DNA of 64,000 bases from sequence record MN850601.1; one strand, written 5' to 3'. The first letter of the stretch is position 1. Every line of letters starts with the position of its first letter. This document shows, piece after piece, positions 1-64,000 of the stretch. The translations under genes were made by a program, and so were the position numbers. The DNA is from Escherichia phage inny. The notes under the pieces were generated by a model. That model worked only from the letters and a program-made list of their open reading frames with translations. It did not search any database and was not told the origin of the DNA.

Positions 1-2
1 CG

Positions 3-530
3 AAAGGTACAAAAGTAAGTAAGGTTGTTAAAGATTTAGTTAAAGATTTAGGTACTACAGAAGGTAATATTCACGTAGACACAGAGAAAACTTTATCATC
101 TGCAACAGCTATGTGTGGGAACACATCACATTACTTAGAAAGTATCTGTAAAGGTATTGATCACAATGTGTCGATACAAGATGGATCTGTTTACGTAACA
201 CCAAGATCACAAATGTCTAGCGCAAGATGCGCATATATTAGTGCAGAAACAGGTTTAATTGGTAGTCCAGAACCTTTCCACAACGATATTAAACCGACAC
301 AAAAAGTAACTAAATCTTCTAAGAAAGCTAAAAAGCCTACAGATGGTGTTAAGTTCAGATGTGAGATGAACGGTGCTATCCTACCAGAAAAAACTGTTTG
401 GCTCAAGAGCCATAACTACGATGGTGGTTTTAAGGTAGTATCTGTTGTTCATACAGGAGATAGGGAAGGTAAAGACTGGACAACTGAAGTAGAGTCTGTA
501 TCTGTATCTGCAATTATTAAGAAGGGCTAG
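3..530 (+). CDS. structural-module protein, 5' partial (reading frame open to window start; ATG at 111 may be internal)
   Basis: Frame of ORF 111..530 has no stop back to position 3; lies immediately upstream of baseplate genes on same strand. Confidence 0.4.
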   Translation, partial: KGTKVSKVVKDLVKDLGTTEGNIHVDTEKTLSSATAMCGNTSHYLESICKGIDHNVSIQDGSVYVTPRSQMSSARCAYISAETGLIGSPEPFHNDIKPTQKVTKSSKKAKKPTDGVKFRCEMNGAILPEKTVWLKSHNYDGGFKVVSVVHTGDREGKDWTTEVESVSVSAIIKKG

Positions 531-532
531 AA

Positions 533-1270
533 ATGGATGCTTTAAATTTTGTAACAGCAATCCGTGGATTAATCAACGAGCAAGTTGCGGAAGTACATAC
601 ATCTTTACCTGTAAGGGTAATTGGTGTAGATTATGGATCTAAGACAGTAACTTTAGAATCTATCGTAAAAAATACCAGATCTACTGAAGATGAAATAGAT
701 TACCCAACATTCCACGATGTTCCTTTTATGGTAAATGGTGGCGGTACAGGTAGAATTTCATTCCCAATCAAAGCAGGAGATATTGGTGTTGTTGTCTTTT
801 CAGAAAGAGATCCGTCGAATGCTTTCCAGACAGACGGAGATACAGCCAGCAGCGGAACATTAATTCAACCTTGTGGTTTGTATCCAGCCTGTTTTATTCC
901 TAAGATAGCAACAGCTACAGATTCTTCAGAAGAAGTAGACTCTGAAAAAGTTGTTATCTCAAATAATAAGCAAACTTACGCTTCGTTTGATCCTAACGGT
1001 AATATATCTGTGTACAACACACAAGGTATGAAAATAGATATGACACCAAACAGTATCGTTCTTACTGATGCAGGAGGAGGAAAACTTACACTGCAAGGTG
1101 GGACTATGACATATAAAGGTGGTACTGTAAATTTAAACGGTTTAACAATCACACCTGACGGTCGTATGAAAGATAGTGGTGGCATTGGTTTACACACACA
1201 TACACACCCTGTACGCGGTGTTGAAACTGGTGGTAGCACTGTTACTTCCGACAAACCAAATGGAGGTTAA
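533..1270 (+). CDS. baseplate central spike protein (gpV/gp5-like) with His-rich apex motif
   Basis: N-terminal spike-like OB region (VRVIGVDYGS...GDIGVVVF), C-terminal GLHTHTHPV HxH repeat; first of a V-W-J-I style baseplate gene order. Confidence 0.5.
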   Translation: MDALNFVTAIRGLINEQVAEVHTSLPVRVIGVDYGSKTVTLESIVKNTRSTEDEIDYPTFHDVPFMVNGGGTGRISFPIKAGDIGVVVFSERDPSNAFQTDGDTASSGTLIQPCGLYPACFIPKIATATDSSEEVDSEKVVISNNKQTYASFDPNGNISVYNTQGMKIDMTPNSIVLTDAGGGKLTLQGGTMTYKGGTVNLNGLTITPDGRMKDSGGIGLHTHTHPVRGVETGGSTVTSDKPNGG

Positions 1271-1273
1271 CAG

Positions 1274-1909
1274 ATGGGAATACCATTTGATTTAAAACTT
1301 GATGGTTCTAATGATTTAGTGATGGTGGATGGTGATTTAACACTAACCACAACTAAAAGTGAAATTGCATCACAGACGCTTGGAATAACACTTAGAACTT
1401 TCCGTGGAGAATGGTTCCTCAATTCTAATTTTGGGGTTCCATATCTGCAAGAGATTATTGGTGTTGCCAAGAAGAAAGAGATTGTTGATCGCATTTTCTT
1501 ATCAACTATAGCAAGTAATGTTTATATAGATAATATCAATTCCTACACATCCTCTTATGATAGAGATGATAGGTATTACTCAATGAACGTTACTGTTACA
1601 GTTGGTGAACAAGTTGTTAGTGCTCTATTCAGTACACAGCCGTCTGAAGAATATATCTATCCAGAAGCTGGTGATGATAATGCAGCAATCACTTGTGAAG
1701 CATTTGAAATTGTTGAATCTGCAAATAGACTCTATCGCTTTATTAACATTGTTGGTCTTCCTAAAGATACTTATTCTACTTGGTGGAATGAGTGGTCTAA
1801 CGAGGCATTGATTGAAAAATACCTTGTTAACGAAGCCAATAAAGGTCTTGCAACCAATTACAACTATGCTATAACAGCAACAATGGGAGCTACAAATAAT
1901 AATGGCTGA
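1274..1909 (+). CDS. baseplate wedge protein, gp25/GPW-like N-terminal domain
   Basis: TLRTFRGEWFLNSNFGVPYLQEIIG resembles gp25/W family core; 4-nt gap to spike gene. Confidence 0.45.
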   Translation: MGIPFDLKLDGSNDLVMVDGDLTLTTTKSEIASQTLGITLRTFRGEWFLNSNFGVPYLQEIIGVAKKKEIVDRIFLSTIASNVYIDNINSYTSSYDRDDRYYSMNVTVTVGEQVVSALFSTQPSEEYIYPEAGDDNAAITCEAFEIVESANRLYRFINIVGLPKDTYSTWWNEWSNEALIEKYLVNEANKGLATNYNYAITATMGATNNNG

Positions 1910-2375
1910 TTTAACTACAATCAAGGTGACTGATCTACCTGTAACAACATCTGTTTCAGACACAGATTATTTTGTAACAGATCAATCAGGCATCACTAAG
2001 AAAACATCATTACGTGTTCTTCTTGCGGGTGCTGGTGTTACACGAAATCGTCTTTCTGCAAGGGGTACTGTTACAAATACCCTAGCTTTAGATATTAGCA
2101 CGGCAGAGTATTTCTCTGCCACTTTATCTAGTCCAACTTGCAGTATTTCATTTAGTAATGTTCCAGTTACAACTAACATTGTTCAAAACTTTACGCTATC
2201 CCTACGTCAAGGCAGTGGAGCAAATAAAGTAACGTGGCCTCAATCTGTTAAATGGAGTTTTGGTCGCGCTCCTGTTTTGAGTTATAAACAGGGAGCTACA
2301 GATATTTTTGAATTTGTTAGTTATGATAATGGAGCTACCTGGATAGGTAGTTTAGTGATGGCAGGAGTGATTTAA
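1902..2375 (+). CDS. hypothetical structural protein
   Basis: 157 aa ORF, 8-nt overlap with upstream gene, ATGA overlap with downstream gene; inside baseplate block. Confidence 0.4.
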   Translation: MADLTTIKVTDLPVTTSVSDTDYFVTDQSGITKKTSLRVLLAGAGVTRNRLSARGTVTNTLALDISTAEYFSATLSSPTCSISFSNVPVTTNIVQNFTLSLRQGSGANKVTWPQSVKWSFGRAPVLSYKQGATDIFEFVSYDNGATWIGSLVMAGVI

Positions 2376-5251
2376 TGTCAAGAATTAAGCACAGAATTGA
2401 CAATGTTTTTCAACTGATCGATGGACATATTCAGTTCTTAGATCGTAATACAGGTTTAACTGTAGATCCTACAGTGCAACACTATGTATTAAACCCACAA
2501 AACGTTCTAGCTAATAACAGACACTTTATAAACTGGACTGCTCAAGAAGGGCAACCAAACGGGGATGCTACAACAGAAGGTCAATCCGTGCTTATTCTTG
2601 GTTGCGCTTATGCATACCTAGCTTCCGGCGATACAAAGTATTTAGACTCTGCTAAAAAATATTGGCAAGCCTATATAGATTACTTCTTTGGTGGTCAACC
2701 TATCCCAGATCCGCCAGCAAAGTATCGCCCTAACTGGATTATTAACGGTAAAGAACCACGTCTTGCACATTATCCTCTTACAGATGATGGCTACCCTACA
2801 CACGGAGGTTTTAAGGGTAGCTTAATGACGTGGACTAACGGTAGAACAGTTATTCCTCATGGTGCTCCACATTGGGGAGAATACCTTGACAAAGCATGGT
2901 TTGCTTTTAATGGTAATCTAGGATGGAACTCTGTAAACGCTACAGTATATGCTGTTAATGCAGATGGTACAACAGATTGGTCTAAGAAGGGAGATCAATG
3001 GGATGTTGATTGGATCATTGATCGCCTAGGACGTAAAGTTGATTGGGATGGAAATATCTTAGAAGAAGGTTTTCCAACATCTCAATACGGAACAGTTCAA
3101 CTAAAAAATACTTCTGTAAATGGTACATATAAATTTAACTACGCGACTTGTAACCCTGTTGAACACGGTGGTTATTTAATGGAGCGTAACACTATGTGGC
3201 ATAACAGACCAGTTAACGTTCCGGTAGAAATGGGTTTTCAGGATAATGCGTCAGATGCTGAAACTTGGTGGTGTGATGCTAATTACCTGATGTACCAAAT
3301 TACAGGAGAAAGAAAATATTGGCTATGCTGGCAGTCTTCACTGTTAGTGTGTCAAGATTATTCAAACATTGATATGTTTGATAAATTCTTCCGTAAGTCT
3401 ACATATGCAACTATTCCGTTTACAGATGGCATCTCTTACGATTATTCGTATCCATCTACAGCAATACCTAAATATTCAAGAGATACTTTAGGTTATATTG
3501 TTATTAGACAAGATGTTGCTGCTCAAACAACATTAGAACAGCAATCCATTTGGTTTAAAGTTGATCAGAACTCTAAGTTACGAGTTCAGTTCCAAGGTGT
3601 AGATGACGCAGGACATGGTATTCTTTTCCGTCCAGAATTGGAGCTAAGTAAGACCAAAGATGAAAATAACACAGTAACTTACCGTTGTGGCTTACCATTA
3701 GGTACAGCTAATATGACAAGCATGGATATTCCATTATCCAGCTTTATGAGAAGTACCCCTCCAAATGGTGGAACATATATTATCGCAGATCCGCGAATTA
3801 TTGTTGACTGGGGTGACAATACTGTGGTACAATTTAAGTATGTAACAGGTATTACTGGAACTAATGATGACCAGATTGTTACTGCATCAATGGATACGGA
3901 TGGTGGTGTCACTGTTGGTTTTTGGTTAACCCCTACATCAAAAGCTAATGTTAAGTCTATCACATATAGAACATATGAAGATGACTTTAACATGACTATC
4001 ACGGATGCTCAAGGTTGGAGATGGTGGGCTATGCTACCTAAAACGCAAGGAGCATGGAGTACGAAGACTTTATCAGCCTCTGATTTTAAGTTAAGTGCTT
4101 ACCAGCCTAATCATCCAGAAACAGATCCTAAACCTTCAGCAATAAATCTTACTGCTGTAGATCAGGTAAATTTAGTTCTCGATACGGCTCCTGTCAATGG
4201 TTTAACAGGAACAATAGATTTCTATTGTATTAACGATGTGCCTGAAAGATATTCGTCATCTTCTGGTGATGATTATACCATGTACTTCCGTATCACTGTA
4301 CAGGCTTCAAGTCCTCATACTGCTAAGTTAGGTGATTGTACTATTATTGACTATAAGTTAAATAGTCTTAATTACACACCAGGAATAATTCCATTCTCTA
4401 ATATTAGTGACCCAAACACTGCATTGTATGATGGCTGGCGTGGTATTCCATACCCAGGATACCAATACCCTTCCTTATACTGTTTTGCAGGTAGAGATAT
4501 TGATTGGACGCGTTTAAATAACAGTATCAATTTCTTGTATGATTCTCAAATGTGGTTTTATAACACATTCGATCCTGTGATGCCTGGGCCTATGGCACAA
4601 GCGTATGTGTGGGATCGTTGGGATGCAAGAAAATACGGTGAACCAAATACGTTCACAATGAAACACTGGAATGAAAAAGCGTGGGATGGTTATGAAGCTC
4701 GTGCATTCTACTGTGCTTGTCATGCTGTATACGAACTTGTACAAAGAGGAGAAACACCTCCTGAAAAACTAGTAACAGTTTGTAAAAATTGGATCAACTA
4801 TCTTAAATGGTTCCAAGACAATAATGATGGAAGAACACCAACTATCTTTAACCCAGATGGTACAGTTCTTGCGCCTATAGATGACTTTACTAGTCATATG
4901 TCTGCACTGTTTATGGCGGGTTGTTCAATCATGGGCTTGGCAGGTTATGATTCACAAATTCCAAACATTGGTATTGTAGCAGACAGATGTTTTGATCTGA
5001 TTCAGCAAAACTATATTGTGCTTTCCCCTAACCATCCGATGAATGGTTCCTGGAGTGTTGCACCACGCCCAGATTCAGATAACGGAATGTTCTTTGGTTT
5101 CCATGCTGGAGAACTATTACGTGGTTTTGGTTTATATGCCTTGTATCGTAAACTAAACCCTCAAAACGCTTTACCAATTTTGGATAATAGTAACATACCA
5201 ACACTAACTGTTCTAACTATGAATGATATTAGTGTTGATGTAACCAAATAA
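2375..5251 (+). CDS. large baseplate-associated protein, possible (alpha/alpha)6 glycosidase-like domain
   Basis: 958 aa; segment LGCAYAYLASGDTKYLDSAKKYWQ reminiscent of alpha/alpha-toroid glycoside hydrolases; embedded between wedge and J-like genes. Confidence 0.4.
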   Translation: MSRIKHRIDNVFQLIDGHIQFLDRNTGLTVDPTVQHYVLNPQNVLANNRHFINWTAQEGQPNGDATTEGQSVLILGCAYAYLASGDTKYLDSAKKYWQAYIDYFFGGQPIPDPPAKYRPNWIINGKEPRLAHYPLTDDGYPTHGGFKGSLMTWTNGRTVIPHGAPHWGEYLDKAWFAFNGNLGWNSVNATVYAVNADGTTDWSKKGDQWDVDWIIDRLGRKVDWDGNILEEGFPTSQYGTVQLKNTSVNGTYKFNYATCNPVEHGGYLMERNTMWHNRPVNVPVEMGFQDNASDAETWWCDANYLMYQITGERKYWLCWQSSLLVCQDYSNIDMFDKFFRKSTYATIPFTDGISYDYSYPSTAIPKYSRDTLGYIVIRQDVAAQTTLEQQSIWFKVDQNSKLRVQFQGVDDAGHGILFRPELELSKTKDENNTVTYRCGLPLGTANMTSMDIPLSSFMRSTPPNGGTYIIADPRIIVDWGDNTVVQFKYVTGITGTNDDQIVTASMDTDGGVTVGFWLTPTSKANVKSITYRTYEDDFNMTITDAQGWRWWAMLPKTQGAWSTKTLSASDFKLSAYQPNHPETDPKPSAINLTAVDQVNLVLDTAPVNGLTGTIDFYCINDVPERYSSSSGDDYTMYFRITVQASSPHTAKLGDCTIIDYKLNSLNYTPGIIPFSNISDPNTALYDGWRGIPYPGYQYPSLYCFAGRDIDWTRLNNSINFLYDSQMWFYNTFDPVMPGPMAQAYVWDRWDARKYGEPNTFTMKHWNEKAWDGYEARAFYCACHAVYELVQRGETPPEKLVTVCKNWINYLKWFQDNNDGRTPTIFNPDGTVLAPIDDFTSHMSALFMAGCSIMGLAGYDSQIPNIGIVADRCFDLIQQNYIVLSPNHPMNGSWSVAPRPDSDNGMFFGFHAGELLRGFGLYALYRKLNPQNALPILDNSNIPTLTVLTMNDISVDVTK

Positions 5252-5259
5252 GGAAAATA

Positions 5260-7335
5260 ATGAAACAGGCTATTTTTACTGTAACTCGAAATACGAGAGT
5301 AAATGCCAGTTCATTCAGCTATAAGACCGTCGATGGAACGGCGGTCGCTGGTAGAGATTATGTAGCTAAACAGGGAACAGTAACGTTCCCTTCTGATGCA
5401 GATTCTGTTACTGTAGTAGTTGATGTATATGAACGTCCGGCAAACTCTTTAGATCTTTATTTTACTCTTGAGATTACTAGCATAAGTCAAAATAACATGA
5501 TGATCAATGAAGAAATTCGTTGTGTTATTACGACTAATCAATCGAATACAACCCCGCTAACTTGGCCTGTTGTGAAGTCTAGAATGTTTGATCCTAAGTT
5601 TTGGACAATAGATTCTCAAGCAACAGAGAGTTGTTCTATTATCTCTAATGGTGATTCTTTCACAGCAAGAATGGTTAATAGGACAGTGGCTGGTCTTGCT
5701 GGGATTATTTGGTCAACTTACGATAAATATGATCACAAAGGATTAGGCTACCAAGAACATTCTGACTTAAGTAAAGAGAAACTTTGGTTTAAAATGGAAC
5801 TTAGTCAAGGTGTTCCTGGATTAAAAGAAGAAAAATTATTGCCATCCTTAACAGTGACACTGAAGGATGAAACAGTTCATTATGTATCTCTAAACTTTTA
5901 TGCAGAAGAAGTTTCAGAGGACGGTAAAACAGCAATAATCAAATTAGATTTCTCAAATTTAAAATCTGGGCCAGAAAATGATATTGTTGTTGACACTACA
6001 CAGATAGATAACATGTTCTTCTCCTTGATTTCCGCAAGGTATCAAGAAATTGAAGATGTTATACCAGTAGACAATATAGATCTTTCCTTTAAGTTTACCA
6101 TACTAGAGCCTGATACTGGTTACAGTATGATGAATATGGGTAATTTAAATGTTCCGGCGCACACCATAAGAATGTGTACATCTTATGATGATATGTATAA
6201 CCTAACCCCAGAGCGAGTTATTTCTAACACCTATAGATTAGGTTATAGAGATATGATTAACCATTATAATGGTATGTCACACTATTATCAATTTAGTTGG
6301 GATGCTGGATCTAATAAATGGGCTTTGAACAGAACAGAATATTTAAACCCAGCAACAGAAGCCTGGTTTGATAATTTCCACGCTAATGCAAAAGCTATGG
6401 GCTACACAGTAATGAACTCCTTAAGTTTTGAAATTATGAGTACAGTGTGTCCTGTAGAATGGGTACAACATACTTGGAATGATGATCTGGCTGCTACAGG
6501 TTATGAGCCACCAAGTTATGTTTTATCTCCTTCAATTGATGAAGGGATGAATTATTTACAAGGTGTAATAAATAAGATAGCTTCTATATCCGCTGCTAAT
6601 GATCTTCCGGTTATTATTCAGGTTGGTGAACCGTGGTGGTGGTATAACACAGCTACCAATCTACCGTGTATTTATGATTATGCAACCAAAGTTGCATTTA
6701 ATAATGAAACTGGGTTATATGCACAAGATGTTGGTACAGTTAAGAATTATAAAACTGGTACACCATATGATGAATATTATGCATTCCTATCTAAAACATT
6801 AGGACTGCGTGTTGCTAAATTTGCAACAGATACTAAATTAGCCTATCCTGGAGCTAAAGTTACATTATTACCATTTGTGCCATCCATTTTAGGTAATGGT
6901 ATGATGGAGTTTGTTAACTTCCCTAAAGATTATTATATCCCAGAAAACTTTGACTTTTATTGTTCAGAATGTTATGACTGGTTGTTGGAAGGTCAGATGG
7001 AAAGATCTTTCGACGCTATTAAAATACCTAATGAGCAACTAGGTTTTAGTTATGATAAGATACATTATCTTGCAGGGTTTGTTCCAGATGCAACTCTAGC
7101 ACCATTATATGGCTTTGATCCTGAATCAGACTACAGAACATATTTGTGGAAAATGATTATAGGTAATATCGTATTGAACGACCAGAAGTTTGTTGGTTTG
7201 TATCAATACATATGGGCTTATCCACAAATTATGGCAGATTCATTAACTGTTCTTAATTCAAAATCCCAAGTTTTTTATATGGGTAACGTACCTCTGAATG
7301 TCTTTTTACAAGATACAGTATATGTTTCTTCTTAA
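5260..7335 (+). CDS. baseplate-associated protein with N-terminal Calx-beta-like domain
   Basis: 691 aa; N-terminus VDGTAVAGRDYVAKQGTVTFPSDADSVTVVVDVYE matches Calx-beta pattern. Confidence 0.4.
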   Translation: MKQAIFTVTRNTRVNASSFSYKTVDGTAVAGRDYVAKQGTVTFPSDADSVTVVVDVYERPANSLDLYFTLEITSISQNNMMINEEIRCVITTNQSNTTPLTWPVVKSRMFDPKFWTIDSQATESCSIISNGDSFTARMVNRTVAGLAGIIWSTYDKYDHKGLGYQEHSDLSKEKLWFKMELSQGVPGLKEEKLLPSLTVTLKDETVHYVSLNFYAEEVSEDGKTAIIKLDFSNLKSGPENDIVVDTTQIDNMFFSLISARYQEIEDVIPVDNIDLSFKFTILEPDTGYSMMNMGNLNVPAHTIRMCTSYDDMYNLTPERVISNTYRLGYRDMINHYNGMSHYYQFSWDAGSNKWALNRTEYLNPATEAWFDNFHANAKAMGYTVMNSLSFEIMSTVCPVEWVQHTWNDDLAATGYEPPSYVLSPSIDEGMNYLQGVINKIASISAANDLPVIIQVGEPWWWYNTATNLPCIYDYATKVAFNNETGLYAQDVGTVKNYKTGTPYDEYYAFLSKTLGLRVAKFATDTKLAYPGAKVTLLPFVPSILGNGMMEFVNFPKDYYIPENFDFYCSECYDWLLEGQMERSFDAIKIPNEQLGFSYDKIHYLAGFVPDATLAPLYGFDPESDYRTYLWKMIIGNIVLNDQKFVGLYQYIWAYPQIMADSLTVLNSKSQVFYMGNVPLNVFLQDTVYVSS

Positions 7336-7346
7336 GGATCTCTAGT

Positions 7347-7592
7347 ATGAGAAAATTTTTAATAGGTATGTTTTGTACATATCCTGATAATAAAGTCAGT
7401 TCTACTAAAGTTTGGAATGCTATTGGTATGATTGTTATGTCCAGTATGTTTATTTATTTGGGAATTGATAAAGAAATTCCTGAGTGGATGGGCTGGGCTT
7501 TTGTTTTTATGATCACACCATCCAGACTAATGAAGAATTTAATAGATTTACGTTGGGGCAGATCACCTGCCCCTGATAAGGAGGATAACTAA
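7347..7592 (+). CDS. small membrane protein
   Basis: 81 aa, two hydrophobic segments; ATGG/TAATG coupling to downstream J-like gene. Confidence 0.35.
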   Translation: MRKFLIGMFCTYPDNKVSSTKVWNAIGMIVMSSMFIYLGIDKEIPEWMGWAFVFMITPSRLMKNLIDLRWGRSPAPDKEDN

Positions 7593-9079
7593 TGGCAGAT
7601 TATGGTTTAACAGATGCTGGTTTTGTCATTCCAACGTTTGATGATATTTTAAATAATTATATGACAGCATTGAAAAACACTTTTGGTGCAGATACAGCTA
7701 CATCTGAAGATACTGTCTTTGGTCAACTGTTTCGTATTATTGCATATACAGATTACACCCTTTGGGAAGGTATGCAAGGTGTTTACAATACCCAAACCTT
7801 AGATGGTGCAGAAGGTATTTACCTTGATGAAATTTTCTCTAAGAGAGGTTTTTATCGTAAGGCAGCTTCTGCTGGTAGTGGTTATGCTTATGTTAAATCT
7901 AACAATAAGGCAGCTTGGACTTATGAACTAAGCACCGATGTTTATTTTAATGCCGATAACGATTTGACATATTATGTCAGTGCACCAACAATGTTGAATG
8001 CTAAGATTGGAGCATATACCATTTCTAAAGCAAACGCAACAGCTTCTGGTGAAACTTCTATTACTTTCTACATTCAAAGTGCTATTGACGGTGGTCTTAA
8101 CAGTAAAACACTAAGTCCTAGCAATACAAACTTTATTTTAGATCTCACGAATTTCATTAAAGCTAACGTATCAACAACAGATCGTGCTTTAGTATGGAAT
8201 GATGCTAGTAATGTTTACATGGGTTATAATCCAGAAGATAATGTTAACCCAATAGGTCTAGTAACACCAGTGAAATTTTACGCATCTATTGCAATTGGTA
8301 CAAAATGGAGTGAAATTCCAGTTACGTGTTCAGACGTTGGTTATAATCCAGTAGGTACAGAAAGTATTACAGGTATTTCTTCAACGTTTACAGGCTTTTT
8401 AGATACAGGTAACTTCTACCCATTCTCTCCAGGTACGGATGTTGAAACAGATGCAGAATTCCGTTCTCGTTTCAATGATAATATGGATGAAGCTAATGCT
8501 GCTACTCGTGCTGCTATTGTTAAAGCTCTGCTACTGACAGATGGTGTGACAAAGGTTAAGATTTATGATAACCCTACATTACATGATCAGGAACATGCTC
8601 CAGCTATGACATTCCAGACTATTGTGTATGGCGGTACAGCAGAAGAAGTTGCACAGGTTATTTATAATACTAAGCCTATTAACACCTTAACCTATGGTAC
8701 AACAGCAATTACTATTATAACAGAAGACGGCGGTCAAGAAGTAATTCGTTTTTCTCCTGGTGACAATGCTGAATATTCACTTAGACTAGTATATCAAACT
8801 GGCAATGGTAGTGTGTTAAGTACAACAGAAAGAGAAAATATTGTTTCTGCTCTTTCAAATCTACAGGCTTATTTTGAGCTAGGGTCAACAGTAACTAACG
8901 ATCAGATAAAAGGTGTAATTTATTCTGCACTTGCGTTCGGACGCTTGACTTCTCTCCGTGTTTATGTTAAACTTAATACTGAGGATGACAGTAAATATAA
9001 TGAGGGAGATATCACTCCAGCGTACAATGTTGTACCATCCTTTGACCTTGATAATATTTCCTACGAGTACGGAGTCTAA
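7592..9079 (+). CDS. baseplate J-like protein
   Basis: 495 aa; N-terminal GLTDAGFVIPTFDDIL...FGAD...LWEGMQGVY pattern typical of Baseplate_J/gp47 family; followed by I-like gene. Confidence 0.6.
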   Translation: MADYGLTDAGFVIPTFDDILNNYMTALKNTFGADTATSEDTVFGQLFRIIAYTDYTLWEGMQGVYNTQTLDGAEGIYLDEIFSKRGFYRKAASAGSGYAYVKSNNKAAWTYELSTDVYFNADNDLTYYVSAPTMLNAKIGAYTISKANATASGETSITFYIQSAIDGGLNSKTLSPSNTNFILDLTNFIKANVSTTDRALVWNDASNVYMGYNPEDNVNPIGLVTPVKFYASIAIGTKWSEIPVTCSDVGYNPVGTESITGISSTFTGFLDTGNFYPFSPGTDVETDAEFRSRFNDNMDEANAATRAAIVKALLLTDGVTKVKIYDNPTLHDQEHAPAMTFQTIVYGGTAEEVAQVIYNTKPINTLTYGTTAITIITEDGGQEVIRFSPGDNAEYSLRLVYQTGNGSVLSTTERENIVSALSNLQAYFELGSTVTNDQIKGVIYSALAFGRLTSLRVYVKLNTEDDSKYNEGDITPAYNVVPSFDLDNISYEYGV

Positions 9080-9081
9080 AA

Positions 9082-9711
9082 ATGGCAGTGAGTGTTGACC
9101 ATGTGACAACGTGGGATAGTATCAATGAAGATGTTAAAGACCTACTGATTGAAGATTTTAAATCTTCTCCGAACATTGTCAAACTACTCTATATCATTTC
9201 TAGCGAAAAACAAAAGATAGATCAGGCAATGATCTATCTTGCCAAACACCGCTTGATCTCTACTGCAACTGGTAAGTATTTAGATCTTATTGGTGAAGAG
9301 ATGGGGATGGAAAGAAATGGTGCTACAGATGAAGAGTATCGTACAATATTAAAAATCAGGGCTTATCGTGTTGCGTCTTCTGGTACGCGAGATGATATCA
9401 TTGATATGTTCGCTCGTTTTACAGGAACAGAAAAAGAAACGATCAATACATACGTTGGATTAAATAAAACATTCGACGTATTCTTTTATAATTTGTGTCT
9501 ACAATCCGATCAGGCAGTAGCACAGTTACTTAACGTTTTCCCGATCCTAAGTAGTTATCGCTTAGGTGCGAAAGCGGGTTCAGCCTTTGGTTTCACTTCC
9601 TATTATGCCACAACTCCACCTCATGGCATAGGTGGTTTAGGTTCTCTTTACACAGAGGCTGAAGGAGATGATACAGGGCGAATGACTATGCTGATAGCTC
9701 AAATAGAATAA
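9082..9711 (+). CDS. baseplate/tail protein I-like
   Basis: 209 aa; follows J-like gene in canonical order; segment YLDLIGEEMGMERNGATDEEYR resembles gpI-like tail proteins. Confidence 0.5.
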   Translation: MAVSVDHVTTWDSINEDVKDLLIEDFKSSPNIVKLLYIISSEKQKIDQAMIYLAKHRLISTATGKYLDLIGEEMGMERNGATDEEYRTILKIRAYRVASSGTRDDIIDMFARFTGTEKETINTYVGLNKTFDVFFYNLCLQSDQAVAQLLNVFPILSSYRLGAKAGSAFGFTSYYATTPPHGIGGLGSLYTEAEGDDTGRMTMLIAQIE

Positions 9712-9724
9712 GGAGTTACCCTTA

Positions 9725-10705
9725 ATGGCAAAGCCACAATACTACCCTGACTGGGCGACACAAACAGTAACCCTCCCAGGAACGGGAAACACAAACAAGA
9801 TTAGACCAAAAGAAACCATCCGTAATGTTGGTATGGACTTTGGTCAGATTATGACTTGTGAAGAAATGAACTGGATCTTAAACAATATTGGGTCTTGGAT
9901 TCGCTATATGCAAGATGAATTCTTCCCAACATTGCCTACTACATATCTTCCTATAGTCGGTACTAAAATTACAATGGCAGGTGATGCTACAGGTGAAGTT
10001 ACATGGAATGGTAATGCTGCTGTAACATTATCTATTCAAGTAGTAGATAACAGTCATAATCACTTATCAGCTAACATTACAGACGCAACATCGAACCAAG
10101 TTGTAGGAAATGTCCTTGTTAAGCGTGATAATGGTGGTGCTATCTATGCAGGTGATATTTACACTTGTGGTACAGGTGCTACAGATCCTGCAACATTATT
10201 TTTTAGAAACTATAATGGACAAACAGTAGGCAATATGTCTTCTGAACCAGGTGCAGGTGGTCAACTCTATATTTATAGAATAAATCCATCTACTGGAGGA
10301 ACATCTTGTGGAGTCCGTTTGTATGATGCAGGTTATGTTTTAATAGACAATCCTCGTTCTAATTCTGGTCAAGATACTGGCAATGGTAATGCTCTTGTAA
10401 GATTAGATTATCTTAACTCAAGACTAAACTCATTGCAAAGTACACTGCAAAATAATATTAACAACGTTAATAGCAACTTGCAAGGCCAAATTAATAACAT
10501 TAACAACAGAGTTTCTTCTGTTGTGTCTTCTATCCGTCTAGGTACACGTATTAAAGCTGGTGTATCTGAATCTCCTTTCTATGCTGGTCACGTGATCACA
10601 GGTTGGGGTTTTGGTGATAAGAAAGAACTTCGTGGTGCTTGGTATTGGTCTGCTCCGCTACAATATTACATTAATGGTAGCTGGATAACAGTAACCAACG
10701 TTTAG
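9725..10705 (+). CDS. tail fiber protein (short)
   Basis: 326 aa after J/I genes; Asn/Gln-rich coiled segment NNINNVNSNLQGQINNINNR; followed by Tfa-like chaperone gene. Confidence 0.5.
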   Translation: MAKPQYYPDWATQTVTLPGTGNTNKIRPKETIRNVGMDFGQIMTCEEMNWILNNIGSWIRYMQDEFFPTLPTTYLPIVGTKITMAGDATGEVTWNGNAAVTLSIQVVDNSHNHLSANITDATSNQVVGNVLVKRDNGGAIYAGDIYTCGTGATDPATLFFRNYNGQTVGNMSSEPGAGGQLYIYRINPSTGGTSCGVRLYDAGYVLIDNPRSNSGQDTGNGNALVRLDYLNSRLNSLQSTLQNNINNVNSNLQGQINNINNRVSSVVSSIRLGTRIKAGVSESPFYAGHVITGWGFGDKKELRGAWYWSAPLQYYINGSWITVTNV

Positions 10706-10717
10706 TAAGGAGAACAC

Positions 10718-11269
10718 ATGAAAAAAGATGTTATTTACACTGGCTTTGAACTATATCAACCAGAATTGACAGAAGAAAATGTCATCTATCTTTCAATAGG
10801 TGCTGGTTTTCTTAAAGATAAAGATGGTAATGATTGGTACGAAATTCAGAAATATTTATCCAAAAATTACCCTGATGCCTATTTCTTAACTCTAGATCAC
10901 AACAATGTAGTTGTTGCAGCTACGAAAGATGTTTCTACATATTTTCCCGCTGGTCTTACTGTTCTTGTAACATACAATGTTCCAGATAAAATAGAAGAAG
11001 AAAGCAACCTAGGGTCGTGGAGATATGACAATGGTAAGTTTATTTCTCATAATGGGTTTGCAATAGAAGATGCCAACCTTAAAATGGAAAAAGAATTAAC
11101 TTGGGCCACAAATCAAATATCTGCAATTCAAGATTTAGAGGAATTACAAGGTTTATCTGAAGAACAAAAAGATTGGTTAGGAAAAGTTAAACTCTATCGT
11201 GCAACATTAATTCAAATTAACGTTGAAGATGCACCTAATATAACTTGGCCTACAAGACCTAAGAAATAG
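10718..11269 (+). CDS. tail fiber assembly protein (Tfa-like)
   Basis: 183 aa; C-terminal KLYRATLIQINVEDAPNITWPTRP resembles Tfa family C-terminus. Confidence 0.5.
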   Translation: MKKDVIYTGFELYQPELTEENVIYLSIGAGFLKDKDGNDWYEIQKYLSKNYPDAYFLTLDHNNVVVAATKDVSTYFPAGLTVLVTYNVPDKIEEESNLGSWRYDNGKFISHNGFAIEDANLKMEKELTWATNQISAIQDLEELQGLSEEQKDWLGKVKLYRATLIQINVEDAPNITWPTRPKK

Positions 11270-11278
11270 GGGCAATGT

Positions 11279-11620
11279 ATGGAGCTAACAGAAGTATGGG
11301 ATATCGCTAAAGAGGCGATTATCCCTCTTATTGGCGTAATCTGGGTGGTCTTCAAACAGAAGATAGATGATATGGCAAGTGATTTGGATAAAATGGAAGA
11401 CAAATACCGCGAACTAGAAAAGAAGTTGGTGTTTGTTGAATCCACTTATGCTACCAAAGCAGAACTTGCTCAAATGCTTAACCAGATCAACTCTACATTA
11501 ATGGCAAATAATACTGCCTTAGAACAGAAGATTGAAAAAATAATGGATTTAAAAAATGCTCCTGTTCAATTAATGCTAGAGGAGATTACAAAGCGCACAC
11601 AAAGTAAGGACAAAAATTAA
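11279..11620 (+). CDS. hypothetical protein, N-terminal hydrophobic helix plus coiled coil
   Basis: 113 aa; IIPLIGVIWVVF helix then heptad-like charged region; ATGG overlap with next gene. Confidence 0.4.
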   Translation: MELTEVWDIAKEAIIPLIGVIWVVFKQKIDDMASDLDKMEDKYRELEKKLVFVESTYATKAELAQMLNQINSTLMANNTALEQKIEKIMDLKNAPVQLMLEEITKRTQSKDKN

Positions 11621-14034
11621 TGGCGAATTTTCCAACATATCCTGCTACGACACTAGAACAAGGTGTTGATCTGGTTATATTCTCGTCTAACCAGATGCAT
11701 GATGTTATTAATGGGGATGCTACAGCAACTGTAGAAACCGAAACAGGTTTAATACCTACACTGCGTAAAGCACTTGTTGATAACTTCTTCTTTAAGAGTC
11801 CTGTTGCTTGGTCAGCAGGATCAACTGAAACTGTATTTAACCAGTTACGTTATTTTGAAAACGGTATCTTGAGTGGGTACTATTATGCCCCATCTGCCAC
11901 TACTGCGAACCCTGTACCTATGCAGGGCACACCTGTAGGGGACAGTAACTGGACTCTGTACGCTCTTAAAACTGAACAGTTAGCTTCAGATGTGTATCCT
12001 TGGTATTTTAAAGGTGCTACAGGATATGAAACAGAAATCAGTCCTCCTTATATCTTTGATAATGCTATTGTCACCATTAACGGTGTAATTCAGATTCAAG
12101 GTGAAGCATTTACTATCAAAGATAGTAAAATTATTCTGGCAGAACCATTAGGTTTAGATCCGTCTACTGGTCTACCTAACAAATTGTTTGCTTTTATTGG
12201 TAAAACAACAGCCTCTACTTCTTACGTAGAGAAAAACCTTTTGTCATCTACCACTGGTGCAGCAATGGTTGGTCTTCCATCTGGAGGCAACCTGTTACAA
12301 GCTCAATACTTTGTAACGCCTGAGCAGTTTGGTGCAATTGGTGATGGAGTTACCGATGATACTCAAGCAATTTTAAAAACTATTACTTTCGCTAACACGA
12401 ATAACATTCAAGTACGTGCAGATAAGAATTATAGATTCACAAGCTCAATTGCTATGTCTGGTATTCGTTGGTATGGTGGTACATTCACTGGTAACGGTGG
12501 AACAATGATTTCTACTGTGTCCTGTTGGATGGAAAACGTTCGCTTTGAAAAATGTTATGTTAAGATGTTAGGTGGTGATTGCCGATTCTATCGTAATATC
12601 TTCTCCAACGCAACATCTACAGCAGCATTCTTAATGCAAGCAATGACAAGTGAAGGTACGTTGGACTTCAGTTACAACGAAATGTATGGTTGTAAATATG
12701 CGATCCTGCAACAAGGTACTGGAGAAGTAATGACCTACGGGCGTTACTCTAACAACTATATTCACGATATTAAAGGTGATGCTATTGAACTTAACGTAGT
12801 TCAAAAACACTACACTGAAGGTTTGATTATCGAGAATAACCACATTGCTAACGTAGATGCTTCTGGACAAGGGGCAAACTGGGGTATTGGTATTGGTGTA
12901 GCAGGTAGTGGCCCATATGGTGTTGATGTTCCTGATTCACAATATGTACGTAACTTCAGTATCGTTGGGAATAGGGTTTACAATTGCCGTCAATGTTTAC
13001 ACGTTGAAATGGGTAAAAACTTCACAATACGTGATAATGAAGTTTATCCTAACACAGCAGTTTCAACAGGTACAGGTTTAACTACTTGTGGTGTTGCATT
13101 ATACGGATGCCAAGATTTTGAAGTTGATGGTTTAACTGGTTATCTGCTTAATGATCCGTCTGTTTCAACACGCATGGTCTTTATTGATTGGGGTGTTAAC
13201 AGTGGAAGATATGCGGGGCCACCAATTAACTTTACAATTAAGAATTTGGATATTCCAGAATCCTCAATTGAGATTGCAACCTCTGGATCAGATGCTTGGG
13301 AAAACTCTACAATTGTTAGTAATATCAATTGTAATGTTTTTAAATGGCGTGGGCTACCATCTAGCTCTACTTTTAATAATATTCGTTGCCGTAGTATTGA
13401 CTTTATTGGTCAACACGGAAGCGGAGAAGGAAGTGGTGGCGGTTTCTATACTCGCAGCCAATTCACGTATATGAAGTGGGTAGGATGTACAGCACTTAGC
13501 GGAGATGAAACAACAGTTTCTTTTGCTAAAATCTACACTGATCGTTGCGATCAGGTTGGAAATAACTTTGGTGTTCCAACTGCTGTTGATGGTACAGGTC
13601 ATCGTGGGCCAGTTTTAACTACTATTTCTGAACAATATTTTACAGCTTATGATGAATTCCCAGGTGGGCGTGAATTCCCTACTGGAACAGTTATTCATTG
13701 TGCAAGCGGTAAAAAACATGTTGTTACAGTAGGTGGTGCTTTCTTTAGTGCCAACGAGAAAATAAAAGCAACTGTTACAGGTCAAACCTATCTACAGTCT
13801 AATGCTTTAAACTGGGCTAGTAATGGCTACGCTAAAGCAGCAGGTACTAAAATTGTTATTCCAGGTGCAGGTGCAAATGGCGGCGATCTTGTGACAACTA
13901 TAGCACGTGCTACATACGTGACAAATAGTTTGTACACAATAGATATTGCAGATCCAATTGTAACACCTACAGCAGAGAATACACAAATTAAAGCTCTGAA
14001 TCCTGTTACTTTTGTTACTGTCAACAATGCTTAA
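11620..14034 (+). CDS. tailspike with right-handed beta-helix (pectate-lyase-like) domain, putative depolymerase
   Basis: 804 aa; FGAIGDGVTDDTQAI motif typical of pectate lyase superfamily beta-helix proteins; repetitive beta-rich body. Confidence 0.65.
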   Translation: MANFPTYPATTLEQGVDLVIFSSNQMHDVINGDATATVETETGLIPTLRKALVDNFFFKSPVAWSAGSTETVFNQLRYFENGILSGYYYAPSATTANPVPMQGTPVGDSNWTLYALKTEQLASDVYPWYFKGATGYETEISPPYIFDNAIVTINGVIQIQGEAFTIKDSKIILAEPLGLDPSTGLPNKLFAFIGKTTASTSYVEKNLLSSTTGAAMVGLPSGGNLLQAQYFVTPEQFGAIGDGVTDDTQAILKTITFANTNNIQVRADKNYRFTSSIAMSGIRWYGGTFTGNGGTMISTVSCWMENVRFEKCYVKMLGGDCRFYRNIFSNATSTAAFLMQAMTSEGTLDFSYNEMYGCKYAILQQGTGEVMTYGRYSNNYIHDIKGDAIELNVVQKHYTEGLIIENNHIANVDASGQGANWGIGIGVAGSGPYGVDVPDSQYVRNFSIVGNRVYNCRQCLHVEMGKNFTIRDNEVYPNTAVSTGTGLTTCGVALYGCQDFEVDGLTGYLLNDPSVSTRMVFIDWGVNSGRYAGPPINFTIKNLDIPESSIEIATSGSDAWENSTIVSNINCNVFKWRGLPSSSTFNNIRCRSIDFIGQHGSGEGSGGGFYTRSQFTYMKWVGCTALSGDETTVSFAKIYTDRCDQVGNNFGVPTAVDGTGHRGPVLTTISEQYFTAYDEFPGGREFPTGTVIHCASGKKHVVTVGGAFFSANEKIKATVTGQTYLQSNALNWASNGYAKAAGTKIVIPGAGANGGDLVTTIARATYVTNSLYTIDIADPIVTPTAENTQIKALNPVTFVTVNNA

Positions 14035-14037
14035 TTA

Positions 14038-14060
14038 AAAAGGGGCGAAAGCCCCTTTAT
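14038..14060 (+). terminator. rho-independent terminator
   Basis: AGGGGC-GAAA-GCCCCT hairpin followed by TTTAT, directly after tailspike stop. Confidence 0.6.
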
Positions 14061-14075
14061 AAAAGGAGTAGTAAA

Positions 14076-16037
14076 GTGATTTTAACACGTCCAAATAGTG
14101 CCATTGCAGACATGGTAGAGTCTCGCTATAGAAAGCGTAGAAGTTTTGCAAGTGGTTTTACCTTAAGAGATGCTCGTGAAGCATTGCTCTTTGAAACTGA
14201 CGGTAACTACTATCAGTGGAAAGGTTCTCTACCTAAAGTTGTACCTGCTAACTCTACTCCTACATCTACTGGAGGGATTTCAGATACAGCTTGGAAAAAT
14301 GTGGGTAATGCAGATGACATTGCTCAAATAGAATCAGAATTAGATGCTATTGAAGCTGAAATTGAAGATCTTAGAGAATCCATTCCAGAAGCTGGTAAAT
14401 CAGCTTACCAGATTGCCGTAGACAATGGTTTCCAAGGTACTGAGACAGACTGGTTGGCTTCTTTAAAAGGTGATCCAGGTGCTCCATTAAAGCTGCTAGG
14501 GACGCTATCTAATACCAACCAATTACCTACAACTGGAAACAATGCAGGAGATGCATGGATTGTAGGCGAGAATATGTATGCTTGGGATGGTACTGCTTGG
14601 AGAAAAGTAAACTCACAGGGGCCAGAAGGTAAATCAGCTTATCAAGTTTGGCTTGCAGCAGGAAACCAAGGTACAGAACTAGATTATCTTGCTTCAATTA
14701 AAGGTGATAAAGGGGAGCCTGGCCCAGAGGGGCCACAAGGTGTGCCAGGTAACAATGCTAATGGTTTTGATTACCAAGGTGCAGCTAATTCCGTTTCAGA
14801 TCTTCCTTCTGCATCTCCTGGAAACACATCTCAAGCATGGAGTATTGGTACATATCTATACGTGTCAAACGGTGTAGAATGGATCAATATGGGTGCTATA
14901 GTGGGGCCAAAAGGAGATAAAGGCGACAAAGGAGATAAGGGTAACACTGGTGATTCAGCTTATCAAGTCTGGTTAAATGCTGGTAACGTTGGTACTATTG
15001 ACGAATATATTGCCTCTCTGAAAGGAGAAAAAGGTGATAAGGGAGACAAGGGTGATCAAGGTGAGCAGGGTATACAAGGCTTGACGGGGCCAACTGGTGC
15101 AGGGTTGACCATTATTGATATTCTGACTGACACTTCTGAACTACCAGGAACTGGAGAAGATGGTGATGGTTATCTGATCAATAATGAACTTTGGGTTTGG
15201 TTGCAAGGAGCCACACAGTGGACAAATGTTGGTCGTTTAGCTGGTACTCCAATCACTGCAAAAGGACACGTTGCATCTGCAAGTGCACTTCCTCCTACAT
15301 CCAATTACGGTGATGCTTATCTGACGGAAGATACAGGTCATCTTTACATTTACACCTATGATGAACAAACTCAAACTGCTGAATATGTAGATATGGGTAG
15401 TTTGAAAGGTGATAAGGGTGAGAAAGGTGACGCTGGTACTAACGGTACGGATGGCGCAACTTGGATTGTTAAAACAACAGATCCAATCTCTAGGGATGGT
15501 AAACAAGGGGATTATGCCTTTAATATCTCCACTGGCGAGGTGTTCTTAAAAACATCTGCAACTGTCTGGACTTCTCAAGGTACACTACCTAGCATCACAG
15601 ATGCACCTAGTGACGGTAAAATCTATGCTCGTAAAGATGGAGCATGGGAAGAACTCACTAGTTCTGTAGATGGTCAAGATATAGTTCCAACAAAAGTAAC
15701 AACTAATTTTATAGAGGTTACAGCATACACCAACAACTCTGTTACAGGGGACTGGACACCTCCAGGAACACATAACATGAATGTGTTGAATCTTACTGGT
15801 AACTCTACTATAAAAGCATGGCCTGGTGTCGAAGATAGCACAAAACCTAAACCATTCTCTGCAATAGTTTATCTTATCCAAGATGCCACTGGGGGTCGTA
15901 CTGTTACTTTAGACCCATCTTACAAAGTAATTGGTTCTAGTGATATTAATACAGATCCTAACGGAGTAACAATACTACAACTAACATATTGTGGTGTTGG
16001 TGATTACGTGGATGCTATTGTTGCTAAACGCACATAA
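14076..16037 (+). CDS. tail fiber with collagen-like G-X-Y repeats
   Basis: 653 aa, GTG start with AAAAGGAG RBS; runs GDKGDKGDKG and GEKGDKGDKGDQGEQGIQGLTGPTG; threefold repeat of SAYQ(I/V)..(N/D).G.QGTE.D(W/Y)LAS(L/I)KG. Confidence 0.65.
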   Translation: MILTRPNSAIADMVESRYRKRRSFASGFTLRDAREALLFETDGNYYQWKGSLPKVVPANSTPTSTGGISDTAWKNVGNADDIAQIESELDAIEAEIEDLRESIPEAGKSAYQIAVDNGFQGTETDWLASLKGDPGAPLKLLGTLSNTNQLPTTGNNAGDAWIVGENMYAWDGTAWRKVNSQGPEGKSAYQVWLAAGNQGTELDYLASIKGDKGEPGPEGPQGVPGNNANGFDYQGAANSVSDLPSASPGNTSQAWSIGTYLYVSNGVEWINMGAIVGPKGDKGDKGDKGNTGDSAYQVWLNAGNVGTIDEYIASLKGEKGDKGDKGDQGEQGIQGLTGPTGAGLTIIDILTDTSELPGTGEDGDGYLINNELWVWLQGATQWTNVGRLAGTPITAKGHVASASALPPTSNYGDAYLTEDTGHLYIYTYDEQTQTAEYVDMGSLKGDKGEKGDAGTNGTDGATWIVKTTDPISRDGKQGDYAFNISTGEVFLKTSATVWTSQGTLPSITDAPSDGKIYARKDGAWEELTSSVDGQDIVPTKVTTNFIEVTAYTNNSVTGDWTPPGTHNMNVLNLTGNSTIKAWPGVEDSTKPKPFSAIVYLIQDATGGRTVTLDPSYKVIGSSDINTDPNGVTILQLTYCGVGDYVDAIVAKRT

Positions 16038-16039
16038 TC

Positions 16040-16065
16040 AAAGCCCCTTCGGGGGCTTATTGTTT
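16040..16065 (+). terminator. rho-independent terminator
   Basis: AAGCCCC-TTCG-GGGGCTT hairpin followed by ATTGTTT. Confidence 0.55.
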
Positions 16066-16076
16066 AAGGAGATTAA

Positions 16077-18896
16077 ATGTATCCTATTCCTTTATTTATG
16101 TCAACAACATCAGCTTCAGTAGTAACAGCTACATCTATAACTACTTCCTCTATTGGTATTGCAATAGTTGGTGGTAAAAAACAACTGACATACACAGTTA
16201 CACCGGAAGATGGTGCATTATTTGATATAGCTTTTTCATCTTCAGATAATACCAAAATGGTTATAGATAATAGTGGTATGATGGAGTTTGTTGCCGAAGG
16301 TGGTTTTGATGCAATAATGACAGCTAAAAATAATTTAGGTGCTGTCTTAACTGATCAATCTGGTGGTTATGCTTCAGAATTAAGTGTGTACACTGAAAGT
16401 CTATCGGCTATGGATGTAGGCACTACTCAACAGTTGGTTGCTACAATCAGTCCAGAAGGTGCTAAAGACCTTCCAGATATGGTAATTACATACACCACAA
16501 CAGATCCAGAAGTAGCTACTGTAAGCCCTACAGGGTTAATAACTGCTCTTAAAGATGGCGGTTGCCGTATAGGTTGTACTGCAACGTATCAAGGAACAGT
16601 TGTGGCCTCTGATAGTTCTTATTTAGGTGTTAATGCTATTCCTGTTATTTCTAATGTAACAGCCGTGGCAAACAGCTATGGAGACGTTCGTGTTGCTTGG
16701 GATGTAACTGATCCTCTAGATGGTGATACTTATACTGTAGAAGTATTAGATTTAAGTAATAATAGTGTTCAGTGGACTACAACAACCACGAATACTCATG
16801 CTTACTTTGATATCTCTGACTCTATTCCTCTTTATGGGTTTGCTCCAACATACCTTAAAATTAGCGTTAAGAGCACCAAAGCAGCAGCCGTTATCTTTAA
16901 TAACTCAATAGCTACAGATGATTCGTTCATTAAAGAAGTTATTGTCTTTGCTGGACAAGATAACGTAAATGCACACTTTACAGAACTATCTGGTGCAAAT
17001 AAAGCAGCAATGGGTAGCACAACAGCCCGTAATGCATATGCTACGCAACGTGGTTTAGCAAATGCTGAAGTTCTTCCGTTAAATACAGCTTCTGGATCAT
17101 CAGCAGCAGATAAATATGCTGACGATAAAGCTGGAACAGGTACACCAGATAACTACTGGTATGATCTGGATAACACAGCAGATGGGCCATGCTTAACTAA
17201 CTTTATCACTAAAGTCACACCTTATGCAAGTAAGGTTAAAGCAATTATTTGGGGACAAGGTGAAAATGATGCTGTATCAGCATCTTCGACTGTTGCAGGT
17301 AGGTACAGTAACACTACACGTTACCATGATGCTACGATAGCTATCTTTGATAAGATGCGTACAATAGTTCCTGCTTCTCAAGCAAAAATTGTTTGGCAGA
17401 TCCTAGGACGTTCTTATTTATATGGTGTAGAAGTTAATGGTGTGGATTGGCAGAAGTACAGAAATGTACAAAGAACCATCTCTACAGCACGTGATGATGT
17501 TATCATTGGTTCTTGGGTAGATGGTGCTGAACGTTACAGTGGTTATGTTTATGAAGAAGGTATTGATGGTCGTATCCATTATATTTCTTCTGTATACCAA
17601 ACAGCAGCTACAAAACTTGCTAAATCAGCAGCAGACGGTACAGACTTAACATCAACGTCACCTGTTTGGGTTGATATGGCTGTTCCAACTGGAGCAACAG
17701 CTACTTCCCAACCTAATCAAGATACAATTTTAGCATGGGATGCTCAAGGCTATAGTAAACACTACTTCCGTAATATTAACGTCTTAACCGCATCTGTATT
17801 AACTGAACAAACGCTTAATACGAACAGTTATACGTTTACCTATGCAGATCAAGTAGAACAATATGGTTTTGCAGCAGGAACTACTATATTTGATGTTGCA
17901 TATTATGACGAAGCAAATGATGTGTTATCTCCTTTAGTACGTTTTAATGTTAACGTTACAGCAGGAACCGTAGAAGATAAACCTGTCGTGATGGACTATG
18001 ATTTGACGCAAGAAACTCTTCCATCAGATGTTAAGGTTAATGGTGGGAACTCTTTTGCTCGTGCTTCTGGAGATATACTTGTAGCCACTAACACCTTGGT
18101 TGCTCCGTTGGAGTATGTTGGTAATACCCCTGTAGGTAGACGTGTAACAGCTAACACAGCTTCACAAATTTTTGTCAACAACGCCTTAACAAGTGCAAGC
18201 CCGTGGGTAAAGACCAACTTAACTGTTGCAGCTTCATCTGATAAATCTCCGGCTGGAACTACTGCCAATGTATTCAAATTAACTCCGACTACAACCTCTG
18301 GTAGTCATATCTTAACTGCAACATATACTAACGCGTACAACATATCTGCCGGACGTAACTGGTCTGCCTCTGTTTTCTTGAAAGCAAACGGGATTACTAA
18401 GGCCAAACTAAGATTAAAAGCAGGAACTGAAGTTAATGAGGGTACTTTTGATTTAGCAGCAGGTACATTCACAGGAAGTGAAGCTAATATTATATCTATG
18501 GGCAACGGTTGGTATCGTGCTATTCTGCATAAAACAGGGATAGCCAAACAGTCCTTCATAAGTTTTGAAATAATTGCCTTGGATGCAACTGGTGCGGAGA
18601 TTTTCGCTGGAGATGGTACTAGTAACCTTGCAGTTTGGTTGCCACAGCTTGAAGGTGCTTCTACAGGAGAAACATCAAAAGCTGGATCGCCTTATGTCTG
18701 CACATATCCTGGAAATTTAGGAGGAGTATCCTTCACTATACCAAGGAACGGACATACTGGTGTGGATGTTTACTATTCCAACGGAGACGTTGTTCGTGAC
18801 GTATTCTCTGGTACGGCATCTACTTGGACAATAAACTACTCCAGTTTGTACGATTGGGGATCAGTCTTTATTACAGGTTTGAAATATTACGACTAA
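16077..18896 (+). CDS. tail spike/fiber with Ig-like domain and SASA/SGNH-type carbohydrate esterase-like domain
   Basis: 939 aa; Big_2-like segment (TYTTTDPEVATVSPTGLITALKDG); esterase-like VIVFAGQDNVNAHF and IIWGQGENDA. Confidence 0.6.
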   Translation: MYPIPLFMSTTSASVVTATSITTSSIGIAIVGGKKQLTYTVTPEDGALFDIAFSSSDNTKMVIDNSGMMEFVAEGGFDAIMTAKNNLGAVLTDQSGGYASELSVYTESLSAMDVGTTQQLVATISPEGAKDLPDMVITYTTTDPEVATVSPTGLITALKDGGCRIGCTATYQGTVVASDSSYLGVNAIPVISNVTAVANSYGDVRVAWDVTDPLDGDTYTVEVLDLSNNSVQWTTTTTNTHAYFDISDSIPLYGFAPTYLKISVKSTKAAAVIFNNSIATDDSFIKEVIVFAGQDNVNAHFTELSGANKAAMGSTTARNAYATQRGLANAEVLPLNTASGSSAADKYADDKAGTGTPDNYWYDLDNTADGPCLTNFITKVTPYASKVKAIIWGQGENDAVSASSTVAGRYSNTTRYHDATIAIFDKMRTIVPASQAKIVWQILGRSYLYGVEVNGVDWQKYRNVQRTISTARDDVIIGSWVDGAERYSGYVYEEGIDGRIHYISSVYQTAATKLAKSAADGTDLTSTSPVWVDMAVPTGATATSQPNQDTILAWDAQGYSKHYFRNINVLTASVLTEQTLNTNSYTFTYADQVEQYGFAAGTTIFDVAYYDEANDVLSPLVRFNVNVTAGTVEDKPVVMDYDLTQETLPSDVKVNGGNSFARASGDILVATNTLVAPLEYVGNTPVGRRVTANTASQIFVNNALTSASPWVKTNLTVAASSDKSPAGTTANVFKLTPTTTSGSHILTATYTNAYNISAGRNWSASVFLKANGITKAKLRLKAGTEVNEGTFDLAAGTFTGSEANIISMGNGWYRAILHKTGIAKQSFISFEIIALDATGAEIFAGDGTSNLAVWLPQLEGASTGETSKAGSPYVCTYPGNLGGVSFTIPRNGHTGVDVYYSNGDVVRDVFSGTASTWTINYSSLYDWGSVFITGLKYYD

Positions 18897-18897
18897 T

Positions 18898-18928
18898 AAA
18901 AAAGGAGCCATTAGGCTCCTTTTCTTTT
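18898..18928. terminator. bidirectional terminator at structural/early block boundary
   Basis: GGAGCC-ATTA-GGCTCC hairpin flanked by A-run upstream and T-run downstream; sits between convergent genes. Confidence 0.6.
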
Positions 18929-18931
18929 ATC

Positions 18932-19363
18932 TTAATCAGTGAAAATTACGCTTACATCTTCTTTAGAGAAGAGTTTATGATCTTCACCTTTTGTCTCAAG
19001 AGTTTCATACAGGTTAAGAAGTTCTGAAACATCTTTCTCTACCAGTTTCTTCAATGTTGCAATTTTCTGTTTGCGACTCTTAATACGTTCAGCTACAACC
19101 TTACGCTGGTATCCGGCAGTACGATAACCTGAGAAAGTTACACCAGTGAGACTTGCAGTTACAGGATCGTAGTGACGTTCAATCTGAAACTTATTAAAAG
19201 GTACAGCGTCATCACGAATAATCTTACCGCCATTACTTACCTGACGAAGACCAGTAACTTGTTCCAGTCGTGCCATAGAAATCTTTGGAGACAGACCAGA
19301 GTCCAGGTTCATACCGTTGTTAATCAGTGCTTTCAGGGTGATTTTGCTGTTCAGTGTACTCAT
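18932..19363 (-). CDS. hypothetical protein
   Basis: 143 aa; GGAGG RBS located inside 3' end of upstream MTase gene, 44-nt overlap. Confidence 0.45.
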   Translation of the reverse strand: MSTLNSKITLKALINNGMNLDSGLSPKISMARLEQVTGLRQVSNGGKIIRDDAVPFNKFQIERHYDPVTASLTGVTFSGYRTAGYQRKVVAERIKSRKQKIATLKKLVEKDVSELLNLYETLETKGEDHKLFSKEDVSVIFTD

Positions 19364-20051
19364 TTAGTCGTTCCTCCGCTTGCTTAAAAATATTTACATC
19401 GGCTTCACAGCCTAAGTATTCTCTACCTGTTAAAAGTGCCGCAACTTGTGTTGTTGCACTTCCAGAGAAGAAGTCTAAGACTACATCTCCTTCGTTGGTG
19501 TGTATATTAATAAGGTCACAAAACAAAGTCAAGTGTTTTTGTGTTGGATGAAAACGATCTGCTCCTTGATAGATAGGATACTCAAACACACCCTTATGGT
19601 AGGAAGCATTGAAGGTTGGCTTCGAACCTTTAACACAAACAATAGCCATCTCTTTAGCGTTACTAAGATAGTTAACACCACTGTTGATGGGTACAGGGTT
19701 TGTTTTAATCCATTCGATAGTACGGAACATACGAAAACCAAGCGGTTCAAGGATTTCACGTAGCTCCTGGATCTTCCAGATATCATACCAAACTATGCAA
19801 GTACCACCTTTTCTAAGCACCCTGTAGGCTTCTTTGAATACTTCTTTAAAATAAGGAATATCTACAACATCCCAATCACCGAAGTTGTAAGATACACGGA
19901 ATCTATCCGTATCTTTTCCAGTAGGCTCTCCAGACTGAAAATTTGTGTCACGAGAAATAGCATATGGTGGGTCAGTAAGAATCAAATCTACACTATTGCT
20001 TTCGAGGGTTTGCAGGTAGTTTAATGCAGTGTTGTTTACAAATTCGCTCAT
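19320..20051 (-). CDS. DNA methyltransferase (amino-MTase; N6-adenine or N4-cytosine)
   Basis: N-terminal LILTDPPYAI (DPPY motif IV) and C-terminal VVLDFFSGSATT (FxGxG motif I); no adjacent restriction gene seen. Confidence 0.8.
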   Translation of the reverse strand: MSEFVNNTALNYLQTLESNSVDLILTDPPYAISRDTNFQSGEPTGKDTDRFRVSYNFGDWDVVDIPYFKEVFKEAYRVLRKGGTCIVWYDIWKIQELREILEPLGFRMFRTIEWIKTNPVPINSGVNYLSNAKEMAIVCVKGSKPTFNASYHKGVFEYPIYQGADRFHPTQKHLTLFCDLINIHTNEGDVVLDFFSGSATTQVAALLTGREYLGCEADVNIFKQAEERLNEYTEQQNHPESTD

Positions 20052-20065
20052 TATATCTCCTTCAA

Positions 20066-20092
20066 AGAAAAGGAGCCGTTAGGCTCCTTATA
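20066..20092 (-). terminator. rho-independent terminator downstream of SSB gene
   Basis: GGAGCC-(GTTA)-GGCTCC hairpin followed on minus strand by TTTTCTTT. Confidence 0.5.
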
Positions 20093-20111
20093 TTCACACA
20101 ATACTTAACTA

Positions 20112-21059
20112 TTAGAAACAGTGCAGGAAGTTTCGACCATACTGCAAACCAATAGGAGCAAATGGGATATCATCATCGAAATCTTGAACAACAGGTTCTG
20201 GTTCTTTCGGTGCTGGTTCTTTCTTCTCTACTTTTTTAGTTTCTTTCTTAACTTCTTGTACTGGGGTAGACATTCCACGGATAGCAGCAGCTACTTTATC
20301 AGACAAAGCAAGAACTTCACGAGCAGCTTCAATAATCTCTTCTGCCGTTACAGTTTTACCTGTATGATCACGACAAGCGTTAAGAATTGCGTGTCCAACT
20401 GAAGCACCAAGATCATAGTCAGTCACATCAACGCCACGATCTTTAGCAATTTCTGCTTTCAGAGTAACAGTTGCAGATTGTACCACACCAGCCAAGTCGA
20501 AAGCATCACCTTTCACACCAGCACGTAGAAGCTCCAGAGCGCCGTTTACAGCGTGTCCTGTTTCAATCCCTACGGTATCACGTTTTTTGTAGTTAGGCTT
20601 GCTACCTTCGTTATTAGATGGCTTATTTCCACCTTTTGAAGAAGATTGTGCTTGCTGAACACCTTCTGTTGAAAGAATAGTGATTTTACCTTTAGAGGAA
20701 TTGTAGTATGTTTTGCCATTCCATTCAGAAGGTTTAACATCCATAGTTAGTTCTACACCTTTTTCGATAGTAACCCACTTATCACCATCTTTAACTTGCA
20801 GGTTTTCATGTTCTGGGTGCAGTTTAACTTCACCTAGGCTAACCCAAACACCTTTATCATCAGCACCAGCACCTTTCTCTTTAATAAGCAGGGATGCTTT
20901 GTGAGTTGATTCAATTTTCTTATCTGGTTGACCTGCAACCTTAATATAAGAGACTTTCATTTCATCAAACTTATCCAGTTTGACATATTCAACGATACCT
21001 TCAGCCCAGAATGCTTCTTTTTTAGTACGACGGTCGATTTCAGAATTAATTACTGGCAT
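20112..21059 (-). CDS. ssb: single-stranded DNA-binding protein
   Basis: 315 aa; Gly/Ser/Lys-rich linker and acidic DFDDDIPF motif identical to the E. coli SSB C-terminal tip, here followed by 15 extra residues. Confidence 0.7.
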   Translation of the reverse strand: MPVINSEIDRRTKKEAFWAEGIVEYVKLDKFDEMKVSYIKVAGQPDKKIESTHKASLLIKEKGAGADDKGVWVSLGEVKLHPEHENLQVKDGDKWVTIEKGVELTMDVKPSEWNGKTYYNSSKGKITILSTEGVQQAQSSSKGGNKPSNNEGSKPNYKKRDTVGIETGHAVNGALELLRAGVKGDAFDLAGVVQSATVTLKAEIAKDRGVDVTDYDLGASVGHAILNACRDHTGKTVTAEEIIEAAREVLALSDKVAAAIRGMSTPVQEVKKETKKVEKKEPAPKEPEPVVQDFDDDIPFAPIGLQYGRNFLHCF

Positions 21060-21075
21060 AAATTCTCCTCTATAA

Positions 21076-21474
21076 TTACATTACTTTAACACAAAACTCT
21101 CGTAAAAGAGTAGCGTCAGTTTCTTCCAACAGGTATTTACCAAGACCAATACCAAATCCTATTTCACCACTTTCGAAATGGAGGATTTGTATCTTTTCTC
21201 CACCAAGATTAATTACTTTTGCTTTTCCAGGATTATCCAAAACATCTCGTATTGTATCCTGTAGTAACATAAGCTCACGTTTTGTGATAGTGGTTTCAGA
21301 TATCTCTTTGTTTTCTACTCTCACTGTTAAACGATTGTATCCACCAAAGAGACATAGTATTTGAATAAAAAAGGTATTATCTTGAGGTTCAACATCTTTT
21401 TTGGTTAGCTCAAGACGATTAGTTTCTCTACTGTAGAACGTCTCGACTAAGATTTTAGAACGATTATCTGTCAT
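21076..21474 (-). CDS. hypothetical protein
   Basis: 132 aa ORF with GAGGA RBS. Confidence 0.45.
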   Translation of the reverse strand: MTDNRSKILVETFYSRETNRLELTKKDVEPQDNTFFIQILCLFGGYNRLTVRVENKEISETTITKRELMLLQDTIRDVLDNPGKAKVINLGGEKIQILHFESGEIGFGIGLGKYLLEETDATLLREFCVKVM

Positions 21475-21517
21475 TCAAGTCCTCATAATAACACATAATT
21501 ATAATGTTTGTCAACAC

Positions 21518-22111
21518 TTAAATTTTAAATTCTTCATTGTTAAATGAATCCAGTGTACGTACTTCTGGTTCTTTGGGAATGAAAACGTCTTTTACAAAAC
21601 GGAACATAGGGAAACGTTCTGCCATTTTACGGACGTGTGCTTCTTTACCCGTGTATCGGTGATTAATAGTACAAATATTAGTTTTCAGTGCAAATTCAAA
21701 ATCTGGATGATATACGTAATTTTGACCATCCCAGTAACACAAGCAAATAGCTACATCAAAGTTCCATACGATTTCACTGCGTACACCTTCTTCCATGATC
21801 ATAAAGTTAAACTTAAGATCTTTATAGTATGCTTCAAATACCCATTTCAAATGTGGTAGTTCGGCATAAGTGTGTTCTGTTTGCTTAGTAAGTTGTTTAA
21901 CATTACGTGCACCAACACCCAACATCAAAAATTTCTCTACTAGTACGAGTGTATTGTGGTTAGGCATACGCAAGTAAATATCAATATCTTGCGCAGGTTT
22001 CTCTAATCGCCAGTCACGTACAGCGCCGCCAGCTACAATTGCAAACGGATCTACCAGTTGGCACATACGTAATACTTCTAAAGCTCGTACTTTTTGATCT
22101 TCAATATTCAT
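21518..22111 (-). CDS. minimal Pol-beta-superfamily nucleotidyltransferase
   Basis: 197 aa; VAGGAVRDWRLEKPAQDIDIYL = GGxVRD plus DxD catalytic pattern as in CCA-adding/polyA polymerase head domains. Confidence 0.5.
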   Translation of the reverse strand: MNIEDQKVRALEVLRMCQLVDPFAIVAGGAVRDWRLEKPAQDIDIYLRMPNHNTLVLVEKFLMLGVGARNVKQLTKQTEHTYAELPHLKWVFEAYYKDLKFNFMIMEEGVRSEIVWNFDVAICLCYWDGQNYVYHPDFEFALKTNICTINHRYTGKEAHVRKMAERFPMFRFVKDVFIPKEPEVRTLDSFNNEEFKI

Positions 22112-22250
22112 ATTTTCTCCTATCTCTTATGGTCTTTGCGTTATTCTAGATGTTCAAACATCTAATTATGAAATGGTTTAAAAGTGCGGAACAACCTTGG
22201 CAATCACAGATTGTTCCACATAAAAACTCCTTATAAAACAATATGTTAGA

Positions 22251-24830
22251 CTAGTGACAAGACGCCCATGAGTTACCAACATCGTAACCAGCAGTGAGAG
22301 GTACATTAAGATTGTAATACTCACCAGCTTTATTAACAGCGATAGATGCTAATTCTCCAGCACGACTGTAGGCTGTAAACCAACCACCTTTCGGAGATTC
22401 ATGTACGTTAGCCCAAATCTTGCCAGTACGTTTCTCTTCCTCTTCTTTCCAGGCATTAACCTTATCCAAACATTCTTTATCAATTTTCTTTTGTTCTTCT
22501 GGATCATCAACTTGAGTCCAACCTAAAGATTCTTTAGAAAACCATTTAAAATGCACCAGATCACGAGTTACTTCAAGCTGTGCTTCATCGTGATATGCAA
22601 TCATTTGTTGAACGAATGACTTATTTTTCCAGTCATCAACAAAAAAGTCAACAGCTAATCCTTCTTCTTCGATAAGATCGTCGTAGATAACCATTGCTCT
22701 TTTTGCACAAATAACACCACCACTCTGGAACAGAGAGTTAAGTATTGCGTGTGCAGATCGTGTAGGTACTTTTCTACCATCAATACCAAGAATGTATTTC
22801 TTACCTGTTTTAACCCAAAAATCATGCAGACGTTCTTTAAGAAGCGCAAGAGGTTTTGCAGCTTCCCAGAAAGCATCGTATACAAGTTGTCCTGTATACA
22901 TATCACTACCTATAGTTTTTGCTACTTTTGCAGCTTGAGCACCATAAGTAATACCATACTTAACAGATTTAGCAGGGCTTCGTTCAAACTTACGACCAAT
23001 AGTGTCAGAAATACGTCGAGCCATCATTGTATGAACATCATTAGGTTTTTCCAATAATAGAGCATTACAATATTCGTGTGGTTCCTGCTCGTACCGCCAA
23101 CAGTAGTGTGATTCTATTTTTGCCTCAAGAGAATCAAAGTCATAACCAATTTGGAAGTATTTTGGAACTTCTACACCAAATAAGTTACGCATTTCATATC
23201 CGTACAGAGATGTTACACGTGGGATATTTGCTACTAACCTATGTTTCATACGAGACGTAGCTGCATCACACGTTGCAGCAGGGGTTGGTATACGACCATC
23301 AGCCCTTACTGCCGCCAGATAACCTTTATCGTAATCCTCTTCATCTTCTTCCCAATCAGCACCACCACCTAGGATAGAGTTTCTACGATGTTTATACGTA
23401 AGATATTGCACAATCTGCGTAGCATAAGGAAACTTTTCACCCAGTGCTTCCAAGTTAGGACAAATATCTTTCTCTTGCCCTTTTGTAAAGGAAGGGTTAG
23501 TAAGCACTTTAACACCACGACCTTTAGCTTTAGCAATACGATCTCTTAGTTTCCATTCCAAAGTTTCTGGTGTGCACTCCAGATGATCACATCTGTCCTG
23601 GCAGAAGTTAGATGCTAATGTTTGATCAACATAGTCACGAATAGCTTTCTCCATTTGTGCTTCATCTTTCTTAATCTTAGTGCCAGATTTAAGAGTGATA
23701 TCTTTATCTTTATATTCAGATGGACTCCAACCTAAACCAACTAACCAGTTTTTAATATGTGTAGTGTCGTCTAAAGTAGCAGGTACTGTAGGATCACAAA
23801 TAGGTTCTTCTGCTGGAATAGGGAGTTTAAACTCTTTACCTAATGCAAATAGCCACCAACCATCTTCTTTTTGTACAAGTTCACCAGAATGTTTCTCTGC
23901 AAACTTTATCATGTTACTTGAAGGTTCACCATTCTTTTTAAACTGTAGTTTAGGTGGAATGAATGATTTCAAATAACCTTTAGTAGCAGGTTTAGGAGGT
24001 AACACAGGTTCTGCCTCTAAACGACATGCTTCCATTCGAGCATCCAGATCACGAATATTATCTTCTGCTTGTTTCATATTGAAAGCAAAGCCACGGTGCT
24101 CTTGACGTGTAATAATATCAGCTACACGTTGTTCTAAGTTAAAGGGTTCAGACCATTTATTATAATCACCCCACTCTTCCATCAAATAACGGAATACTGC
24201 GGTGTTAGCTTTGTTATCGTAAATACAGTAATACAGCATATCTGCTGCAAATGTTTTAAATCTTTCAGTTTCAGGAATGTTTTTTCTAAAATCAATTTTA
24301 ACATCCCCTCCAGCTTTCTTAGATAACTCTGCCAGACTATGACCACCGAAGCGATCAGGGTTTAGTGTCTTACTTAAGATCATAGTATCACAAATTTCAA
24401 TGTTACTATTACCCCAAGTATTGTACTTAATACTGTAGTTGAGTTTAAAAAATAATTTAATTGCCAGTAAGTCAAAGTTAATGATGTTATGTCCAACTAC
24501 TTTGGTAATTTTATAGTTTGAATTACCTTTAAATTTACCTGTTCCATTTACAAAATCAGGAAAATCTTTAAGAGGGAAATGGGTATATTCTAAATGCTCA
24601 TATTCCTCCAGTCGGTATTCATACTTTCCGTCAGTCTCAACATACGGACGACCATCGAAAAGATATTTATCACCATCATGGAAAGCAATAATCTCTCCAG
24701 TATCATGACTTTCGCACACAATACAGTGCATTGCAAAACTATCTTTTAAACGATATGGACTTGCCAAGTAATCTACACTTTCGTCATTAAGCAAGTTGTT
24801 ACTTTCAATGTCGAAAGTAAAAGCTCCCAT
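22251..24830 (-). CDS. family A DNA polymerase with 3'-5' exonuclease domain
   Basis: 859 aa; exo motif FDIESNNL near N-terminus; polymerase motifs DFDSLEAK, KSVKYGITYG and HDE; AGGAGG RBS. Confidence 0.85.
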   Translation of the reverse strand: MGAFTFDIESNNLLNDESVDYLASPYRLKDSFAMHCIVCESHDTGEIIAFHDGDKYLFDGRPYVETDGKYEYRLEEYEHLEYTHFPLKDFPDFVNGTGKFKGNSNYKITKVVGHNIINFDLLAIKLFFKLNYSIKYNTWGNSNIEICDTMILSKTLNPDRFGGHSLAELSKKAGGDVKIDFRKNIPETERFKTFAADMLYYCIYDNKANTAVFRYLMEEWGDYNKWSEPFNLEQRVADIITRQEHRGFAFNMKQAEDNIRDLDARMEACRLEAEPVLPPKPATKGYLKSFIPPKLQFKKNGEPSSNMIKFAEKHSGELVQKEDGWWLFALGKEFKLPIPAEEPICDPTVPATLDDTTHIKNWLVGLGWSPSEYKDKDITLKSGTKIKKDEAQMEKAIRDYVDQTLASNFCQDRCDHLECTPETLEWKLRDRIAKAKGRGVKVLTNPSFTKGQEKDICPNLEALGEKFPYATQIVQYLTYKHRRNSILGGGADWEEDEEDYDKGYLAAVRADGRIPTPAATCDAATSRMKHRLVANIPRVTSLYGYEMRNLFGVEVPKYFQIGYDFDSLEAKIESHYCWRYEQEPHEYCNALLLEKPNDVHTMMARRISDTIGRKFERSPAKSVKYGITYGAQAAKVAKTIGSDMYTGQLVYDAFWEAAKPLALLKERLHDFWVKTGKKYILGIDGRKVPTRSAHAILNSLFQSGGVICAKRAMVIYDDLIEEEGLAVDFFVDDWKNKSFVQQMIAYHDEAQLEVTRDLVHFKWFSKESLGWTQVDDPEEQKKIDKECLDKVNAWKEEEEKRTGKIWANVHESPKGGWFTAYSRAGELASIAVNKAGEYYNLNVPLTAGYDVGNSWASCH

Positions 24831-24871
24831 TCTCCCTCCTTAAAATATTTCTAAAGTCTTAATTTGTTAAT

Positions 24872-24900
24872 ACTGTACCACAAATTAATTGTTTTGTAAA
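24872..24900 (-). promoter_or_regulatory. candidate sigma70-like promoter upstream of DNA polymerase gene
   Basis: Minus-strand TTTACA, 17-nt spacer, TACAGT; overlaps upstream hairpin. Confidence 0.25.
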
Positions 24901-24922
24901 GGGGCTTTCGCCCCTTCTTGTT
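24898..24922 (-). terminator. hairpin terminator
   Basis: GGGGC-TTTC-GCCCC hairpin between upstream gene stop and polymerase gene. Confidence 0.45.
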
Positions 24923-25316
24923 ATTTATTGTCAGCACTTAGTTGTACTTTAATAAGGCAATTAGGGACACCATTGGTATTTCTCAAGCCTACACGTTCAA
25001 TTTTAACAGTGCCTGTCAAACCATTAAAAGTGGAAACAATGTTATTAATGTTTTCATCCTTACTAGTGATATCAAGAATAACTTTATCACTAACATTTTT
25101 CAACATACGATCTACAAGCTCTCCCACAAAACCACTGGTAGTTTGAATGAGAAGGTATAGACAACCATCTTCAAACCACAAATGTTCACCATAAGCATAA
25201 CCGTATGGTTCTAATTCTGATCCGTCTTGAAATTTAAACTTAGCAATAGTTTTCGTATAATCATACGCTAAAGCAGAAGGGCATACCCCATAGAGGATAT
25301 TTTCGTTGTCTTTCAT
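24921..25316 (-). CDS. hypothetical protein (start moved to internal ATG with GGAG RBS)
   Basis: ORF 24921..25445 overlaps primase-helicase 3' end; ATG at 25316 preceded by TAAGGAGAAAAAT directly after primase stop. Confidence 0.45.
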   Translation of the reverse strand: MKDNENILYGVCPSALAYDYTKTIAKFKFQDGSELEPYGYAYGEHLWFEDGCLYLLIQTTSGFVGELVDRMLKNVSDKVILDITSKDENINNIVSTFNGLTGTVKIERVGLRNTNGVPNCLIKVQLSADNK

Positions 25317-25326
25317 ATTTTTCTCC

Positions 25327-27099
25327 TTAATAAGAACCAGCAGAAATATTTTCTGGGTTACTTGTGTATTGATCGTAATCGTGAAGTGTAGCTGTTTTAA
25401 TCTCATAAAAGAAACTACCTGCTGCACCAGTCTCTGAAAACTCACGGTTCTTTAGAATGTAGCAATATGTGCGGTTACGTTCCATAGGATCTTCAGCTTG
25501 TTTATCACGCTCCAGCGCAATTGTGATACCAGCACCTTTAGCAAGGAAGCTACTACCCATTGCATCATCTTCTACAATATGTTCATTACTATTGTTAGAA
25601 GACTTTTTAACGTGTGAAATTACAACAATGGTTATTGCGTACTCTTTCATAATGCGTTTCAGCCACGTCGCAAGTTCCTCTTGTTGTGACACGTCCATAC
25701 CAGAAAGCAAGTCAGAATAAGGGTCGATAACAAGAATGGTTACTCCGAAATAAATAATCATTTCCAGAACCTTCTCTTTAATCACATCTACGTTAGCTCC
25801 ACGATCATCACAAACATAGAAACGTGGTGTTCCATCTTCTCGTTCGTAAAAATCACGAATCTTTTCTTCATTATCTTTTAAAATCTTTTCCTTCTCTTCT
25901 TTCGTTTTACGGTGAAGAGGGATATGCAAGAATGAAGACAGTAAGTTACGAGAATACTTCTTATACGTTGCCTCCAAAGATAAAATACCAAGAGTATGTT
26001 CTGGGTGTGCAAGAATAATGTGTTTCGTAATCTCGTTAACCAACAGTGTCTTACCGATACTTGTTTTTGCAAGTATAACAGTAATTTCTTCTTCTACCAA
26101 GCCTCCACCTAACATATTTGAAGCAACACGCATGAATGGAGGAAGGGTGATCATTTTAGCTTCCAGGCATTCCAAGGCTGCTTCATACAGTACGTTAGAA
26201 GCGTAAACACCAGCAGGTGTGTACAGTTTAGCTTTGAAAAAGCGATCAATAAAATGATCAATTTTTCCTTCTACTAGTGCCTGGTTAGGATCTTTAACAT
26301 CAGTTAGTTCCATCACGTAAACTTTATTACGTGGTAAGATTTTAACACATTTCTCAACTGCTGCACGTCCAGCTTCATCATTATCCATACATAGAACAAT
26401 CTTTTTAAATTGGTCTAAGAATTTATAACGATGTTGAAGCTGCTTATGCAGAGATGTTTCGCCACAAGTACCAGATACTACAGCAGGAACAGGATATTTA
26501 CCACCCTTGTTATAATCTTTTAGCATCTGTGTTGCAGCCAGCATATCGTGTTCACCACCAACGATTAGAATAGTACCGCTGTGGTTACGATATTTAAACT
26601 CCCCAAAAAGATCACAATCCTTTCCTGTTTCACCGATAGGATGTGAGAAATCTTTTGGATCGATACGTTGTTTATACCCAGCAATATTGTAATCTTTAGT
26701 TGTAGGGTATAGTGTTGAAATTACTTCGCCAGTAGCTTCATCGTACATATAACGTACACCGAAAGGCTTAGAGATATCTTCACGAATACCGCGATAACCT
26801 TTTGGATTAGTTCCAGTGCTGGCTTTTAGTTTATCATGTACTTCTGGATTAAACTCACTACCCAAGATATCCTCCTCTTCAATTTCTTCGCCGTGTGCAT
26901 TTAACCATTTTTGATCAGGGATAGTAAAGCCACAAGAAAAACAATGTGCGCCTCGATGGTCTTCATCGGCATCTAAGCCATATACCATCAAATTGTTTTG
27001 TGATCGATCACGCCCTCCTTTCATACAACGAGGACACCCAGTATGTCCTTCTTGACTCAGATCAATGTTATACCCATATTTATTTACAACATAAGACAC
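25327..27099 (-). CDS. bifunctional primase-helicase (T7 gp4-like)
   Basis: 590 aa; N-terminal zinc-binding CPRC...CFSCGF; central TOPRIM-like region; C-terminal helicase with Walker A ILAKTSIGKT and Walker B ILVIDPYSD. Confidence 0.75.
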   Translation of the reverse strand: MSYVVNKYGYNIDLSQEGHTGCPRCMKGGRDRSQNNLMVYGLDADEDHRGAHCFSCGFTIPDQKWLNAHGEEIEEEDILGSEFNPEVHDKLKASTGTNPKGYRGIREDISKPFGVRYMYDEATGEVISTLYPTTKDYNIAGYKQRIDPKDFSHPIGETGKDCDLFGEFKYRNHSGTILIVGGEHDMLAATQMLKDYNKGGKYPVPAVVSGTCGETSLHKQLQHRYKFLDQFKKIVLCMDNDEAGRAAVEKCVKILPRNKVYVMELTDVKDPNQALVEGKIDHFIDRFFKAKLYTPAGVYASNVLYEAALECLEAKMITLPPFMRVASNMLGGGLVEEEITVILAKTSIGKTLLVNEITKHIILAHPEHTLGILSLEATYKKYSRNLLSSFLHIPLHRKTKEEKEKILKDNEEKIRDFYEREDGTPRFYVCDDRGANVDVIKEKVLEMIIYFGVTILVIDPYSDLLSGMDVSQQEELATWLKRIMKEYAITIVVISHVKKSSNNSNEHIVEDDAMGSSFLAKGAGITIALERDKQAEDPMERNRTYCYILKNREFSETGAAGSFFYEIKTATLHDYDQYTSNPENISAGSY

Positions 27100-27111
27100 A
27101 GGATTCTCCTA

Positions 27112-27381
27112 CTAAAATGATTCGTTTGTCTCCATAATATATTGCATTTCCAAATCTTCCATATGTTTCTTAAATTGGTAAACAATTTCCGATGGGGAAA
27201 TATCTATATCAAAAAGTTCTTTTGTACCAGAATAAAATCTAATACCATCAACAATAAGACCACCATAATAATCCCAATCACTTTCTCGTGAGAAAGGGTT
27301 AGGTTCTTCATAATAGTAATCTACTTCAACAATAATAGGTTCTTTATTATCTTGTTTATACTCAAAATCAAAAGTGTTCAT
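27112..27381 (-). CDS. hypothetical protein
   Basis: 89 aa; TAATG stop/start coupling with upstream glycosyltransferase gene. Confidence 0.4.
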   Translation of the reverse strand: MNTFDFEYKQDNKEPIIVEVDYYYEEPNPFSRESDWDYYGGLIVDGIRFYSGTKELFDIDISPSEIVYQFKKHMEDLEMQYIMETNESF

Positions 27382-28325
27382 TATAAATCCTCGATAAGCA
27401 GTCTGCGGGTTTCATTTAAATCATCAATATTGTAGTTATCTCTTACATACTTAGCAAGAGCCAATCCCTTCTCAATACAAACATCAGGAGATTCGATTAA
27501 GTATTCTACAATATCTTTCCACTCTTTAACTGAATCAGCAAAGAAGATTAGATCTTTAAATTCTTCAGTATAATAGTTCTCTCGTGGTGAACAAACGAGT
27601 GGCAAACCTTTAGCACCAGCTTCAAGAATTTTTAAATTACTTTTGGCATTATTAAAATGATTATTTACTAATGGAGCTATGGAGATTTGATGACCATCGT
27701 ATGCTTCCATATAACACTCATAAGGACGAATACCTTCATAAACACAATCTGGTTGAATATCTTCTTTAATTTGCAACCATTGAGCACTACTTAACTCTTC
27801 GTGATCTCTACGAAATCCACATAAAGTTAAATCTTTACCAAAACCAGGAAGAATTGCTAAATCATGTTTATGTGTTTCACTTCCCGCCCAAACTAGTGGA
27901 CTTTTAGAATAACGGTCTTTCGTAAGAACAAACTGTCCTTCATCAAAAGGTAATCCGTTAGGCACAATATGTACATTATCATTGTATTGGCTTAATTCAA
28001 CCTTTAATGCCGGAGTTGTTGTAGTTACAAGATCGCTTCTTTCAAGGAACCATTTTAGGTCATCTCGGATTTGATTTTCAAATAGTCCTTCAAGCATATG
28101 CCCTTCAGGAATAATTAAAGAATCATCCAGATCCATTACCAATTTAAACCCAAGTTGTTTAAGAGCCAGGAAACCTGGCTTTCCACGTGTTGGTACTCCA
28201 TTGAACACAAAAATATTATGCTTAGGATTAATTGTCAGTTTGCGTTTATATGGCAAAATGATTCTATGAAAATCACATATACTATACTTTTCATTTCCGC
28301 GTGTGTCAAGAATAATATTAGGCAT
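27381..28325 (-). CDS. glycosyltransferase, GT-B fold (GT1/GT4-like)
   Basis: 314 aa; C-terminal NAKSNLKILEAGAKGLPLVCS resembles GT4 E-x7-E region; AAGGAG RBS. Confidence 0.6.
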   Translation of the reverse strand: MPNIILDTRGNEKYSICDFHRIILPYKRKLTINPKHNIFVFNGVPTRGKPGFLALKQLGFKLVMDLDDSLIIPEGHMLEGLFENQIRDDLKWFLERSDLVTTTTPALKVELSQYNDNVHIVPNGLPFDEGQFVLTKDRYSKSPLVWAGSETHKHDLAILPGFGKDLTLCGFRRDHEELSSAQWLQIKEDIQPDCVYEGIRPYECYMEAYDGHQISIAPLVNNHFNNAKSNLKILEAGAKGLPLVCSPRENYYTEEFKDLIFFADSVKEWKDIVEYLIESPDVCIEKGLALAKYVRDNYNIDDLNETRRLLIEDL

Positions 28326-28336
28326 ATATCTCCTTG

Positions 28337-29311
28337 TTAAAGACTTTCAATAACTTGACGACGCAGTTCATTGGCATCTGCAAGATTATAATTAAGACGA
28401 ACGTGTTCTGCAAGCATCATACCACGATCTTCTGTGTATCTAGGGTTCCTCATTAGCTTGACAACTTCATAATGCCAAGATGCTTTAGAGTCTGCATAGA
28501 TAACAGCCTTTGCATCTACCGGATTGAAGTACGGCAGCACAGGAGAACAGATAATAGGAAGACCCTTTGCACCTGCTTCCAAAATCTTCAAATTGCTTTT
28601 ACAGTTGTTGAAGTCATTATCTACCAGGGGAGCAATTGCAATACTGTGACCGTCATACACAGACATATACTCACCTAAATTTTTAATAGCTGGTTTATAC
28701 TGTGCATTTGGAATCTTACGTTTTATTTTAACCCACTCCGCAGTAGTTAGATACTGACTATTATTTCCAACAGGTGCAGAAGGATACACTTCATACCCTG
28801 CAATTGTCAATAGTGTATCATCAAATGTATTAGCTACAAGAGATAAATCAGGTTCGTGGCTTGCTCCTCCAGCCCAGATAATAGGCGTGTCAGAATTACG
28901 GTCTTTTGTCAAAGTAAATTGACCTTCGTCGTAAGGTAGTGCGTTTCTAATAACGACAACATTACGATTTAAATGACGAATTTTGTAAGCTAGGTATTCT
29001 GTTGTTACAGTAACAACATCTGCTAACTTGACCATCTCTACAATAGTCTTTGAGTGATTAGTAAATACGCCAGCCATATAATGTTCAGGATTAAGTGAAT
29101 AAAAATCATCTAAATCAACAATAATCTTAACACCTTGTGCCTTCAGGCGTTTAACCTCGTCTGCTCCACGAGAATACACTCTATTAAAAACTAAAACGTC
29201 TTTCTTAGGTTTAAACGTATTTCCAGCAAATGGCATTACAATACGATGGTAATCACAACCACTGCCTAACTTATTATCACACTTAAGTACAGGAGTATTA
29301 GGATTTACCAT
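28337..29311 (-). CDS. glycosyltransferase, GT-B fold, paralog of 27381..28325 (start set at internal ATG 29311)
   Basis: Colinear similarity to neighbour including CKSNLKILEAGAKGLPIICS; N-terminus aligns from MVNPNTPV; GAGGAGG RBS. Confidence 0.6.
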   Translation of the reverse strand: MVNPNTPVLKCDNKLGSGCDYHRIVMPFAGNTFKPKKDVLVFNRVYSRGADEVKRLKAQGVKIIVDLDDFYSLNPEHYMAGVFTNHSKTIVEMVKLADVVTVTTEYLAYKIRHLNRNVVVIRNALPYDEGQFTLTKDRNSDTPIIWAGGASHEPDLSLVANTFDDTLLTIAGYEVYPSAPVGNNSQYLTTAEWVKIKRKIPNAQYKPAIKNLGEYMSVYDGHSIAIAPLVDNDFNNCKSNLKILEAGAKGLPIICSPVLPYFNPVDAKAVIYADSKASWHYEVVKLMRNPRYTEDRGMMLAEHVRLNYNLADANELRRQVIESL

Positions 29312-29984
29312 ATTTTTGAGCCTCCTCATAAGAGATAAAAGTTTTACCATTGCGAAGATCCTCCAGTGATTGTTTATATTGTTCCCAGTTTACACCAATC
29401 CCCTGTTCTTTCTCTTCTTTTGACAGATTCGCAAAAGGTAAAGGATTATCTCCAAATACATCATCAGGATGGATAAACGCCATAATTCGAATAGGACATG
29501 GCACGCCTTGAATACCTCGGTTCAAACCTGCCAGTGGAACGCGATGAATCCACTCTGCATCTTCATATCCATAACCGTGGGTGTATGAGCGGAAATAGCC
29601 AGCTTTCTCAATAACTGCACGGGAATACATACCAAACTGGCACATACCTAGTTCCCAAATAACCACTTCCCCTTCAATACCTTTTACTTTATCTTTAAAG
29701 TATTCAGGCATACCAAAGAAATCCCAACCATTTTCCTTCGCCTGTTTTACAAAATATGTTTCCCAACCTTGAACAACAGGATAGCAATCATCATCAAAAA
29801 TAAACCAGTAATCATACCCTTCATCATAAAACTTTTTCATCAGTTCATTACGAGCATATGCAACACCTTTTCGTTCACGATCATACTGTACAACAAAAGT
29901 AGCATTAGGATCAGTCACAAGATAATCTTTAAGAGGACGCTTACCTACAGTAATAACACCAACACCAATTTTTGTATTTTCCAA
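29298..29984 (-). CDS. glycosyltransferase, GT-A fold (family 2-like)
   Basis: 228 aa; VGVITVGKR...DYWFIFDDDCYP with DxD-type acidic motif; TTG start after AAGGAG. Confidence 0.55.
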   Translation of the reverse strand: MENTKIGVGVITVGKRPLKDYLVTDPNATFVVQYDRERKGVAYARNELMKKFYDEGYDYWFIFDDDCYPVVQGWETYFVKQAKENGWDFFGMPEYFKDKVKGIEGEVVIWELGMCQFGMYSRAVIEKAGYFRSYTHGYGYEDAEWIHRVPLAGLNRGIQGVPCPIRIMAFIHPDDVFGDNPLPFANLSKEEKEQGIGVNWEQYKQSLEDLRNGKTFISYEEAQKYGKS

Positions 29985-29993
29985 AATAACTCC

Positions 29994-30557
29994 TTAAATA
30001 ATTTTATTCATGTCTTGACAATGTAAAAGGTGTGAAACAGCTTTTCTAGGATCATCATTACCTAAACGGTAGGTGTGAAATAAATATAACCCACGTAATA
30101 AACCTAGCCTTTTGTTGTTAGCATGTAATGCTTTAGAGAAAATTATATCAAACTGTATTGACCTTTCCTCAAAAGGGATTTCATTCCACAGACTCTTACG
30201 AAAGAGAAGAAAGAATCCTGCTAAGATAGCATCTGTAGGTACTTCCTCTATTGAGTTTCCCCATTCTAGATGTGCTCTTTTTGCAATCTCAATGTGGTGT
30301 AATATATTCGGATCTTCACTTCTTTCATTATTAAATAATTGATATGTTGATCCCAATCTGTTACAAGATGCACCAAGAACATCAAAATCAGGATTTGAAC
30401 GGACAATTGATTCCAGCCAAGCAGGTTGTTCTGGAAGAAGAAACATTGTATCAATGTCTCTTAGGCAAATCCAACTATCTTCTGGTAAGACACTTATTGT
30501 GTCATTGATACCTTTTCCAATATCTCCAGAAAGATAGGGAGTTATGTGAAATATCAT
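29994..30557 (-). CDS. putative glycosyltransferase-like protein (GT-A-like N-terminus)
   Basis: 187 aa; N-terminal GDIGKGINDTISVLPEDSWICLRDIDTMF resembles GT-A nucleotide-sugar binding start. Confidence 0.35.
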   Translation of the reverse strand: MIFHITPYLSGDIGKGINDTISVLPEDSWICLRDIDTMFLLPEQPAWLESIVRSNPDFDVLGASCNRLGSTYQLFNNERSEDPNILHHIEIAKRAHLEWGNSIEEVPTDAILAGFFLLFRKSLWNEIPFEERSIQFDIIFSKALHANNKRLGLLRGLYLFHTYRLGNDDPRKAVSHLLHCQDMNKII

Positions 30558-30614
30558 ACTCCCTCCGTATTATTACTTTAGCATTTTTAGACTAAAAAGT
30601 CCAAATGGTTTTAC

Positions 30615-30809
30615 CTATTGATTACGTTTTGCGAGTTCCATTTGGATAGCTAAACTGTGATCTCGTGCTTCCATATACTCTTTATATGTTTCATTAAGAT
30701 GATCACAACAAACATCACGCAGTTTAATCAGTTTATCTGTAGGGATACCACTAAGATCATCCCAAGATTTTACAACTTCACCAGTATCATTGATCCCAAT
30801 GGTTTTCAT
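30615..30809 (-). CDS. hypothetical protein
   Basis: 64 aa; AAGGAGG RBS. Confidence 0.35.
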   Translation of the reverse strand: MKTIGINDTGEVVKSWDDLSGIPTDKLIKLRDVCCDHLNETYKEYMEARDHSLAIQMELAKRNQ

Positions 30810-31017
30810 CTACAACCTCCTTAATTGCTACAGCACAGTTTTTGCAGATACACTGCCCTTTACCTTTAGAAATCTGAATGTAAGGTTCATTTTCATTTTC
30901 GCCCTTACGTGAGTCATATATTACAGTATTGAAGCACACAACGCAAATATTTTTTAAGATTGTATACTTATCAACTTTCTTTTTTGTTTTAAAGTTAACT
31001 TCAATAACATCAGCCAT
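30787..31017 (-). CDS. small Cys-rich zinc-ribbon-like protein (start at internal ATG)
   Basis: CVVCFNTV ... CICKNC paired CxxC motifs; TGATG stop/start overlap with upstream gene. Confidence 0.35.
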   Translation of the reverse strand: MADVIEVNFKTKKKVDKYTILKNICVVCFNTVIYDSRKGENENEPYIQISKGKGQCICKNCAVAIKEVVDENHWDQ

Positions 31018-31295
31018 CAGTGTAACACTCCCAGTATGTTGCTTTGTGACATAACCATAGAACATTCAACATTATCGTGACTACGTGAAAAACGTTCCCA
31101 AACCTCTTCATCGACTCGTAAAGCTATACAAGGATAGACGTTATCATTGATCATTTCAATTGAATAAACATCCATATTGTCTTCGTCTTCGATGAACATC
31201 ATTGCAAACTGTTCTAAATGTTTCCTAATGTAATGTACATCCTCTTCTGTAAGACCAATAACAAGATAACTTGCAACGATAACGCCATCTTTCAT
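31017..31295 (-). CDS. hypothetical protein
   Basis: 92 aa; AAGGAG RBS. Confidence 0.35.
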   Translation of the reverse strand: MKDGVIVASYLVIGLTEEDVHYIRKHLEQFAMMFIEDEDNMDVYSIEMINDNVYPCIALRVDEEVWERFSRSHDNVECSMVMSQSNILGVLH

Positions 31296-31305
31296 CTATA
31301 TCTCC

Positions 31306-31815
31306 TTAGCGATAAAATTGATGTTCTTTGTAGCGGTACACTAGAACCATATCTTTTTCCCAGTGTGCTCTTATTGTAGATTTTTTAAAGTATAATGCTC
31401 CTTTTGTAATATCTAATGCAATTCGTAATTCTGGAAAATGCGTATCGAGATAAAGTAGACGTTCTGCTATAGCCTTAGCTTCCTTCCACTTATCACGTTC
31501 CATAACGTTGAATGTCTTTGTGTAAGAGAATTGTCCTTTTTGAAACAAAACTTCTTTTATAGTATCAGGGAAATATGAATCTCTAGCCCTATTCAATACT
31601 ACATTACCAACAGCAGACATACCGCGCTTTCCTTGATTACGACTTTCTGCATAGATTGCACAAGCTAATAGATTTTCTTTACTATCACGCTTTGTACACT
31701 TGTGAACTACTTTAGCAGTTTTTACGTTTGCAGCTTCGGCTTGCGCCACAACAGGTGTAAATGTAAAAGCAGTTAAGGATAGTAACGCAATTGCGACAAA
31801 GGTTTTTATTGACAA
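31306..31815 (-). CDS. secreted cell-wall hydrolase, SleB/Hydrolase_2 family
   Basis: TTG start after AGGAGG; signal peptide ending VVAQA; core CAIYAESRNQGKRGMSAVGNVVLNRARDSYFPDTIKEVLFQKGQFSY. Confidence 0.65.
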   Translation of the reverse strand: MSIKTFVAIALLSLTAFTFTPVVAQAEAANVKTAKVVHKCTKRDSKENLLACAIYAESRNQGKRGMSAVGNVVLNRARDSYFPDTIKEVLFQKGQFSYTKTFNVMERDKWKEAKAIAERLLYLDTHFPELRIALDITKGALYFKKSTIRAHWEKDMVLVYRYKEHQFYR

Positions 31816-31848
31816 ACTTGCCTCCTATTTTGTTAAACGAACTTTTAT

Positions 31849-31876
31849 TGTAACACAGAAGAGGCTGTTTTGCAAG
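31849..31876 (-). promoter_or_regulatory. candidate sigma70-like promoter for SleB-like gene
   Basis: Minus-strand TTGCAA, 16-nt spacer, TACAAT, about 35 nt upstream of start codon. Confidence 0.4.
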
Positions 31877-31878
31877 TG

Positions 31879-31898
31879 GAGGGGGGATAATCCCCCTC
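31879..31898 (-). terminator. GC-rich hairpin (terminator candidate, no clear U-tract)
   Basis: GAGGGGG-GATAAT-CCCCCTC inverted repeat just downstream of gene 31909..32511. Confidence 0.4.
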
Positions 31899-31908
31899 TT
31901 AGACTCTG

Positions 31909-32511
31909 TTAGATATTGTAAACCTTTGTATGAGTTACTACACCATCTTCTACAAAATCAATACGTTCTTGATCCGTAACTAGTGCAGACAACACTTTAA
32001 ATTTAATTTTTACACGTTCAAAAGCTGGTTGACCATCTTTAAGATAATTATGTTCGGTTGTCACTGTCTTGTTTACAAAATCAACTTTCGCTTTACCGTT
32101 TTCGCGCAAGTGGAATGTTTTTCCTGCTTTATACACAATTTCAACATTACCTTCGAGAGTAATTCCTTCAAAAAGTTCACCCTCTTCTTCATTTTCTTCA
32201 CTTTTGAACAGACGACGAAACTCTTCCATATCAAGATAAACAACATCTTCAGAATAACTATCAGTAAGGTATGTCTTACCATCCATTAACCCGAAATATT
32301 GCCAGATCGCAGAATAAACATCACTAGTTGATCCAAGGGTTTCTCTGAGTTTAGTTCCACGGATTACTTCATAAACTTCAAAATTGAAACCAGACTGCAA
32401 AGCATCAAACAGTACATCACTAACTTCTACAGCATAATCTTGATTGTTGTCAACATCCACAAGAAAATTGCCGCTACGAATAAGTTTTTGACCTTCTAAA
32501 GTAATACCCAT
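31909..32511 (-). CDS. hypothetical protein
   Basis: 200 aa; AGAGGAG RBS; no TerD signature recognised. Confidence 0.45.
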   Translation of the reverse strand: MGITLEGQKLIRSGNFLVDVDNNQDYAVEVSDVLFDALQSGFNFEVYEVIRGTKLRETLGSTSDVYSAIWQYFGLMDGKTYLTDSYSEDVVYLDMEEFRRLFKSEENEEEGELFEGITLEGNVEIVYKAGKTFHLRENGKAKVDFVNKTVTTEHNYLKDGQPAFERVKIKFKVLSALVTDQERIDFVEDGVVTHTKVYNI

Positions 32512-32536
32512 TGTTTTCTCCTCTTTTATTTAAAAT

Positions 32537-32556
32537 ATGCGCCCCGAAGGGCGCTA
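32537..32556 (-). terminator. hairpin terminator downstream of TerD gene
   Basis: GCGCCC-CGAA-GGGCGC hairpin; minus strand followed by ATATTTTAAAT. Confidence 0.45.
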
Positions 32557-32563
32557 TGATTTA

Positions 32564-33160
32564 TTACTCGAACCAATCGTCGCCAGCGCCAAACGCTTTA
32601 ACTACATCGTAAATGTCAAGCCCAGCTTTACCCACACCATACGCTTTCAGTTTCCATTCGCTATCTTCTCGCACCAGGGAGGCAACGTGGCAAATGGTAT
32701 TACCTGCAAGTTCTGGAGCTAAGAAATCAAAATCCAGCAGTTCAACGTTACGTTCATCATCGAAGATTTTAAGGAAACCTTCGGTAGCGTGACCAAGGCG
32801 TTTTTTACCCGTTTCGTCATCAATAGTAATTACGAATGCAATTTCCTGTGCTTCAGCAGAGATATTATCCAGCGTAACATCAATCTGCTCCATCTGTCCT
32901 ACACCGTCACGAACATCTTCACCTGCAAAAGTAGAACGTTCAGGATCAAATTTCTGTGCGTAGCATACCAGGTGGCGAGGAGACAACAGTTCCGGCAGAC
33001 CAGATGCATTGTGTCGGCAAATCAGAGCACTAACATCCAGATCCAGTTTTTCGTTAGATTTCCAAGAGAATTCCAGACGAATGCGTTTCAGTGCTGGTGC
33101 AATCTTTTTCAGAGAAACTTTTTCGCTAGAACCTTTTTTCAGGGAAATTTTCTGAGTCAT
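32564..33160 (-). CDS. terD: TerD-family protein (tellurium-resistance TerD/TerE/TerZ-like)
   Basis: 198 aa; ISLKKGSSEKVSLKK, LDLDVSALI, ITIDD and C-terminal EWKLKAYGVGKAGLDIY closely follow the TerD pattern. Confidence 0.8.
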   Translation of the reverse strand: MTQKISLKKGSSEKVSLKKIAPALKRIRLEFSWKSNEKLDLDVSALICRHNASGLPELLSPRHLVCYAQKFDPERSTFAGEDVRDGVGQMEQIDVTLDNISAEAQEIAFVITIDDETGKKRLGHATEGFLKIFDDERNVELLDFDFLAPELAGNTICHVASLVREDSEWKLKAYGVGKAGLDIYDVVKAFGAGDDWFE

Positions 33161-33232
33161 AATTTATTATCTCCTTTGTTGTTAATTTACGTTGTCTATT
33201 TTACTAATCTTTTCTACAAAGTCAAGCGTTTT

Positions 33233-34027
33233 TTACGCTTTTGCTCCAAATTTTTTAACCCACTCGCCAAACTCTTCGGATAGCAGTTTATCGTAAAGTT
33301 CTTCGTCAGACAAGGACAAATCTGCAATACCGATAAAATCAACATTATCGTATTCTTTTGCCAAGTCTTTCAGGAATTTAAAGTTTGCATTACCTACACC
33401 AACCATAAACCAGTAAACAGGAGTGTTGCGGTGTTTGTTCAGCAAACTACGTACTGCTGAAGTATCCATGTTCTCCCCGTCAGTTTGGAAGAAAATCATT
33501 GCAGGAGTACGATCAACTTGTGCATCAGTATCTACAACCTGTTCTACAACAGTACGTGTAACTTCTACACGTTCTTTTTTACCAGTTAGTTTAGCAAGGA
33601 AGCCCTTAGCCGGAACTTCTTCATACTCAACGACTTCGCGTGTAATATTTTTCATAGGTACACTACCGAAGTATGTATCATAGATCTCTTGCATTACTGG
33701 AGCATAAGCTGTACCACCATTGATGCAAACATTAGACATACAAGAGCCGACATAATCATCATATACATCAGCCGTTGCAGGAGGCAGTTCAAAAGAAGAA
33801 CTATTGAAAGCCCACATGTCAATCTGTGCATTATCATCAAACTTCATACCAAACGGCAGCAGCTTACCTACAAAATCACTGACAGTGCCATCACGATACA
33901 GCTCACACATACTACCCGAAATATCTAAGGCGCTACCTACACGAAGAACAACATCGTTAATCTTTTTCTTACGCAGGGATACAGTAAGAGTTTCTTGACG
34001 TTTTTTAAGACTGATTTTATTGGACAT
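33233..34027 (-). CDS. von Willebrand factor A domain protein (TerY-like)
   Basis: 264 aa; MIDAS motif ALDISGSM, later IFFQTDGEN; adjacent to TerD as in ter-type neighbourhoods. Confidence 0.7.
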   Translation of the reverse strand: MSNKISLKKRQETLTVSLRKKKINDVVLRVGSALDISGSMCELYRDGTVSDFVGKLLPFGMKFDDNAQIDMWAFNSSSFELPPATADVYDDYVGSCMSNVCINGGTAYAPVMQEIYDTYFGSVPMKNITREVVEYEEVPAKGFLAKLTGKKERVEVTRTVVEQVVDTDAQVDRTPAMIFFQTDGENMDTSAVRSLLNKHRNTPVYWFMVGVGNANFKFLKDLAKEYDNVDFIGIADLSLSDEELYDKLLSEEFGEWVKKFGAKA

Positions 34028-34028
34028 A

Positions 34029-34298
34029 TTATTTCTCCTTTCTGACTGTAATGTTAGTAACTTCTAAATCCACTTCTACCACTTCTGTATCATATAAAAT
34101 ACAGTTAAGTTGACCTCTTTGTGAACCGTTCAGACACATTGCTTGGTTTGTATTAACCTTAATAAACACTAAGTTTCTGAACGTATCTAAACCAGCATCT
34201 TGATAGGCAACATAATATACGAATGTATCACCTGTGTCAAGTTCTCCAAAACATTTAGGTTCATCTGATTTGTCGTCTTTGATATTAAATTTAAGCAC
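34029..34298 (-). CDS. hypothetical protein
   Basis: 89 aa; GTG start after AAGGAG, 8-nt overlap with upstream gene. Confidence 0.35.
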   Translation of the reverse strand: MLKFNIKDDKSDEPKCFGELDTGDTFVYYVAYQDAGLDTFRNLVFIKVNTNQAMCLNGSQRGQLNCILYDTEVVEVDLEVTNITVRKEK

Positions 34299-34854
34299 TG
34301 TCTTCTCCTTTACCTGCTCTCAAGCCTAAATAGAAAGCCTCTCTGGTGATCTTTTGCAACTCGTTTAAAGAGATAGTTACAACTAAATCATCTTCAATTT
34401 CTAGCTTTGAGTCTTCTTCTGTCTCAATGCAAGTATTATGCACTTTGTGGTAAGGATTGTCAACACGTTTAAATTTATTATTTTCAGTGCTGAAGAAGCA
34501 ATCTGGATCTTCTTCCCCATCACCCCAACCCTGGTTAGGATCTTCTTCAGATCTTTCTGTTGGGATCTCGCCTGTAAAGTGCTCTTCTAATACCAGAGCA
34601 ATCCCATCTCCAAGATCGGAAGAGAACATCAAATTACAAACTTCTTCCCAAGGCATAGACCACTTAAATCTTTTACGATTGCCATGTTTATCTTCTTCGT
34701 TAGAGAAAACACTACCATAGCTATCATAATTCCCATACATCTCTTCGACAACCTTACCACCTTTCAAAAGAAATAGGTAGCAAGGAGAGCCATCGAAAGA
34801 GGTAGAAAGAGCAGCATTACCAGACTCTTTGCACAAGAAACTAAAACACCCCAT
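34291..34854 (-). CDS. hypothetical acidic protein
   Basis: 187 aa; TAATG coupling with upstream gene. Confidence 0.4.
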   Translation of the reverse strand: MGCFSFLCKESGNAALSTSFDGSPCYLFLLKGGKVVEEMYGNYDSYGSVFSNEEDKHGNRKRFKWSMPWEEVCNLMFSSDLGDGIALVLEEHFTGEIPTERSEEDPNQGWGDGEEDPDCFFSTENNKFKRVDNPYHKVHNTCIETEEDSKLEIEDDLVVTISLNELQKITREAFYLGLRAGKGEDSA

Positions 34855-35054
34855 TATACACCAGCCTTAAGATCAATTAAAGCCAAAGTTGTTTCAGAGT
34901 GTGTTTGCTCGTCTACAGGTGCAGTCATATGATAATACAAAAAATCTTCGGCATCATACCAATCTGATTCTTGACCTTGTTTCCAACCATCAATGAAAGC
35001 ATCTTCCATAATGGTTTGCAATTCTTCACGAGTTAAGTGAATATCTTTACTCAT
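34854..35054 (-). CDS. hypothetical protein
   Basis: 66 aa; TAATG coupling. Confidence 0.35.
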   Translation of the reverse strand: MSKDIHLTREELQTIMEDAFIDGWKQGQESDWYDAEDFLYYHMTAPVDEQTHSETTLALIDLKAGV

Positions 35055-35260
35055 TACACATTTTCCTCTTTTACCAATTCCATTGTTGAATTGTCAAAAC
35101 CATCTTTAGAAGAATAGGTATAGACAGCACGTAGTTCTCGCAGGACAGTGAATACATTAGGATCATCTAACCAAGCATCCTGGAGGAGAACATAACGATC
35201 TTCATTGTCATACTGGACAGCAATCATAGAGCCAGACAGTTTGTAAATTTTAATATTCAT
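35054..35260 (-). CDS. hypothetical protein (start at internal ATG after AAGGAG)
   Basis: ORF 35054..35287 overlaps TelA-like gene; ATG at 35260 has AAGGAG RBS just after TelA stop. Confidence 0.35.
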   Translation of the reverse strand: MNIKIYKLSGSMIAVQYDNEDRYVLLQDAWLDDPNVFTVLRELRAVYTYSSKDGFDNSTMELVKEENV

Positions 35261-35273
35261 AATATATTTCTCC

Positions 35274-36377
35274 TTAAAGTAGACCACGTTTAACAGTTTG
35301 AATCATACCATCTTCAAGAGATTGCACTTCTTGAATGTAATCAATACGAGCAGCACGGGCTTCAGTGTTGATTCGGTTAGTTTCTTCCAACATTTTAACT
35401 AAGTTTTCTTGATCACGACGCAATGTTTCAATATCCAATACTTGACGATTAGCAAGTTGTGTAGCTTCAATCTGGTTTTGTGCAGCCAGATCACTACCCA
35501 TTGCAATAGCAGCATTAAATTCATTCAGTACGTTGTTCTGTGTATCGGCTGCTTTCTTCTGGCGCAGACTTTCAATATACATAGAAAAGTTTGCAGAGTA
35601 AGCAGGAATAACATTGTTCACAATATTACGGGCTGATCGCATCAAACTTGCAGATACTTTCTGCATACTTTGTACACGTGGCCCCATCTGAACGCACAGT
35701 AAGCGTAAGGCTTTCAGGTCTGCAATACGAATTTCAAGCAGATCCATAGTGTCACGAGTACGTTGACGCTCTTCTACTTCATTTTCAGGTAGTGTATTAA
35801 GGCGAACTTCTTCTTTTTCATAAGTAGCTGTTAGAAGCTCTATATCCCTGTTTAAGCTAAGAGCATATTTTGCAATAGCCTCCTCTAAACGTTGCAGATA
35901 TCGTAAAGAATCTTCTTCTTTTTTCAAGTCTGTTTGGAGTGTCTTTACCAAACCCTCAATACGATTATTGATGGTGTCAAATTCTCCAAACAAATCTTCT
36001 TTCATACCTAATACTTTCTTAACTAACTTACCTAAACCTTTAGATTGTTTAATAGAATTAGGATCAAGTTGCTTTGCTTGCTTAATAAGTGCAGTTAAAC
36101 GTTCACTCATTTCATCTCCCTGAGATGAACGCTGGTGTTTAAGCACTTCAGCATTAAGGTTACGAAGAGTAAGTCCTGCATCAGCACCAACTTGTTCAAT
36201 CTCTTCACGAGACATTGGAGGCAGCATTTGTACAGGTCGTGCAACAGCAGGGGCATATACAGGACTTGCATCCATAGCACTTGGAGCAAACAAAGACTTA
36301 CTTTTTTCTGTTGTTGCCGTGAATACACTCATTTCAGACGGTTTGCTTTTTACGGCACTGATAAAAGGACTGGACAT
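35274..36377 (-). CDS. telA: TelA-like protein (toxic anion resistance / KlaA family)
   Basis: 367 aa mostly helical; LDPNSIKQSKGLGKLVKKVLG...FDTINNRIEGL matches TelA layout as recalled; sits in the Ter cluster. Confidence 0.55.
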   Translation of the reverse strand: MSSPFISAVKSKPSEMSVFTATTEKSKSLFAPSAMDASPVYAPAVARPVQMLPPMSREEIEQVGADAGLTLRNLNAEVLKHQRSSQGDEMSERLTALIKQAKQLDPNSIKQSKGLGKLVKKVLGMKEDLFGEFDTINNRIEGLVKTLQTDLKKEEDSLRYLQRLEEAIAKYALSLNRDIELLTATYEKEEVRLNTLPENEVEERQRTRDTMDLLEIRIADLKALRLLCVQMGPRVQSMQKVSASLMRSARNIVNNVIPAYSANFSMYIESLRQKKAADTQNNVLNEFNAAIAMGSDLAAQNQIEATQLANRQVLDIETLRRDQENLVKMLEETNRINTEARAARIDYIQEVQSLEDGMIQTVKRGLL

Positions 36378-36445
36378 TCAATTTCCTCCATATTCTTTAG
36401 TAGATGGTGATACCTCTGTACCACCATCATAACACAAATTAAGTA

Positions 36446-37297
36446 TTAAACAAACATATCTAAATAATTTGTAGTAATAAATGCTCCATCTGCTTCCAGA
36501 TTAACATAACCAGTAGCATTAGTGGTTAAGAAATCCAGATCGAAGGACTCTTTAACACCCCGTACCTCAACACGAGAGATATCGAATACAGGTAGTGTAA
36601 CAGCCTCTTCGTGCAATACCGTACCTTTGTAGGTTGCCTTAATGATAAACTTGATATTACCCGTTCCAGCATCATACAAAACACTTTCAAACCCTTTGAG
36701 AGTATATTTATCACCAGAAGTGAAGTGCAAAGTTGCTTTGTTTACAGTACGTTTTTTACGAGGAGTTCCTTTCACACGTTTATGATCACTACGTTTTTTG
36801 TATTTAGGAATGAATACAAACGATACACTCTCAAGAAAGGTATCAACATCAAGGATTTTAATATCCTCTGTTGCAGCAAATTTTGAAGTCGTTGCATCAA
36901 AATGCTTTTCCCTGCGATCATACATAAAGATATCAAACCGATCTTCTAAATCAAACAAATTATGTATTTTAATTTCAGAATGCTTGCGCATTGCAGCAAC
37001 CTTGAACTCTTCAAAACGTGGGTGTTCTACAAGTTCTTCAAGTTTTACACCAAAGACAGTATATTGCTTCGAAGTCTTTTCTGGTGTTGGCATTACAGAA
37101 GCATAATCACCGATTGCGCTCTTAAAGCAAAATTGTTCTTGACCTGTATTTTTACCAACGAATTTACAGTATTCGTCATTGTGCATACTTTCCTTAGTAG
37201 TACCAACAAACTCAAAACCATCTTTATTCTTCTCAAGGATTTCTTGATTAAAGATCCAACCTTCCAGGCGATATACTTTACCAACTTCTAGTTTCAT
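36446..37297 (-). CDS. hypothetical protein
   Basis: 283 aa; AAGGAG RBS. Confidence 0.45.
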   Translation of the reverse strand: MKLEVGKVYRLEGWIFNQEILEKNKDGFEFVGTTKESMHNDEYCKFVGKNTGQEQFCFKSAIGDYASVMPTPEKTSKQYTVFGVKLEELVEHPRFEEFKVAAMRKHSEIKIHNLFDLEDRFDIFMYDRREKHFDATTSKFAATEDIKILDVDTFLESVSFVFIPKYKKRSDHKRVKGTPRKKRTVNKATLHFTSGDKYTLKGFESVLYDAGTGNIKFIIKATYKGTVLHEEAVTLPVFDISRVEVRGVKESFDLDFLTTNATGYVNLEADGAFITTNYLDMFV

Positions 37298-37332
37298 CTG
37301 TTTCTCCTTCTTATTTAATCTGTATTAAATTA

Positions 37333-37923
37333 TTAACGACGACGTGAGCTACTAAAACTACGTTTCGACGAAGAATAACTTTTCGAAGACTTACTATAAG
37401 AGCTAATAGGGCTTGAGTAAGACTTACGAGCAGAGTAATCACTATTCACTTTTGTTGTTGACGGGCGTGAATACGTTTGTACACTTTGCTGCTTAATTGT
37501 GTTTTGTTTAGTGGTTGTATATTTATTTCCTTGTTTATCATAAAAACTATGCTTTTGTGTTGTATATGCTTTACTGTTAGTTGTAGGAGCAGCGTTGTTA
37601 TTAATAATTGTTGTACTGCTACCACCATCTCTATAACCGCCACCGCCACTATTACCACTCAACATATGACCAAGAAGCATACCTGTAGCAAACTCACCTA
37701 CACCAGAAGAACCACTGCCGCCTCCTTGCACAACAACTGTTGAAGGTTGTGCAGGTGCTGCTTGAACAACTTGAGGTGCAGGTTGATTTACATATTGTTC
37801 ATCTACCATCTGATTTGGTGTTTGTTGGTAACGTTGATTTTGTACATTTTCAGAATCATCACAACCTACCAGCAATGCACTACCTAATACAACTGCAACA
37901 ATAAAAGATTTAATGTTTTTCAT
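37333..37923 (-). CDS. lipoprotein with glycine-zipper segment (start at second ATG)
   Basis: Signal peptide with lipobox LLVGC; Gly-rich GGGSGSSGVGEFATGMLLGHMLSGNSGGGG; Ser/Gln-rich tail. Confidence 0.5.
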   Translation of the reverse strand: MKNIKSFIVAVVLGSALLVGCDDSENVQNQRYQQTPNQMVDEQYVNQPAPQVVQAAPAQPSTVVVQGGGSGSSGVGEFATGMLLGHMLSGNSGGGGYRDGGSSTTIINNNAAPTTNSKAYTTQKHSFYDKQGNKYTTTKQNTIKQQSVQTYSRPSTTKVNSDYSARKSYSSPISSYSKSSKSYSSSKRSFSSSRRR

Positions 37924-38116
37924 TTGTAACCCTCTCATTTAAAGTCTCAACACAATTTTTAAAATCCCTAGAGAAACAATACATCTGTTCTCCGTTCCTG
38001 TTGATAGTAATTGTATGGTTATCAATATATGTTGTCAAGATAAAAATCAAACAAAACAACCCTAGAGCAAAACAAATATTTTCAAACAGAATCCAAAGAA
38101 CACGTAAAACCACCAT
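37910..38116 (-). CDS. small hydrophobic protein
   Basis: 68 aa with one hydrophobic helix. Confidence 0.3.
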   Translation of the reverse strand: MVVLRVLWILFENICFALGLFCLIFILTTYIDNHTITINRNGEQMYCFSRDFKNCVETLNERVTNEKH

Positions 38117-38155
38117 CAGATCACCTCAACAAAGCCCCCGAAGTGGCTTAATGAA

Positions 38156-39133
38156 TTAAGCAACAGTCTGGTCTTCTTTTTCAGGGAAGATTAAACTTGC
38201 AATAACACCCAACCCAAGAGTACCTAACACAATATACATACTGATCGTCGGATCAATGTGTGCTGGCAGGAAACTCACTTTTGCGTGCAGAGTTTCTGCA
38301 AACGGATGATACATCAGTTTTACACCCACAAACACCAGGACTACGATAACTGCTTTCTCCAGATGAACCAAATACTTCAGTGCAACACTAAGAACAAAGA
38401 ACAGAGCACGTAAACCTAAGATTGCACAAAGCATCGAAGAGAACACCAGCAGAGGTTCTTGTGTCACTGCAATTACTGCTGGAACAGAGTCTACTGCAAA
38501 GATTACGTCTACCATTTCCATTACAAACACACAAACCAGAGCCGGAGTTGCTACACGAACACCATTTTTGATTGTGAAGAACTTCTCACCATCCATCTGA
38601 TCAGATACAGGGAACAGCTTACGAACAATACGAGTAGCCCAGTGTTTAGAGTAATCAATTTCTGCATCATTATCCCCAGCGAATACCATTTTAGCCGCAC
38701 AGAAAAGGATGACAGCACCGAAGAAGATATTAACATACCAGCCCAAACTCAACAAGTAAGTACCTACTGCTACAAACACACCTCGGAAGACAATTGCACC
38801 TGCAATACCCCAAAGTAGAATCTTGTGCTGCAAGTGTGTGCTTTTAATACCAAAACTTGCGAAGACTGCCACAAATACTACTAAGTTATCTACAGAAAGA
38901 GATTTCTCCAACACATAACCACTCAAGAACAAGCTCGCAAAATCAGCACCGTGTTGGAAGTATACAAAACCATAGTAGGCTAATGATACCCCAATCCAGA
39001 AAATTGACCAACCAATTGCAGATTTAAATGAGATCTCTTTGTTTTCTCTGTGTCCAAAGAAGTCAATACAAATCGACAAGACTAAAATACCCACTAAAAC
39101 AACCACATCAATAATTGGGAAACCCAGTTGCAT
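38156..39133 (-). CDS. terC: TerC-family integral membrane protein
   Basis: 325 aa polytopic; EKSLSVDNLVVFVAVF and later AVDSVPAVIAVT match TerC/Alx signatures. Confidence 0.8.
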   Translation of the reverse strand: MQLGFPIIDVVVLVGILVLSICIDFFGHRENKEISFKSAIGWSIFWIGVSLAYYGFVYFQHGADFASLFLSGYVLEKSLSVDNLVVFVAVFASFGIKSTHLQHKILLWGIAGAIVFRGVFVAVGTYLLSLGWYVNIFFGAVILFCAAKMVFAGDNDAEIDYSKHWATRIVRKLFPVSDQMDGEKFFTIKNGVRVATPALVCVFVMEMVDVIFAVDSVPAVIAVTQEPLLVFSSMLCAILGLRALFFVLSVALKYLVHLEKAVIVVLVFVGVKLMYHPFAETLHAKVSFLPAHIDPTISMYIVLGTLGLGVIASLIFPEKEDQTVA

Positions 39134-39151
39134 TCTTTTCTCCTCTTTAAT

Positions 39152-39170
39152 GCGGAGGACAATCCTCCGC
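39152..39170 (-). promoter_or_regulatory. 5' leader hairpin immediately upstream of terC RBS
   Basis: GCGGAGG-(5 nt)-CCTCCGC inverted repeat ends 5 nt before the AGAGGAG RBS of terC. Confidence 0.4.
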
Positions 39171-39182
39171 TCTATGTCTTAT

Positions 39183-39210
39183 ACTATAAACTGTTTTTAA
39201 AGAAAGTCAA
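39183..39210 (-). promoter_or_regulatory. candidate sigma70-like promoter for terC
   Basis: Minus-strand TTGACT, 16-nt spacer, TATAGT directly after upstream stop codon. Confidence 0.35.
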
Positions 39211-39459
39211 CTAGTTCAGTTCTGTAATTTTAAGTTTATCTTCTTTGTTAATGATAGGGAAAGCTACAGCATCACCTACGTCATCAATAAAGCAAATAGC
39301 AATACCACCTTCCACTTTGCTAATCTGACCATTAAAGGCATGATACGGGGCAGGAACTTGATCTCCATCTTCAAGGAGAATAGCCTCGTAAACCTTGCCG
39401 ATAGTACAATCACGAGTGTTTCTAAATTTTTCAAGCACTTCAACATTTACTTTACGCAT
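39211..39459 (-). CDS. hypothetical protein
   Basis: 82 aa; GAGAGGA RBS. Confidence 0.4.
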   Translation of the reverse strand: MRKVNVEVLEKFRNTRDCTIGKVYEAILLEDGDQVPAPYHAFNGQISKVEGGIAICFIDDVGDAVAFPIINKEDKLKITELN

Positions 39460-39473
39460 ATAAAAATCCTCTC

Positions 39474-39680
39474 TTATTTGTTAGATTGAAAGATACCACG
39501 AAGTACCGCAAGAATGAACGTCACACAGACTACACTCCAAAACGTTACAGGAACATGATGCCAGTCTAAACCGATAATGTCAATCATATAGTTGTATGCT
39601 AAAAGCAGTAGCCAACTAGGGATTAACACAATCAAGAACACAACAATAAAACAACCTAATACTGCTAAAACACCTGCCAT
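39474..39680 (-). CDS. small membrane protein
   Basis: 68 aa, two hydrophobic helices; AAGGAG RBS. Confidence 0.4.
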   Translation of the reverse strand: MAGVLAVLGCFIVVFLIVLIPSWLLLLAYNYMIDIIGLDWHHVPVTFWSVVCVTFILAVLRGIFQSNK

Positions 39681-39689
39681 ACTTTCTCC

Positions 39690-40406
39690 TTATTTCAGTT
39701 TGTAAACAATTACATTTAAACCTTTGTTCACTAGAGTTTCTTCGATCATAAGTTTTACAATATTCCAAGAACCTCCAGCCAAACCACAACCAAGCATTGG
39801 TAAACCTACAATTTTACCGCCTGAAGATACAACATCGTCTCCCATACTATCTAACGCATTGTAGATAGCTTCATAATTCAGGTCACGCTTACCTTCCTCA
39901 CGACGACTATAACCATATTGTCCATATAAATTATAAATTGTCAAATTGTTTTCTGTATATTTGGTAAACGTACCTAATTTTTTATAATCACCACGTTTAG
40001 TGGCACAATCTGCTTTAAACGCACCAGGCCACTTGCTTTTAATTTTTGGTGCAATACCACTACCCATAGTGCAAAAACAGTTACAGCAGTGTGCTATAGC
40101 GTCTATATCGCCTCTCTCGGCTGCTGCTAAAAGATCACCGTATACCTCAATGATACCTGCCGGATAACTTGTTACAATTTCATCTTCCCAATACATTTTC
40201 TCTACACCACCGATCAGTGCAAAGTTTTGTGTAATGCGATCATCAATATAGTTAAGACCTGAAACATACACAGCGTATTCATCCTGTGCTGTAATACCTT
40301 GCACACGAATTCTTAAGACACCATCTTTATCTGTTGCTACACGCCCAAAATCTTTTTCTGTAATATTGGTGATAGGATCTCCGAAAGTCATTACTTTATT
40401 AGACAT
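39690..40406 (-). CDS. macro-domain protein (ADP-ribose binding/processing), start at internal ATG overlapping upstream stop
   Basis: GDLLAAAERGDIDAIAHCCNCFCTMGSGIA parallels GDIT..DAIVNAAN..GGGV; later GLPMLGCGLAGGSW; ATGTCTAA start/stop overlap with PRTase gene. Confidence 0.6.
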   Translation of the reverse strand: MSNKVMTFGDPITNITEKDFGRVATDKDGVLRIRVQGITAQDEYAVYVSGLNYIDDRITQNFALIGGVEKMYWEDEIVTSYPAGIIEVYGDLLAAAERGDIDAIAHCCNCFCTMGSGIAPKIKSKWPGAFKADCATKRGDYKKLGTFTKYTENNLTIYNLYGQYGYSRREEGKRDLNYEAIYNALDSMGDDVVSSGGKIVGLPMLGCGLAGGSWNIVKLMIEETLVNKGLNVIVYKLK

Positions 40407-41256
40407 AATAATCCCCTTTAACATTAGGTTTGTTGATAATGTTGCTTTCAAAAAATTGACGTAGGAAATCAAAGTTCTCTTTGTATTTTTCAATGTTATT
40501 GTAACCTTCTGCAAGGCAACCAAAGAACAGTTGTTCTACATAATACAAAGGAAGTTGTGAAAGTGCAATTTTAAAATCAACTTCGCTTTGACTCATTAGA
40601 TACTTAATAGGACGAACCAAACATTTAGCATCAGCTTCTTGCTTAATCATTTTAATAAAAGCTGCCAGATTATTGATATAGTTGAAGTTAAGTGCAGCTT
40701 CGGTGTTGGCTTCTGTACCTTCATACTTTGCAAAGTACAGGAAAAACGTATCGTTTTCAACACCTTCTTTGTCTAAAATTTCAATAAGTTTTTCTTCGTG
40801 TGTTCCTGTAATATTAACATCATCAATGAAAATCAGAGTTTTATTACCCCAGAAATCACGATTGATAGAGAAAGTGTCACCATCGATCAAAGCCTTACGA
40901 TCTTCTTTGCTAAGAAATCCATAATCATTGATATAGCTCACTTTACGATGAACGATATCCCACTCCACTGGTTTACCACCTTTGATAGAGATTAGGTAGT
41001 TGAGGTGATCTACAAAATGTTCAGATAACACTGTAGCTGCATTTTTCACATAGTTATATGGAGATGGAATAACAACAAAACTTTCATTTACCAGTCGTTC
41101 TTCATACTTAGAAAAGAAACTTTCAGCCAGAATGCGCCCCATTCTTTTTGCTGCCTGGTTACTACCAAACTTTAGTTTGGAATAATCTGCAATGTTAAAT
41201 TTTGCTTCCTTCAGGTTAGTAAAAGTATTAGCAAAATGTTGAATTTGATTACGCAT
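40399..41256 (-). CDS. type I phosphoribosyltransferase-fold protein
   Basis: 285 aa; KTLIFIDDVNITGTHEE matches the PRPP-binding motif hhhhDDhhTTGxT; 8-nt overlaps with both neighbours. Confidence 0.65.
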   Translation of the reverse strand: MRNQIQHFANTFTNLKEAKFNIADYSKLKFGSNQAAKRMGRILAESFFSKYEERLVNESFVVIPSPYNYVKNAATVLSEHFVDHLNYLISIKGGKPVEWDIVHRKVSYINDYGFLSKEDRKALIDGDTFSINRDFWGNKTLIFIDDVNITGTHEEKLIEILDKEGVENDTFFLYFAKYEGTEANTEAALNFNYINNLAAFIKMIKQEADAKCLVRPIKYLMSQSEVDFKIALSQLPLYYVEQLFFGCLAEGYNNIEKYKENFDFLRQFFESNIINKPNVKGDYYV

Positions 41257-41905
41257 TAATAAGTTCCTCTTTTTTAAGTTTAGCCAACAAGTCTTCTGGA
41301 TTAATAATATGACAGAACTTCATCCCTATGTCAACAGCTTTTCCATCATAAATCAAACTATCTCCAACGTGTAAAATCTCTTCTGGTGCGAGATCAAACG
41401 TCACCATTTCATCAAAAGAGAGTTTAAAAAACCTAGGATCTGGTTTACACAAGCAAAACTCGTCAGAAAAATGCATAAAGTCAAATGGTAATTTTGTTAA
41501 GCCAGAATATACAGCTAAGAAACTACCTGGTACAAAATTAGTATTGCTCTTAATACTCAAAGAGTAGGTTGAACTTAGCTCTTCCAACTTCTTGCAAAGT
41601 TCAGGATTCAATGTTGGAGGATGTTTTATAAACATTGCCAAACAATCTCTTTTTAACCCATCCACTTTATCAAGATCAATGTTCAAACGAGTAGAAAGTG
41701 TTACCCAAGCATCCTTAGACGTTCCACAAATGCCTTTTTCTGCTTTTAAATCCAAGAAAGTTTTTACCTCTTTGTATACGGTAGCTGCTTCTGCCTCAGA
41801 GCAAGAGGCATACTCGGCAATAACCTTGTTGCGCTCTTCTGCATACAAAGGGTTAGCAGTAATAAGAGTATTCCATACATCAAAAGAAATATGCTTAACA
41901 GTCAT
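41249..41905 (-). CDS. HAD-superfamily hydrolase-like protein (non-canonical motif I), start at ATG with GGAGG RBS
   Basis: N-terminal KHISFDVWNTLI in motif I position (second Asp replaced); C-terminal HVGDSLIYDGKA fits GDxxxD motif IV. Confidence 0.5.
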   Translation of the reverse strand: MTVKHISFDVWNTLITANPLYAEERNKVIAEYASCSEAEAATVYKEVKTFLDLKAEKGICGTSKDAWVTLSTRLNIDLDKVDGLKRDCLAMFIKHPPTLNPELCKKLEELSSTYSLSIKSNTNFVPGSFLAVYSGLTKLPFDFMHFSDEFCLCKPDPRFFKLSFDEMVTFDLAPEEILHVGDSLIYDGKAVDIGMKFCHIINPEDLLAKLKKEELINA

Positions 41906-41907
41906 TT

Positions 41908-42063
41908 TTAATCCTCCGTCCAAAAGAATATCATCTGCTTAATTTTATTGATTTCTTGATGTAGTAACTTTCCAGCATGTGATTGATCTTTAATATTGAC
42001 AGCAAGAATTTCAAGTTCCGTTAGTTTTTCTTGGATAGCTTTATATTCATCATCTGTAAGCAT
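41908..42063 (-). CDS. small hypothetical protein (not in ORF track, below 60 aa)
   Basis: 51-codon ORF with AAAGGGGAAG RBS ending 2 nt before HAD start. Confidence 0.25.
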   Translation of the reverse strand: MLTDDEYKAIQEKLTELEILAVNIKDQSHAGKLLHQEINKIKQMIFFWTED

Positions 42064-42074
42064 TTTCTTCCCCT

Positions 42075-42266
42075 TTAGAATGGTAATCTTTGTATGTCAC
42101 TTATCCCCACACCAAGAAGTCTAGCAATATCCTTATCTAAAAGCAACTCTTTTTGTTCTAAAATGTTAATCAGATCTCCTAATACTTCTTTAATGTCACG
42201 ATCATTTTTAGCAACGTGACCACCTGCTGTATCAACTTTATCTTTAAAAACAAAGTAATGATCCAT
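42075..42266 (-). CDS. hypothetical protein (start at ATG after GGAGGG)
   Basis: 63 aa; first gene after terminator 42286..42309. Confidence 0.35.
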   Translation of the reverse strand: MDHYFVFKDKVDTAGGHVAKNDRDIKEVLGDLINILEQKELLLDKDIARLLGVGISDIQRLPF

Positions 42267-42285
42267 AATACCCTCCATATAAATA

Positions 42286-42309
42286 AAGGAGGCTTTCGCC
42301 TCCTTTTAT
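42286..42309 (-). terminator. rho-independent terminator after AAA+ ATPase gene
   Basis: GGAGGC-(TTTC)-GCCTCC hairpin; minus strand followed by TTTATTTAT. Confidence 0.55.
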
Positions 42310-42312
42310 CAC

Positions 42313-43473
42313 TTAGTAAGAACGACCACCAAACACATACTCTGTGTAGTTTTTACGTTCTTTGTTTTTAATAACAACTTCAATGTTGTTGCCTTTATCA
42401 TCGGTGAACACAAAGTGATAACCGTCACCACCCATTGTACGGATGTGTTTTTCATCATACGTCAGCAAGATACGGTCTACACCCCAGTAGTAGTCACCTT
42501 CTTCATCTTTGTCTTCTACTGTAACGACCCCTTCCATTTCAGGAAGATGCTCCTCTCCTAGCTTATGGTCTACAGCTACAACATAACGATTACCGCTAAA
42601 CAAACCCTGTGCTGTCATACCGTCAATATCGGTATCTGCCGAAACATCTCCTGTACGATCTACACCGTTAACTTTCAGGAGTTTAACTTCTTTTGCAGCA
42701 TAGCGGTGTTCAGTAATACTGATACCCATTAATGCAAGTGCATCAGAGAATTTGTCATTAGGGTAACGGTTAAGTTCTTCTACTAGTGACTGAACAATAT
42801 CAAAGTTCAAGTCCACGGAAAGATTATAAAGCGTTTCAAAATCTGGTAAAAAGGCTTTGTTCTCCAGATTTTTAGCCAGATAGTCATCCATAGTAGCTTT
42901 AGGTAGTTTCTTATAGCTAAAACTGTAGAAAATACGGCTAGGACGATTACGCAAAAATTCTGATACATAACCATCATTTTTAGTCAATACAAACAGCTTG
43001 TCATAGCCACCTACACCATCCAGCAGAGTAAGCAAACCATCCTGTGCATCTTTTTCAGCATACAGTTTATCAAATTCATCGATCATAATCATCACAGGTT
43101 GTGTGATTTTAGACATAAAATTGATAAAGCCTTCGCCATTAAAAGCACTACCGATAGAAATAGTAGGAATACCCATTTCACGAAGAGCAGAAGACAGCAT
43201 TTTAGCTTGCAAAGTTTTACCACTACCCTTCGTACCCTCAAGGAGAACACCTGTGTTTTTACCTTTGCGGCTAAGGAACGTCTTGATAATACGTTCTGAT
43301 TTATCATCAGTATCACCGTATGTTACTGAAGGGACTTCCATATCGTTTTTAGGATACAGGAAGAACTCACCACTTTGAGTAACACCTACACCAAAAGTTC
43401 CTGCTGGAATTTCTTCAATATCTGTACCAGATTTCTGACGCAGGAAGATTTGATTGCCGAATACTGTAAACAT
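42313..43473 (-). CDS. AAA+-type ATPase, paralog A
   Basis: 386 aa; Walker A GTKGSGKT, Walker B VMIMIDEFDK, sensor-like LFVLTKND; colinear with 59019..60146. Confidence 0.6.
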   Translation of the reverse strand: MFTVFGNQIFLRQKSGTDIEEIPAGTFGVGVTQSGEFFLYPKNDMEVPSVTYGDTDDKSERIIKTFLSRKGKNTGVLLEGTKGSGKTLQAKMLSSALREMGIPTISIGSAFNGEGFINFMSKITQPVMIMIDEFDKLYAEKDAQDGLLTLLDGVGGYDKLFVLTKNDGYVSEFLRNRPSRIFYSFSYKKLPKATMDDYLAKNLENKAFLPDFETLYNLSVDLNFDIVQSLVEELNRYPNDKFSDALALMGISITEHRYAAKEVKLLKVNGVDRTGDVSADTDIDGMTAQGLFSGNRYVVAVDHKLGEEHLPEMEGVVTVEDKDEEGDYYWGVDRILLTYDEKHIRTMGGDGYHFVFTDDKGNNIEVVIKNKERKNYTEYVFGGRSY

Positions 43474-43493
43474 AGTTTTCTCCTCTATTTAAT

Positions 43494-43964
43494 TTAGTCA
43501 GATTCCCAAATGTTGTCTTTCTTAACCCACATTCGTTGATTATCTGAACCTCTATAACGTTTCGTTGTTGGTTGATTCATATCATACTTACCATCTATCA
43601 CTATGTCAACCAGTTTTTTAATTTTCTCTGGAATTTCTTCAAAAAGATATCCTGTATATAAGACAATATCTTTTTTGTTTCCAAAACAATCTCTTACCTT
43701 CTCAAGAACATACTCTACAGTGTCAATGTTCTCTTTGTCAAGAGGTTCACCACCTAAAACTGTTAATCCTTTAATGAAAGGTCGAGATAAATCTTCCAAG
43801 ATAAGATCTAATGTTTCAGTAGTGAACTCTTGTCCGTAGTTATACGACCAGGCTTTCTGGTTAAAGCAGCCACGGCAACCGTGGCTACAACCGCTCACCC
43901 ACAAAGAGCATCTTACACCATCACCGTTGAGCATGTCAACAGGTTCATATCCGGCGTAATTCAA
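43494..43964 (-). CDS. nrdG: anaerobic ribonucleotide reductase activating protein
   Basis: 156 aa; radical-SAM cluster motif CSHGCRGC near N-terminus; immediately downstream of nrdD with overlapping stop/start. Confidence 0.85.
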   Translation of the reverse strand: MNYAGYEPVDMLNGDGVRCSLWVSGCSHGCRGCFNQKAWSYNYGQEFTTETLDLILEDLSRPFIKGLTVLGGEPLDKENIDTVEYVLEKVRDCFGNKKDIVLYTGYLFEEIPEKIKKLVDIVIDGKYDMNQPTTKRYRGSDNQRMWVKKDNIWESD

Positions 43965-45760
43965 AAATGTTTCTCCCTTTCTAGTACCTCTTGCATTTTA
44001 CCTTTATTATAAGGGCGAGAGTTAGGGGCAGAAAGGTATCCTGACACTCTTCTGATTACAGATATAGATTCTTCCTCATGATTGCCACAACTTGGACACT
44101 CGAAGCCTTTAGCTGTTGCCTTAAATTCACCATGAAAACCACATTTGAAACACTGATCTACAGGTTGGTTCACGCCAAAATAAGGAATTTTGTTGTAGGC
44201 ATAATCTACAAGAGTTTCCAGTGCTTGCAAGTTATTTTTAAGGTTTGGTGTTTCTACATAACCTATGTTCCCACCGTTACTGATTTGTGCAAAACCTTCC
44301 TCATAATCCCACTTTTGGAACGGGGTAGTGTGCATCCACACAGGTTGATGGAAAGAGTTTGTCAAGTAGTCACGATCAATAGAACCAGGATAGCGATCAT
44401 TTAATGCTTTGGCAAATTTATAGCACAAGGATTCTGCTGGTGTTCCATACAAACTAAAAGCTAAACCAGAACGTTCTTTAAATGTGCCACAGATATCCTT
44501 CATATATTGAAGGATGTTTTTACCCATTGCTTTTGGATTGGTGTTACCTGGGTATAAAATCTCCATAGCTTCTGCTAAACCTACATAACCGATACTAATA
44601 GAGGCATAACCACCTTCAAATAGTTTACCAATCTCTTCATTAGCTTCTAGTCGAGCTAAAGCCCCTTCCATAAACAATGTAGGGTTTTGAGATGCTTTGG
44701 TATGTCTAATACGGTTAACACGTAGCATATGTGCCTTATACGCCATCTCCATATGTTGTTCCAACAGTTCAGTAAATAAGATGCCCTTTTCACGGGACTC
44801 TGCTGCAATGATAGGTAAGTTTAAAGAAACTACGCCTAAGTTGAAACGACCATCATATTTTTCACCTTGCTCTGTTGCATAGTATGACAAGAAGCTACGG
44901 CAACCCATGCTTGTGACGCGACCATCTGAAGATCCTGTAACTTCTTTATTTAAAGGTACAGAGATAAAATCAGGATAAATGCGTTCAGCACAACACTCCA
45001 TTGCCAGTTGCTTCAAATCATAGTTTGGATCGCCAGCTTTCATGTTAACACCATCTTCCAAGAAGAAGATAACTTTAGGAAACACAGGAGTTACCCTATC
45101 TTTTCCCAATCCTTGTTTGTGCACCATTAGGTAGTTTTTAGTGATCATTCTACCAAAAGCAGAGGTATCCAAACCTAAACTAATTGTTATAAAAGGTGAC
45201 TGACCATTTACACTCATTAGAGTGTTCACCTGGTAGATTAAAGTTTGCATTGCATCATAGACCTGTTTATCTACCATACGCATAGCAATATCATAATCGC
45301 CAACATCGGCATATATTTTATTAAAACTTGCTTTAACGTATTGACTAAGCCCAGTATCAACATGTGCACAAGTTTGTCCACCATATTGGCTAGAAGCTAC
45401 TGCTTGAATAATTTGAGTTAGGACAGTAGTCGCTACACCGATAGATTTTGGTTTTTCAATATGTGCATTACCAATACGGAAACCGTTCTCAAGCATATCT
45501 TGGTAATTTACCAGGCAACAATTAGTTAAAGGTGAGAGTAAATAATCTAAATCGTGAATGTGACCATACCCACTTTTATGCCATTCTGCCAGATCTTCCG
45601 GTAAAATATGGGTCATTGCCATGTGCTTGCTTAGGATACCTGCTAGTAAGTCTCGGTGAGTATTAACAATCATTGCAGGTTTGTTTGCATTTTCACGAGT
45701 AAATTCTTCGGATGTTTGTTCGAGGAATCCGATTACATCCTCATATAGTTTTTGGGTCAT
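43961..45760 (-). CDS. nrdD: anaerobic ribonucleoside-triphosphate reductase (start set at ATG with GGAGG RBS)
   Basis: About 600 aa; C-terminal Cys4 ribbon CFKCGFHGEF...CPSCGN and glycyl-radical site RRVSGYL. Confidence 0.9.
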   Translation of the reverse strand: MTQKLYEDVIGFLEQTSEEFTRENANKPAMIVNTHRDLLAGILSKHMAMTHILPEDLAEWHKSGYGHIHDLDYLLSPLTNCCLVNYQDMLENGFRIGNAHIEKPKSIGVATTVLTQIIQAVASSQYGGQTCAHVDTGLSQYVKASFNKIYADVGDYDIAMRMVDKQVYDAMQTLIYQVNTLMSVNGQSPFITISLGLDTSAFGRMITKNYLMVHKQGLGKDRVTPVFPKVIFFLEDGVNMKAGDPNYDLKQLAMECCAERIYPDFISVPLNKEVTGSSDGRVTSMGCRSFLSYYATEQGEKYDGRFNLGVVSLNLPIIAAESREKGILFTELLEQHMEMAYKAHMLRVNRIRHTKASQNPTLFMEGALARLEANEEIGKLFEGGYASISIGYVGLAEAMEILYPGNTNPKAMGKNILQYMKDICGTFKERSGLAFSLYGTPAESLCYKFAKALNDRYPGSIDRDYLTNSFHQPVWMHTTPFQKWDYEEGFAQISNGGNIGYVETPNLKNNLQALETLVDYAYNKIPYFGVNQPVDQCFKCGFHGEFKATAKGFECPSCGNHEEESISVIRRVSGYLSAPNSRPYNKGKMQEVLEREKHF

Positions 45761-45778
45761 TAATCCTCCGTGGAAAAT

Positions 45779-45801
45779 AAAAGCCAGCATTAAGCTGGCT
45801 T
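45779..45801 (-). terminator. rho-independent terminator upstream of nrdD RBS
   Basis: AAAGCCAGC-(4 nt)-GCTGGCTTT hairpin, minus strand followed by TATTTT then GGAGG. Confidence 0.5.
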
Positions 45802-45849
45802 TAGGGTGGATCTTTATTTTAAATCTTTTTCGTAAGATTGTCCTTGATC

Positions 45850-46800
45850 TTAGTCAAGGTTTTTGGTAATACGTGTACAACCATCAGAAGTCAAACCGTC
45901 AACTTGAGTTTCCCAAGTGCCATGAATATTTCGGAACAATGTTGTTACACCTTTTGGTTCATTAATAATGATTGCCATAACAAGTTTAGGATCGATAACA
46001 GACATAATCTTTTCCTCAATACCCTCTGTAATAACATTATTACGCACAATATTAATTACATCTTCTTGTACAGAAAGGGTACTTACGTTCTTAAGAGTAT
46101 ATACCTGCTGCGTAGTGTAAATGATACGAACATAACTTACAGAACGAGTAGGCACAGGTTTACGCGGTCGGCGAAAACGTGGTTTTGGTGAAGATTCAGT
46201 CTTACTTTCATTTTTTGAATAATACTCCTCAAACAGTTTAGTAAATGTTTTTACATCAACTACAAACCGATCTTTCCTATATGGAGAATTCTTATGTGCA
46301 CCATTAATACCACTGTTTTCATCGAAGAAAGTAATGTTTTCTTCAGTTGAATATGTTAGATAATGGTTTGCATCTTTCCAATGTGGTTGTGGACAATGCG
46401 GATTACAAACGGAAAGCAGATAACTAATATCTTCTTCCGTTGCACTAGTATCCAAGAAACACGTATTATGCACAGTCAGTTCTACTTTTGCAACCATATC
46501 CATTTCTTTATCCTCATTGGCAAGATATTCAGTACGAATAATCTCCAGAAAACCTTCAGGTGTTACTTCCATAAATGTGTATTCAGGGTGAAGTTCCATA
46601 TATTCAAATCCACAACCATCTAATTGCTGTAGGAAGTTAGGATAGAAGAACAAGTCATTAACACTATGAATCAGATCATTGATTTCTGCTTCAGATGTGT
46701 AACCAAAACTTTTGTGAATTGCTTCATTAAGAATATGCAGGATACCCATCTCTTCTGCTGCTTTTTTAACTTCCAGTTTATTAGCGTAAAATGCAATCAT
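45850..46800 (-). CDS. hypothetical protein
   Basis: 316 aa; AAGGAG RBS. Confidence 0.45.
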   Translation of the reverse strand: MIAFYANKLEVKKAAEEMGILHILNEAIHKSFGYTSEAEINDLIHSVNDLFFYPNFLQQLDGCGFEYMELHPEYTFMEVTPEGFLEIIRTEYLANEDKEMDMVAKVELTVHNTCFLDTSATEEDISYLLSVCNPHCPQPHWKDANHYLTYSTEENITFFDENSGINGAHKNSPYRKDRFVVDVKTFTKLFEEYYSKNESKTESSPKPRFRRPRKPVPTRSVSYVRIIYTTQQVYTLKNVSTLSVQEDVINIVRNNVITEGIEEKIMSVIDPKLVMAIIINEPKGVTTLFRNIHGTWETQVDGLTSDGCTRITKNLD

Positions 46801-46817
46801 TATGTTCTCCTTCTAAA

Positions 46818-47252
46818 TTAGTTTAAAATTTCTTTGGCAATGGTAGAAGCAAGTTTTCCATCATATTGATTAGGATACTCTGCTTTAAGGTGTTTCATCA
46901 TATCTGGCATTTTCTTGCCTGTCAAGGCAAATTCTTCAGCAATCGCTCGAAGGTCATCTTCAGATAGCATTTCTGGTAAATATTTTTCCAGAGTGGTGAT
47001 ATCACGCATAGCTCGCTCACATTTGCTAATGGAAGCATTAACTTTCTTAAGTGAGTCTAGCTCCTCTTTAGCGTGTGCAATACCAATCTTAACAATGTTA
47101 ATCATAATATCATCTTCTGATTTATTTAGATTTGCCTTTTGAGTACGAGCAAGGTCAAACTCACCAATAATATTAGTTAACAAAGCAAAAGCACCCTTAT
47201 CGGTTGTACGTGCTAAGATACGATCTGCTTTCATTTGTGTCACAATAGACAT
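46818..47252 (-). CDS. GatB/YqeY-domain protein
   Basis: 144 aa; LPEMLSEDDLRAIAEEFALTGKKMPDMMKHLKAEYPNQYDGKLASTIAKEIL follows YqeY pattern. Confidence 0.7.
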   Translation of the reverse strand: MSIVTQMKADRILARTTDKGAFALLTNIIGEFDLARTQKANLNKSEDDIMINIVKIGIAHAKEELDSLKKVNASISKCERAMRDITTLEKYLPEMLSEDDLRAIAEEFALTGKKMPDMMKHLKAEYPNQYDGKLASTIAKEILN

Positions 47253-47264
47253 TCTATTCTCCTC

Positions 47265-47837
47265 TTATTTGCTAATGCTTTGAATCTTATTTACAACACG
47301 GTTTATTGCCAGTGAAGCCCTAGGCTCCGCAATACCTGTTGCATAGATATAAGGATGACCTTTTGGAGACTCCCTTATACCGAATGAACCTAATTCTAAA
47401 CCATATTCATCTTCTACGTCAACCCCAATATTAGTGGGTACTAAATATGTTTTAACTCCATAATAAGTAGAGAAGAAACAGCGCATAGAGTTAGCATACT
47501 CTTCAATTGTAGCATCAGGGTAGAACTCAATCAACTCCAATTTCAAGAAAATATTAAAATGAGTATCATCTAAATTTTCTTCTGTACGGTAACATGGTGT
47601 TAGTGCCATATAAGGATTACCTGCTGCAAATTCAAAACCATCCTTCTCCATTTGCAGGAAAGATTGTTCTGCACTGGCTACATAGTATTTACCGTTAGGA
47701 TGCCCTAATGGGCGATCCTCTTTATTTTCTGGTAGTGTGTACGCCAGTATATCAGCATCCACGAGATATGGAACTTCCAACATCTGTGCAAACCGACCAT
47801 AGTAATCAATAGCTTGAGCTATTACTTCAACATTCAT
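47265..47837 (-). CDS. hypothetical protein with possible class II aminoacyl-tRNA-synthetase-like motif 2
   Basis: 190 aa; TPCYRTEENLDDTHFNIFLKLELIEFY resembles class II motif 2 (FRNE...H..EF..lE.y); weak single-motif evidence. Confidence 0.3.
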   Translation of the reverse strand: MNVEVIAQAIDYYGRFAQMLEVPYLVDADILAYTLPENKEDRPLGHPNGKYYVASAEQSFLQMEKDGFEFAAGNPYMALTPCYRTEENLDDTHFNIFLKLELIEFYPDATIEEYANSMRCFFSTYYGVKTYLVPTNIGVDVEDEYGLELGSFGIRESPKGHPYIYATGIAEPRASLAINRVVNKIQSISK

Positions 47838-48085
47838 GAGCGACCTCCATTGCGGAATGCACGTTTAGTAATGTTCGACATAGTGATCAAATCTTGAAGC
47901 GTCATATCAGGAAAATGCTGTTCAAGAACACCTTCAACAGCGCCTACAATATCTGATAACTCGATAAGTTGCATCAGCTTGCAATCTTGATCAATAGCAT
48001 CCTGAAGTTCATAAAGCTCTTCTTGAATTTTAGCAATAGAACCATATTCCTCTTTGCTAATCTCCTTCAAATGATACCCTGCCAC
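47834..48085 (-). CDS. MazG-like nucleotide pyrophosphohydrolase-like small protein
   Basis: 83 aa all-helical; IQEELYELQDA and ELSDIVGAVEG resemble MazG/HisE EExxE...D pattern; GTG start after AAGGGGG. Confidence 0.4.
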   Translation of the reverse strand: MAGYHLKEISKEEYGSIAKIQEELYELQDAIDQDCKLMQLIELSDIVGAVEGVLEQHFPDMTLQDLITMSNITKRAFRNGGRS

Positions 48086-48095
48086 TTTAACCCCC

Positions 48096-49832
48096 TTAGT
48101 TTACCAGTTTATTTATATCTGGTAAAAGATTTATTTCACCTAAAAAATCACCTTCACCTTCCTCTAACCAACTCTCATATGCTTGTGCATGATTATAGTT
48201 ACCATCAAAAGAATCTGCAACAAATTTTTCTACAGCTTTTCGAGATGTGCCAGTGCCAAATACACCAAGTTTAATACCATTGATCGGTAAAGTGGTGCTT
48301 GTTGGTACTTTCTCTGTTGCAACACGGTTAATATCTATAATCTCCTGTACGGTTGTGTTCCATTGTAAGCATTTAACACAACGGGTATGCGCTACATACA
48401 GTAGGTTTCGCTCTGCCTCTTCCAGTCCTATCCATTGACCAGTCTTTTTATCATAGTTGGAAGGAAAATCATTAGCAACAATAACCTGATCCCACTCCAA
48501 ACCTTTAGACTTGTGTGCTGTAGTCAGTGTGACTTTTGCTGTAGGAGAATTTCTATGCGTTCTAAGTGTATGTGCTATAGTGTTTGCCTTACCAGAAACT
48601 ACGATGTTTAACAAGCGTTTAGCATCTGGATCAGCCTCTGCACACTCAACAAATTCATTCCAGTCTGCGTAAGGTAATACAGTTTCATGTTTTACTTTCT
48701 CAATATCTCCTCTCCGAAGAGCATTAACACTATCTACCATAGAGATAAAATCCCTGGTATCTACGTTAATAATAATTTCTTCCCCATCTGCAATACGATC
48801 CATTGCCTCCATAAGCAAGGTTAAATTCTTGCGAAAGATGATAGTGTAAGGTTTTGTATAGTCTACAACATCTGATTTGTAGCTACCTACTACAGTATCA
48901 AAGCCTTTACCAACCAAAGGATGACGCAAAGGTTCTTTATCGCTTAAAATCATATTGGCAATGTTTGCCACTTTGGGGCCAAAACGGAAGCAAGCAGTTA
49001 ATGGAAGCTCTGCCCCATATGTAGAGGTTTCCTTCATCATATTTTGGCTTCCACGGAACTGGTAGATGCTCTGATATTCGTCACCCACCACTACTACTTG
49101 TTTTGCAGATTTAGCATTTCGCAGAATAGACAAGAATGCAGGGTTAACATCCTGAAATTCATCACCAAAAATAATATCATAACCAAGATCAGCACCAGAT
49201 AATTCAAACAATTTTACATAGGTATCATGCGTCATCAAAGTATCTGTATTAGGATCGATGCGCTCTCGCCACAATTGTTTTGCATACTTAACTACTTCTG
49301 TAATTAGTTTGTGTTCGTTAATACCTTTTCTTTTAATATCTGCAAGATGTACACTAGGAAAATGTTTACGGCTGATAAAAGGATCATCCGAAAATTCAAA
49401 CTTACCTACGGTTTGCTTGATCATTAAACCAATCATAGCACGAGTTAAAAGTGTTTTCCCTCGTTTATCAATAAGATTATTAATCTTAAATTTCTTTGCT
49501 ATCTCACTACCTGTACCTGCAACGTTAACATACTGTCCTTCTGGTCGTGACAGTTTTGCACGTAAACGATGATCCAGGAATTGATAGCAAATAGAATGCA
49601 ATGTACGGCATTCTACATTTAGTGGCATCTTACGTCGTGCTTCTTCTGCCATGCTTTTATTGAAAGCTAAGTAAAGAATGCGATCTTCTGTACTGTTAGC
49701 CAGCAAATAAAGTGTTGACGTTTTGCCTGATCCAGATTTAGCTTGGATAGTTAAAAAGCGATGGTCTGGAAAAGCCTCCTTAATAGCTGTTTGCTCTTCT
49801 GTTGGAGTGAAGCTCAACTCTTTCTTAGCCAT
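48096..49832 (-). CDS. UvrD/Rep-type SF1 DNA helicase (start at ATG with AGAGAGG RBS)
   Basis: Walker A QAKSGSGKTSTL and motif II IIFGDEFQD. Confidence 0.8.
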   Translation of the reverse strand: MAKKELSFTPTEEQTAIKEAFPDHRFLTIQAKSGSGKTSTLYLLANSTEDRILYLAFNKSMAEEARRKMPLNVECRTLHSICYQFLDHRLRAKLSRPEGQYVNVAGTGSEIAKKFKINNLIDKRGKTLLTRAMIGLMIKQTVGKFEFSDDPFISRKHFPSVHLADIKRKGINEHKLITEVVKYAKQLWRERIDPNTDTLMTHDTYVKLFELSGADLGYDIIFGDEFQDVNPAFLSILRNAKSAKQVVVVGDEYQSIYQFRGSQNMMKETSTYGAELPLTACFRFGPKVANIANMILSDKEPLRHPLVGKGFDTVVGSYKSDVVDYTKPYTIIFRKNLTLLMEAMDRIADGEEIIINVDTRDFISMVDSVNALRRGDIEKVKHETVLPYADWNEFVECAEADPDAKRLLNIVVSGKANTIAHTLRTHRNSPTAKVTLTTAHKSKGLEWDQVIVANDFPSNYDKKTGQWIGLEEAERNLLYVAHTRCVKCLQWNTTVQEIIDINRVATEKVPTSTTLPINGIKLGVFGTGTSRKAVEKFVADSFDGNYNHAQAYESWLEEGEGDFLGEINLLPDINKLVN

Positions 49833-49833
49833 T

Positions 49834-50310
49834 TCAACCTCTCTTAATTTGTTTAACAAGCATAGGAACAAAATCTCGTTTTAAAATTTGTTCAATAATA
49901 TGATCAGGTAGCTGTTGGAAATTATAATTAAAAGCTACTGTCTCACCTTTAGGTGTTTCTACCCGCACATATAACATGTTACGAAGTTTATCCACTTGTG
50001 CTGTATATTCTAAACCATGTAATTGATGCATTGCAAACATCAAGTCATCAGTTTCAGTTTGGAATCTATCATTTGCTTGCATTAAGGACAAGGTAAAAGG
50101 TAGATTTTCCCTAAGAGCCACCTTCTTAGGAACTAGTGAAGGAAAATACTCACCAATAACTTCCTGTGTAAGCTGGATACACTCTTTTTCAAGTTGGTTT
50201 TGTTCCTTAAGTTCACAAACACTTTTTTGTAAAGTGTTAACCTCTTTTTGCAAAGCTGCTAGTTGAGCACTTAACTTTCTTTTTTGATTACGACCAAAAC
50301 GTTTAGACAT
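49834..50310 (-). CDS. hypothetical coiled-coil protein
   Basis: 158 aa; basic N-terminus then heptad-like region. Confidence 0.45.
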   Translation of the reverse strand: MSKRFGRNQKRKLSAQLAALQKEVNTLQKSVCELKEQNQLEKECIQLTQEVIGEYFPSLVPKKVALRENLPFTLSLMQANDRFQTETDDLMFAMHQLHGLEYTAQVDKLRNMLYVRVETPKGETVAFNYNFQQLPDHIIEQILKRDFVPMLVKQIKRG

Positions 50311-50318
50311 ATTTCCCC

Positions 50319-50834
50319 CTAGTAAAACCCTTTAACAATCTGTATTAACTCGGCACAACGGTTGACCAACTTTTCCTCATACAATACACGTTGTGGCATA
50401 TGTTGTATAATATACTCCATTTGCTCATGCCATGTCCACTTTTCTTTTTTGTCTGGGATAACATCACTAGCACGAGAATTATCTTTTAATGTTTGTATAA
50501 TCCAATTGCTTGGAAAGTGCTCTCCACCTTTCTTAAATGGTTTATAGTGGCCTAGAGTGAATTGAGAATCCCCTGTTAGAGCACCCAATTTATTTAAATG
50601 GATAATCAAACTACGAAACACGTAGTATTCATAGATGTTATCCACCGTATAGCAAGCATAATATTTCAAGATGCCCTTATCTCGCGGATACTTACCAACA
50701 TCCAGATTGCACCAGTTGACATTTTCTGGATCATAGTGGTGTTCCTTAAGCCATATTTCTCTTTCATCAAAGTCTGGATATATTACCGCCCTGCTTACAG
50801 AGTCAACAAGTGGAAATTGAGCATCAAAAAACAT
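50319..50834 (-). CDS. hypothetical protein
   Basis: 171 aa; AAGGAAAATATA RBS. Confidence 0.45.
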   Translation of the reverse strand: MFFDAQFPLVDSVSRAVIYPDFDEREIWLKEHHYDPENVNWCNLDVGKYPRDKGILKYYACYTVDNIYEYYVFRSLIIHLNKLGALTGDSQFTLGHYKPFKKGGEHFPSNWIIQTLKDNSRASDVIPDKKEKWTWHEQMEYIIQHMPQRVLYEEKLVNRCAELIQIVKGFY

Positions 50835-50855
50835 TATATTTTCCTTATTGGTTTG

Positions 50856-51221
50856 TTAAACGTTTTCTAAATCTTTTAAGGCATTACCCAACGTTAGAAC
50901 AATAACATCGTTTGCTGCCTCTTCCCCATTGATATTGGTGAAATTTGGTGTGACAAAAGTAACCATATAAAACTCGTCTACCTGGAAGACAGCAATAACA
51001 CCATCCATCTTAACATCTTGACGAAAGGAAAAACCAATCATCTTCTCTTGCAAAGGCATATCCCCTTCCTTCATTACCGCTAGGGAGTTTTCAGGAATGT
51101 TATATTTATCTGCTCCGATGTAGATGTACGTAATGTTATCTTTATCGTGATGATACAGGGTTGCTTTTTCCATATCTAAACCTGACAGATCAAATACGTT
51201 AATTTCTTGTGTAGTCTTCAT
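50856..51221 (-). CDS. hypothetical protein (start at internal ATG with GGGAGG RBS)
   Basis: ORF 50856..51296 trimmed to ATG at 51221. Confidence 0.4.
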   Translation of the reverse strand: MKTTQEINVFDLSGLDMEKATLYHHDKDNITYIYIGADKYNIPENSLAVMKEGDMPLQEKMIGFSFRQDVKMDGVIAVFQVDEFYMVTFVTPNFTNINGEEAANDVIVLTLGNALKDLENV

Positions 51222-51585
51222 AAATATCCTCCCAAATCCAATAATCATCTGTGTAAGTAGGATGCCTTTTATCCCACTCTGTTCTAGCCCAAGCAACCGC
51301 TGCTACTAACACATCACCATGACAAGGTTGAGGTGAGCAGAAGCAAACTAAGTCTTTCCCTTCTAATTCTAACAAATCCTCAAGAGTGATTTTACCACAA
51401 CGAATTTGTTCCCACAACCACTCTTTATATCTTTGTATAGTTGACCCTCGTGGTTCATCATCCTTTAACTTAAAAGGATTTGCAAACTTTGAGGCTTTTA
51501 ACCCCATATGAGGCATAGCTCTGCCAATGTAAACTGCACCTTCAGGTATTACTTTACCTAAGTGGTAAAAATTTAATACTTTCAT
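51199..51585 (-). CDS. hypothetical Cys/His-motif protein
   Basis: Contains KDLVCFCSPQPCHGDVL; start ambiguous (TTG at 51609 or ATG at 51585). Confidence 0.4.
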   Translation of the reverse strand: MKVLNFYHLGKVIPEGAVYIGRAMPHMGLKASKFANPFKLKDDEPRGSTIQRYKEWLWEQIRCGKITLEDLLELEGKDLVCFCSPQPCHGDVLVAAVAWARTEWDKRHPTYTDDYWIWEDIYEDYTRN

Positions 51586-51586
51586 A

Positions 51587-51937
51587 TTAACCCAAACACA
51601 TCTGTGCAATCAAGCCCTGTATAAATTTATTAGCTTCTTTACTGTCGTAGTCAGTCTCTTCTGGATATCCATCTTCATCGTACACAACTGTACCTTCAAT
51701 ATACCCTGCCTCAATTAAGGCGCGGATCATATCAAATTGCCAGCATGAGTTACCAAATGGACGTTTACCATTAAAACACTCTTCTTCTCTCCATAACGTA
51801 GAGAGTAGTTGTCGGAAATATTCCCGTACAGTGACAGTACCAAGATCTGAATCCTCAAACATAACATCCAAGGCATCAGGATTGCTTTTCTCTACATAAG
51901 GAATATATTTAACACCATTAATAGTTACATCAAGCAT
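51587..51937 (-). CDS. hypothetical protein
   Basis: 116 aa; AAGGAG RBS, start abuts upstream stop. Confidence 0.45.
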   Translation of the reverse strand: MLDVTINGVKYIPYVEKSNPDALDVMFEDSDLGTVTVREYFRQLLSTLWREEECFNGKRPFGNSCWQFDMIRALIEAGYIEGTVVYDEDGYPEETDYDSKEANKFIQGLIAQMCLG

Positions 51938-52300
51938 TTATTTCTCCTTATCATCATATTCTAGGAACATATCTGCACGATATGCTTTACGCTCTTCAAA
52001 CTTAGCAGGATCTACAACAATAAGCAATACAAGGTTAACATCTAAATACTTCTTAACAAATAGAAATAAATCTTTTCCACAGTTAAAACCTACACCAGTA
52101 TAGGCATCCCCATATTGATCTACTGATTTAATCTTCTTACTAACCGTACACTCTATGCTATTCTTTTCTTCTTGGTATAAGGCTTTCCCACCCCAATATG
52201 TAAAGAATTTAGTACCGTCAGCACCAAGTTTAAAACCCTCTGTTGCATGTCCCGCAAATGAAAGTAAACATAACCAAGTGATCATCAGGTACTTTAGCAT
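51938..52300 (-). CDS. predicted secreted protein (start at ATG giving signal peptide)
   Basis: N-terminus MLKYLMITWLCLLSFAGHA signal-peptide-like. Confidence 0.4.
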   Translation of the reverse strand: MLKYLMITWLCLLSFAGHATEGFKLGADGTKFFTYWGGKALYQEEKNSIECTVSKKIKSVDQYGDAYTGVGFNCGKDLFLFVKKYLDVNLVLLIVVDPAKFEERKAYRADMFLEYDDKEK

Positions 52301-52301
52301 T

Positions 52302-52784
52302 TTAACCACCCAATTGCAAATGTTTAGAAAGAACAATATCCCACTGATCACCACAACCGTTATCTATGCGGAACATAATGTACGTATCATCTTCTTCTAC
52401 AACATACCGTACCTCATAGGAGTTACAACAGCCTTCCCAATTTTTAACGGCTTCTGGTGTATGATGTGTAAGAATTTCATTACCATCATATGACCAAAAC
52501 AAAGGGGTAAGGTTTTCGAAGGTCAGTGAAGTAGGGTTTACTTCGTCTTTAACTGCTTCCTCATATTCCTTATGCGTTTGTACTGCTTTAGTTAGTGTAC
52601 TCATGTCTATCTCCTTTTCTCCTTCTTGACTATAGAGGATAGCGAACTCTCTAAACTCCACTTCACGCCATGTTTTCAGGTAGTGCTTTATAATTTTATC
52701 AACATCTGCCTGTTCAACATTACTTTTCAAGCAATAGTAGTCATGGTCTTCACCCATTCTACCCCATATGCTATACATTATCAT
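52302..52784 (-). CDS. hypothetical protein
   Basis: 160 aa ORF. Confidence 0.45.
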   Translation of the reverse strand: MIMYSIWGRMGEDHDYYCLKSNVEQADVDKIIKHYLKTWREVEFREFAILYSQEGEKEIDMSTLTKAVQTHKEYEEAVKDEVNPTSLTFENLTPLFWSYDGNEILTHHTPEAVKNWEGCCNSYEVRYVVEEDDTYIMFRIDNGCGDQWDIVLSKHLQLGG

Positions 52785-53052
52785 CTGATTGATCCTTCAC
52801 ATTGCTCTTGGCATACACAGGAATAACATCATGGTGATCTTTATTACTTTCGTCTGTTAAAGCCCAAAACAACTTACCTGCCGGATGTTTAAAGATGTAA
52901 GCAATAGGTTCCTCTTCCTGTGCCTCTTTGCTACGGATGCCATCCCGCCAGGCAAGCCAAGTGTAGATCATCATCTCTTGACGTTCTTCTTCATTAGGCC
53001 ACAGATGGGGTAGAAAGTTTTTATCAAACCATTGCTTAAATTCTTCAGTCAT
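52771..53052 (-). CDS. hypothetical protein
   Basis: 93 aa; AAGGAG RBS. Confidence 0.4.
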   Translation of the reverse strand: MTEEFKQWFDKNFLPHLWPNEEERQEMMIYTWLAWRDGIRSKEAQEEEPIAYIFKHPAGKLFWALTDESNKDHHDVIPVYAKSNVKDQSDDNV

Positions 53053-53061
53053 AGTCTACTC

Positions 53062-53226
53062 CTTAGCGTACAAAATTAACTTCTGCTTCTTTCAGCTTTG
53101 ACACTTCTACATAACCACCATGATCATCTTTAATCCATTCTTTTCCTTTACGGATGATAACAGGATATGTAGAGTGAGTAAGTTTAGGTACAGATCTTTT
53201 TGTTTTAGTGATAGAAATGTTTTGCA
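53062..53226 (-). CDS. small hypothetical protein (not in ORF track)
   Basis: 54-aa ORF starting ATGCAAAAC with AAGGAG RBS; stop overlaps next RBS. Confidence 0.3.
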
Positions 53227-53287
53227 TAGTAATCTCCTTAGTAAACTTTACATAGAGTTTAGATTATTTAGTAGGTAGAGTCAATAA

Positions 53288-53554
53288 CTAATTACTGTTA
53301 GATCTGTATTCTGTCTTCCATTCACAATGGTAAACTTCAACAGGTTCTAACTTCCAATGTTCAGGAACTAATTCAGGGCAATATCTACAAAAGAGAAATA
53401 GATAGATAACTAAGACAGGTATTAAATAGTAAAATGGTATACGATCATAACCATACTTACGAGATAACATGTAGACATATAGATAGGGTATAACAATTAA
53501 TCCTATAACTATAAGTAAGAAGAGAAGTATAAACCTTAGTGTAGTAACACCCAT
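53288..53554 (-). CDS. small membrane protein
   Basis: 88 aa, two hydrophobic helices; TAGGAGAATGCT RBS. Confidence 0.4.
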   Translation of the reverse strand: MGVTTLRFILLFLLIVIGLIVIPYLYVYMLSRKYGYDRIPFYYLIPVLVIYLFLFCRYCPELVPEHWKLEPVEVYHCEWKTEYRSNSN

Positions 53555-53718
53555 AGCATTCTCCTATACAGTAATATACTCTGTTCCTGCCCCTCCATGA
53601 GTGACAGGAACAATATCTATAGAGAATACTAACTCGCTTCGCTCGTCACCTTTCAGGTTTAGGGTAGCATGTTTTTCTGAAAAAGTCAATACTCTCCACA
53701 AAACTTTACAAAATACTT

Positions 53719-53991
53719 TTACATAGGTACAACAGAGTCTGTTTTGAAGTCGTACATATGATTTACACCTGTGATTTTTGACATAGAGATTGCACGTTTA
53801 GCACCTGCAATTACCTGGTCTGTCTTCTTAATCTCTTCACGGAACTTACGTACAGTTAAAGAGAAGAAACGATGATCCATCCATTGACGATTCACACGAT
53901 CACGCTTGAAGTGACGGAAATCTTCAATCTGTTTATTGCGCAATCGGCGCAGTACATGCAATAGTTTATAGTAAGGGTGTTTATTTTTCAT
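53719..53991 (-). CDS. hypothetical basic protein
   Basis: 90 aa; GGAGAATAAATT RBS. Confidence 0.4.
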   Translation of the reverse strand: MKNKHPYYKLLHVLRRLRNKQIEDFRHFKRDRVNRQWMDHRFFSLTVRKFREEIKKTDQVIAGAKRAISMSKITGVNHMYDFKTDSVVPM

Positions 53992-53994
53992 AAT

Positions 53995-54423
53995 TTATTC
54001 TCCAAATCGAAAATCGTCAATATCATCAAACCATACACAATGGCGAGTCCTTTCTTTTTCTGTTGCAGACATTGTTTCAACAGCTTTAGGACTAAGCACA
54101 ACAGGAATGTAACGAACAGGTCGTTCATAATAGTAGCCATACTTTTCTGTATTAGCTGCCTCAAAGACTTTACGGCGTTCTTCAAGATCTTCTATGGTGA
54201 ATCCTACCATATAACCATCATGTTTGCTACCCCATCCTTCCTCACTTTCAACAATCGGGATATAAAAGCCGTTACGCGTCCCTGACGCTGGTTCTTCTTG
54301 AGCCTGAAGGCAAGCCTCCCATCCTGCTTTAAAGACGTTATAGAGCGATTTACGCACGTTATGAGTGCCGCTTTCGCTTGCTGGATAGAGTTCATTAAAT
54401 TTGTCTTGGATTTGTTGTGTCAT
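53995..54423 (-). CDS. hypothetical protein
   Basis: 142 aa; AAGGGG RBS. Confidence 0.45.
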   Translation of the reverse strand: MTQQIQDKFNELYPASESGTHNVRKSLYNVFKAGWEACLQAQEEPASGTRNGFYIPIVESEEGWGSKHDGYMVGFTIEDLEERRKVFEAANTEKYGYYYERPVRYIPVVLSPKAVETMSATEKERTRHCVWFDDIDDFRFGE

Positions 54424-54566
54424 ACTCGCCCCTTAGTGATTATTTGACCAGCTAAACAAATAGCTTGTAGTACAATAAAGAAGTAGCCTAATTTTACACT
54501 ACCCAATACCCAGAATGCAATGTTTGCAAACAAACAAAAAGCAATATTAAGTCTAAAGAATAACAT
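54420..54566 (-). CDS. small hydrophobic protein (not in ORF track)
   Basis: 48-aa ORF MLFFRLNIAFCLFANIAFWVLG... directly after upstream TAA, overlapping downstream start. Confidence 0.3.
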   Translation of the reverse strand: MLFFRLNIAFCLFANIAFWVLGSVKLGYFFIVLQAICLAGQIITKGRV

Positions 54567-54767
54567 TTAATCCCCTTCATATTTAGGTAAAGGCATATAT
54601 GCCACAATAGGAGGGTAATCAAAGTGAAAATGATGGTTCACCACAATAATCTTACCAGACATACTTTTATGCACTTCACAATACCCTTTTCCACCATCTT
54701 CCATTACCACCACATACTCACCTAGTGGGATATCGTATGGGTCTTCTACTTTTACCCATTCTGTCAT
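54567..54767 (-). CDS. hypothetical protein
   Basis: 66 aa; ATGA start/stop overlap with upstream gene. Confidence 0.35.
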   Translation of the reverse strand: MTEWVKVEDPYDIPLGEYVVVMEDGGKGYCEVHKSMSGKIIVVNHHFHFDYPPIVAYMPLPKYEGD

Positions 54768-55033
54768 TTTGGAAACACCTCTTGTCCATCTTCATGCATT
54801 TGTAGTAAAGTTTCACAGATTTCATACACATCTTGATATGTTACAACTGAGAGATCAGATTCTTGATCTTCGACAAGCATAGCACAAAGAGCTTTAATGT
54901 CAATACCTTTACAATGTTCCGTAGCTATACGGTACATTTCACCATCCTCCCAAACAATTGGTTGCGGAAGCAAAACGTCTGTACCATCTTCACAAGTTAC
55001 AATGTAGTCTGCAATATTATCACGAATTTTCAT
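54764..55033 (-). CDS. hypothetical protein
   Basis: 89 aa; AAGGGGG RBS. Confidence 0.4.
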   Translation of the reverse strand: MKIRDNIADYIVTCEDGTDVLLPQPIVWEDGEMYRIATEHCKGIDIKALCAMLVEDQESDLSVVTYQDVYEICETLLQMHEDGQEVFPK

Positions 55034-55287
55034 TGTACTACCCCCTTAAATCCAGATGTGCTGCCAGTTTTAACTTTTGCTTTAAGATGTTCCAACTCTA
55101 CCATAGGTGTTGCTACTTGTATAGGATTTTCCTCAACCTCATGGATATAATATTCATAATAAGCATACTTACCAATAGAGTGCAGATACTTAATTGCATG
55201 TTCAGGCGAATCTGCTTCGACATACCCTAAATCTTTTGTGGTACGACCTTCGCAATCACCTTCGGTAGTTACATGATAAAGTGTCAT
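55030..55287 (-). CDS. hypothetical protein
   Basis: 85 aa; GAGGAGG RBS. Confidence 0.4.
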   Translation of the reverse strand: MTLYHVTTEGDCEGRTTKDLGYVEADSPEHAIKYLHSIGKYAYYEYYIHEVEENPIQVATPMVELEHLKAKVKTGSTSGFKGVVQ

Positions 55288-55436
55288 AAAACCTCCTCAT
55301 AGTAAGGTAAAGCCTTGATCAGTTGTTCTGAAGTGCCATTTTGTACCCACGTAACACCATTGTCAACAGAAACATACCCTTTTTTGTCAATAAATTTACG
55401 CAGACAGCCAGTGAACTTATTTTTGTAGATAACCAT
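55284..55436 (-). CDS. small hypothetical protein (not in ORF track)
   Basis: 50-aa ORF MVIYKNKFTGCLRKF... with AAGGAG RBS; ATGA overlap with downstream gene. Confidence 0.3.
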   Translation of the reverse strand: MVIYKNKFTGCLRKFIDKKGYVSVDNGVTWVQNGTSEQLIKALPYYEEVL

Positions 55437-55445
55437 GTTTACTCC

Positions 55446-56549
55446 TTAATCAATTTTTTCACTAACAAAATTTTTTATATTTTCATAATCTTCTAGATTA
55501 TATGTTTCTGTATATCCATCCGGTAGCCACTCTTTTAAGCATAAAGAGCGGTTAAAACATTTTTTAACTTCTTTCTCCAAAGCGAAAATAGTAGCATAAT
55601 CTCCACTGAAACTGTCAAGTAGATAATGCTTAAACATGCTGTTTTTACTTTGCTCTTTGATTCTACGATCAATATCTACCGTAATCCCTGCTTTCAAGCA
55701 GGTATAAAACGGAGAAACCAATTTTTGTATATAAAAACACCAATTTGATTGTTGGTTTTCGGTGTACGGAATTTCTTTTACTCTTTTTTGCTTTTTAACA
55801 TTCATCTCTGTAAAGGGTAATGCTTTATAGAGTGATGTTTGACCGTGGCGTGTCTCTACAGAAAGAACTCCCATATCAACAAACATATTTATAATATTGC
55901 GTACCTGACGATCACTAACCATTCCAATATTAGCTAATGTTTTTTGAGTAGCGTAACATTCTTGCCCTTGTTCATTGAATCCAGCTATATAGCTATAGAT
56001 TTCAACGGCTGGCAGTGTAGCGGTGTATTCATTACCAGATGGTGAATACCATTTTTTAAACATTTTCCATTCTGTAGGGGGAAGCTGTTCAGGAACAGCT
56101 TTAACAGTAGATACTTGCTCTGTCTGTGGCTTTTCTGCATTTACAGAGGCTTTCGCTTCTCTTGGGGGAGTAATATGTGCATCTGTGAGAGGTAGCGCAC
56201 GTAATTTTAAAGGACGTTTTGGAATTCGTTCTCCGACCTCTTCTAAAAGACCGATTTTAATCATAATACCAATCAATTCATTAACTGTCTTACGGCTACA
56301 GCTACAAACTTTACTTAACTTCGTTTGTGTTTCAAAACATATTCCCCCTGATTTATCCCAATCTGAAACATAGCAATATAATTTTTGCATTTCTACACTA
56401 AACTTAACTTTTCCACCACCAACACTTGAGGAGTAGATAAACTCAATCTCACAAAAGTAATGAGGTATATTCAAAGTTCGGTCTTTAATTTCTCCTGTTT
56501 GTTTATCAACATACTGGTATTTTTCACGAATCAATTTAATTTTAGACAT
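55446..56549 (-). CDS. hypothetical protein with two helix-turn-helix-like segments (start at ATG with AAGGAG RBS)
   Basis: Segments TVNELIGIMIKIGLL and ATQKTLANIGMVSDRQVRNIINMFVDMGVL resemble winged-helix recognition regions. Confidence 0.45.
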   Translation of the reverse strand: MSKIKLIREKYQYVDKQTGEIKDRTLNIPHYFCEIEFIYSSSVGGGKVKFSVEMQKLYCYVSDWDKSGGICFETQTKLSKVCSCSRKTVNELIGIMIKIGLLEEVGERIPKRPLKLRALPLTDAHITPPREAKASVNAEKPQTEQVSTVKAVPEQLPPTEWKMFKKWYSPSGNEYTATLPAVEIYSYIAGFNEQGQECYATQKTLANIGMVSDRQVRNIINMFVDMGVLSVETRHGQTSLYKALPFTEMNVKKQKRVKEIPYTENQQSNWCFYIQKLVSPFYTCLKAGITVDIDRRIKEQSKNSMFKHYLLDSFSGDYATIFALEKEVKKCFNRSLCLKEWLPDGYTETYNLEDYENIKNFVSEKID

Positions 56550-56586
56550 TAGAATAATCTCCTTATAAATCACGCTTAATGCGCTA

Positions 56587-56769
56587 CTAAAGTGAATGAG
56601 GATCATTTACCTTTTTTTGTTTGATATTCTCTGCTGCTTCAGTAATGATTTCTAACATCAAATCACTGACCATAATTTGCCTTTTCTTGGCTTCAGCAAA
56701 TAAAACCTTGAAGATTTCAGGGTCAACGTGTAGGTAAGTGCGCGGAATTGGTTTCTTAGTTTCGCTCAT
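56587..56769 (-). CDS. small ribbon-helix-helix-like protein (start at internal ATG with AAGGAG RBS)
   Basis: 60 aa; PRTYLHVDPEIFKVLFAEAKKRQIMVSDLMLEII resembles RHH/Arc-type regulators. Confidence 0.35.
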   Translation of the reverse strand: MSETKKPIPRTYLHVDPEIFKVLFAEAKKRQIMVSDLMLEIITEAAENIKQKKVNDPHSL

Positions 56770-56782
56770 AGTTTTCTCCTTA

Positions 56783-57136
56783 TTACATCCACAGATTATG
56801 GAAATACTTAGCAAACAAAATACGACCTTCTAAACGATCTTGCCGCTGTTTTTCATTAACTTCTTCTGGTGGAGTTGAGTCCTTAAAAGAAGACTCCATT
56901 TTTTCAAGAATTTCTAACCAGTGTTCTGCTGCTCGTTCTTCCATATAAGGTAGATAGTCACCTTTAGCGTGTGGGTACATCCGACGAAGTAACCCACTAG
57001 GAATTTTAACATTGTTTGTGGCTATCACTTTTGCACGATATGCAGAAAGTGCATTGTAGATCAGTTTACTTAGTGTCACATCTAGATCAAGAAGATCACT
57101 CTCTTCAAATTGAATTTCATCGTGTACAATTTTCAT
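56783..57136 (-). CDS. hypothetical protein
   Basis: 117 aa; AAGGAGAG RBS. Confidence 0.4.
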   Translation of the reverse strand: MKIVHDEIQFEESDLLDLDVTLSKLIYNALSAYRAKVIATNNVKIPSGLLRRMYPHAKGDYLPYMEERAAEHWLEILEKMESSFKDSTPPEEVNEKQRQDRLEGRILFAKYFHNLWM

Positions 57137-57147
57137 ATCACTCTCCT

Positions 57148-57438
57148 TTATAGTAAAACACGTTTTGCACTGCTTGGTGCATTGTCGAACATGTTTATCA
57201 CTTTGTCAAGTTTGTGTATTAACTCGTTCGTAATGTTCCACTCTTTGTATGATCTCCATTGTTTCTTATTCTCACCTACCTGGTGTAAAACTTTGATTGG
57301 TGCATTCAAACGTACATTGCGTTCTTTGTCCTCTTCAAAAGAGGCTAACCATTTTTCGTTATGCCCATGAACAGCAATAATAATGCCAAAACCATCAAAA
57401 GTTTCTGTAATATTCTTAGTTGCTAGTGTGATGTTCAT
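57148..57438 (-). CDS. hypothetical protein, first gene of minus-strand block
   Basis: 96 aa; AGAGG RBS; preceded by divergent intergenic region. Confidence 0.4.
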   Translation of the reverse strand: MNITLATKNITETFDGFGIIIAVHGHNEKWLASFEEDKERNVRLNAPIKVLHQVGENKKQWRSYKEWNITNELIHKLDKVINMFDNAPSSAKRVLL

Positions 57439-57497
57439 ATCTAACCTCTTTTGTTACGATGCACACAGAGTACCAGAAATTAATTTCAGATCAAGTA

Positions 57498-57526
57498 TTG
57501 ACATACTGTTTTATTGTGCTAATCTT
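57498..57526 (+). promoter_or_regulatory. candidate sigma70-like promoter in divergent intergenic region
   Basis: TTGACA, 16-17 nt spacer, TAATCT/AATCTT, about 30 nt upstream of ATG at 57558. Confidence 0.3.
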
Positions 57527-57557
57527 AATGCATACACAAATGAGAGGAGATAAACGA

Positions 57558-58109
57558 ATGCAAAACATCGATCTGACTTGGATAGAAGCCAAAGAAGCAA
57601 TGTTAAAAGGCAAACGCGTTAAACATAAATACTTCTGCGAAGGAGAATGGTTTGAAATGTGTAACCGATCCATTGTAGATGAAAAAGGGAATGACATGCA
57701 ACAATGGTTCAAAAATGAAATTTGGCAGGGAACAGGTTGGTCTATAGTTGAAGAGCAGCCTAGCTCAAGCGCACTGTTTAGCCCTATTATGTATCGCGTT
57801 ATCGGTGCTTTAGTTGTTGATCACGGGATTGCAGTGGAAAAAGAATGCTGGGAAGAGGTATCTTTTTTCAACCTGGCTTCTTATGCAAAAAGCCATATGC
57901 ACTTGTTTGAAGAAGGGGATGAATTTGTTCTTCGTATGCGATATGGCAAAGAATTCAGATTACCACTTGATAACGATGTAGACACTGTTGTAAAATGGTT
58001 AGCAGAGCATTACGCTTACGATGCAATTTGTGGTCGCAGCTTCGGCAACGAACGCTGGGACATGATTTGTGAAAAATATGATTTTGAGCCGGAGTACGGA
58101 GTTTTATAA
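57558..58109 (+). CDS. hypothetical protein (start at ATG with GAGAGGAG RBS)
   Basis: ORF 57459..58109 trimmed to ATG at 57558. Confidence 0.45.
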   Translation: MQNIDLTWIEAKEAMLKGKRVKHKYFCEGEWFEMCNRSIVDEKGNDMQQWFKNEIWQGTGWSIVEEQPSSSALFSPIMYRVIGALVVDHGIAVEKECWEEVSFFNLASYAKSHMHLFEEGDEFVLRMRYGKEFRLPLDNDVDTVVKWLAEHYAYDAICGRSFGNERWDMICEKYDFEPEYGVL

Positions 58110-58360
58110 TGTTAAGTATCAAACCTAAAATGATAACAGAAGACGAAGCAGACTTTATTTTCAAATGTGGACGTGTATGGAGAGAATTCACAAAAGGGAA
58201 TGAAGTGGTGGTTGTTGTCGAACACAAGATATCTATCCAGGATCTGTTTGGACAATATGTTGATGTTATTAAATTAGGTATTGACAAGGGTTTAGTTGAG
58301 GTGTTAACATTAGATCAAGTTGAAGCAGAGCACCTCGACAAAGTAGTGGTTGAATTTTAA
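58109..58360 (+). CDS. hypothetical protein
   Basis: 83 aa; TAATG coupling. Confidence 0.4.
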   Translation: MLSIKPKMITEDEADFIFKCGRVWREFTKGNEVVVVVEHKISIQDLFGQYVDVIKLGIDKGLVEVLTLDQVEAEHLDKVVVEF

Positions 58361-58380
58361 AATACAGATGGGAGAAAGGT

Positions 58381-58554
58381 ATGAGTTTCTTTGTTACAGT
58401 ATTTATGGCTATCTGGATTGTAGTCTCACTCGTTCTTTTCCTGGTGGGTTGTCTGGAAGAGATTAAGAAAGCGGTTATTTGCGGTTTCTTTGGCTTTATT
58501 ATCTCTCCTGCCTGGATGTGGTTCTTCATTATGATTGGTTTCCTTAAAAGGTAA
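58381..58554 (+). CDS. small membrane protein (not in ORF track)
   Basis: 57-aa ORF MSFFVTVFMAIWIVVSLVLFLVGC... with GGAGAAAGGT RBS. Confidence 0.3.
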   Translation: MSFFVTVFMAIWIVVSLVLFLVGCLEEIKKAVICGFFGFIISPAWMWFFIMIGFLKR

Positions 58555-58568
58555 GTGAGGAATAAAGA

Positions 58569-59006
58569 ATGAGTAAAACAAACGCAATCGCAGATAAAGC
58601 AACTGATGTACTTCTGAACATGGTTAACGTCACTATTCAAACAATGAGTGATGTTGTAGAGTTTGGAAAACAACAAATTCCAGAAGTAATTCATCAATTA
58701 TTAATGTGGAAAGCAGTATCCGCAGGTTTATGGCAACTTTTTAGTATTTGCTTTATGTTTATTACTTTTATTGTTGTGCGGAACCTCATAAAAGCAATTA
58801 AAGATAAAGAATGTCTGTGGTCACGAGATCGCTATGGTGAGGTATCTGCTTTGCCTATTGTTGGTCTTGTTGTCTGTGCTTTCTTTTTCTTTTTAGGATT
58901 TGTTATTTTCTTTTCGAATTTCGATTGGCTAAAAATTATTATTGCACCAAAAGTGTATCTGATTGAATTTGCTGCTGATTTAATTCGTTCATCTCAACAA
59001 AGATAA
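58569..59006 (+). CDS. membrane protein
   Basis: 145 aa with two or three hydrophobic helices; GAGGAATAAAGA RBS. Confidence 0.45.
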   Translation: MSKTNAIADKATDVLLNMVNVTIQTMSDVVEFGKQQIPEVIHQLLMWKAVSAGLWQLFSICFMFITFIVVRNLIKAIKDKECLWSRDRYGEVSALPIVGLVVCAFFFFLGFVIFFSNFDWLKIIIAPKVYLIEFAADLIRSSQQR

Positions 59007-59018
59007 AAGGGGTTTAAA

Positions 59019-60146
59019 ATGAAATACACGATTTATGGTGATATTGTAAGTGTAAATAAAGATATGGGCGTGGAATCTAACTATCTTCCACCTGGATTCT
59101 ATACTGTTAGTCGTGATCCCCTTGGCAATTACTTTTTAAGCCGTGGTAATCTAACAGGTGTACCGGATGTTCTGTATGGTGAAACAGAAAAACGAGCAAA
59201 TCACGTTATTCGTACATTCCATCGCCGGAGTGCACAAGGTAAAAACACAGGTTTGCTCCTGACAGGCACTAAGGGCAGTGGTAAAACTATGTTAGCCAAA
59301 CTCATTAGTCGTGACCTTGTAGAAGAAGGTATTCCAACTATTATGGTTACTCAAGCCTACAGCGATGCTAATTTCATTGAACTTATTAGCAAGATCACCG
59401 ACAAAGCAGTGATTATTTTTGACGAGTTTGATAAAGTATATGAGAAGAAACAAGATCAAGAAGCACTTCTCACTTTGTTAGATGGTACTGGCAGTGGTAA
59501 TAAACTGTTTATTCTAACTAAAAACAGTGGCTTTATCTCTGAATTCTTTCTAAATCGTCCTAGTCGTGTGTTTTATAATTTTAATTATGATAAAATCTCA
59601 CTAGAAACTATGATTGACTATTTAGATAAAAACCTGGATAACAAAGCACACTTTGATAATTTCCAAAGGCTTTGGGATGTAAGTTTAGAGTTGTCCTTTG
59701 ATGTGATCCAAGGTATAGTAGAAGAACTTAATTTCTACCCTGATTTATCCTTTAAAGAATGCATCTCTATGATGGGCGTTTCTTTGGGTGGTGGTAATAA
59801 GTGGGATATCAGCAGCGTTGTTATTAATGGGAAACTTCAGAAAGTTAGCTGGGTATCTAGTTGGCATAACTTCACACCTGCAATCTTTTTAGGTGGCTCG
59901 TGCACACTAGACGTGTACTTGTCATCTCCAAGTGATGCAGACTCTAAAGAAGCCCTTGCTAATAGCTCTTACGTGGTTTTTGATGATGAAGGAGATGCTC
60001 GAATTCCATTGAATGCGACAAAAATGAAAGCAGATCTTATTACAGGCGGTAAAATCGTTGTGTTTAGTGATGATCCAGAAGATTCTTTCCGTATTGTTCT
60101 GGAACCAACTATCACCAATGGTGCAACTTTGGCAAGCGTGTTTTAA
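59019..60146 (+). CDS. AAA+-type ATPase, paralog B
   Basis: 375 aa; Walker A GTKGSGKT, Walker B VIIFDEFDK, LFILTKNS; colinear with 42313..43473 over the first ~250 residues. Confidence 0.6.
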   Translation: MKYTIYGDIVSVNKDMGVESNYLPPGFYTVSRDPLGNYFLSRGNLTGVPDVLYGETEKRANHVIRTFHRRSAQGKNTGLLLTGTKGSGKTMLAKLISRDLVEEGIPTIMVTQAYSDANFIELISKITDKAVIIFDEFDKVYEKKQDQEALLTLLDGTGSGNKLFILTKNSGFISEFFLNRPSRVFYNFNYDKISLETMIDYLDKNLDNKAHFDNFQRLWDVSLELSFDVIQGIVEELNFYPDLSFKECISMMGVSLGGGNKWDISSVVINGKLQKVSWVSSWHNFTPAIFLGGSCTLDVYLSSPSDADSKEALANSSYVVFDDEGDARIPLNATKMKADLITGGKIVVFSDDPEDSFRIVLEPTITNGATLASVF

Positions 60147-60163
60147 GTAAGCCAGCAAATAAA

Positions 60164-60186
60164 AACCCGCTCCGGCGGGTTTTCTT
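60164..60186 (+). terminator. rho-independent terminator
   Basis: AAAAACCCGC-TCC-GGCGGGTTTTCTTGTAT. Confidence 0.6.
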
Positions 60187-60220
60187 GTATTGATGCCAGA
60201 TTTAATAAGAGGAGTAATAG

Positions 60221-61393
60221 ATGACAGCACCAAAATCATGGGAACAATATAAAGAAGAATTAACACCCCTTGCTAAAAATCGCAATATTCAAATCCGGGG
60301 TTATGTTGGTGAATGGAAAGGGAACAAGACTAAACTTAAGCTATCTTGCCCTAAACATGGAGAGTGGAACACCACGAACATTAATGATTTTAAGAAGGGA
60401 CGTGGTTGTCCTATCTGTTCTGGTAAGAAGCCGTTAACATGGGAAACAGAATTGCCGATCTTGGAAGAGATAGCACAGAAGAGGGGGTATCAGGTGTTAG
60501 GGTACGTGGGAGAATGGAAAGGGAATAAAACAAAACTTGATTTGTTGTGTCATTGTGGTAATAAATGGGATACTACAAGTATTAACAATTTTAAACGTGG
60601 TAGCGGTTGTCCACAATGTAAGAGGGAGAGACAAACAATGTCCGACGATCAACATATTGCAGATTTCTTTTCTACAGGGGAATTTAAGGAAGGCACTATC
60701 TTCACCAATACAGGGAAACGTAACAAGCGTGATGCAGTATGGATGGTTGAGTGTCCTGTTTGCTCCCATGATGAATATGTTCAAGCAGGTGTTTGTGATG
60801 GTAAATTTTACTCTGCAGGACATAACCTTAAACAAGGGTATATTCCGTGTCGTTGTGGGAACTATCAGTATACAGAAGACCAGATCACCTATAGGGTAAA
60901 AAAGGAAGTAGAAGGGAAAGGGTATGTCTGGGTAGATTGGATTACCAAACCCTCTTCTATAGGTAAGTTTAAATATCTTTGTCTTGTGCATGGTGAGCAG
61001 ATAGGGAGTGCTCGTAATTTATTAAGCCTCGGTCAAGGTTGTCCACAGTGTGCTGGTCATAATCAACAGCAATTATATATTAATATTGTTAAAGATAATG
61101 ATATTATAGTTGCTCTTAAGTTTGGTATATCTAAAGATAGCGATAGACGATTAAACGGTCAAAATAGCCGTAATCTGTTTTTTATGGAGCGTATTTGTTT
61201 ATATGATTTTAGCACAGTGAAACAATGTAGGGCTGCTGAAAGAGCTATAAAGAAAAAATTAAAAACTGGTATTTTAACGGCAAGAGAGTTGAAAGATGGT
61301 TATACAGAAACAGTAAGTGTTTCTGATTTGGAAAATCTTCAAAAAATTATTACACAATATGGTGGCAAATTAGTATACAGTAAGGAGATGTAA
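60221..61393 (+). CDS. zinc-ribbon repeat protein with C-terminal T5orf172/GIY-YIG-like region (tentative)
   Basis: Repeated module Y(V/L)GEWKGNKTKL..C..HG.W.TT.IN.FK.G.GCP.C three times (CPIC, CPQC, CPQC); C-terminus IVALKFGISKDSDRRL. Confidence 0.5.
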   Translation: MTAPKSWEQYKEELTPLAKNRNIQIRGYVGEWKGNKTKLKLSCPKHGEWNTTNINDFKKGRGCPICSGKKPLTWETELPILEEIAQKRGYQVLGYVGEWKGNKTKLDLLCHCGNKWDTTSINNFKRGSGCPQCKRERQTMSDDQHIADFFSTGEFKEGTIFTNTGKRNKRDAVWMVECPVCSHDEYVQAGVCDGKFYSAGHNLKQGYIPCRCGNYQYTEDQITYRVKKEVEGKGYVWVDWITKPSSIGKFKYLCLVHGEQIGSARNLLSLGQGCPQCAGHNQQQLYINIVKDNDIIVALKFGISKDSDRRLNGQNSRNLFFMERICLYDFSTVKQCRAAERAIKKKLKTGILTARELKDGYTETVSVSDLENLQKIITQYGGKLVYSKEM

Positions 61394-61945
61394 ATGCGGA
61401 TTACTGATAAGTATGTGTTCTTCTTCTCGGCAAAAGATGAATTTAGCAACTGGTATCTATCATCTTTTATTGAACCTTTAGCTCCCAAGTATAATAATTC
61501 TATTACAAGTTCTGTTGAATTTACTTGTGTGGAACAATATATGATGTGGAGAAAAGCATGTTTGTTTTATGATTACAACATTGCATCTTCTATTTTAACC
61601 GGAGATCTAAGATATACAGGAGAAAAAGAACAGGCATATTATAAGCGACTAGGTAGATTAGTTAAAGATTACGATGAAGCTACTTGGACTTCTTTACGGG
61701 AGAAGATTGTCAAGCGTGGTTTGTATCTTAAATACACACAAAATGAAGATCTCAAAAATAAACTTATCGCTTACGCAGATAAGGAGTTCGTAGAGGCAAG
61801 CCCTTATGATTCTATTTATGGTATCAAAATGGGAATGTGGGATCGTGATGTGGAAAATAAGGACTGTTGGAAAGGACAAAATCTTTTAGGAAAATGGCAT
61901 ACAGACCTTGCTGTTTATCTAAAAGCACAATCTGATATTTCCTGA
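61394..61945 (+). CDS. NADAR-domain protein (YbiA/DUF1768-like)
   Basis: 183 aa; FFFSAKDEFSNWY, EQYMMWRKA, LVKDYDEATW, EFVEASPYDSIYGIKMG and GQNLLGK are colinear with E. coli YbiA; TAAATG coupling. Confidence 0.8.
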   Translation: MRITDKYVFFFSAKDEFSNWYLSSFIEPLAPKYNNSITSSVEFTCVEQYMMWRKACLFYDYNIASSILTGDLRYTGEKEQAYYKRLGRLVKDYDEATWTSLREKIVKRGLYLKYTQNEDLKNKLIAYADKEFVEASPYDSIYGIKMGMWDRDVENKDCWKGQNLLGKWHTDLAVYLKAQSDIS

Positions 61946-62160
61946 TATTTTGAAAATTTTTATTTTTATAAAAAGGGGTGTGGGTTTCATGTACGGAAAT
62001 CCACCCTCTGAATAATATATCCAGAGTAAATATTATTCTGTACTCTGTTAATAAAGTATTTAATTTGTTTGTTTGACTATGGTATCTGATCTTTAAAAGA
62101 CATACTATCTCTTAACTACTACTTATAACAGAACAGTAAAATCATTTTTATAAAAAGTAC

Positions 62161-62365
62161 AAAATTATTTAAAGTTTTTACAGATTTTTGGGTACAAATT
62201 TTGAAAATGAAAAGTTCAAGTTTGGTCAAAATTATTTAAAGTTTTTGTACGTATTTCTGTCCAGATTTTGAAAATGAAAACTTCAATTTTTTAAAAATTC
62301 CCCAGTTTATTTAAAGTTTTTTTGCCTTTTTCCGTAGAAAAATCAAAAATGAAAAGTTCAATTTC
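62161..62365. repeat. three imperfect tandem direct repeats (~67-78 bp period)
   Basis: Each unit holds ATTATTTAAAGTTTTT and GAAAATGAAAAGTTCAA cores (units at about 62161, 62228, 62306); AT-rich, no ORF. Confidence 0.6.
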
Positions 62366-62385
62366 GTGTTTTTATAGGTGTGTTA

Positions 62386-62497
62386 ATGAGAATCATTTTC
62401 GTTTGTAAATGAGAATCATTATCATTTAACTATGTAAGTGATAATCATTCTCAGTAAGAGAATGAGAATCATTAGCAAATGAGAATTTTCTCATTTA
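62386..62497. promoter_or_regulatory. array of Fur-box-like palindromes (candidate iron-responsive operator cluster)
   Basis: AATGAGAATCATT at 62386, 62409 and 62462, GATAATCATTCTC at 62441 and AATGAGAA-TT-TTCTCATT at 62480; 62409..62425 matches the Fur box core at 15 of 16 positions. Confidence 0.5.
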
Positions 62498-62731
62498 GAG
62501 AATAACGCGCAGGGGCGGTGTTTGTCTCGCGCTCCCGTGTCCCCTCGCCATACAATAAGAATAGCATAACCAACAACAAAAGCAAGCGATTATTTTTATC
62601 TTTACATTTCTTTACAAATTTATTTTAGACGAGCTACCGGCGATCAACCTTCCAACCAGTGCCCCCTGGTATGTTAGCCCCGCCTTTACGCCGTGGGGGT
62701 GGCGTTTCCTCTTCTGTATGTAAAACAGTAT

Positions 62732-62750
62732 AAGCCCGATCCCTGGGCTT
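62732..62750. terminator. bidirectional hairpin terminator
   Basis: AAGCCC-GATCCCT-GGGCTT; T-rich on plus side (ATTATTTTTTGTTTT) and directly downstream of minus-strand ORF 62758..63024. Confidence 0.45.
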
Positions 62751-62757
62751 GTCAAGA

Positions 62758-63024
62758 TTATTTTTTGTTTTCTTGCCAGGATAGGACACCTAACCAAAAA
62801 TACATGTCGCCCCGCGCCCCTGGCGGGATCTTGCTTTCCCCGCCGCCACTACAAGCCCATAGATAACCATTAGCGAACGGATCAAAATGATCTATTTCTT
62901 CCACCTTATGATCGCCCAGGTTGAGAACGGTTTCAACCTTTAAGCCCGTTGCGCTTGCTACCTGGTGCACCGTGCCGCCTTGCCAGCCTAATGAGTGCAT
63001 GAGGTGTAGAGTAGTATTTGTCAT
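62758..63024 (-). CDS. hypothetical protein in GC-richer segment
   Basis: 88 aa; AAGG-type RBS; codon usage visibly GC-richer than the phage core. Confidence 0.4.
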   Translation of the reverse strand: MTNTTLHLMHSLGWQGGTVHQVASATGLKVETVLNLGDHKVEEIDHFDPFANGYLWACSGGGESKIPPGARGDMYFWLGVLSWQENKK

Positions 63025-63137
63025 GGTATCGCCCTTTCTTTGATGTGCGCCCTGGTTGGCGCGGTAGAAAGATAATAGCCCTTTCCTTTATAGATAGCAA
63101 GCAAAAAAAAGAAATGAAAAAAAGATTAAAAAAGGGG

Positions 63138-63166
63138 TTGACGTTCCTCACCTGGTAGCGTATTAT
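63138..63166 (+). promoter_or_regulatory. candidate sigma70 promoter
   Basis: TTGACG, 17-nt spacer, TATTAT, preceded by A-rich tract. Confidence 0.4.
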
Positions 63167-63293
63167 TCATCTTGTCGAGGGGGGCGAGGCACAACGACAA
63201 TAAACAAAAGGAGGGCGCAATGTAGGACGGGCAAAGGTGAGGATCTCCATAATCCACCGTCACAATAACATTACTTATAAAAGGTTGATAACG

Positions 63294-63389
63294 ATGATCA
63301 AGAAAGAAAACAGCTTGACGGTTGGAACGATTAACGCTATCATTCTTGCCGTTCCATTTTGGATTGTAGTTGCGGTTATTATTTTTTAA
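63294..63389 (+). CDS. small hydrophobic peptide (not in ORF track)
   Basis: 31-aa ORF MIKKENSLTVGTINAIILAVPFWIVVAVIIF with AAGG upstream. Confidence 0.3.
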   Translation: MIKKENSLTVGTINAIILAVPFWIVVAVIIF

Positions 63390-63397
63390 AAATATTC

Positions 63398-63425
63398 TTG
63401 ACAACGTTTTTTAATCTGATAAGAT
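63398..63425 (+). promoter_or_regulatory. candidate strong sigma70 promoter
   Basis: TTGACA, 16-nt spacer, TAAGAT, about 50 nt upstream of ATG at 63478. Confidence 0.45.
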
Positions 63426-63477
63426 GTATCACATAGGGCGGCAATAGTGCCGCTCATAACAGAAGAGAGAAATAATC

Positions 63478-63750
63478 ATGGCATCATATAGCGCATCAAT
63501 GATCGTAATGGGCATCACTGGTAAACCTATGCGCGGTGGCGGATCTTTCGCTAACATCAATATTGATGGGCGTTTATCCCTGGATGCAGCGATCACCGTG
63601 GCACGGGAAACATTTAAAAAAGAATGTAATTTCAATAAACAAGATTATCTCGGTTTCGCTATTGAAAAAACCGCGCGATTTGTGGATTATAAAAGCCCGA
63701 AAATGATCGACACTACACTAAAAGCGCAAGATGTAGCGTTTTTGCTTTAA
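63478..63750 (+). CDS. hypothetical protein
   Basis: 90 aa; GAGAGAAATAATC RBS; downstream of TTGACA promoter. Confidence 0.45.
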   Translation: MASYSASMIVMGITGKPMRGGGSFANINIDGRLSLDAAITVARETFKKECNFNKQDYLGFAIEKTARFVDYKSPKMIDTTLKAQDVAFLL

Positions 63751-63753
63751 GTC

Positions 63754-63781
63754 TTGACACTGAAAAATAATTTGGTAATAT
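63754..63781 (+). promoter_or_regulatory. candidate strong sigma70 promoter
   Basis: TTGACA, 16-nt spacer, TAATAT, about 55 nt upstream of ATG at 63839. Confidence 0.4.
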
Positions 63782-63838
63782 ATACTCCATAAGGCGGGAA
63801 ATGGTTTCCCGCCAGGCCATCAAAGAAAGGGTAACACA

Positions 63839-64000
63839 ATGAGCAAGCAAATCAATACTATCATGTTAAACCTGGTATCTTTCCGCGACGACGTGAAAAA
63901 TCTTCCACGTGATGCAGTGGATGCACGGATCGAAAGCTATCGCTCACAGATCGCAACGCTACCGCTAAAACGTGATCAACATGCCGCTAATATGATGCTT
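63839..64000 (+). CDS. hypothetical protein, 3' partial (runs off window end)
   Basis: ATG at 63839 with AAAGGG RBS; frame open to window end. Confidence 0.4.
   Translation, partial: MSKQINTIMLNLVSFRDDVKNLPRDAVDARIESYRSQIATLPLKRDQHAANMML

Follow-up and report, generated by a model that had tools for sequence, protein, structure and literature searches.

The usual mode of action of Fur is promoter occlusion. Fur clusters are typically marked by sites that overlap with a 6-bp shift, and the study describing this feature includes sites at the prophage genes nohA and nohB: that of nohA is shifted by purified Fur, the in vivo selection of a nohA fragment is cited, and the two sites are listed with no interpretation of their role (PMC2189734). 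In the literature, Fur boxes on phages are known only as switches of cargo genes such as sitABCD, where lambdoid phages carry a host Fur box on their genomes (PMC6969025). The T5 study assigns no function to the boxes of that phage and contains no mention of Fur; it reports that the first step of DNA transfer comprises 7.9% of the genome (10.1101/866236). No replication origin has been defined for the phage group analyzed here (rV5 paper, PMC3606486). Our full-text literature searches retrieved no paper that links Fur to the non-coding regions of T5, rV5-like, or phi92-like phages and no discussion of the cos-adjacent Fur site, and no transcript maps were found for these phage groups.

We analyzed a stretch of 64,000 nt from Escherichia phage inny (MN850601.1), referred to as the window, with all coordinates counted from its first nucleotide. 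In the region considered below, BLAST returned 97-99.5% identity to coliphages of the genus Justusliebigvirus, which places the window in that genus. These coliphages are phi92/phAPEC8-like lytic myoviruses of ~147 kb and belong to the subfamily Stephanstirmvirinae. The non-coding region of interest is bordered on the left by a NADAR-domain gene (61394-61945, plus strand) and on the right by an ORF of 88 amino acids (62758-63024, minus strand), and public records annotate nothing between 61946 and 62757 beyond "repeat_region". To the right of the 88-amino-acid ORF, small genes are located downstream of strong sigma70 promoters at 63138, 63398, and 63754, and these look like early genes.

An earlier note on this DNA had described a cluster of Fur-box-like repeats at 62386-62497, between tandem repeats and a GC-rich, ORF-poor segment. 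The cluster holds up, comprising the four best Fur matrix sites of the window and a fifth box, with direct repeats on its left (62144-62364) and a 48%-GC segment without ORFs on its right. All exact copies of the 13-mer AATGAGAATCATT in the 64 kb, three in number, fall within 77 bp (62385, 62408, and 62461), GATAATCATTCTC lies at 62440-62452, and the inverted repeat AATGAGAA-tt-TTCTCATT at 62478-62495. All of these repeats had been listed (13-mers at 62386, 62409, and 62462, the variant at 62441, and the inverted repeat at 62480), but with coordinates 1-2 bases too high. The 13-mer had also been called a palindrome; it does possess inverted-repeat arms of 5 bp, but these are separated by a 3-nt centre, and the actual repeating unit of the array is a 19-bp inverted repeat of 7-1-7 architecture.

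A Fur matrix was derived de novo, using a palindromic expectation-maximisation motif search, from 12 Fur-repressed intergenic regions of E. coli K-12 (fepA-fes, fepD-entS, fepB-entC, fhuA, fiu, tonB, exbB, fecI, cirA, fhuE, fhuF, and fur). The resulting motif was AATGATAATnATTATCATT, and the training sites scored between 11.1 and 22.2 bits. Scoring with a Fur weight matrix had been proposed in the earlier note, and it placed the four best sites of the 64-kb window within 62385-62479. These are box 1 (62385-62403, AATGAGAATCATTTTCGTT; 19.5 bits), box 2 (62408-62426, AATGAGAATCATTATCATT; 23.7 bits, the top site of the window), box 3 (62437-62455, AGTGATAATCATTCTCAGT; 15.1 bits, with an overlapping 10.3-bit site 6 bp upstream at 62431), and box 4 (62461-62479, AATGAGAATCATTAGCAAA; 19.4 bits, with an overlapping 10.0-bit site at 62455). 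Three sites of at least 16 bits are thus found inside ~100 bp, whereas 100 first-order Markov simulations predict 0.09 such sites per 64 kb. Box 5 (62478-62495) is the 18-bp perfect inverted repeat mentioned above and corresponds to the canonical 19-mer minus 1 nt. Its homologue in BME3 and in the relatives L065 and L147 is AATGAGAATTTTTCTCATT (18.9 bits), whereas one T is missing in the window and in L128, by which the 7-1-7 spacing is lost; this 1-nt deletion is all that separates box 5 of the window from the 19-bp, 7-1-7 form. A further Fur-type site is isolated and weaker (63326-63344, 14.6 bits); it overlaps the promoter-like TTGACG-17-TATCAT at 63315-63343, and its conservation is limited to Justusliebigvirus.

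The four boxes in canonical form are 19-bp inverted repeats of the type GATAATGATAATCATTATC, or TGATAATnATTATCA in the 7-1-7 notation, and match the former, classical Fur consensus at 16, 16, 15, and 16 of 19 positions. Their scores (15.1-23.7 bits) lie in the range of the 12 K-12 sites, and box 2, which agrees with the de novo consensus at 18 of 19 positions, exceeds all of these training operators. Overlapping sites 6 bp apart are present in the window (62431/62437 and 62455/62461) as well as in BME3 (53/59, 248/254, and 1159/1165). The stretch AATGAGAATCATTATC agrees with the Fur consensus core at 15 of 16 positions, as had been counted before, and the resemblance to the aerobactin promoter that had been pointed out is correct: the Shigella flexneri iucA promoter reads ttGATAATGAGAATCATTATTgac, with the sequence GATAATGAGAATCATTATT located upstream of an ORF of the IucA/IucC family, and over its 15-nt core, box 2 does not differ from the iucA operator. 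The footprinted iucA operator reached just 9.8-11.5 bits with the same matrix, so that the phage boxes appear "better than natural". The iucA-type 18-mer GATAATGAGAATCATTATT is spread over bacterial phyla, as would be expected of the site of a conserved host factor. Two features of chromosomal operators are absent or altered. No promoter matching at least 9 of 12 consensus positions overlaps the boxes, so that there is no overlap with the -35 and -10 elements of a Fur-regulated gene, and between neighbouring boxes we found only weak combinations resembling TTCTCA-17/18-GATAAT; in addition, no iron-related gene was found near the array among the ORFs of the window. Furthermore, the phage boxes favour the half-site GAGAAT (55% G), whereas chromosomal operators prefer GATAAT (18% G; Fisher p = 2e-4), and this bias could reflect either a different binding protein or selection against -10-like hexamers. 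Taken together, all sequence tests that we ran support the assignment of the array boxes as Fur boxes, and host Fur very probably binds them.

The phage's own proteins were considered as binders as well, and the earlier note had named the operator array of a phage repressor as an option. A phage regulator, or another host factor whose specificity overlaps the Fur consensus, might occupy the boxes, since repeated palindromes next to an early region typify phage operators, the boxes prefer another half-site than chromosomal Fur operators do, and the ORF at 62758-63024 contains a stretch that by eye resembles a helix-turn-helix (HTH). However, this ORF has no Pfam match and falls into a PHROG family of no known function, and it is missing beside the arrays of SSE121, BIS47, CR8, KaOmega, and T5-like phages; with this distribution it was rejected as the box-binding protein. 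Nor did we identify a candidate DNA-binding protein common to BME3 and the terminal-repeat loci of T5-like phages (~70 kb of sequence), the comparison of which gave one short, weak match inside an annotated phosphatase gene. A lineage-specific DNA-binding protein encoded nearby and co-occurring with the boxes, as in phage repressor-operator systems, was thus not found, and a phage homologue of Fur is also absent (best tblastn match, E = 7.3). T5 and more than 120 IMG/VR viral contigs contain the 19-mer of box 2 without a mismatch; the contigs form at least 40 groups unrelated at the DNA level and usually carry it in local arrays. The occurrence of near-identical boxes in unrelated phages, among them T5-like, lambda/DLP12, and uncultivated phages, the variation of the sites along the Fur matrix, and the lack of a phage protein that accompanies them all point to a host factor, which weakens the repressor option and makes a binder other than Fur distinctly unlikely.

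The array forms part of a larger non-coding module, the order of which is common to ~20 relatives from Justusliebigvirus, Phapecoctavirus, and the Vequintavirinae genera Seunavirus, Mydovirus, and Certrevirus, and which is therefore conserved across Stephanstirmvirinae and Vequintavirinae. The regions of these relatives were recovered by BLAST and pattern searches. From left to right, the module consists of three tandem repeats, between one and six Fur boxes, a GC hairpin, a duplicated TCTTTACA, an element of ~90 nt, and a minus-strand promoter (P1). The tandem direct repeats (62144-62364) measure 67-75 bp each, have a GC content of 21%, contain TTTTGAAAATGAAAAGTTCAA in every copy, and are iteron-like; three repeats of different sequence occupy the equivalent position in Phapecoctavirus and Vequintavirinae. 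The GC-rich hairpin (62507-62548) is located directly to the right of the array and keeps its position in the relatives with a different stem (GCGCAGGGG/CCCCTCGC here, AGCGGG/CCCGCT in Vequintavirinae). The ~90-nt GC-rich element (62628-62717, minus strand) shares 82-88% identity across genera and carries no annotation; it is non-coding, as judged from indels that are not multiples of 3, shows one compensatory pair (A-U to G-C), and is probably the 5' part of the P1 transcript. The AT-rich half of the module has 24.9% GC, compared with 37.5% for the whole window.

Box sequences vary from phage to phage, yet every one of them fits the Fur matrix. We scanned 2.5 kb on either side of the anchor in 21 relatives, which represent both subfamilies; sites scoring 13 bits or more were confined to the homologous array, save for a weaker site near +650 that three Justusliebigvirus sequences have. 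The number of sites per relative ranged from one to six. Measured from the conserved element, the proximal site is found at -189 to -196 in 19 of the 21 relatives; the exceptions are L148 (-235) and L154 (-929), the latter with a non-homologous upstream part. The boxes of Phapecoctavirus and Vequintavirinae are in an exact 29-bp register despite diverged spacers. In Justusliebigvirus, the spacing is irregular, with 23, 29, and 24 bp followed by ~17 bp to box 5. This irregularity, along with a proximal box that lacks the canonical spacing in the window, indicates that the exact geometry is not essential.

Two leftward promoters complete the module. P1 (62727-62755, minus strand) is a strong sigma70 promoter that reads TTGACA-17-TATACT and matches the consensus at 11 of 12 positions; its -35 and -10 elements hold their position in all 13 relatives, while the spacer sequence varies. 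The sigma70-like P2 (62589-62617, minus strand) reads TTGTAA-17-AATAAT and is built on the duplicated TCTTTACA. A minus-strand promoter between the conserved element and the hairpin was present in each of the 13 relatives scanned, at an offset that differs by subfamily. P1 and P2 point at the boxes and the repeats, across ~770 nt without an ORF.

This orientation speaks against the earlier proposal of a Fur-repressed non-coding RNA that runs rightward from about 62500 to a terminator at 62732. No plus-strand sigma70-like promoter overlaps the boxes in this phage, the conserved promoters are aimed leftward into the boxes, and the hairpin taken for the terminator (62732-62750) lies in the spacer of P1, between its -35 and -10 elements. 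A search of Rfam with 61800-63300, at E values up to 1, gave a chance miRNA match alone (E = 0.1; 23.7 bits versus a gathering score of 95), and neither strand of 62500-62722 folded better than shuffled sequence (z-scores of 0.31 and 0.84). Consensus folding of 15-17 relatives produced strand-specific structures; the transcribed strand is undecidable from them, as they barely vary and contain a single compensatory pair. In a related version of this proposal, a Fur-repressed small RNA covering 62500-62720 would be made from a rightward promoter that overlaps the last box. In five of 13 relatives, a weak TTGAAT-18-CAGAAT would place the last box between -35 and -10, and terminator-like hairpins are present on the plus strand at 62680-62711. 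However, this promoter is absent from the phage analyzed, where the -35 position reads GCAAAT or AGCAAA, and its -10-like hexamer is devoid of the essential A2 in several relatives. Considering also the results of Rfam and folding and the strongly conserved promoters of the opposite strand, we regard such a small RNA as highly improbable.

As a tentative explanation, which we prefer but hold with limited confidence, we propose that Fur gates the RNA polymerase of P1 and P2 on its way to the iteron-like repeats. The five boxes would be high-affinity operators for iron-bound host Fur, and a run of Fur dimers would coat ~115 bp of the control region at the inner edge of the early-gene block. The coated DNA, which is placed directly downstream of P1 (start at ~62720) and P2 (start at ~62582) and directly upstream of the repeats, would control host RNA polymerase in cis, as a barrier or a switch that depends on iron. 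Under iron-replete conditions, the coat would halt or slow P1 and P2 transcription ahead of the repeats, whereas Fur without iron would let it read through, with origin activation and an antisense or regulatory RNA as candidate outcomes. The resemblance of the boxes to Fur operators, their conserved and fixed position, the conserved promoters, and the limitation of strong sites to the array and the genome ends are observed, whereas Fur binding, the block of the polymerase, and the effect of read-through are inferred. Several observations argue against this barrier. The boxes are located ~90-340 bp downstream of the start points of P2 and P1, a position that departs from the usual Fur mode, and we know of no established case of roadblocking by Fur. 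Furthermore, repression of read-through at plentiful iron has no obvious benefit for the phage, the boxes have no iron-related gene in their vicinity, the GAGAAT preference differs from chromosomal operators, and the irregular box spacing in Justusliebigvirus speaks against a strict geometry.

The same module could instead be a replication origin, in which the repeats are iterons for a phage initiator, the 25%-GC stretch is the unwinding region, Fur serves as an architectural factor, and the leftward promoters provide activation or priming. IHF, Fis, and DnaA are host factors at origins elsewhere, and the T7 and T4 oriF origins make use of promoters. The architecture and its conservation fit this scheme, with iterons that differ by subfamily and boxes, hairpin, and promoters that are shared; the ~770 nt transcribed from P1 and P2 are non-coding and offer no ORF for expression, and the low GC content of the AT-rich half agrees with it. 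However, no DnaA (TTWTNCACA), IHF, or Chi motif was found in 61900-62800, there is no adjacent initiator gene, and the GC skew across the window tracks gene orientation and leaves the module unmarked, being uninformative in this respect. Fur is, to our knowledge, not an origin cofactor, and an origin would leave the boxes in terminal repeats and beside the lambda cos site, which are described below, unexplained. We regard an origin of this kind as unlikely.

The proposed barrier must also be seen in relation to Fur-type sites at genome ends. The window is the reverse of positions 10.6-74.7 kb of the complete genome of the relative BME3, the termini of which have been determined by PhageTerm (PMC12210895). 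The early-gene block separates the array from the BME3 genome end, which is ~12 kb (8%) away. Over the 147 kb of BME3, sites of at least 16 bits are limited to three places: the array, with five sites of 17.7-23.7 bits; the 342-bp terminal repeat, with sites of 22.8 and 16.4 bits (53 and 254 bp in); and subterminal non-coding DNA, with a site of 19.8 bits just inside the terminal repeat. The strong sites thus bracket the early-gene block. The 329-bp terminal repeat of Schickermooser, otherwise unrelated in sequence, contains sites of 18.6 and 22.8 bits at 75 and 254 bp, and further sites follow just inside. These genome-end sites have no evident promoter partner, which suggests a role more general than the gating of transcription.

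Fur-type sites in similar positions exist in other phages. BLAST aligns the array with the injection-stop region of the T5-like phage EC105, which contains AATGAGAATCATTATCATT (23.7 bits) and two further sites (20.3 and 19.1 bits), with a GC hairpin after them. These boxes coincide with repeats and palindromes of that region to which no function has been assigned, and the boxes of a T5 contig lie ~0.5-0.65 kb from its end, within the injection-stop region. In lambda, GATGATAATCATTATCACT (18.4 bits; 48450-48468) is located 34 bp from the right end, and its equivalent beside cos in DLP12 scored 21.9 bits; the matching site upstream of nohA is the one that purified Fur shifts (PMC2189734). The large terminase subunit was the only protein family common to the array neighbourhoods across five IMG/VR groups; three array-bearing IMG/VR groups without a GenBank match were typed by terminase genes. 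The neighbourhood of the large terminase gene is where cos and pac sites and genome ends lie. A tendency of the boxes toward contig ends is suggestive, with a naive p of 0.0014 that became 0.08 (6 of 16 groups) when related contigs were grouped.

Such a distribution is compatible with a Fur sponge, already named as an option in the earlier note, in which the sites have no local role in cis and ~12 very strong sites per genome (five in the array, two per terminal repeat, plus the subterminal ones) soak up Fur as the genome replicates. Iron uptake and RyhB would be de-repressed, providing iron for the phage ribonucleotide reductases. In support of this idea, an established assay (FURTA) relies on Fur boxes in multicopy to titrate Fur, and both class I and class III ribonucleotide reductases are encoded by BME3. 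In strength, the sites surpass natural operators; they are scattered through all larger non-coding stretches bordering the early region, their copy number ranges from one to six among relatives, and the GAGAAT bias would lower promoter activity with the Fur contacts kept. What speaks against a sponge, in our view a serious though rather unlikely rival, is the precision of placement: lambda has a single site exactly beside cos, the distance between proximal box and conserved element is fixed over two subfamilies, and the 29-bp register outlasts the divergence of the spacers. In addition, de-repression late in the lytic cycle may come too late to help.

Alternatively, Fur-coated boxes could act as speed bumps or stop signals for moving DNA during packaging or injection, marking the genome ends and the boundary of a putative first-entering segment of ~8%. 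The site 34 bp from the lambda right end, those in the terminal repeats of BME3 and Schickermooser and in the T5 injection-stop region, and boxes upstream of terminase genes in several uncultivated groups are in accordance with this idea, as is the distance of the array from the BME3 end, given the size of the first-step segment in T5. On the other hand, two-step entry has never been reported for this phage, the module is devoid of DnaA-box pairs like those in the T5 injection-stop region, a packaging motor is able to remove proteins from the DNA, and the contig-end tendency was only suggestive after grouping. We consider this possibility very doubtful. In its broadest form, Fur would be a structural cofactor for many tailed phages, and super-consensus arrays at genome ends and at the inner edge of the early region would be iron-dependent blocks that pause DNA movement or loop the early region, setting the packaging end or the entry stop; in phi92-like and rV5-like phages, the array would then correspond to the T5 injection stop. 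This broader scheme is a long shot.

New in the present analysis is the occurrence of near-perfect Fur boxes that are arrayed in the non-coding architecture of virulent phages, where they bracket the early genes and are present at the physical genome ends. Their recurrence in T5, lambda, and uncultivated phages suggests that many phages may recruit Fur for a purpose that has not been described. If Fur binds, the iron status of the host would be read or exploited by DNA sites alone, with no phage gene involved. If the parallel with T5 is true, it would bear on the 50-year-old puzzle of what stops T5 DNA at the injection stop signal. Iron is scarce in infected tissue, and a Fur-dependent step in phi92-like or rV5-like phages would thus be relevant to phage therapy.

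Among the closest known systems are the Fur clusters of E. coli (iucA/aerobactin P1, fhuF, fepA-fes, and fecI). They consist of the same 19-bp 7-1-7 repeat with several sites per locus, they share the 6-bp overlapping sites, and the scores of the array are equal or higher. In contrast to these clusters, the array has neither an iron gene nor a strong promoter overlapping the boxes, its sites are discrete, at intervals of 17-29 bp, and do not form an unbroken run of hexamers, it favours GAGAAT, and it is located in non-coding DNA of a virulent phage. The boxes of sitABCD are ordinary promoter operators of iron cargo on temperate phages, whereas the present phage is virulent and the boxes have no cargo gene. 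The sites of nohA and nohB, which are Nu1 homologues of the Qin and DLP12 prophages, and the lambda site resemble the array in being Fur-type boxes on phage DNA with no link to an iron gene; they are single and next to cos, whereas the array is internal.

With the lambda ori, the T7 primary origin, and T4 oriF, the module shares tandem repeats, an AT-rich stretch, and promoters that fire into non-coding DNA, but it differs from them in having no initiator gene and no DnaA or IHF site. T5, with its iss region (Repeat Region 3, with DRC repeats and the palindromes palE-palJ), has DnaA boxes in pairs, nine DRD repeats, and a terminal repeat of 10 kb, all of which the module lacks: the paired DnaA boxes that T5-type phages have in IRD'/IRC' within the long terminal repeat have no counterpart (no TTWTNCACA in 61900-62800), and the terminal repeat of the relatives, at only 342 or 329 bp, lies outside the window. 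The boxes at the early-gene edge, which in T5 are formed by DRC repeats and palindromes, are common to the T5-like EC105 and the array, in a comparable position ~8% from the genome end. The T5 iss region and the array have in common that both are large untranslated regions at the edge of the early-gene block.

A GC-rich non-coding element of approximately 90 nt (window 62628-62717) lies immediately downstream of P1, a leftward sigma70 promoter on the minus strand (62727-62755). Sequence comparison showed that this element is 82-88% identical between the two phage subfamilies that share the module, Vequintavirinae and Stephanstirmvirinae, and the position of P1 is also conserved among relatives. 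A search of Rfam returned no family for the element. A single compensatory pair, from A-U to G-C, was identified in it, and the length of an internal C-run (62661-62665) differs among relatives.

The window also contains three AT-rich tandem repeats of 67-75 bp each (62144-62364), which have the common core TTTTGAAAA. Three repeats are found at the same location in Vequintavirinae, but these are GATC-rich (CTCGATCG...CGTATT). Both sets look like iterons that co-evolve with a lineage-specific protein. Differences between relatives were also observed for a 390-aa ORF (60221-61393) composed of repeated CxxC...CPxC zinc-ribbon-like modules, the counterpart of which is annotated as 'endonuclease' in the Justusliebigvirus relative BME3. 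This ORF measures 1398 nt in alia and 978 nt in EmilieFrey, and the number of modules thus seems to vary.

In the BME3 record (PP239276), the first 788 bp recur at 146169-146956 and the first 342 bp recur again at 147030-147371. There are also Ns within the segment annotated as 'DTR-L' (146957-147298). These features suggest an artefact of assembly or annotation around the terminal repeat. Furthermore, four GenBank records labeled 'Campylobacter phage' (MG065639, MG065645, MG065656, and MG065689) share 97% identity with this E. coli phage over the region, and they probably carry a wrong host label or represent contaminants.

Apart from the array of Fur-type boxes, an isolated Fur-type site (63326-63344) scoring 14.6 bits with the matrix derived from E. 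coli K-12 promoters is located within a 50-aa ORF, where it overlaps the promoter-like sequence TTGACG-17-TATCAT (63315-63343). Its conservation is limited to Justusliebigvirus. In contigs of uncultivated viruses, the Fur-box array is separated from the terminase gene by an AT-hook-containing ORF of 152 aa (L111, 6201-6659), which may encode a small terminase subunit. A GP88-family protein adjoins the arrays in two contigs of one group (L097, 12064-12942; L083, 8286-9194).

Strong Fur-type palindromes were also detected in lambda (48450-48468) and in DLP12 of E. coli K-12 (2093-2111), in each case a short distance upstream of the cos end. We found no paper that discusses this cos-adjacent palindrome, which presumably lies near cosQ, the packaging-termination site.

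Follow-up and report, generated by a model that had tools for sequence, protein, structure and literature searches.

A strongly conserved non-coding unit with a predicted promoter in the GC-rich patch beside the early genes of Escherichia phage inny

What does the GC-rich patch at positions 62500–63100 of Escherichia phage inny DNA represent: a segment acquired from a host, the end of a genome, or, as the original prediction also proposed, a stretch encoding a structured RNA? All positions given here refer to the window, that is, the whole stretch of 64,000 nucleotides (record MN850601.1) that was analysed. The best explanation is a conserved non-coding control region, shared by the phi92-like and most of the rV5-related phages, of which the patch makes up the right half; next come gp224, a family-specific small gene, and the start of the early-gene module.

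Composition and gene content of the patch

The GC content of 62500–63100 is 48.6%, compared with a window mean of 37.5% (sd 2.6%, 600-nt windows), and the patch tops the 200-, 400- and 600-nt GC ranking of the entire 64 kb; the predicted GC shift is borne out by these sliding windows, and the stretch with the lowest GC, 62000–62499 (24.6%), immediately precedes it. The small genes downstream also have the GC-richer codons that had been proposed for them: GC3 is 0.506 in gp224, 0.385 in the ORF at 63478–63750 and 0.472 in the ORF from 63839, against a mean of 0.271 ± 0.042 for 31 long ORFs of the window. In phi92, the ten small genes after gp224 (gp225–gp235) show values of 0.35–0.53, bar one exception, and the three genes upstream of gp224 values of 0.29–0.31. 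The raised GC3 is a property of the whole small-gene early module, not of gp224 alone, and would fit translation of the early genes by the machinery of the host. Taken as a whole, the compositional shift may have three sources, namely the G+C-rich conserved RNA segments, gp224, and the host-like codons of the early genes.

The 88-aa minus-strand ORF expected in the patch (62758–63024; GC3 0.51) is the counterpart of phi92 gp224 and falls into phrog_19316 (E = 2.9e-59); the corresponding region of phi92 comprises gp223 (NADAR), gp224, and on to gp227. The protein is predicted to be all-helical (five helices in an AlphaFold2 model with a pLDDT of 94) and has no match in Pfam. Comparison of the model with PDB folds gave nothing significant (best E > 3, with Cro/XRE proteins at E 7–10), and a profile search against PDB returned only a CAP repeat (E = 5.8e-4, 24 residues); a helix-turn-helix is hinted at and not more. 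The 21 homologues of gp224 come from sources consistent with phage origin, several of them lying on contigs of 140–148 kb and one bearing the name of a Serratia phage protein; an NCBI name tagged [Escherichia coli] belongs to one cluster, and the search of E. coli genomes was empty here. The 60-aa ORFs found in the place of gp224 in KB57, PVP-SE1 and Ro1 are not its homologues (17–20% identity).

Transcription of gp224 would begin at a promoter-like site, TTGCTA-17-TATTAT, with 9 of 12 matches (63072–63100, minus strand), and would end at the hairpin AAGCCCAGGGAUCGGGCUU followed by AUACUGUUUU (62732–62750, minus strand), which was found in the scan for terminator-like sequences. This hairpin had been described as a bidirectional terminator, and it scores as one on the minus strand only, the T-run of the plus strand beginning about 10 nt past the stem. 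The rightward early module starts at 63138–63781 (plus strand) with sigma-70 promoters at 63138–63166, 63315–63343, 63398–63425 and 63754–63781 (10 of 12 matches each), in agreement with the strong promoters proposed downstream, and with small ORFs at 63237–63389 and 63478–63750, the next one starting at 63839, just past this span (GC3 0.39–0.47); their phi92 counterparts are gp225–gp227. The patch can be called the border of a distinct module in the sense of this small-gene early region, with its host-type promoters and higher GC3; no sign of a physical genome end was seen.

The window comes from a phi92-like E. coli myophage. Its positions 61900–64000 share 99.3% identity with Escherichia phage Paula and 96–99% with some 50 further phi92-like phages (Justusliebigvirus, Stephanstirmvirinae), where they form a single conserved locus. 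Phage records with the segment in this position number at least 51 for its full length and 238 for part of it; a 641-nt query around the patch matches 238 phage records. The GC shift exists, and homologues of the segment occur at this position in related phages and nowhere else.

The conserved core and its predicted promoter

Inside the patch, positions 62610–62722 (minus strand) form a conserved non-coding core, a candidate early non-coding RNA recognized by a covariance model (127.8 bits), by nhmmer (E = 3.7e-32) and by identity across genera. The core is about 85% identical in distant Vequintavirinae (Mydovirus, Certrevirus), in which the flanks cannot be aligned; for 62599–62724, identity is 82–86% in Klebsiella phage KB57 and its relatives (Mydovirus), in Cronobacter phages CR9 and PBES 02 and Pectobacterium phage POP17 (Certrevirus), and in Raoultella phage Ro1, with the rest of the 641-nt query unaligned there. 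In PVP-SE1 (Seunavirus) and Erwinia phage pEp_SNUABM_01 (Henunavirus), the alignment covers 62490–62724 at 69–75% identity. Pattern scans of viral, metagenome and genome collections gathered 46 loci with 38–39 distinct core sequences, 35 of which were aligned; mean column identity of the core in these 35 is 82%, and its conservation spans two phage subfamilies. The conservation is mainly one of primary sequence, and as such firmly established; it would also fit a protein-binding DNA site. Written as RNA, the first part of the core is 5′-ACAGAAGAGGAAACGCC-A-CCCC(C)-AC-GGCG-UAAAGGC-GGGG-CUAAC-, and the next part is a hairpin, CAUACCAG..CUGGUUG, after which the RNA goes on with GAAGGUUGAUCGCCGGUAGCUCG...

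The core locus is unannotated, or lies under small hypothetical ORFs, in the hits that were inspected, and nearly all of the hits listed for the distant phages have no annotation there. No ORF over the core is conserved among the homologues, the hairpin loop varying in length by non-multiples of 3, and the small-ORF reading was discarded because such ORFs begin upstream of the promoter and loop indels break their frame; the proposed lack of a convincing plus-strand ORF in 62500–62730 holds on the same evidence, in that no such ORF is conserved there. The suggested scan against RNA families returned nothing: Rfam 15 gave no match in the whole window at the gathering threshold or in the core region at E ≤ 10, and nothing relevant in four homologous loci at E ≤ 1. 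ARAGORN detected no tRNA or tmRNA in the window. Other candidates, inspected by eye, were a CRISPR-repeat mimic, a CsrA sponge (GGA motifs) and a Shine-Dalgarno decoy, all of them rejected, since neither the GGA motifs nor the repeat-like stem is invariant; no convincing complementarity between the element and RyhB was seen. A literature search found no description of the core element, or of Fur boxes in these phages. In the first and last thirds of rV5, which were scanned, the only match is a degenerate one to the core, of 14 bits and with Fur-like boxes behind it, within the 2.6-kb gap that the rV5 paper labels 'non-coding'. As judged from the alignments, the core is an undescribed non-coding unit that is strongly conserved and equipped with a predicted promoter.

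This predicted promoter, P1, is TTGACA-17 nt-TATACT (62727–62755, minus strand; 11 of 12 consensus matches), with its start expected near 62720. A sigma-70 promoter was found by script at the place corresponding to P1 in all 36 distinct full-length loci, with 9–12 of 12 consensus positions and a spacer of 17–18 nt. Its hexamers are near-invariant, the spacer is a freely varying GC-rich palindrome, in which the terminator hairpin of gp224 is embedded, and conservation picks up again at the predicted start, ACAG(A/G)AGAGGA; conserved hexamers at 17 ± 1 nt around a variable spacer are the features of a sigma-70 early-class promoter. The early promoter class described in Certrevirus, AAAA(N3)TGTTGAC(N19)TATAAT, precedes small early ORFs (PMC7344957). 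P1 shares with that class an A/T tract upstream, a TTGAC-type -35 and a 17–18-nt spacer, as does the promoter that contains a Fur-like box in related phages (see below), but P1 fronts a non-coding block whereas the published promoters front small early ORFs (PMC7344957).

The strand is also suggested by wobble pairs in the core that are G.U on the minus strand only, with GC in 31 and GU in 4 sequences at pair 33-90, CG in 32 and UG in 2 at pair 32-91, and one UG at pair 28-46; in the 3′ domain farther left (see below), pair 5-49 is GU in 15 and GC in 6. The promoter evidence supports the placement of a putative RNA on the minus strand, not on the plus strand.

A further, independent indication comes from Raoultella phage Ro1: comparison with KB57, of the same genus, shows the core interrupted by a gene for an HNH endonuclease, at GGAUCGCUGGUA|GCUCGCC. 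Encoded on the strand of the core, this gene has a ribosome-binding site but lacks its own promoter, and it begins 25 nt downstream of the truncated core. Next in the cassette come a second promoter, TTGACA-17-CATAAT, and a divergent core, to which the covariance model gives 47 bits and which rejoins the normal downstream block. The Ro1 element can be read as a homing-endonuclease cassette that brings a replacement promoter and core, and, since a mobile element carries this substitute pair, it argues for a functional unit to which the promoter belongs.

The reading that we favour, with a confidence only slightly better than even, is that the core belongs to an undescribed, early, leftward, non-coding RNA gene transcribed from P1. 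Host sigma-70 RNA polymerase would start at P1 and transcribe the core leftward, and the transcript would probably extend across the conserved block as far as the edge of the Fur-like boxes, near 62500; no canonical terminator was found downstream of the core. The RNA might then owe its action to a single-stranded sequence that does not vary, and might work in trans or form the leader of a leftward transcript that enters the region of Fur-like boxes and iterons. Any single mode of action of the core RNA is, at the most, a tentative proposal, clearly on the improbable side. P1 firing, the 3′ end of the core transcript and the fold of the RNA are points that we infer.

The fold proposed for this RNA is plausible. 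It would consist of a small H-type pseudoknot (S1, CGCC/GGCG; S2, CCCC/GGGG), with loop lengths that match this type, of the hairpin CAUACCAG...CUGGUUG, whose loop would be free to vary, and of an invariant single-stranded stretch, G-AAGGU-NN-AUCGC. In the 35 sequences, the proposed pairs are formed in 93.5% of the cells, compared with 23–47% in slid controls, and two-sided changes occur at 2 pairs only. Hairpin pair 53-75 is A-U in 22 and G-C in 13 sequences, with zero breaks; the 13 G-C sequences probably represent one clade, as each of them also has the neighbouring pair broken, and the covariation in the core is thin, amounting to one or two events. S1 is invariant across the aligned cores and hence uninformative on pairing, and S2 is CCAA/UUGG in pEp_SNUABM_01 and in the second copy of Ro1, with the intermediates GUGG and GGGG in two metagenome sequences. 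An alternative long-range helix, CGGCG(A)/(U)CGCCG, shows four changes from G-C to G.U and two from C-G to U.G, wobbles that are valid on the minus strand only. For the 3′ domain, a hand-drawn outer helix is 87% paired, many pairs being G.U on the minus strand only, with covariation that is not significant; RNAalifold gave no consensus fold for this domain, and nothing beyond short local helices for the full RNA.

Relative to dinucleotide shuffles, the minimum free energy of 62495–62721 has z-scores of +0.65 and +1.0 on the two strands, so that no excess thermodynamic stability was found on either. The description of the patch as hairpin-rich fails at this point, the folding energy being that of the shuffles, and keeps some ground in the modest enrichment of terminator-like motifs (6 against 2.1 ± 1.3 expected). 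In the same way, the structured RNA that had been suggested at 62500–62730 stands as a strongly conserved non-coding unit, which the promoter would place on the minus strand, and as a structure it receives weak support from folding energy and covariation.

The wider module and alternative readings

To the left, the core passes into a conserved continuation of the non-coding block (62503–62609, minus strand, from alignments). It includes a direct repeat, UUUGUAAAGAAAUGUAAAGA (62599–62618, minus strand; a single occurrence in the window), a second promoter-like site, P2, which is weak here (TTGCTT-16-TATTCT, 62585–62558, minus strand) and takes the form TTGCAA-17-TATATT in most of the other genera, and, at 62503–62558 (minus strand), a GC-rich '3′ domain' whose loop GAGACAAACACC is conserved. 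An array of palindromes resembling Fur boxes follows at 62381–62503, the best three of which (62410–62424, 62439–62453 and 62463–62477) match the pattern TGAKAATNATTMTCA, found 3 times in the window, always at this locus, against 0.13 expected; degenerate boxes lie at 62381–62401 and 62480–62493. Of 36 related loci, 34 have one or more Fur-like boxes; the distance between the proximal box and the 3′ domain is fixed, and further boxes are spaced in 29-bp steps. The lowest-GC stretch beyond the boxes contains three AT-rich iteron-like repeats about 70 bp apart (62144–62364; 3 copies against 0.03 expected), and CR9, KB57, pEp_SNUABM_01 and PVP-SE1 each have three homologous repeats at the corresponding place. 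A long GC-rich hairpin followed by UUUUUAU (61967–62008, minus strand), read directly from the sequence and not listed by the terminator scan, would stop leftward transcripts past the AT-rich region. The order of the module left of the core recurs in five genera: the direct repeat UUUGUAAAGAAnUGUAAAGA, P2, the 3′ domain, 1–5 Fur-like palindromes, and then exactly three iteron-like repeats at spacings of about 62–78 bp.

This arrangement brings in a second reading, which we consider rather unlikely, in which the region would be a cis-acting replication-origin module whose G-rich leftward transcripts from P1 and P2 activate or prime replication, the core mattering within that transcript or the DNA and not as a free RNA. 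As far as sequence features go, those of an iteron-type or transcription-activated origin (iterons, an AT-rich region, inward promoters) are all present: the number and the place of the iteron-like repeats are kept in five genera, and in the window they lie in the region of lowest GC, the tandem leftward promoters P1 and P2 aim at them, and the hairpin with its T-run stands on the far side. The retention of the module order although the flanking genes differ, the restored contiguity of promoter and core with the downstream block in the Ro1 cassette, and a plus-strand GC skew of about -0.15 to -0.2 point in the same direction. Nevertheless, the turning points of GC skew in the window track gene orientation, as the rV5 paper likewise reports for its phage, and neither an initiator gene nor DnaA boxes were identified. 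The iteron-like repeats of the window align with those of other genera only as reverse complements, the block appearing to be inverted in phi92-like phages, and an identity of 85% over 110 nt is not obviously needed by a primer transcript.

A third reading transfers the RNA to the plus strand, where a small RNA repressed by Fur would be made, either by itself or as an antisense RNA paired with that of the minus strand; this we regard as doubtful. A Fur box in the promoter spacer would let the promoter fire rightward at low iron, and the transcript of about 215 nt, carrying C/U-rich motifs resembling an anti-Shine-Dalgarno (CCACCUUCC, UUUCCUCUUCU), would end at the hairpins of 62680–62711, details that share the same doubt. 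In Seunavirus, Certrevirus, Avunavirus and others, the proximal box does lie exactly within the spacer of TTGAAT-18-CAGAAT (TAGAAT in Av-05), often preceded by AAATTTTTTG, the early-promoter signature of the phage, and its position is fixed relative to the downstream block; however, the corresponding site of the window, GCAAAT-17-GAGAAT (62475–62503, plus strand, read from the sequence), is a poor one at the -35, and Mydovirus and Henunavirus carry CTGAAT or CGGAAT, without the essential A at -11. Three plus-strand terminator-like matches were obtained at 62680–62711, and in one CR9 hairpin two pairs are of the G.U type on the plus strand alone, but the tail after the hairpin of the transcript is pyrimidine-rich, not U-rich. 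Neither RyhB nor PrrF shows any similarity to the element, and the lineage of loci L036 and L040 retains P1 and the core without an adjoining Fur-like box (none in the 360 nt scanned in L040, and one, at the far edge, in L036). The reading also leaves unexplained the conservation of P1 in 36 of 36 loci and in the replacement copy of Ro1.

The two strands could also be combined in an iron-sensing, convergent RNA switch of a virulent phage, an idea that is quite unlikely as it stands: the minus-strand RNA would be constitutive and early, and the rightward early-class promoter in the Fur-box array, derepressed when Fur loses its iron, would yield an exact antisense RNA. If this were true, the fate of the leftward transcript would be altered, and replication or the early programme could follow the iron supply.

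An island acquired horizontally or derived from a host, or a module at the genome end, is a highly improbable source of the patch: its GC content and codon usage are atypical, as in islands, and an endonuclease-like gene lies 1.1 kb upstream of the locus, but the position of the locus is conserved over two subfamilies, gp224 has relatives only from sources consistent with phage origin, and just 3 of 238 records start or end near the locus, against about 1.6 expected by chance (these 3 are GenBank records, and truncations in sequence collections are unreliable as contig ends). Blastn (word size 11) of the 641 nt around the patch against 5,426 complete E. coli genomes gave no match, and the sole match of the pattern scan of bacterial genomes was a metagenome-assembled contig bearing the phage locus. 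A host-derived or recently acquired segment, as the original prediction had it, is largely refuted by the empty E. coli search together with homologues at the same locus in related phages.

Comparison with known systems

Phages of the phi92, phAPEC8, PVP-SE1 and CR3 types are widely used as broad-host-range or therapy candidates, and their largest non-coding region has hitherto been noted just as 'non-coding' (rV5 paper). The interest of the locus lies in a unit of about 110 nt with some 85% identity over two subfamilies, with an early promoter of its own and beside sites resembling Fur operators. It offers a testable entry to the control of early transcription and replication in these phages, and to the question of whether a strictly lytic phage senses the iron of its host.

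Among known systems, the Fur-regulated small RNAs (RyhB, PrrF, FsrA) are alike in being non-coding units of 100–220 nt beside Fur-operator-like sequences, and the Fur-like box in the promoter spacer of the related phages adds to the likeness. They differ in that the best-supported promoter of the phage element, P1, is on the other strand and lacks a Fur box, and in that the element comes from virulent phages and has a non-canonical terminator. No homology to a known Fur-regulated small RNA was found by sequence or Rfam model; the PrrF model reached 16.8 bits against a gathering threshold of 90, the match falling on the boxes.

As a conserved non-coding gene of the early, abundant type in a large myophage, the predicted unit brings to mind rnaC and rnaD of T4. 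Those two genes lie within a tRNA cluster and are processed from it, whereas the phage unit would have its own sigma-70 promoter, with no tRNA nearby.

The facing promoters, about 220 bp apart, would yield fully overlapping transcripts and in this recall OOP and cII of lambda, but neither of the transcripts predicted here overlaps a coding gene, and one of the promoters would answer to a metalloregulator of the host.

Transcription-activated origins are represented by phi1.1A/B of T7 with its AT-rich region, oriF and oriG of T4, and RNA II of ColE1. To our knowledge, these origins have no Fur boxes and no highly conserved, structured-looking core. They resemble the present locus, as far as its sequence goes, in the tandem promoters that face AT-rich repeats and in the G-rich transcript that these promoters would produce.

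Iteron-like repeats and Fur-like boxes

The Fur-box-like palindromes of the window (62381-62503) recur in the homologous loci of related phages, and in five phage genera exactly three iteron-like direct repeats, with the core TTTTCATTTTCnAAA and spaced approximately 62-78 bp apart, lie directly to the left of them (window 62144-62364; homologous loci L004 1086-1267, L003 1094-1296, L007 1219-1434 and, in PVP-SE1, L002 1228-1436). The copies in the window can be aligned with those of the other genera only as reverse complements, and thus, on the alignments, the block seems to be inverted in the phi92-like phages. This three-repeat block could be an origin or an array of protein-binding sites. 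Two small ORFs annotated in PVP-SE1, 202 and 203 (L002 1015-1442), overlap these three repeats and are probably not genes.

In the relatives that carry several Fur-like palindromes, the boxes follow one another in 29-bp steps and the distance between the proximal box and the GC-rich block is constant; the spacing in the window is 23-29 bp, and some relatives have boxes that match TGATAATnATTATCA perfectly. Within the searchable literature, an array of Fur operators in strictly lytic phages appears to be undescribed. Two further weak matches are present in the window at 63286-63300 (two mismatches) and 63417-63431 (three mismatches), the latter overlapping the -10 element of an early promoter (63398-63425); these may be meaningless, since matches with three mismatches are frequent by chance in the window.

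The rV5 region of 2.6 kb labelled non-coding by its authors (L046, NC_011041 100000-112000, positions 4014-6619) contains a cluster of Fur-like boxes at L046 5003, 5101 and 5119, adjoining a degenerate 14-bit match to the conserved core, the candidate early non-coding RNA (L046 5144-5246, minus strand, UGGAUCGCCAGUGGUGCG).

Hairpins flanking the core

The spacer of P1, the sigma-70 promoter of the core, is a GC-rich palindrome of 17-18 nt in every lineage, but its sequence differs from one lineage to the next. Within the window (62733-62749) it doubles as the predicted terminator of gp224, the 88-aa minus-strand gene to the right of P1; the palindrome is also present in phages that have no minus-strand gene upstream of it. 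A long GC-rich hairpin lies at 61967-62008, with TTTTTAT after it on the minus strand but not on the plus strand, and this putative terminator would act on leftward transcripts crossing the AT-rich region and not on the upstream NADAR gene.

Related records and endonuclease genes

Five records named as Campylobacter phages, MG065645 and MG065650 among them, carry the locus of the E. coli phages with approximately 83-85% identity; both their content and their size (146-151 kb) point to phAPEC8-like coliphages under a different recorded host.

Located 1.1 kb upstream of the conserved locus, the gene at 60221-61393 encodes a 390-aa protein that combines a T5orf172 domain with four CapR-homology zinc-finger repeats; the protein matches PHROG endonuclease families and is likely a free-standing homing-type endonuclease. 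In Raoultella phage Ro1 (L006, NC_048682 18927-22020), the conserved core is interrupted by an HNH endonuclease gene, and the cassette (L006 739-1591) also includes a second promoter, together with a divergent core that leads back into the downstream sequence. The Ro1 insert has the appearance of a homing cassette carrying along a cleavage-resistant replacement for its own target.
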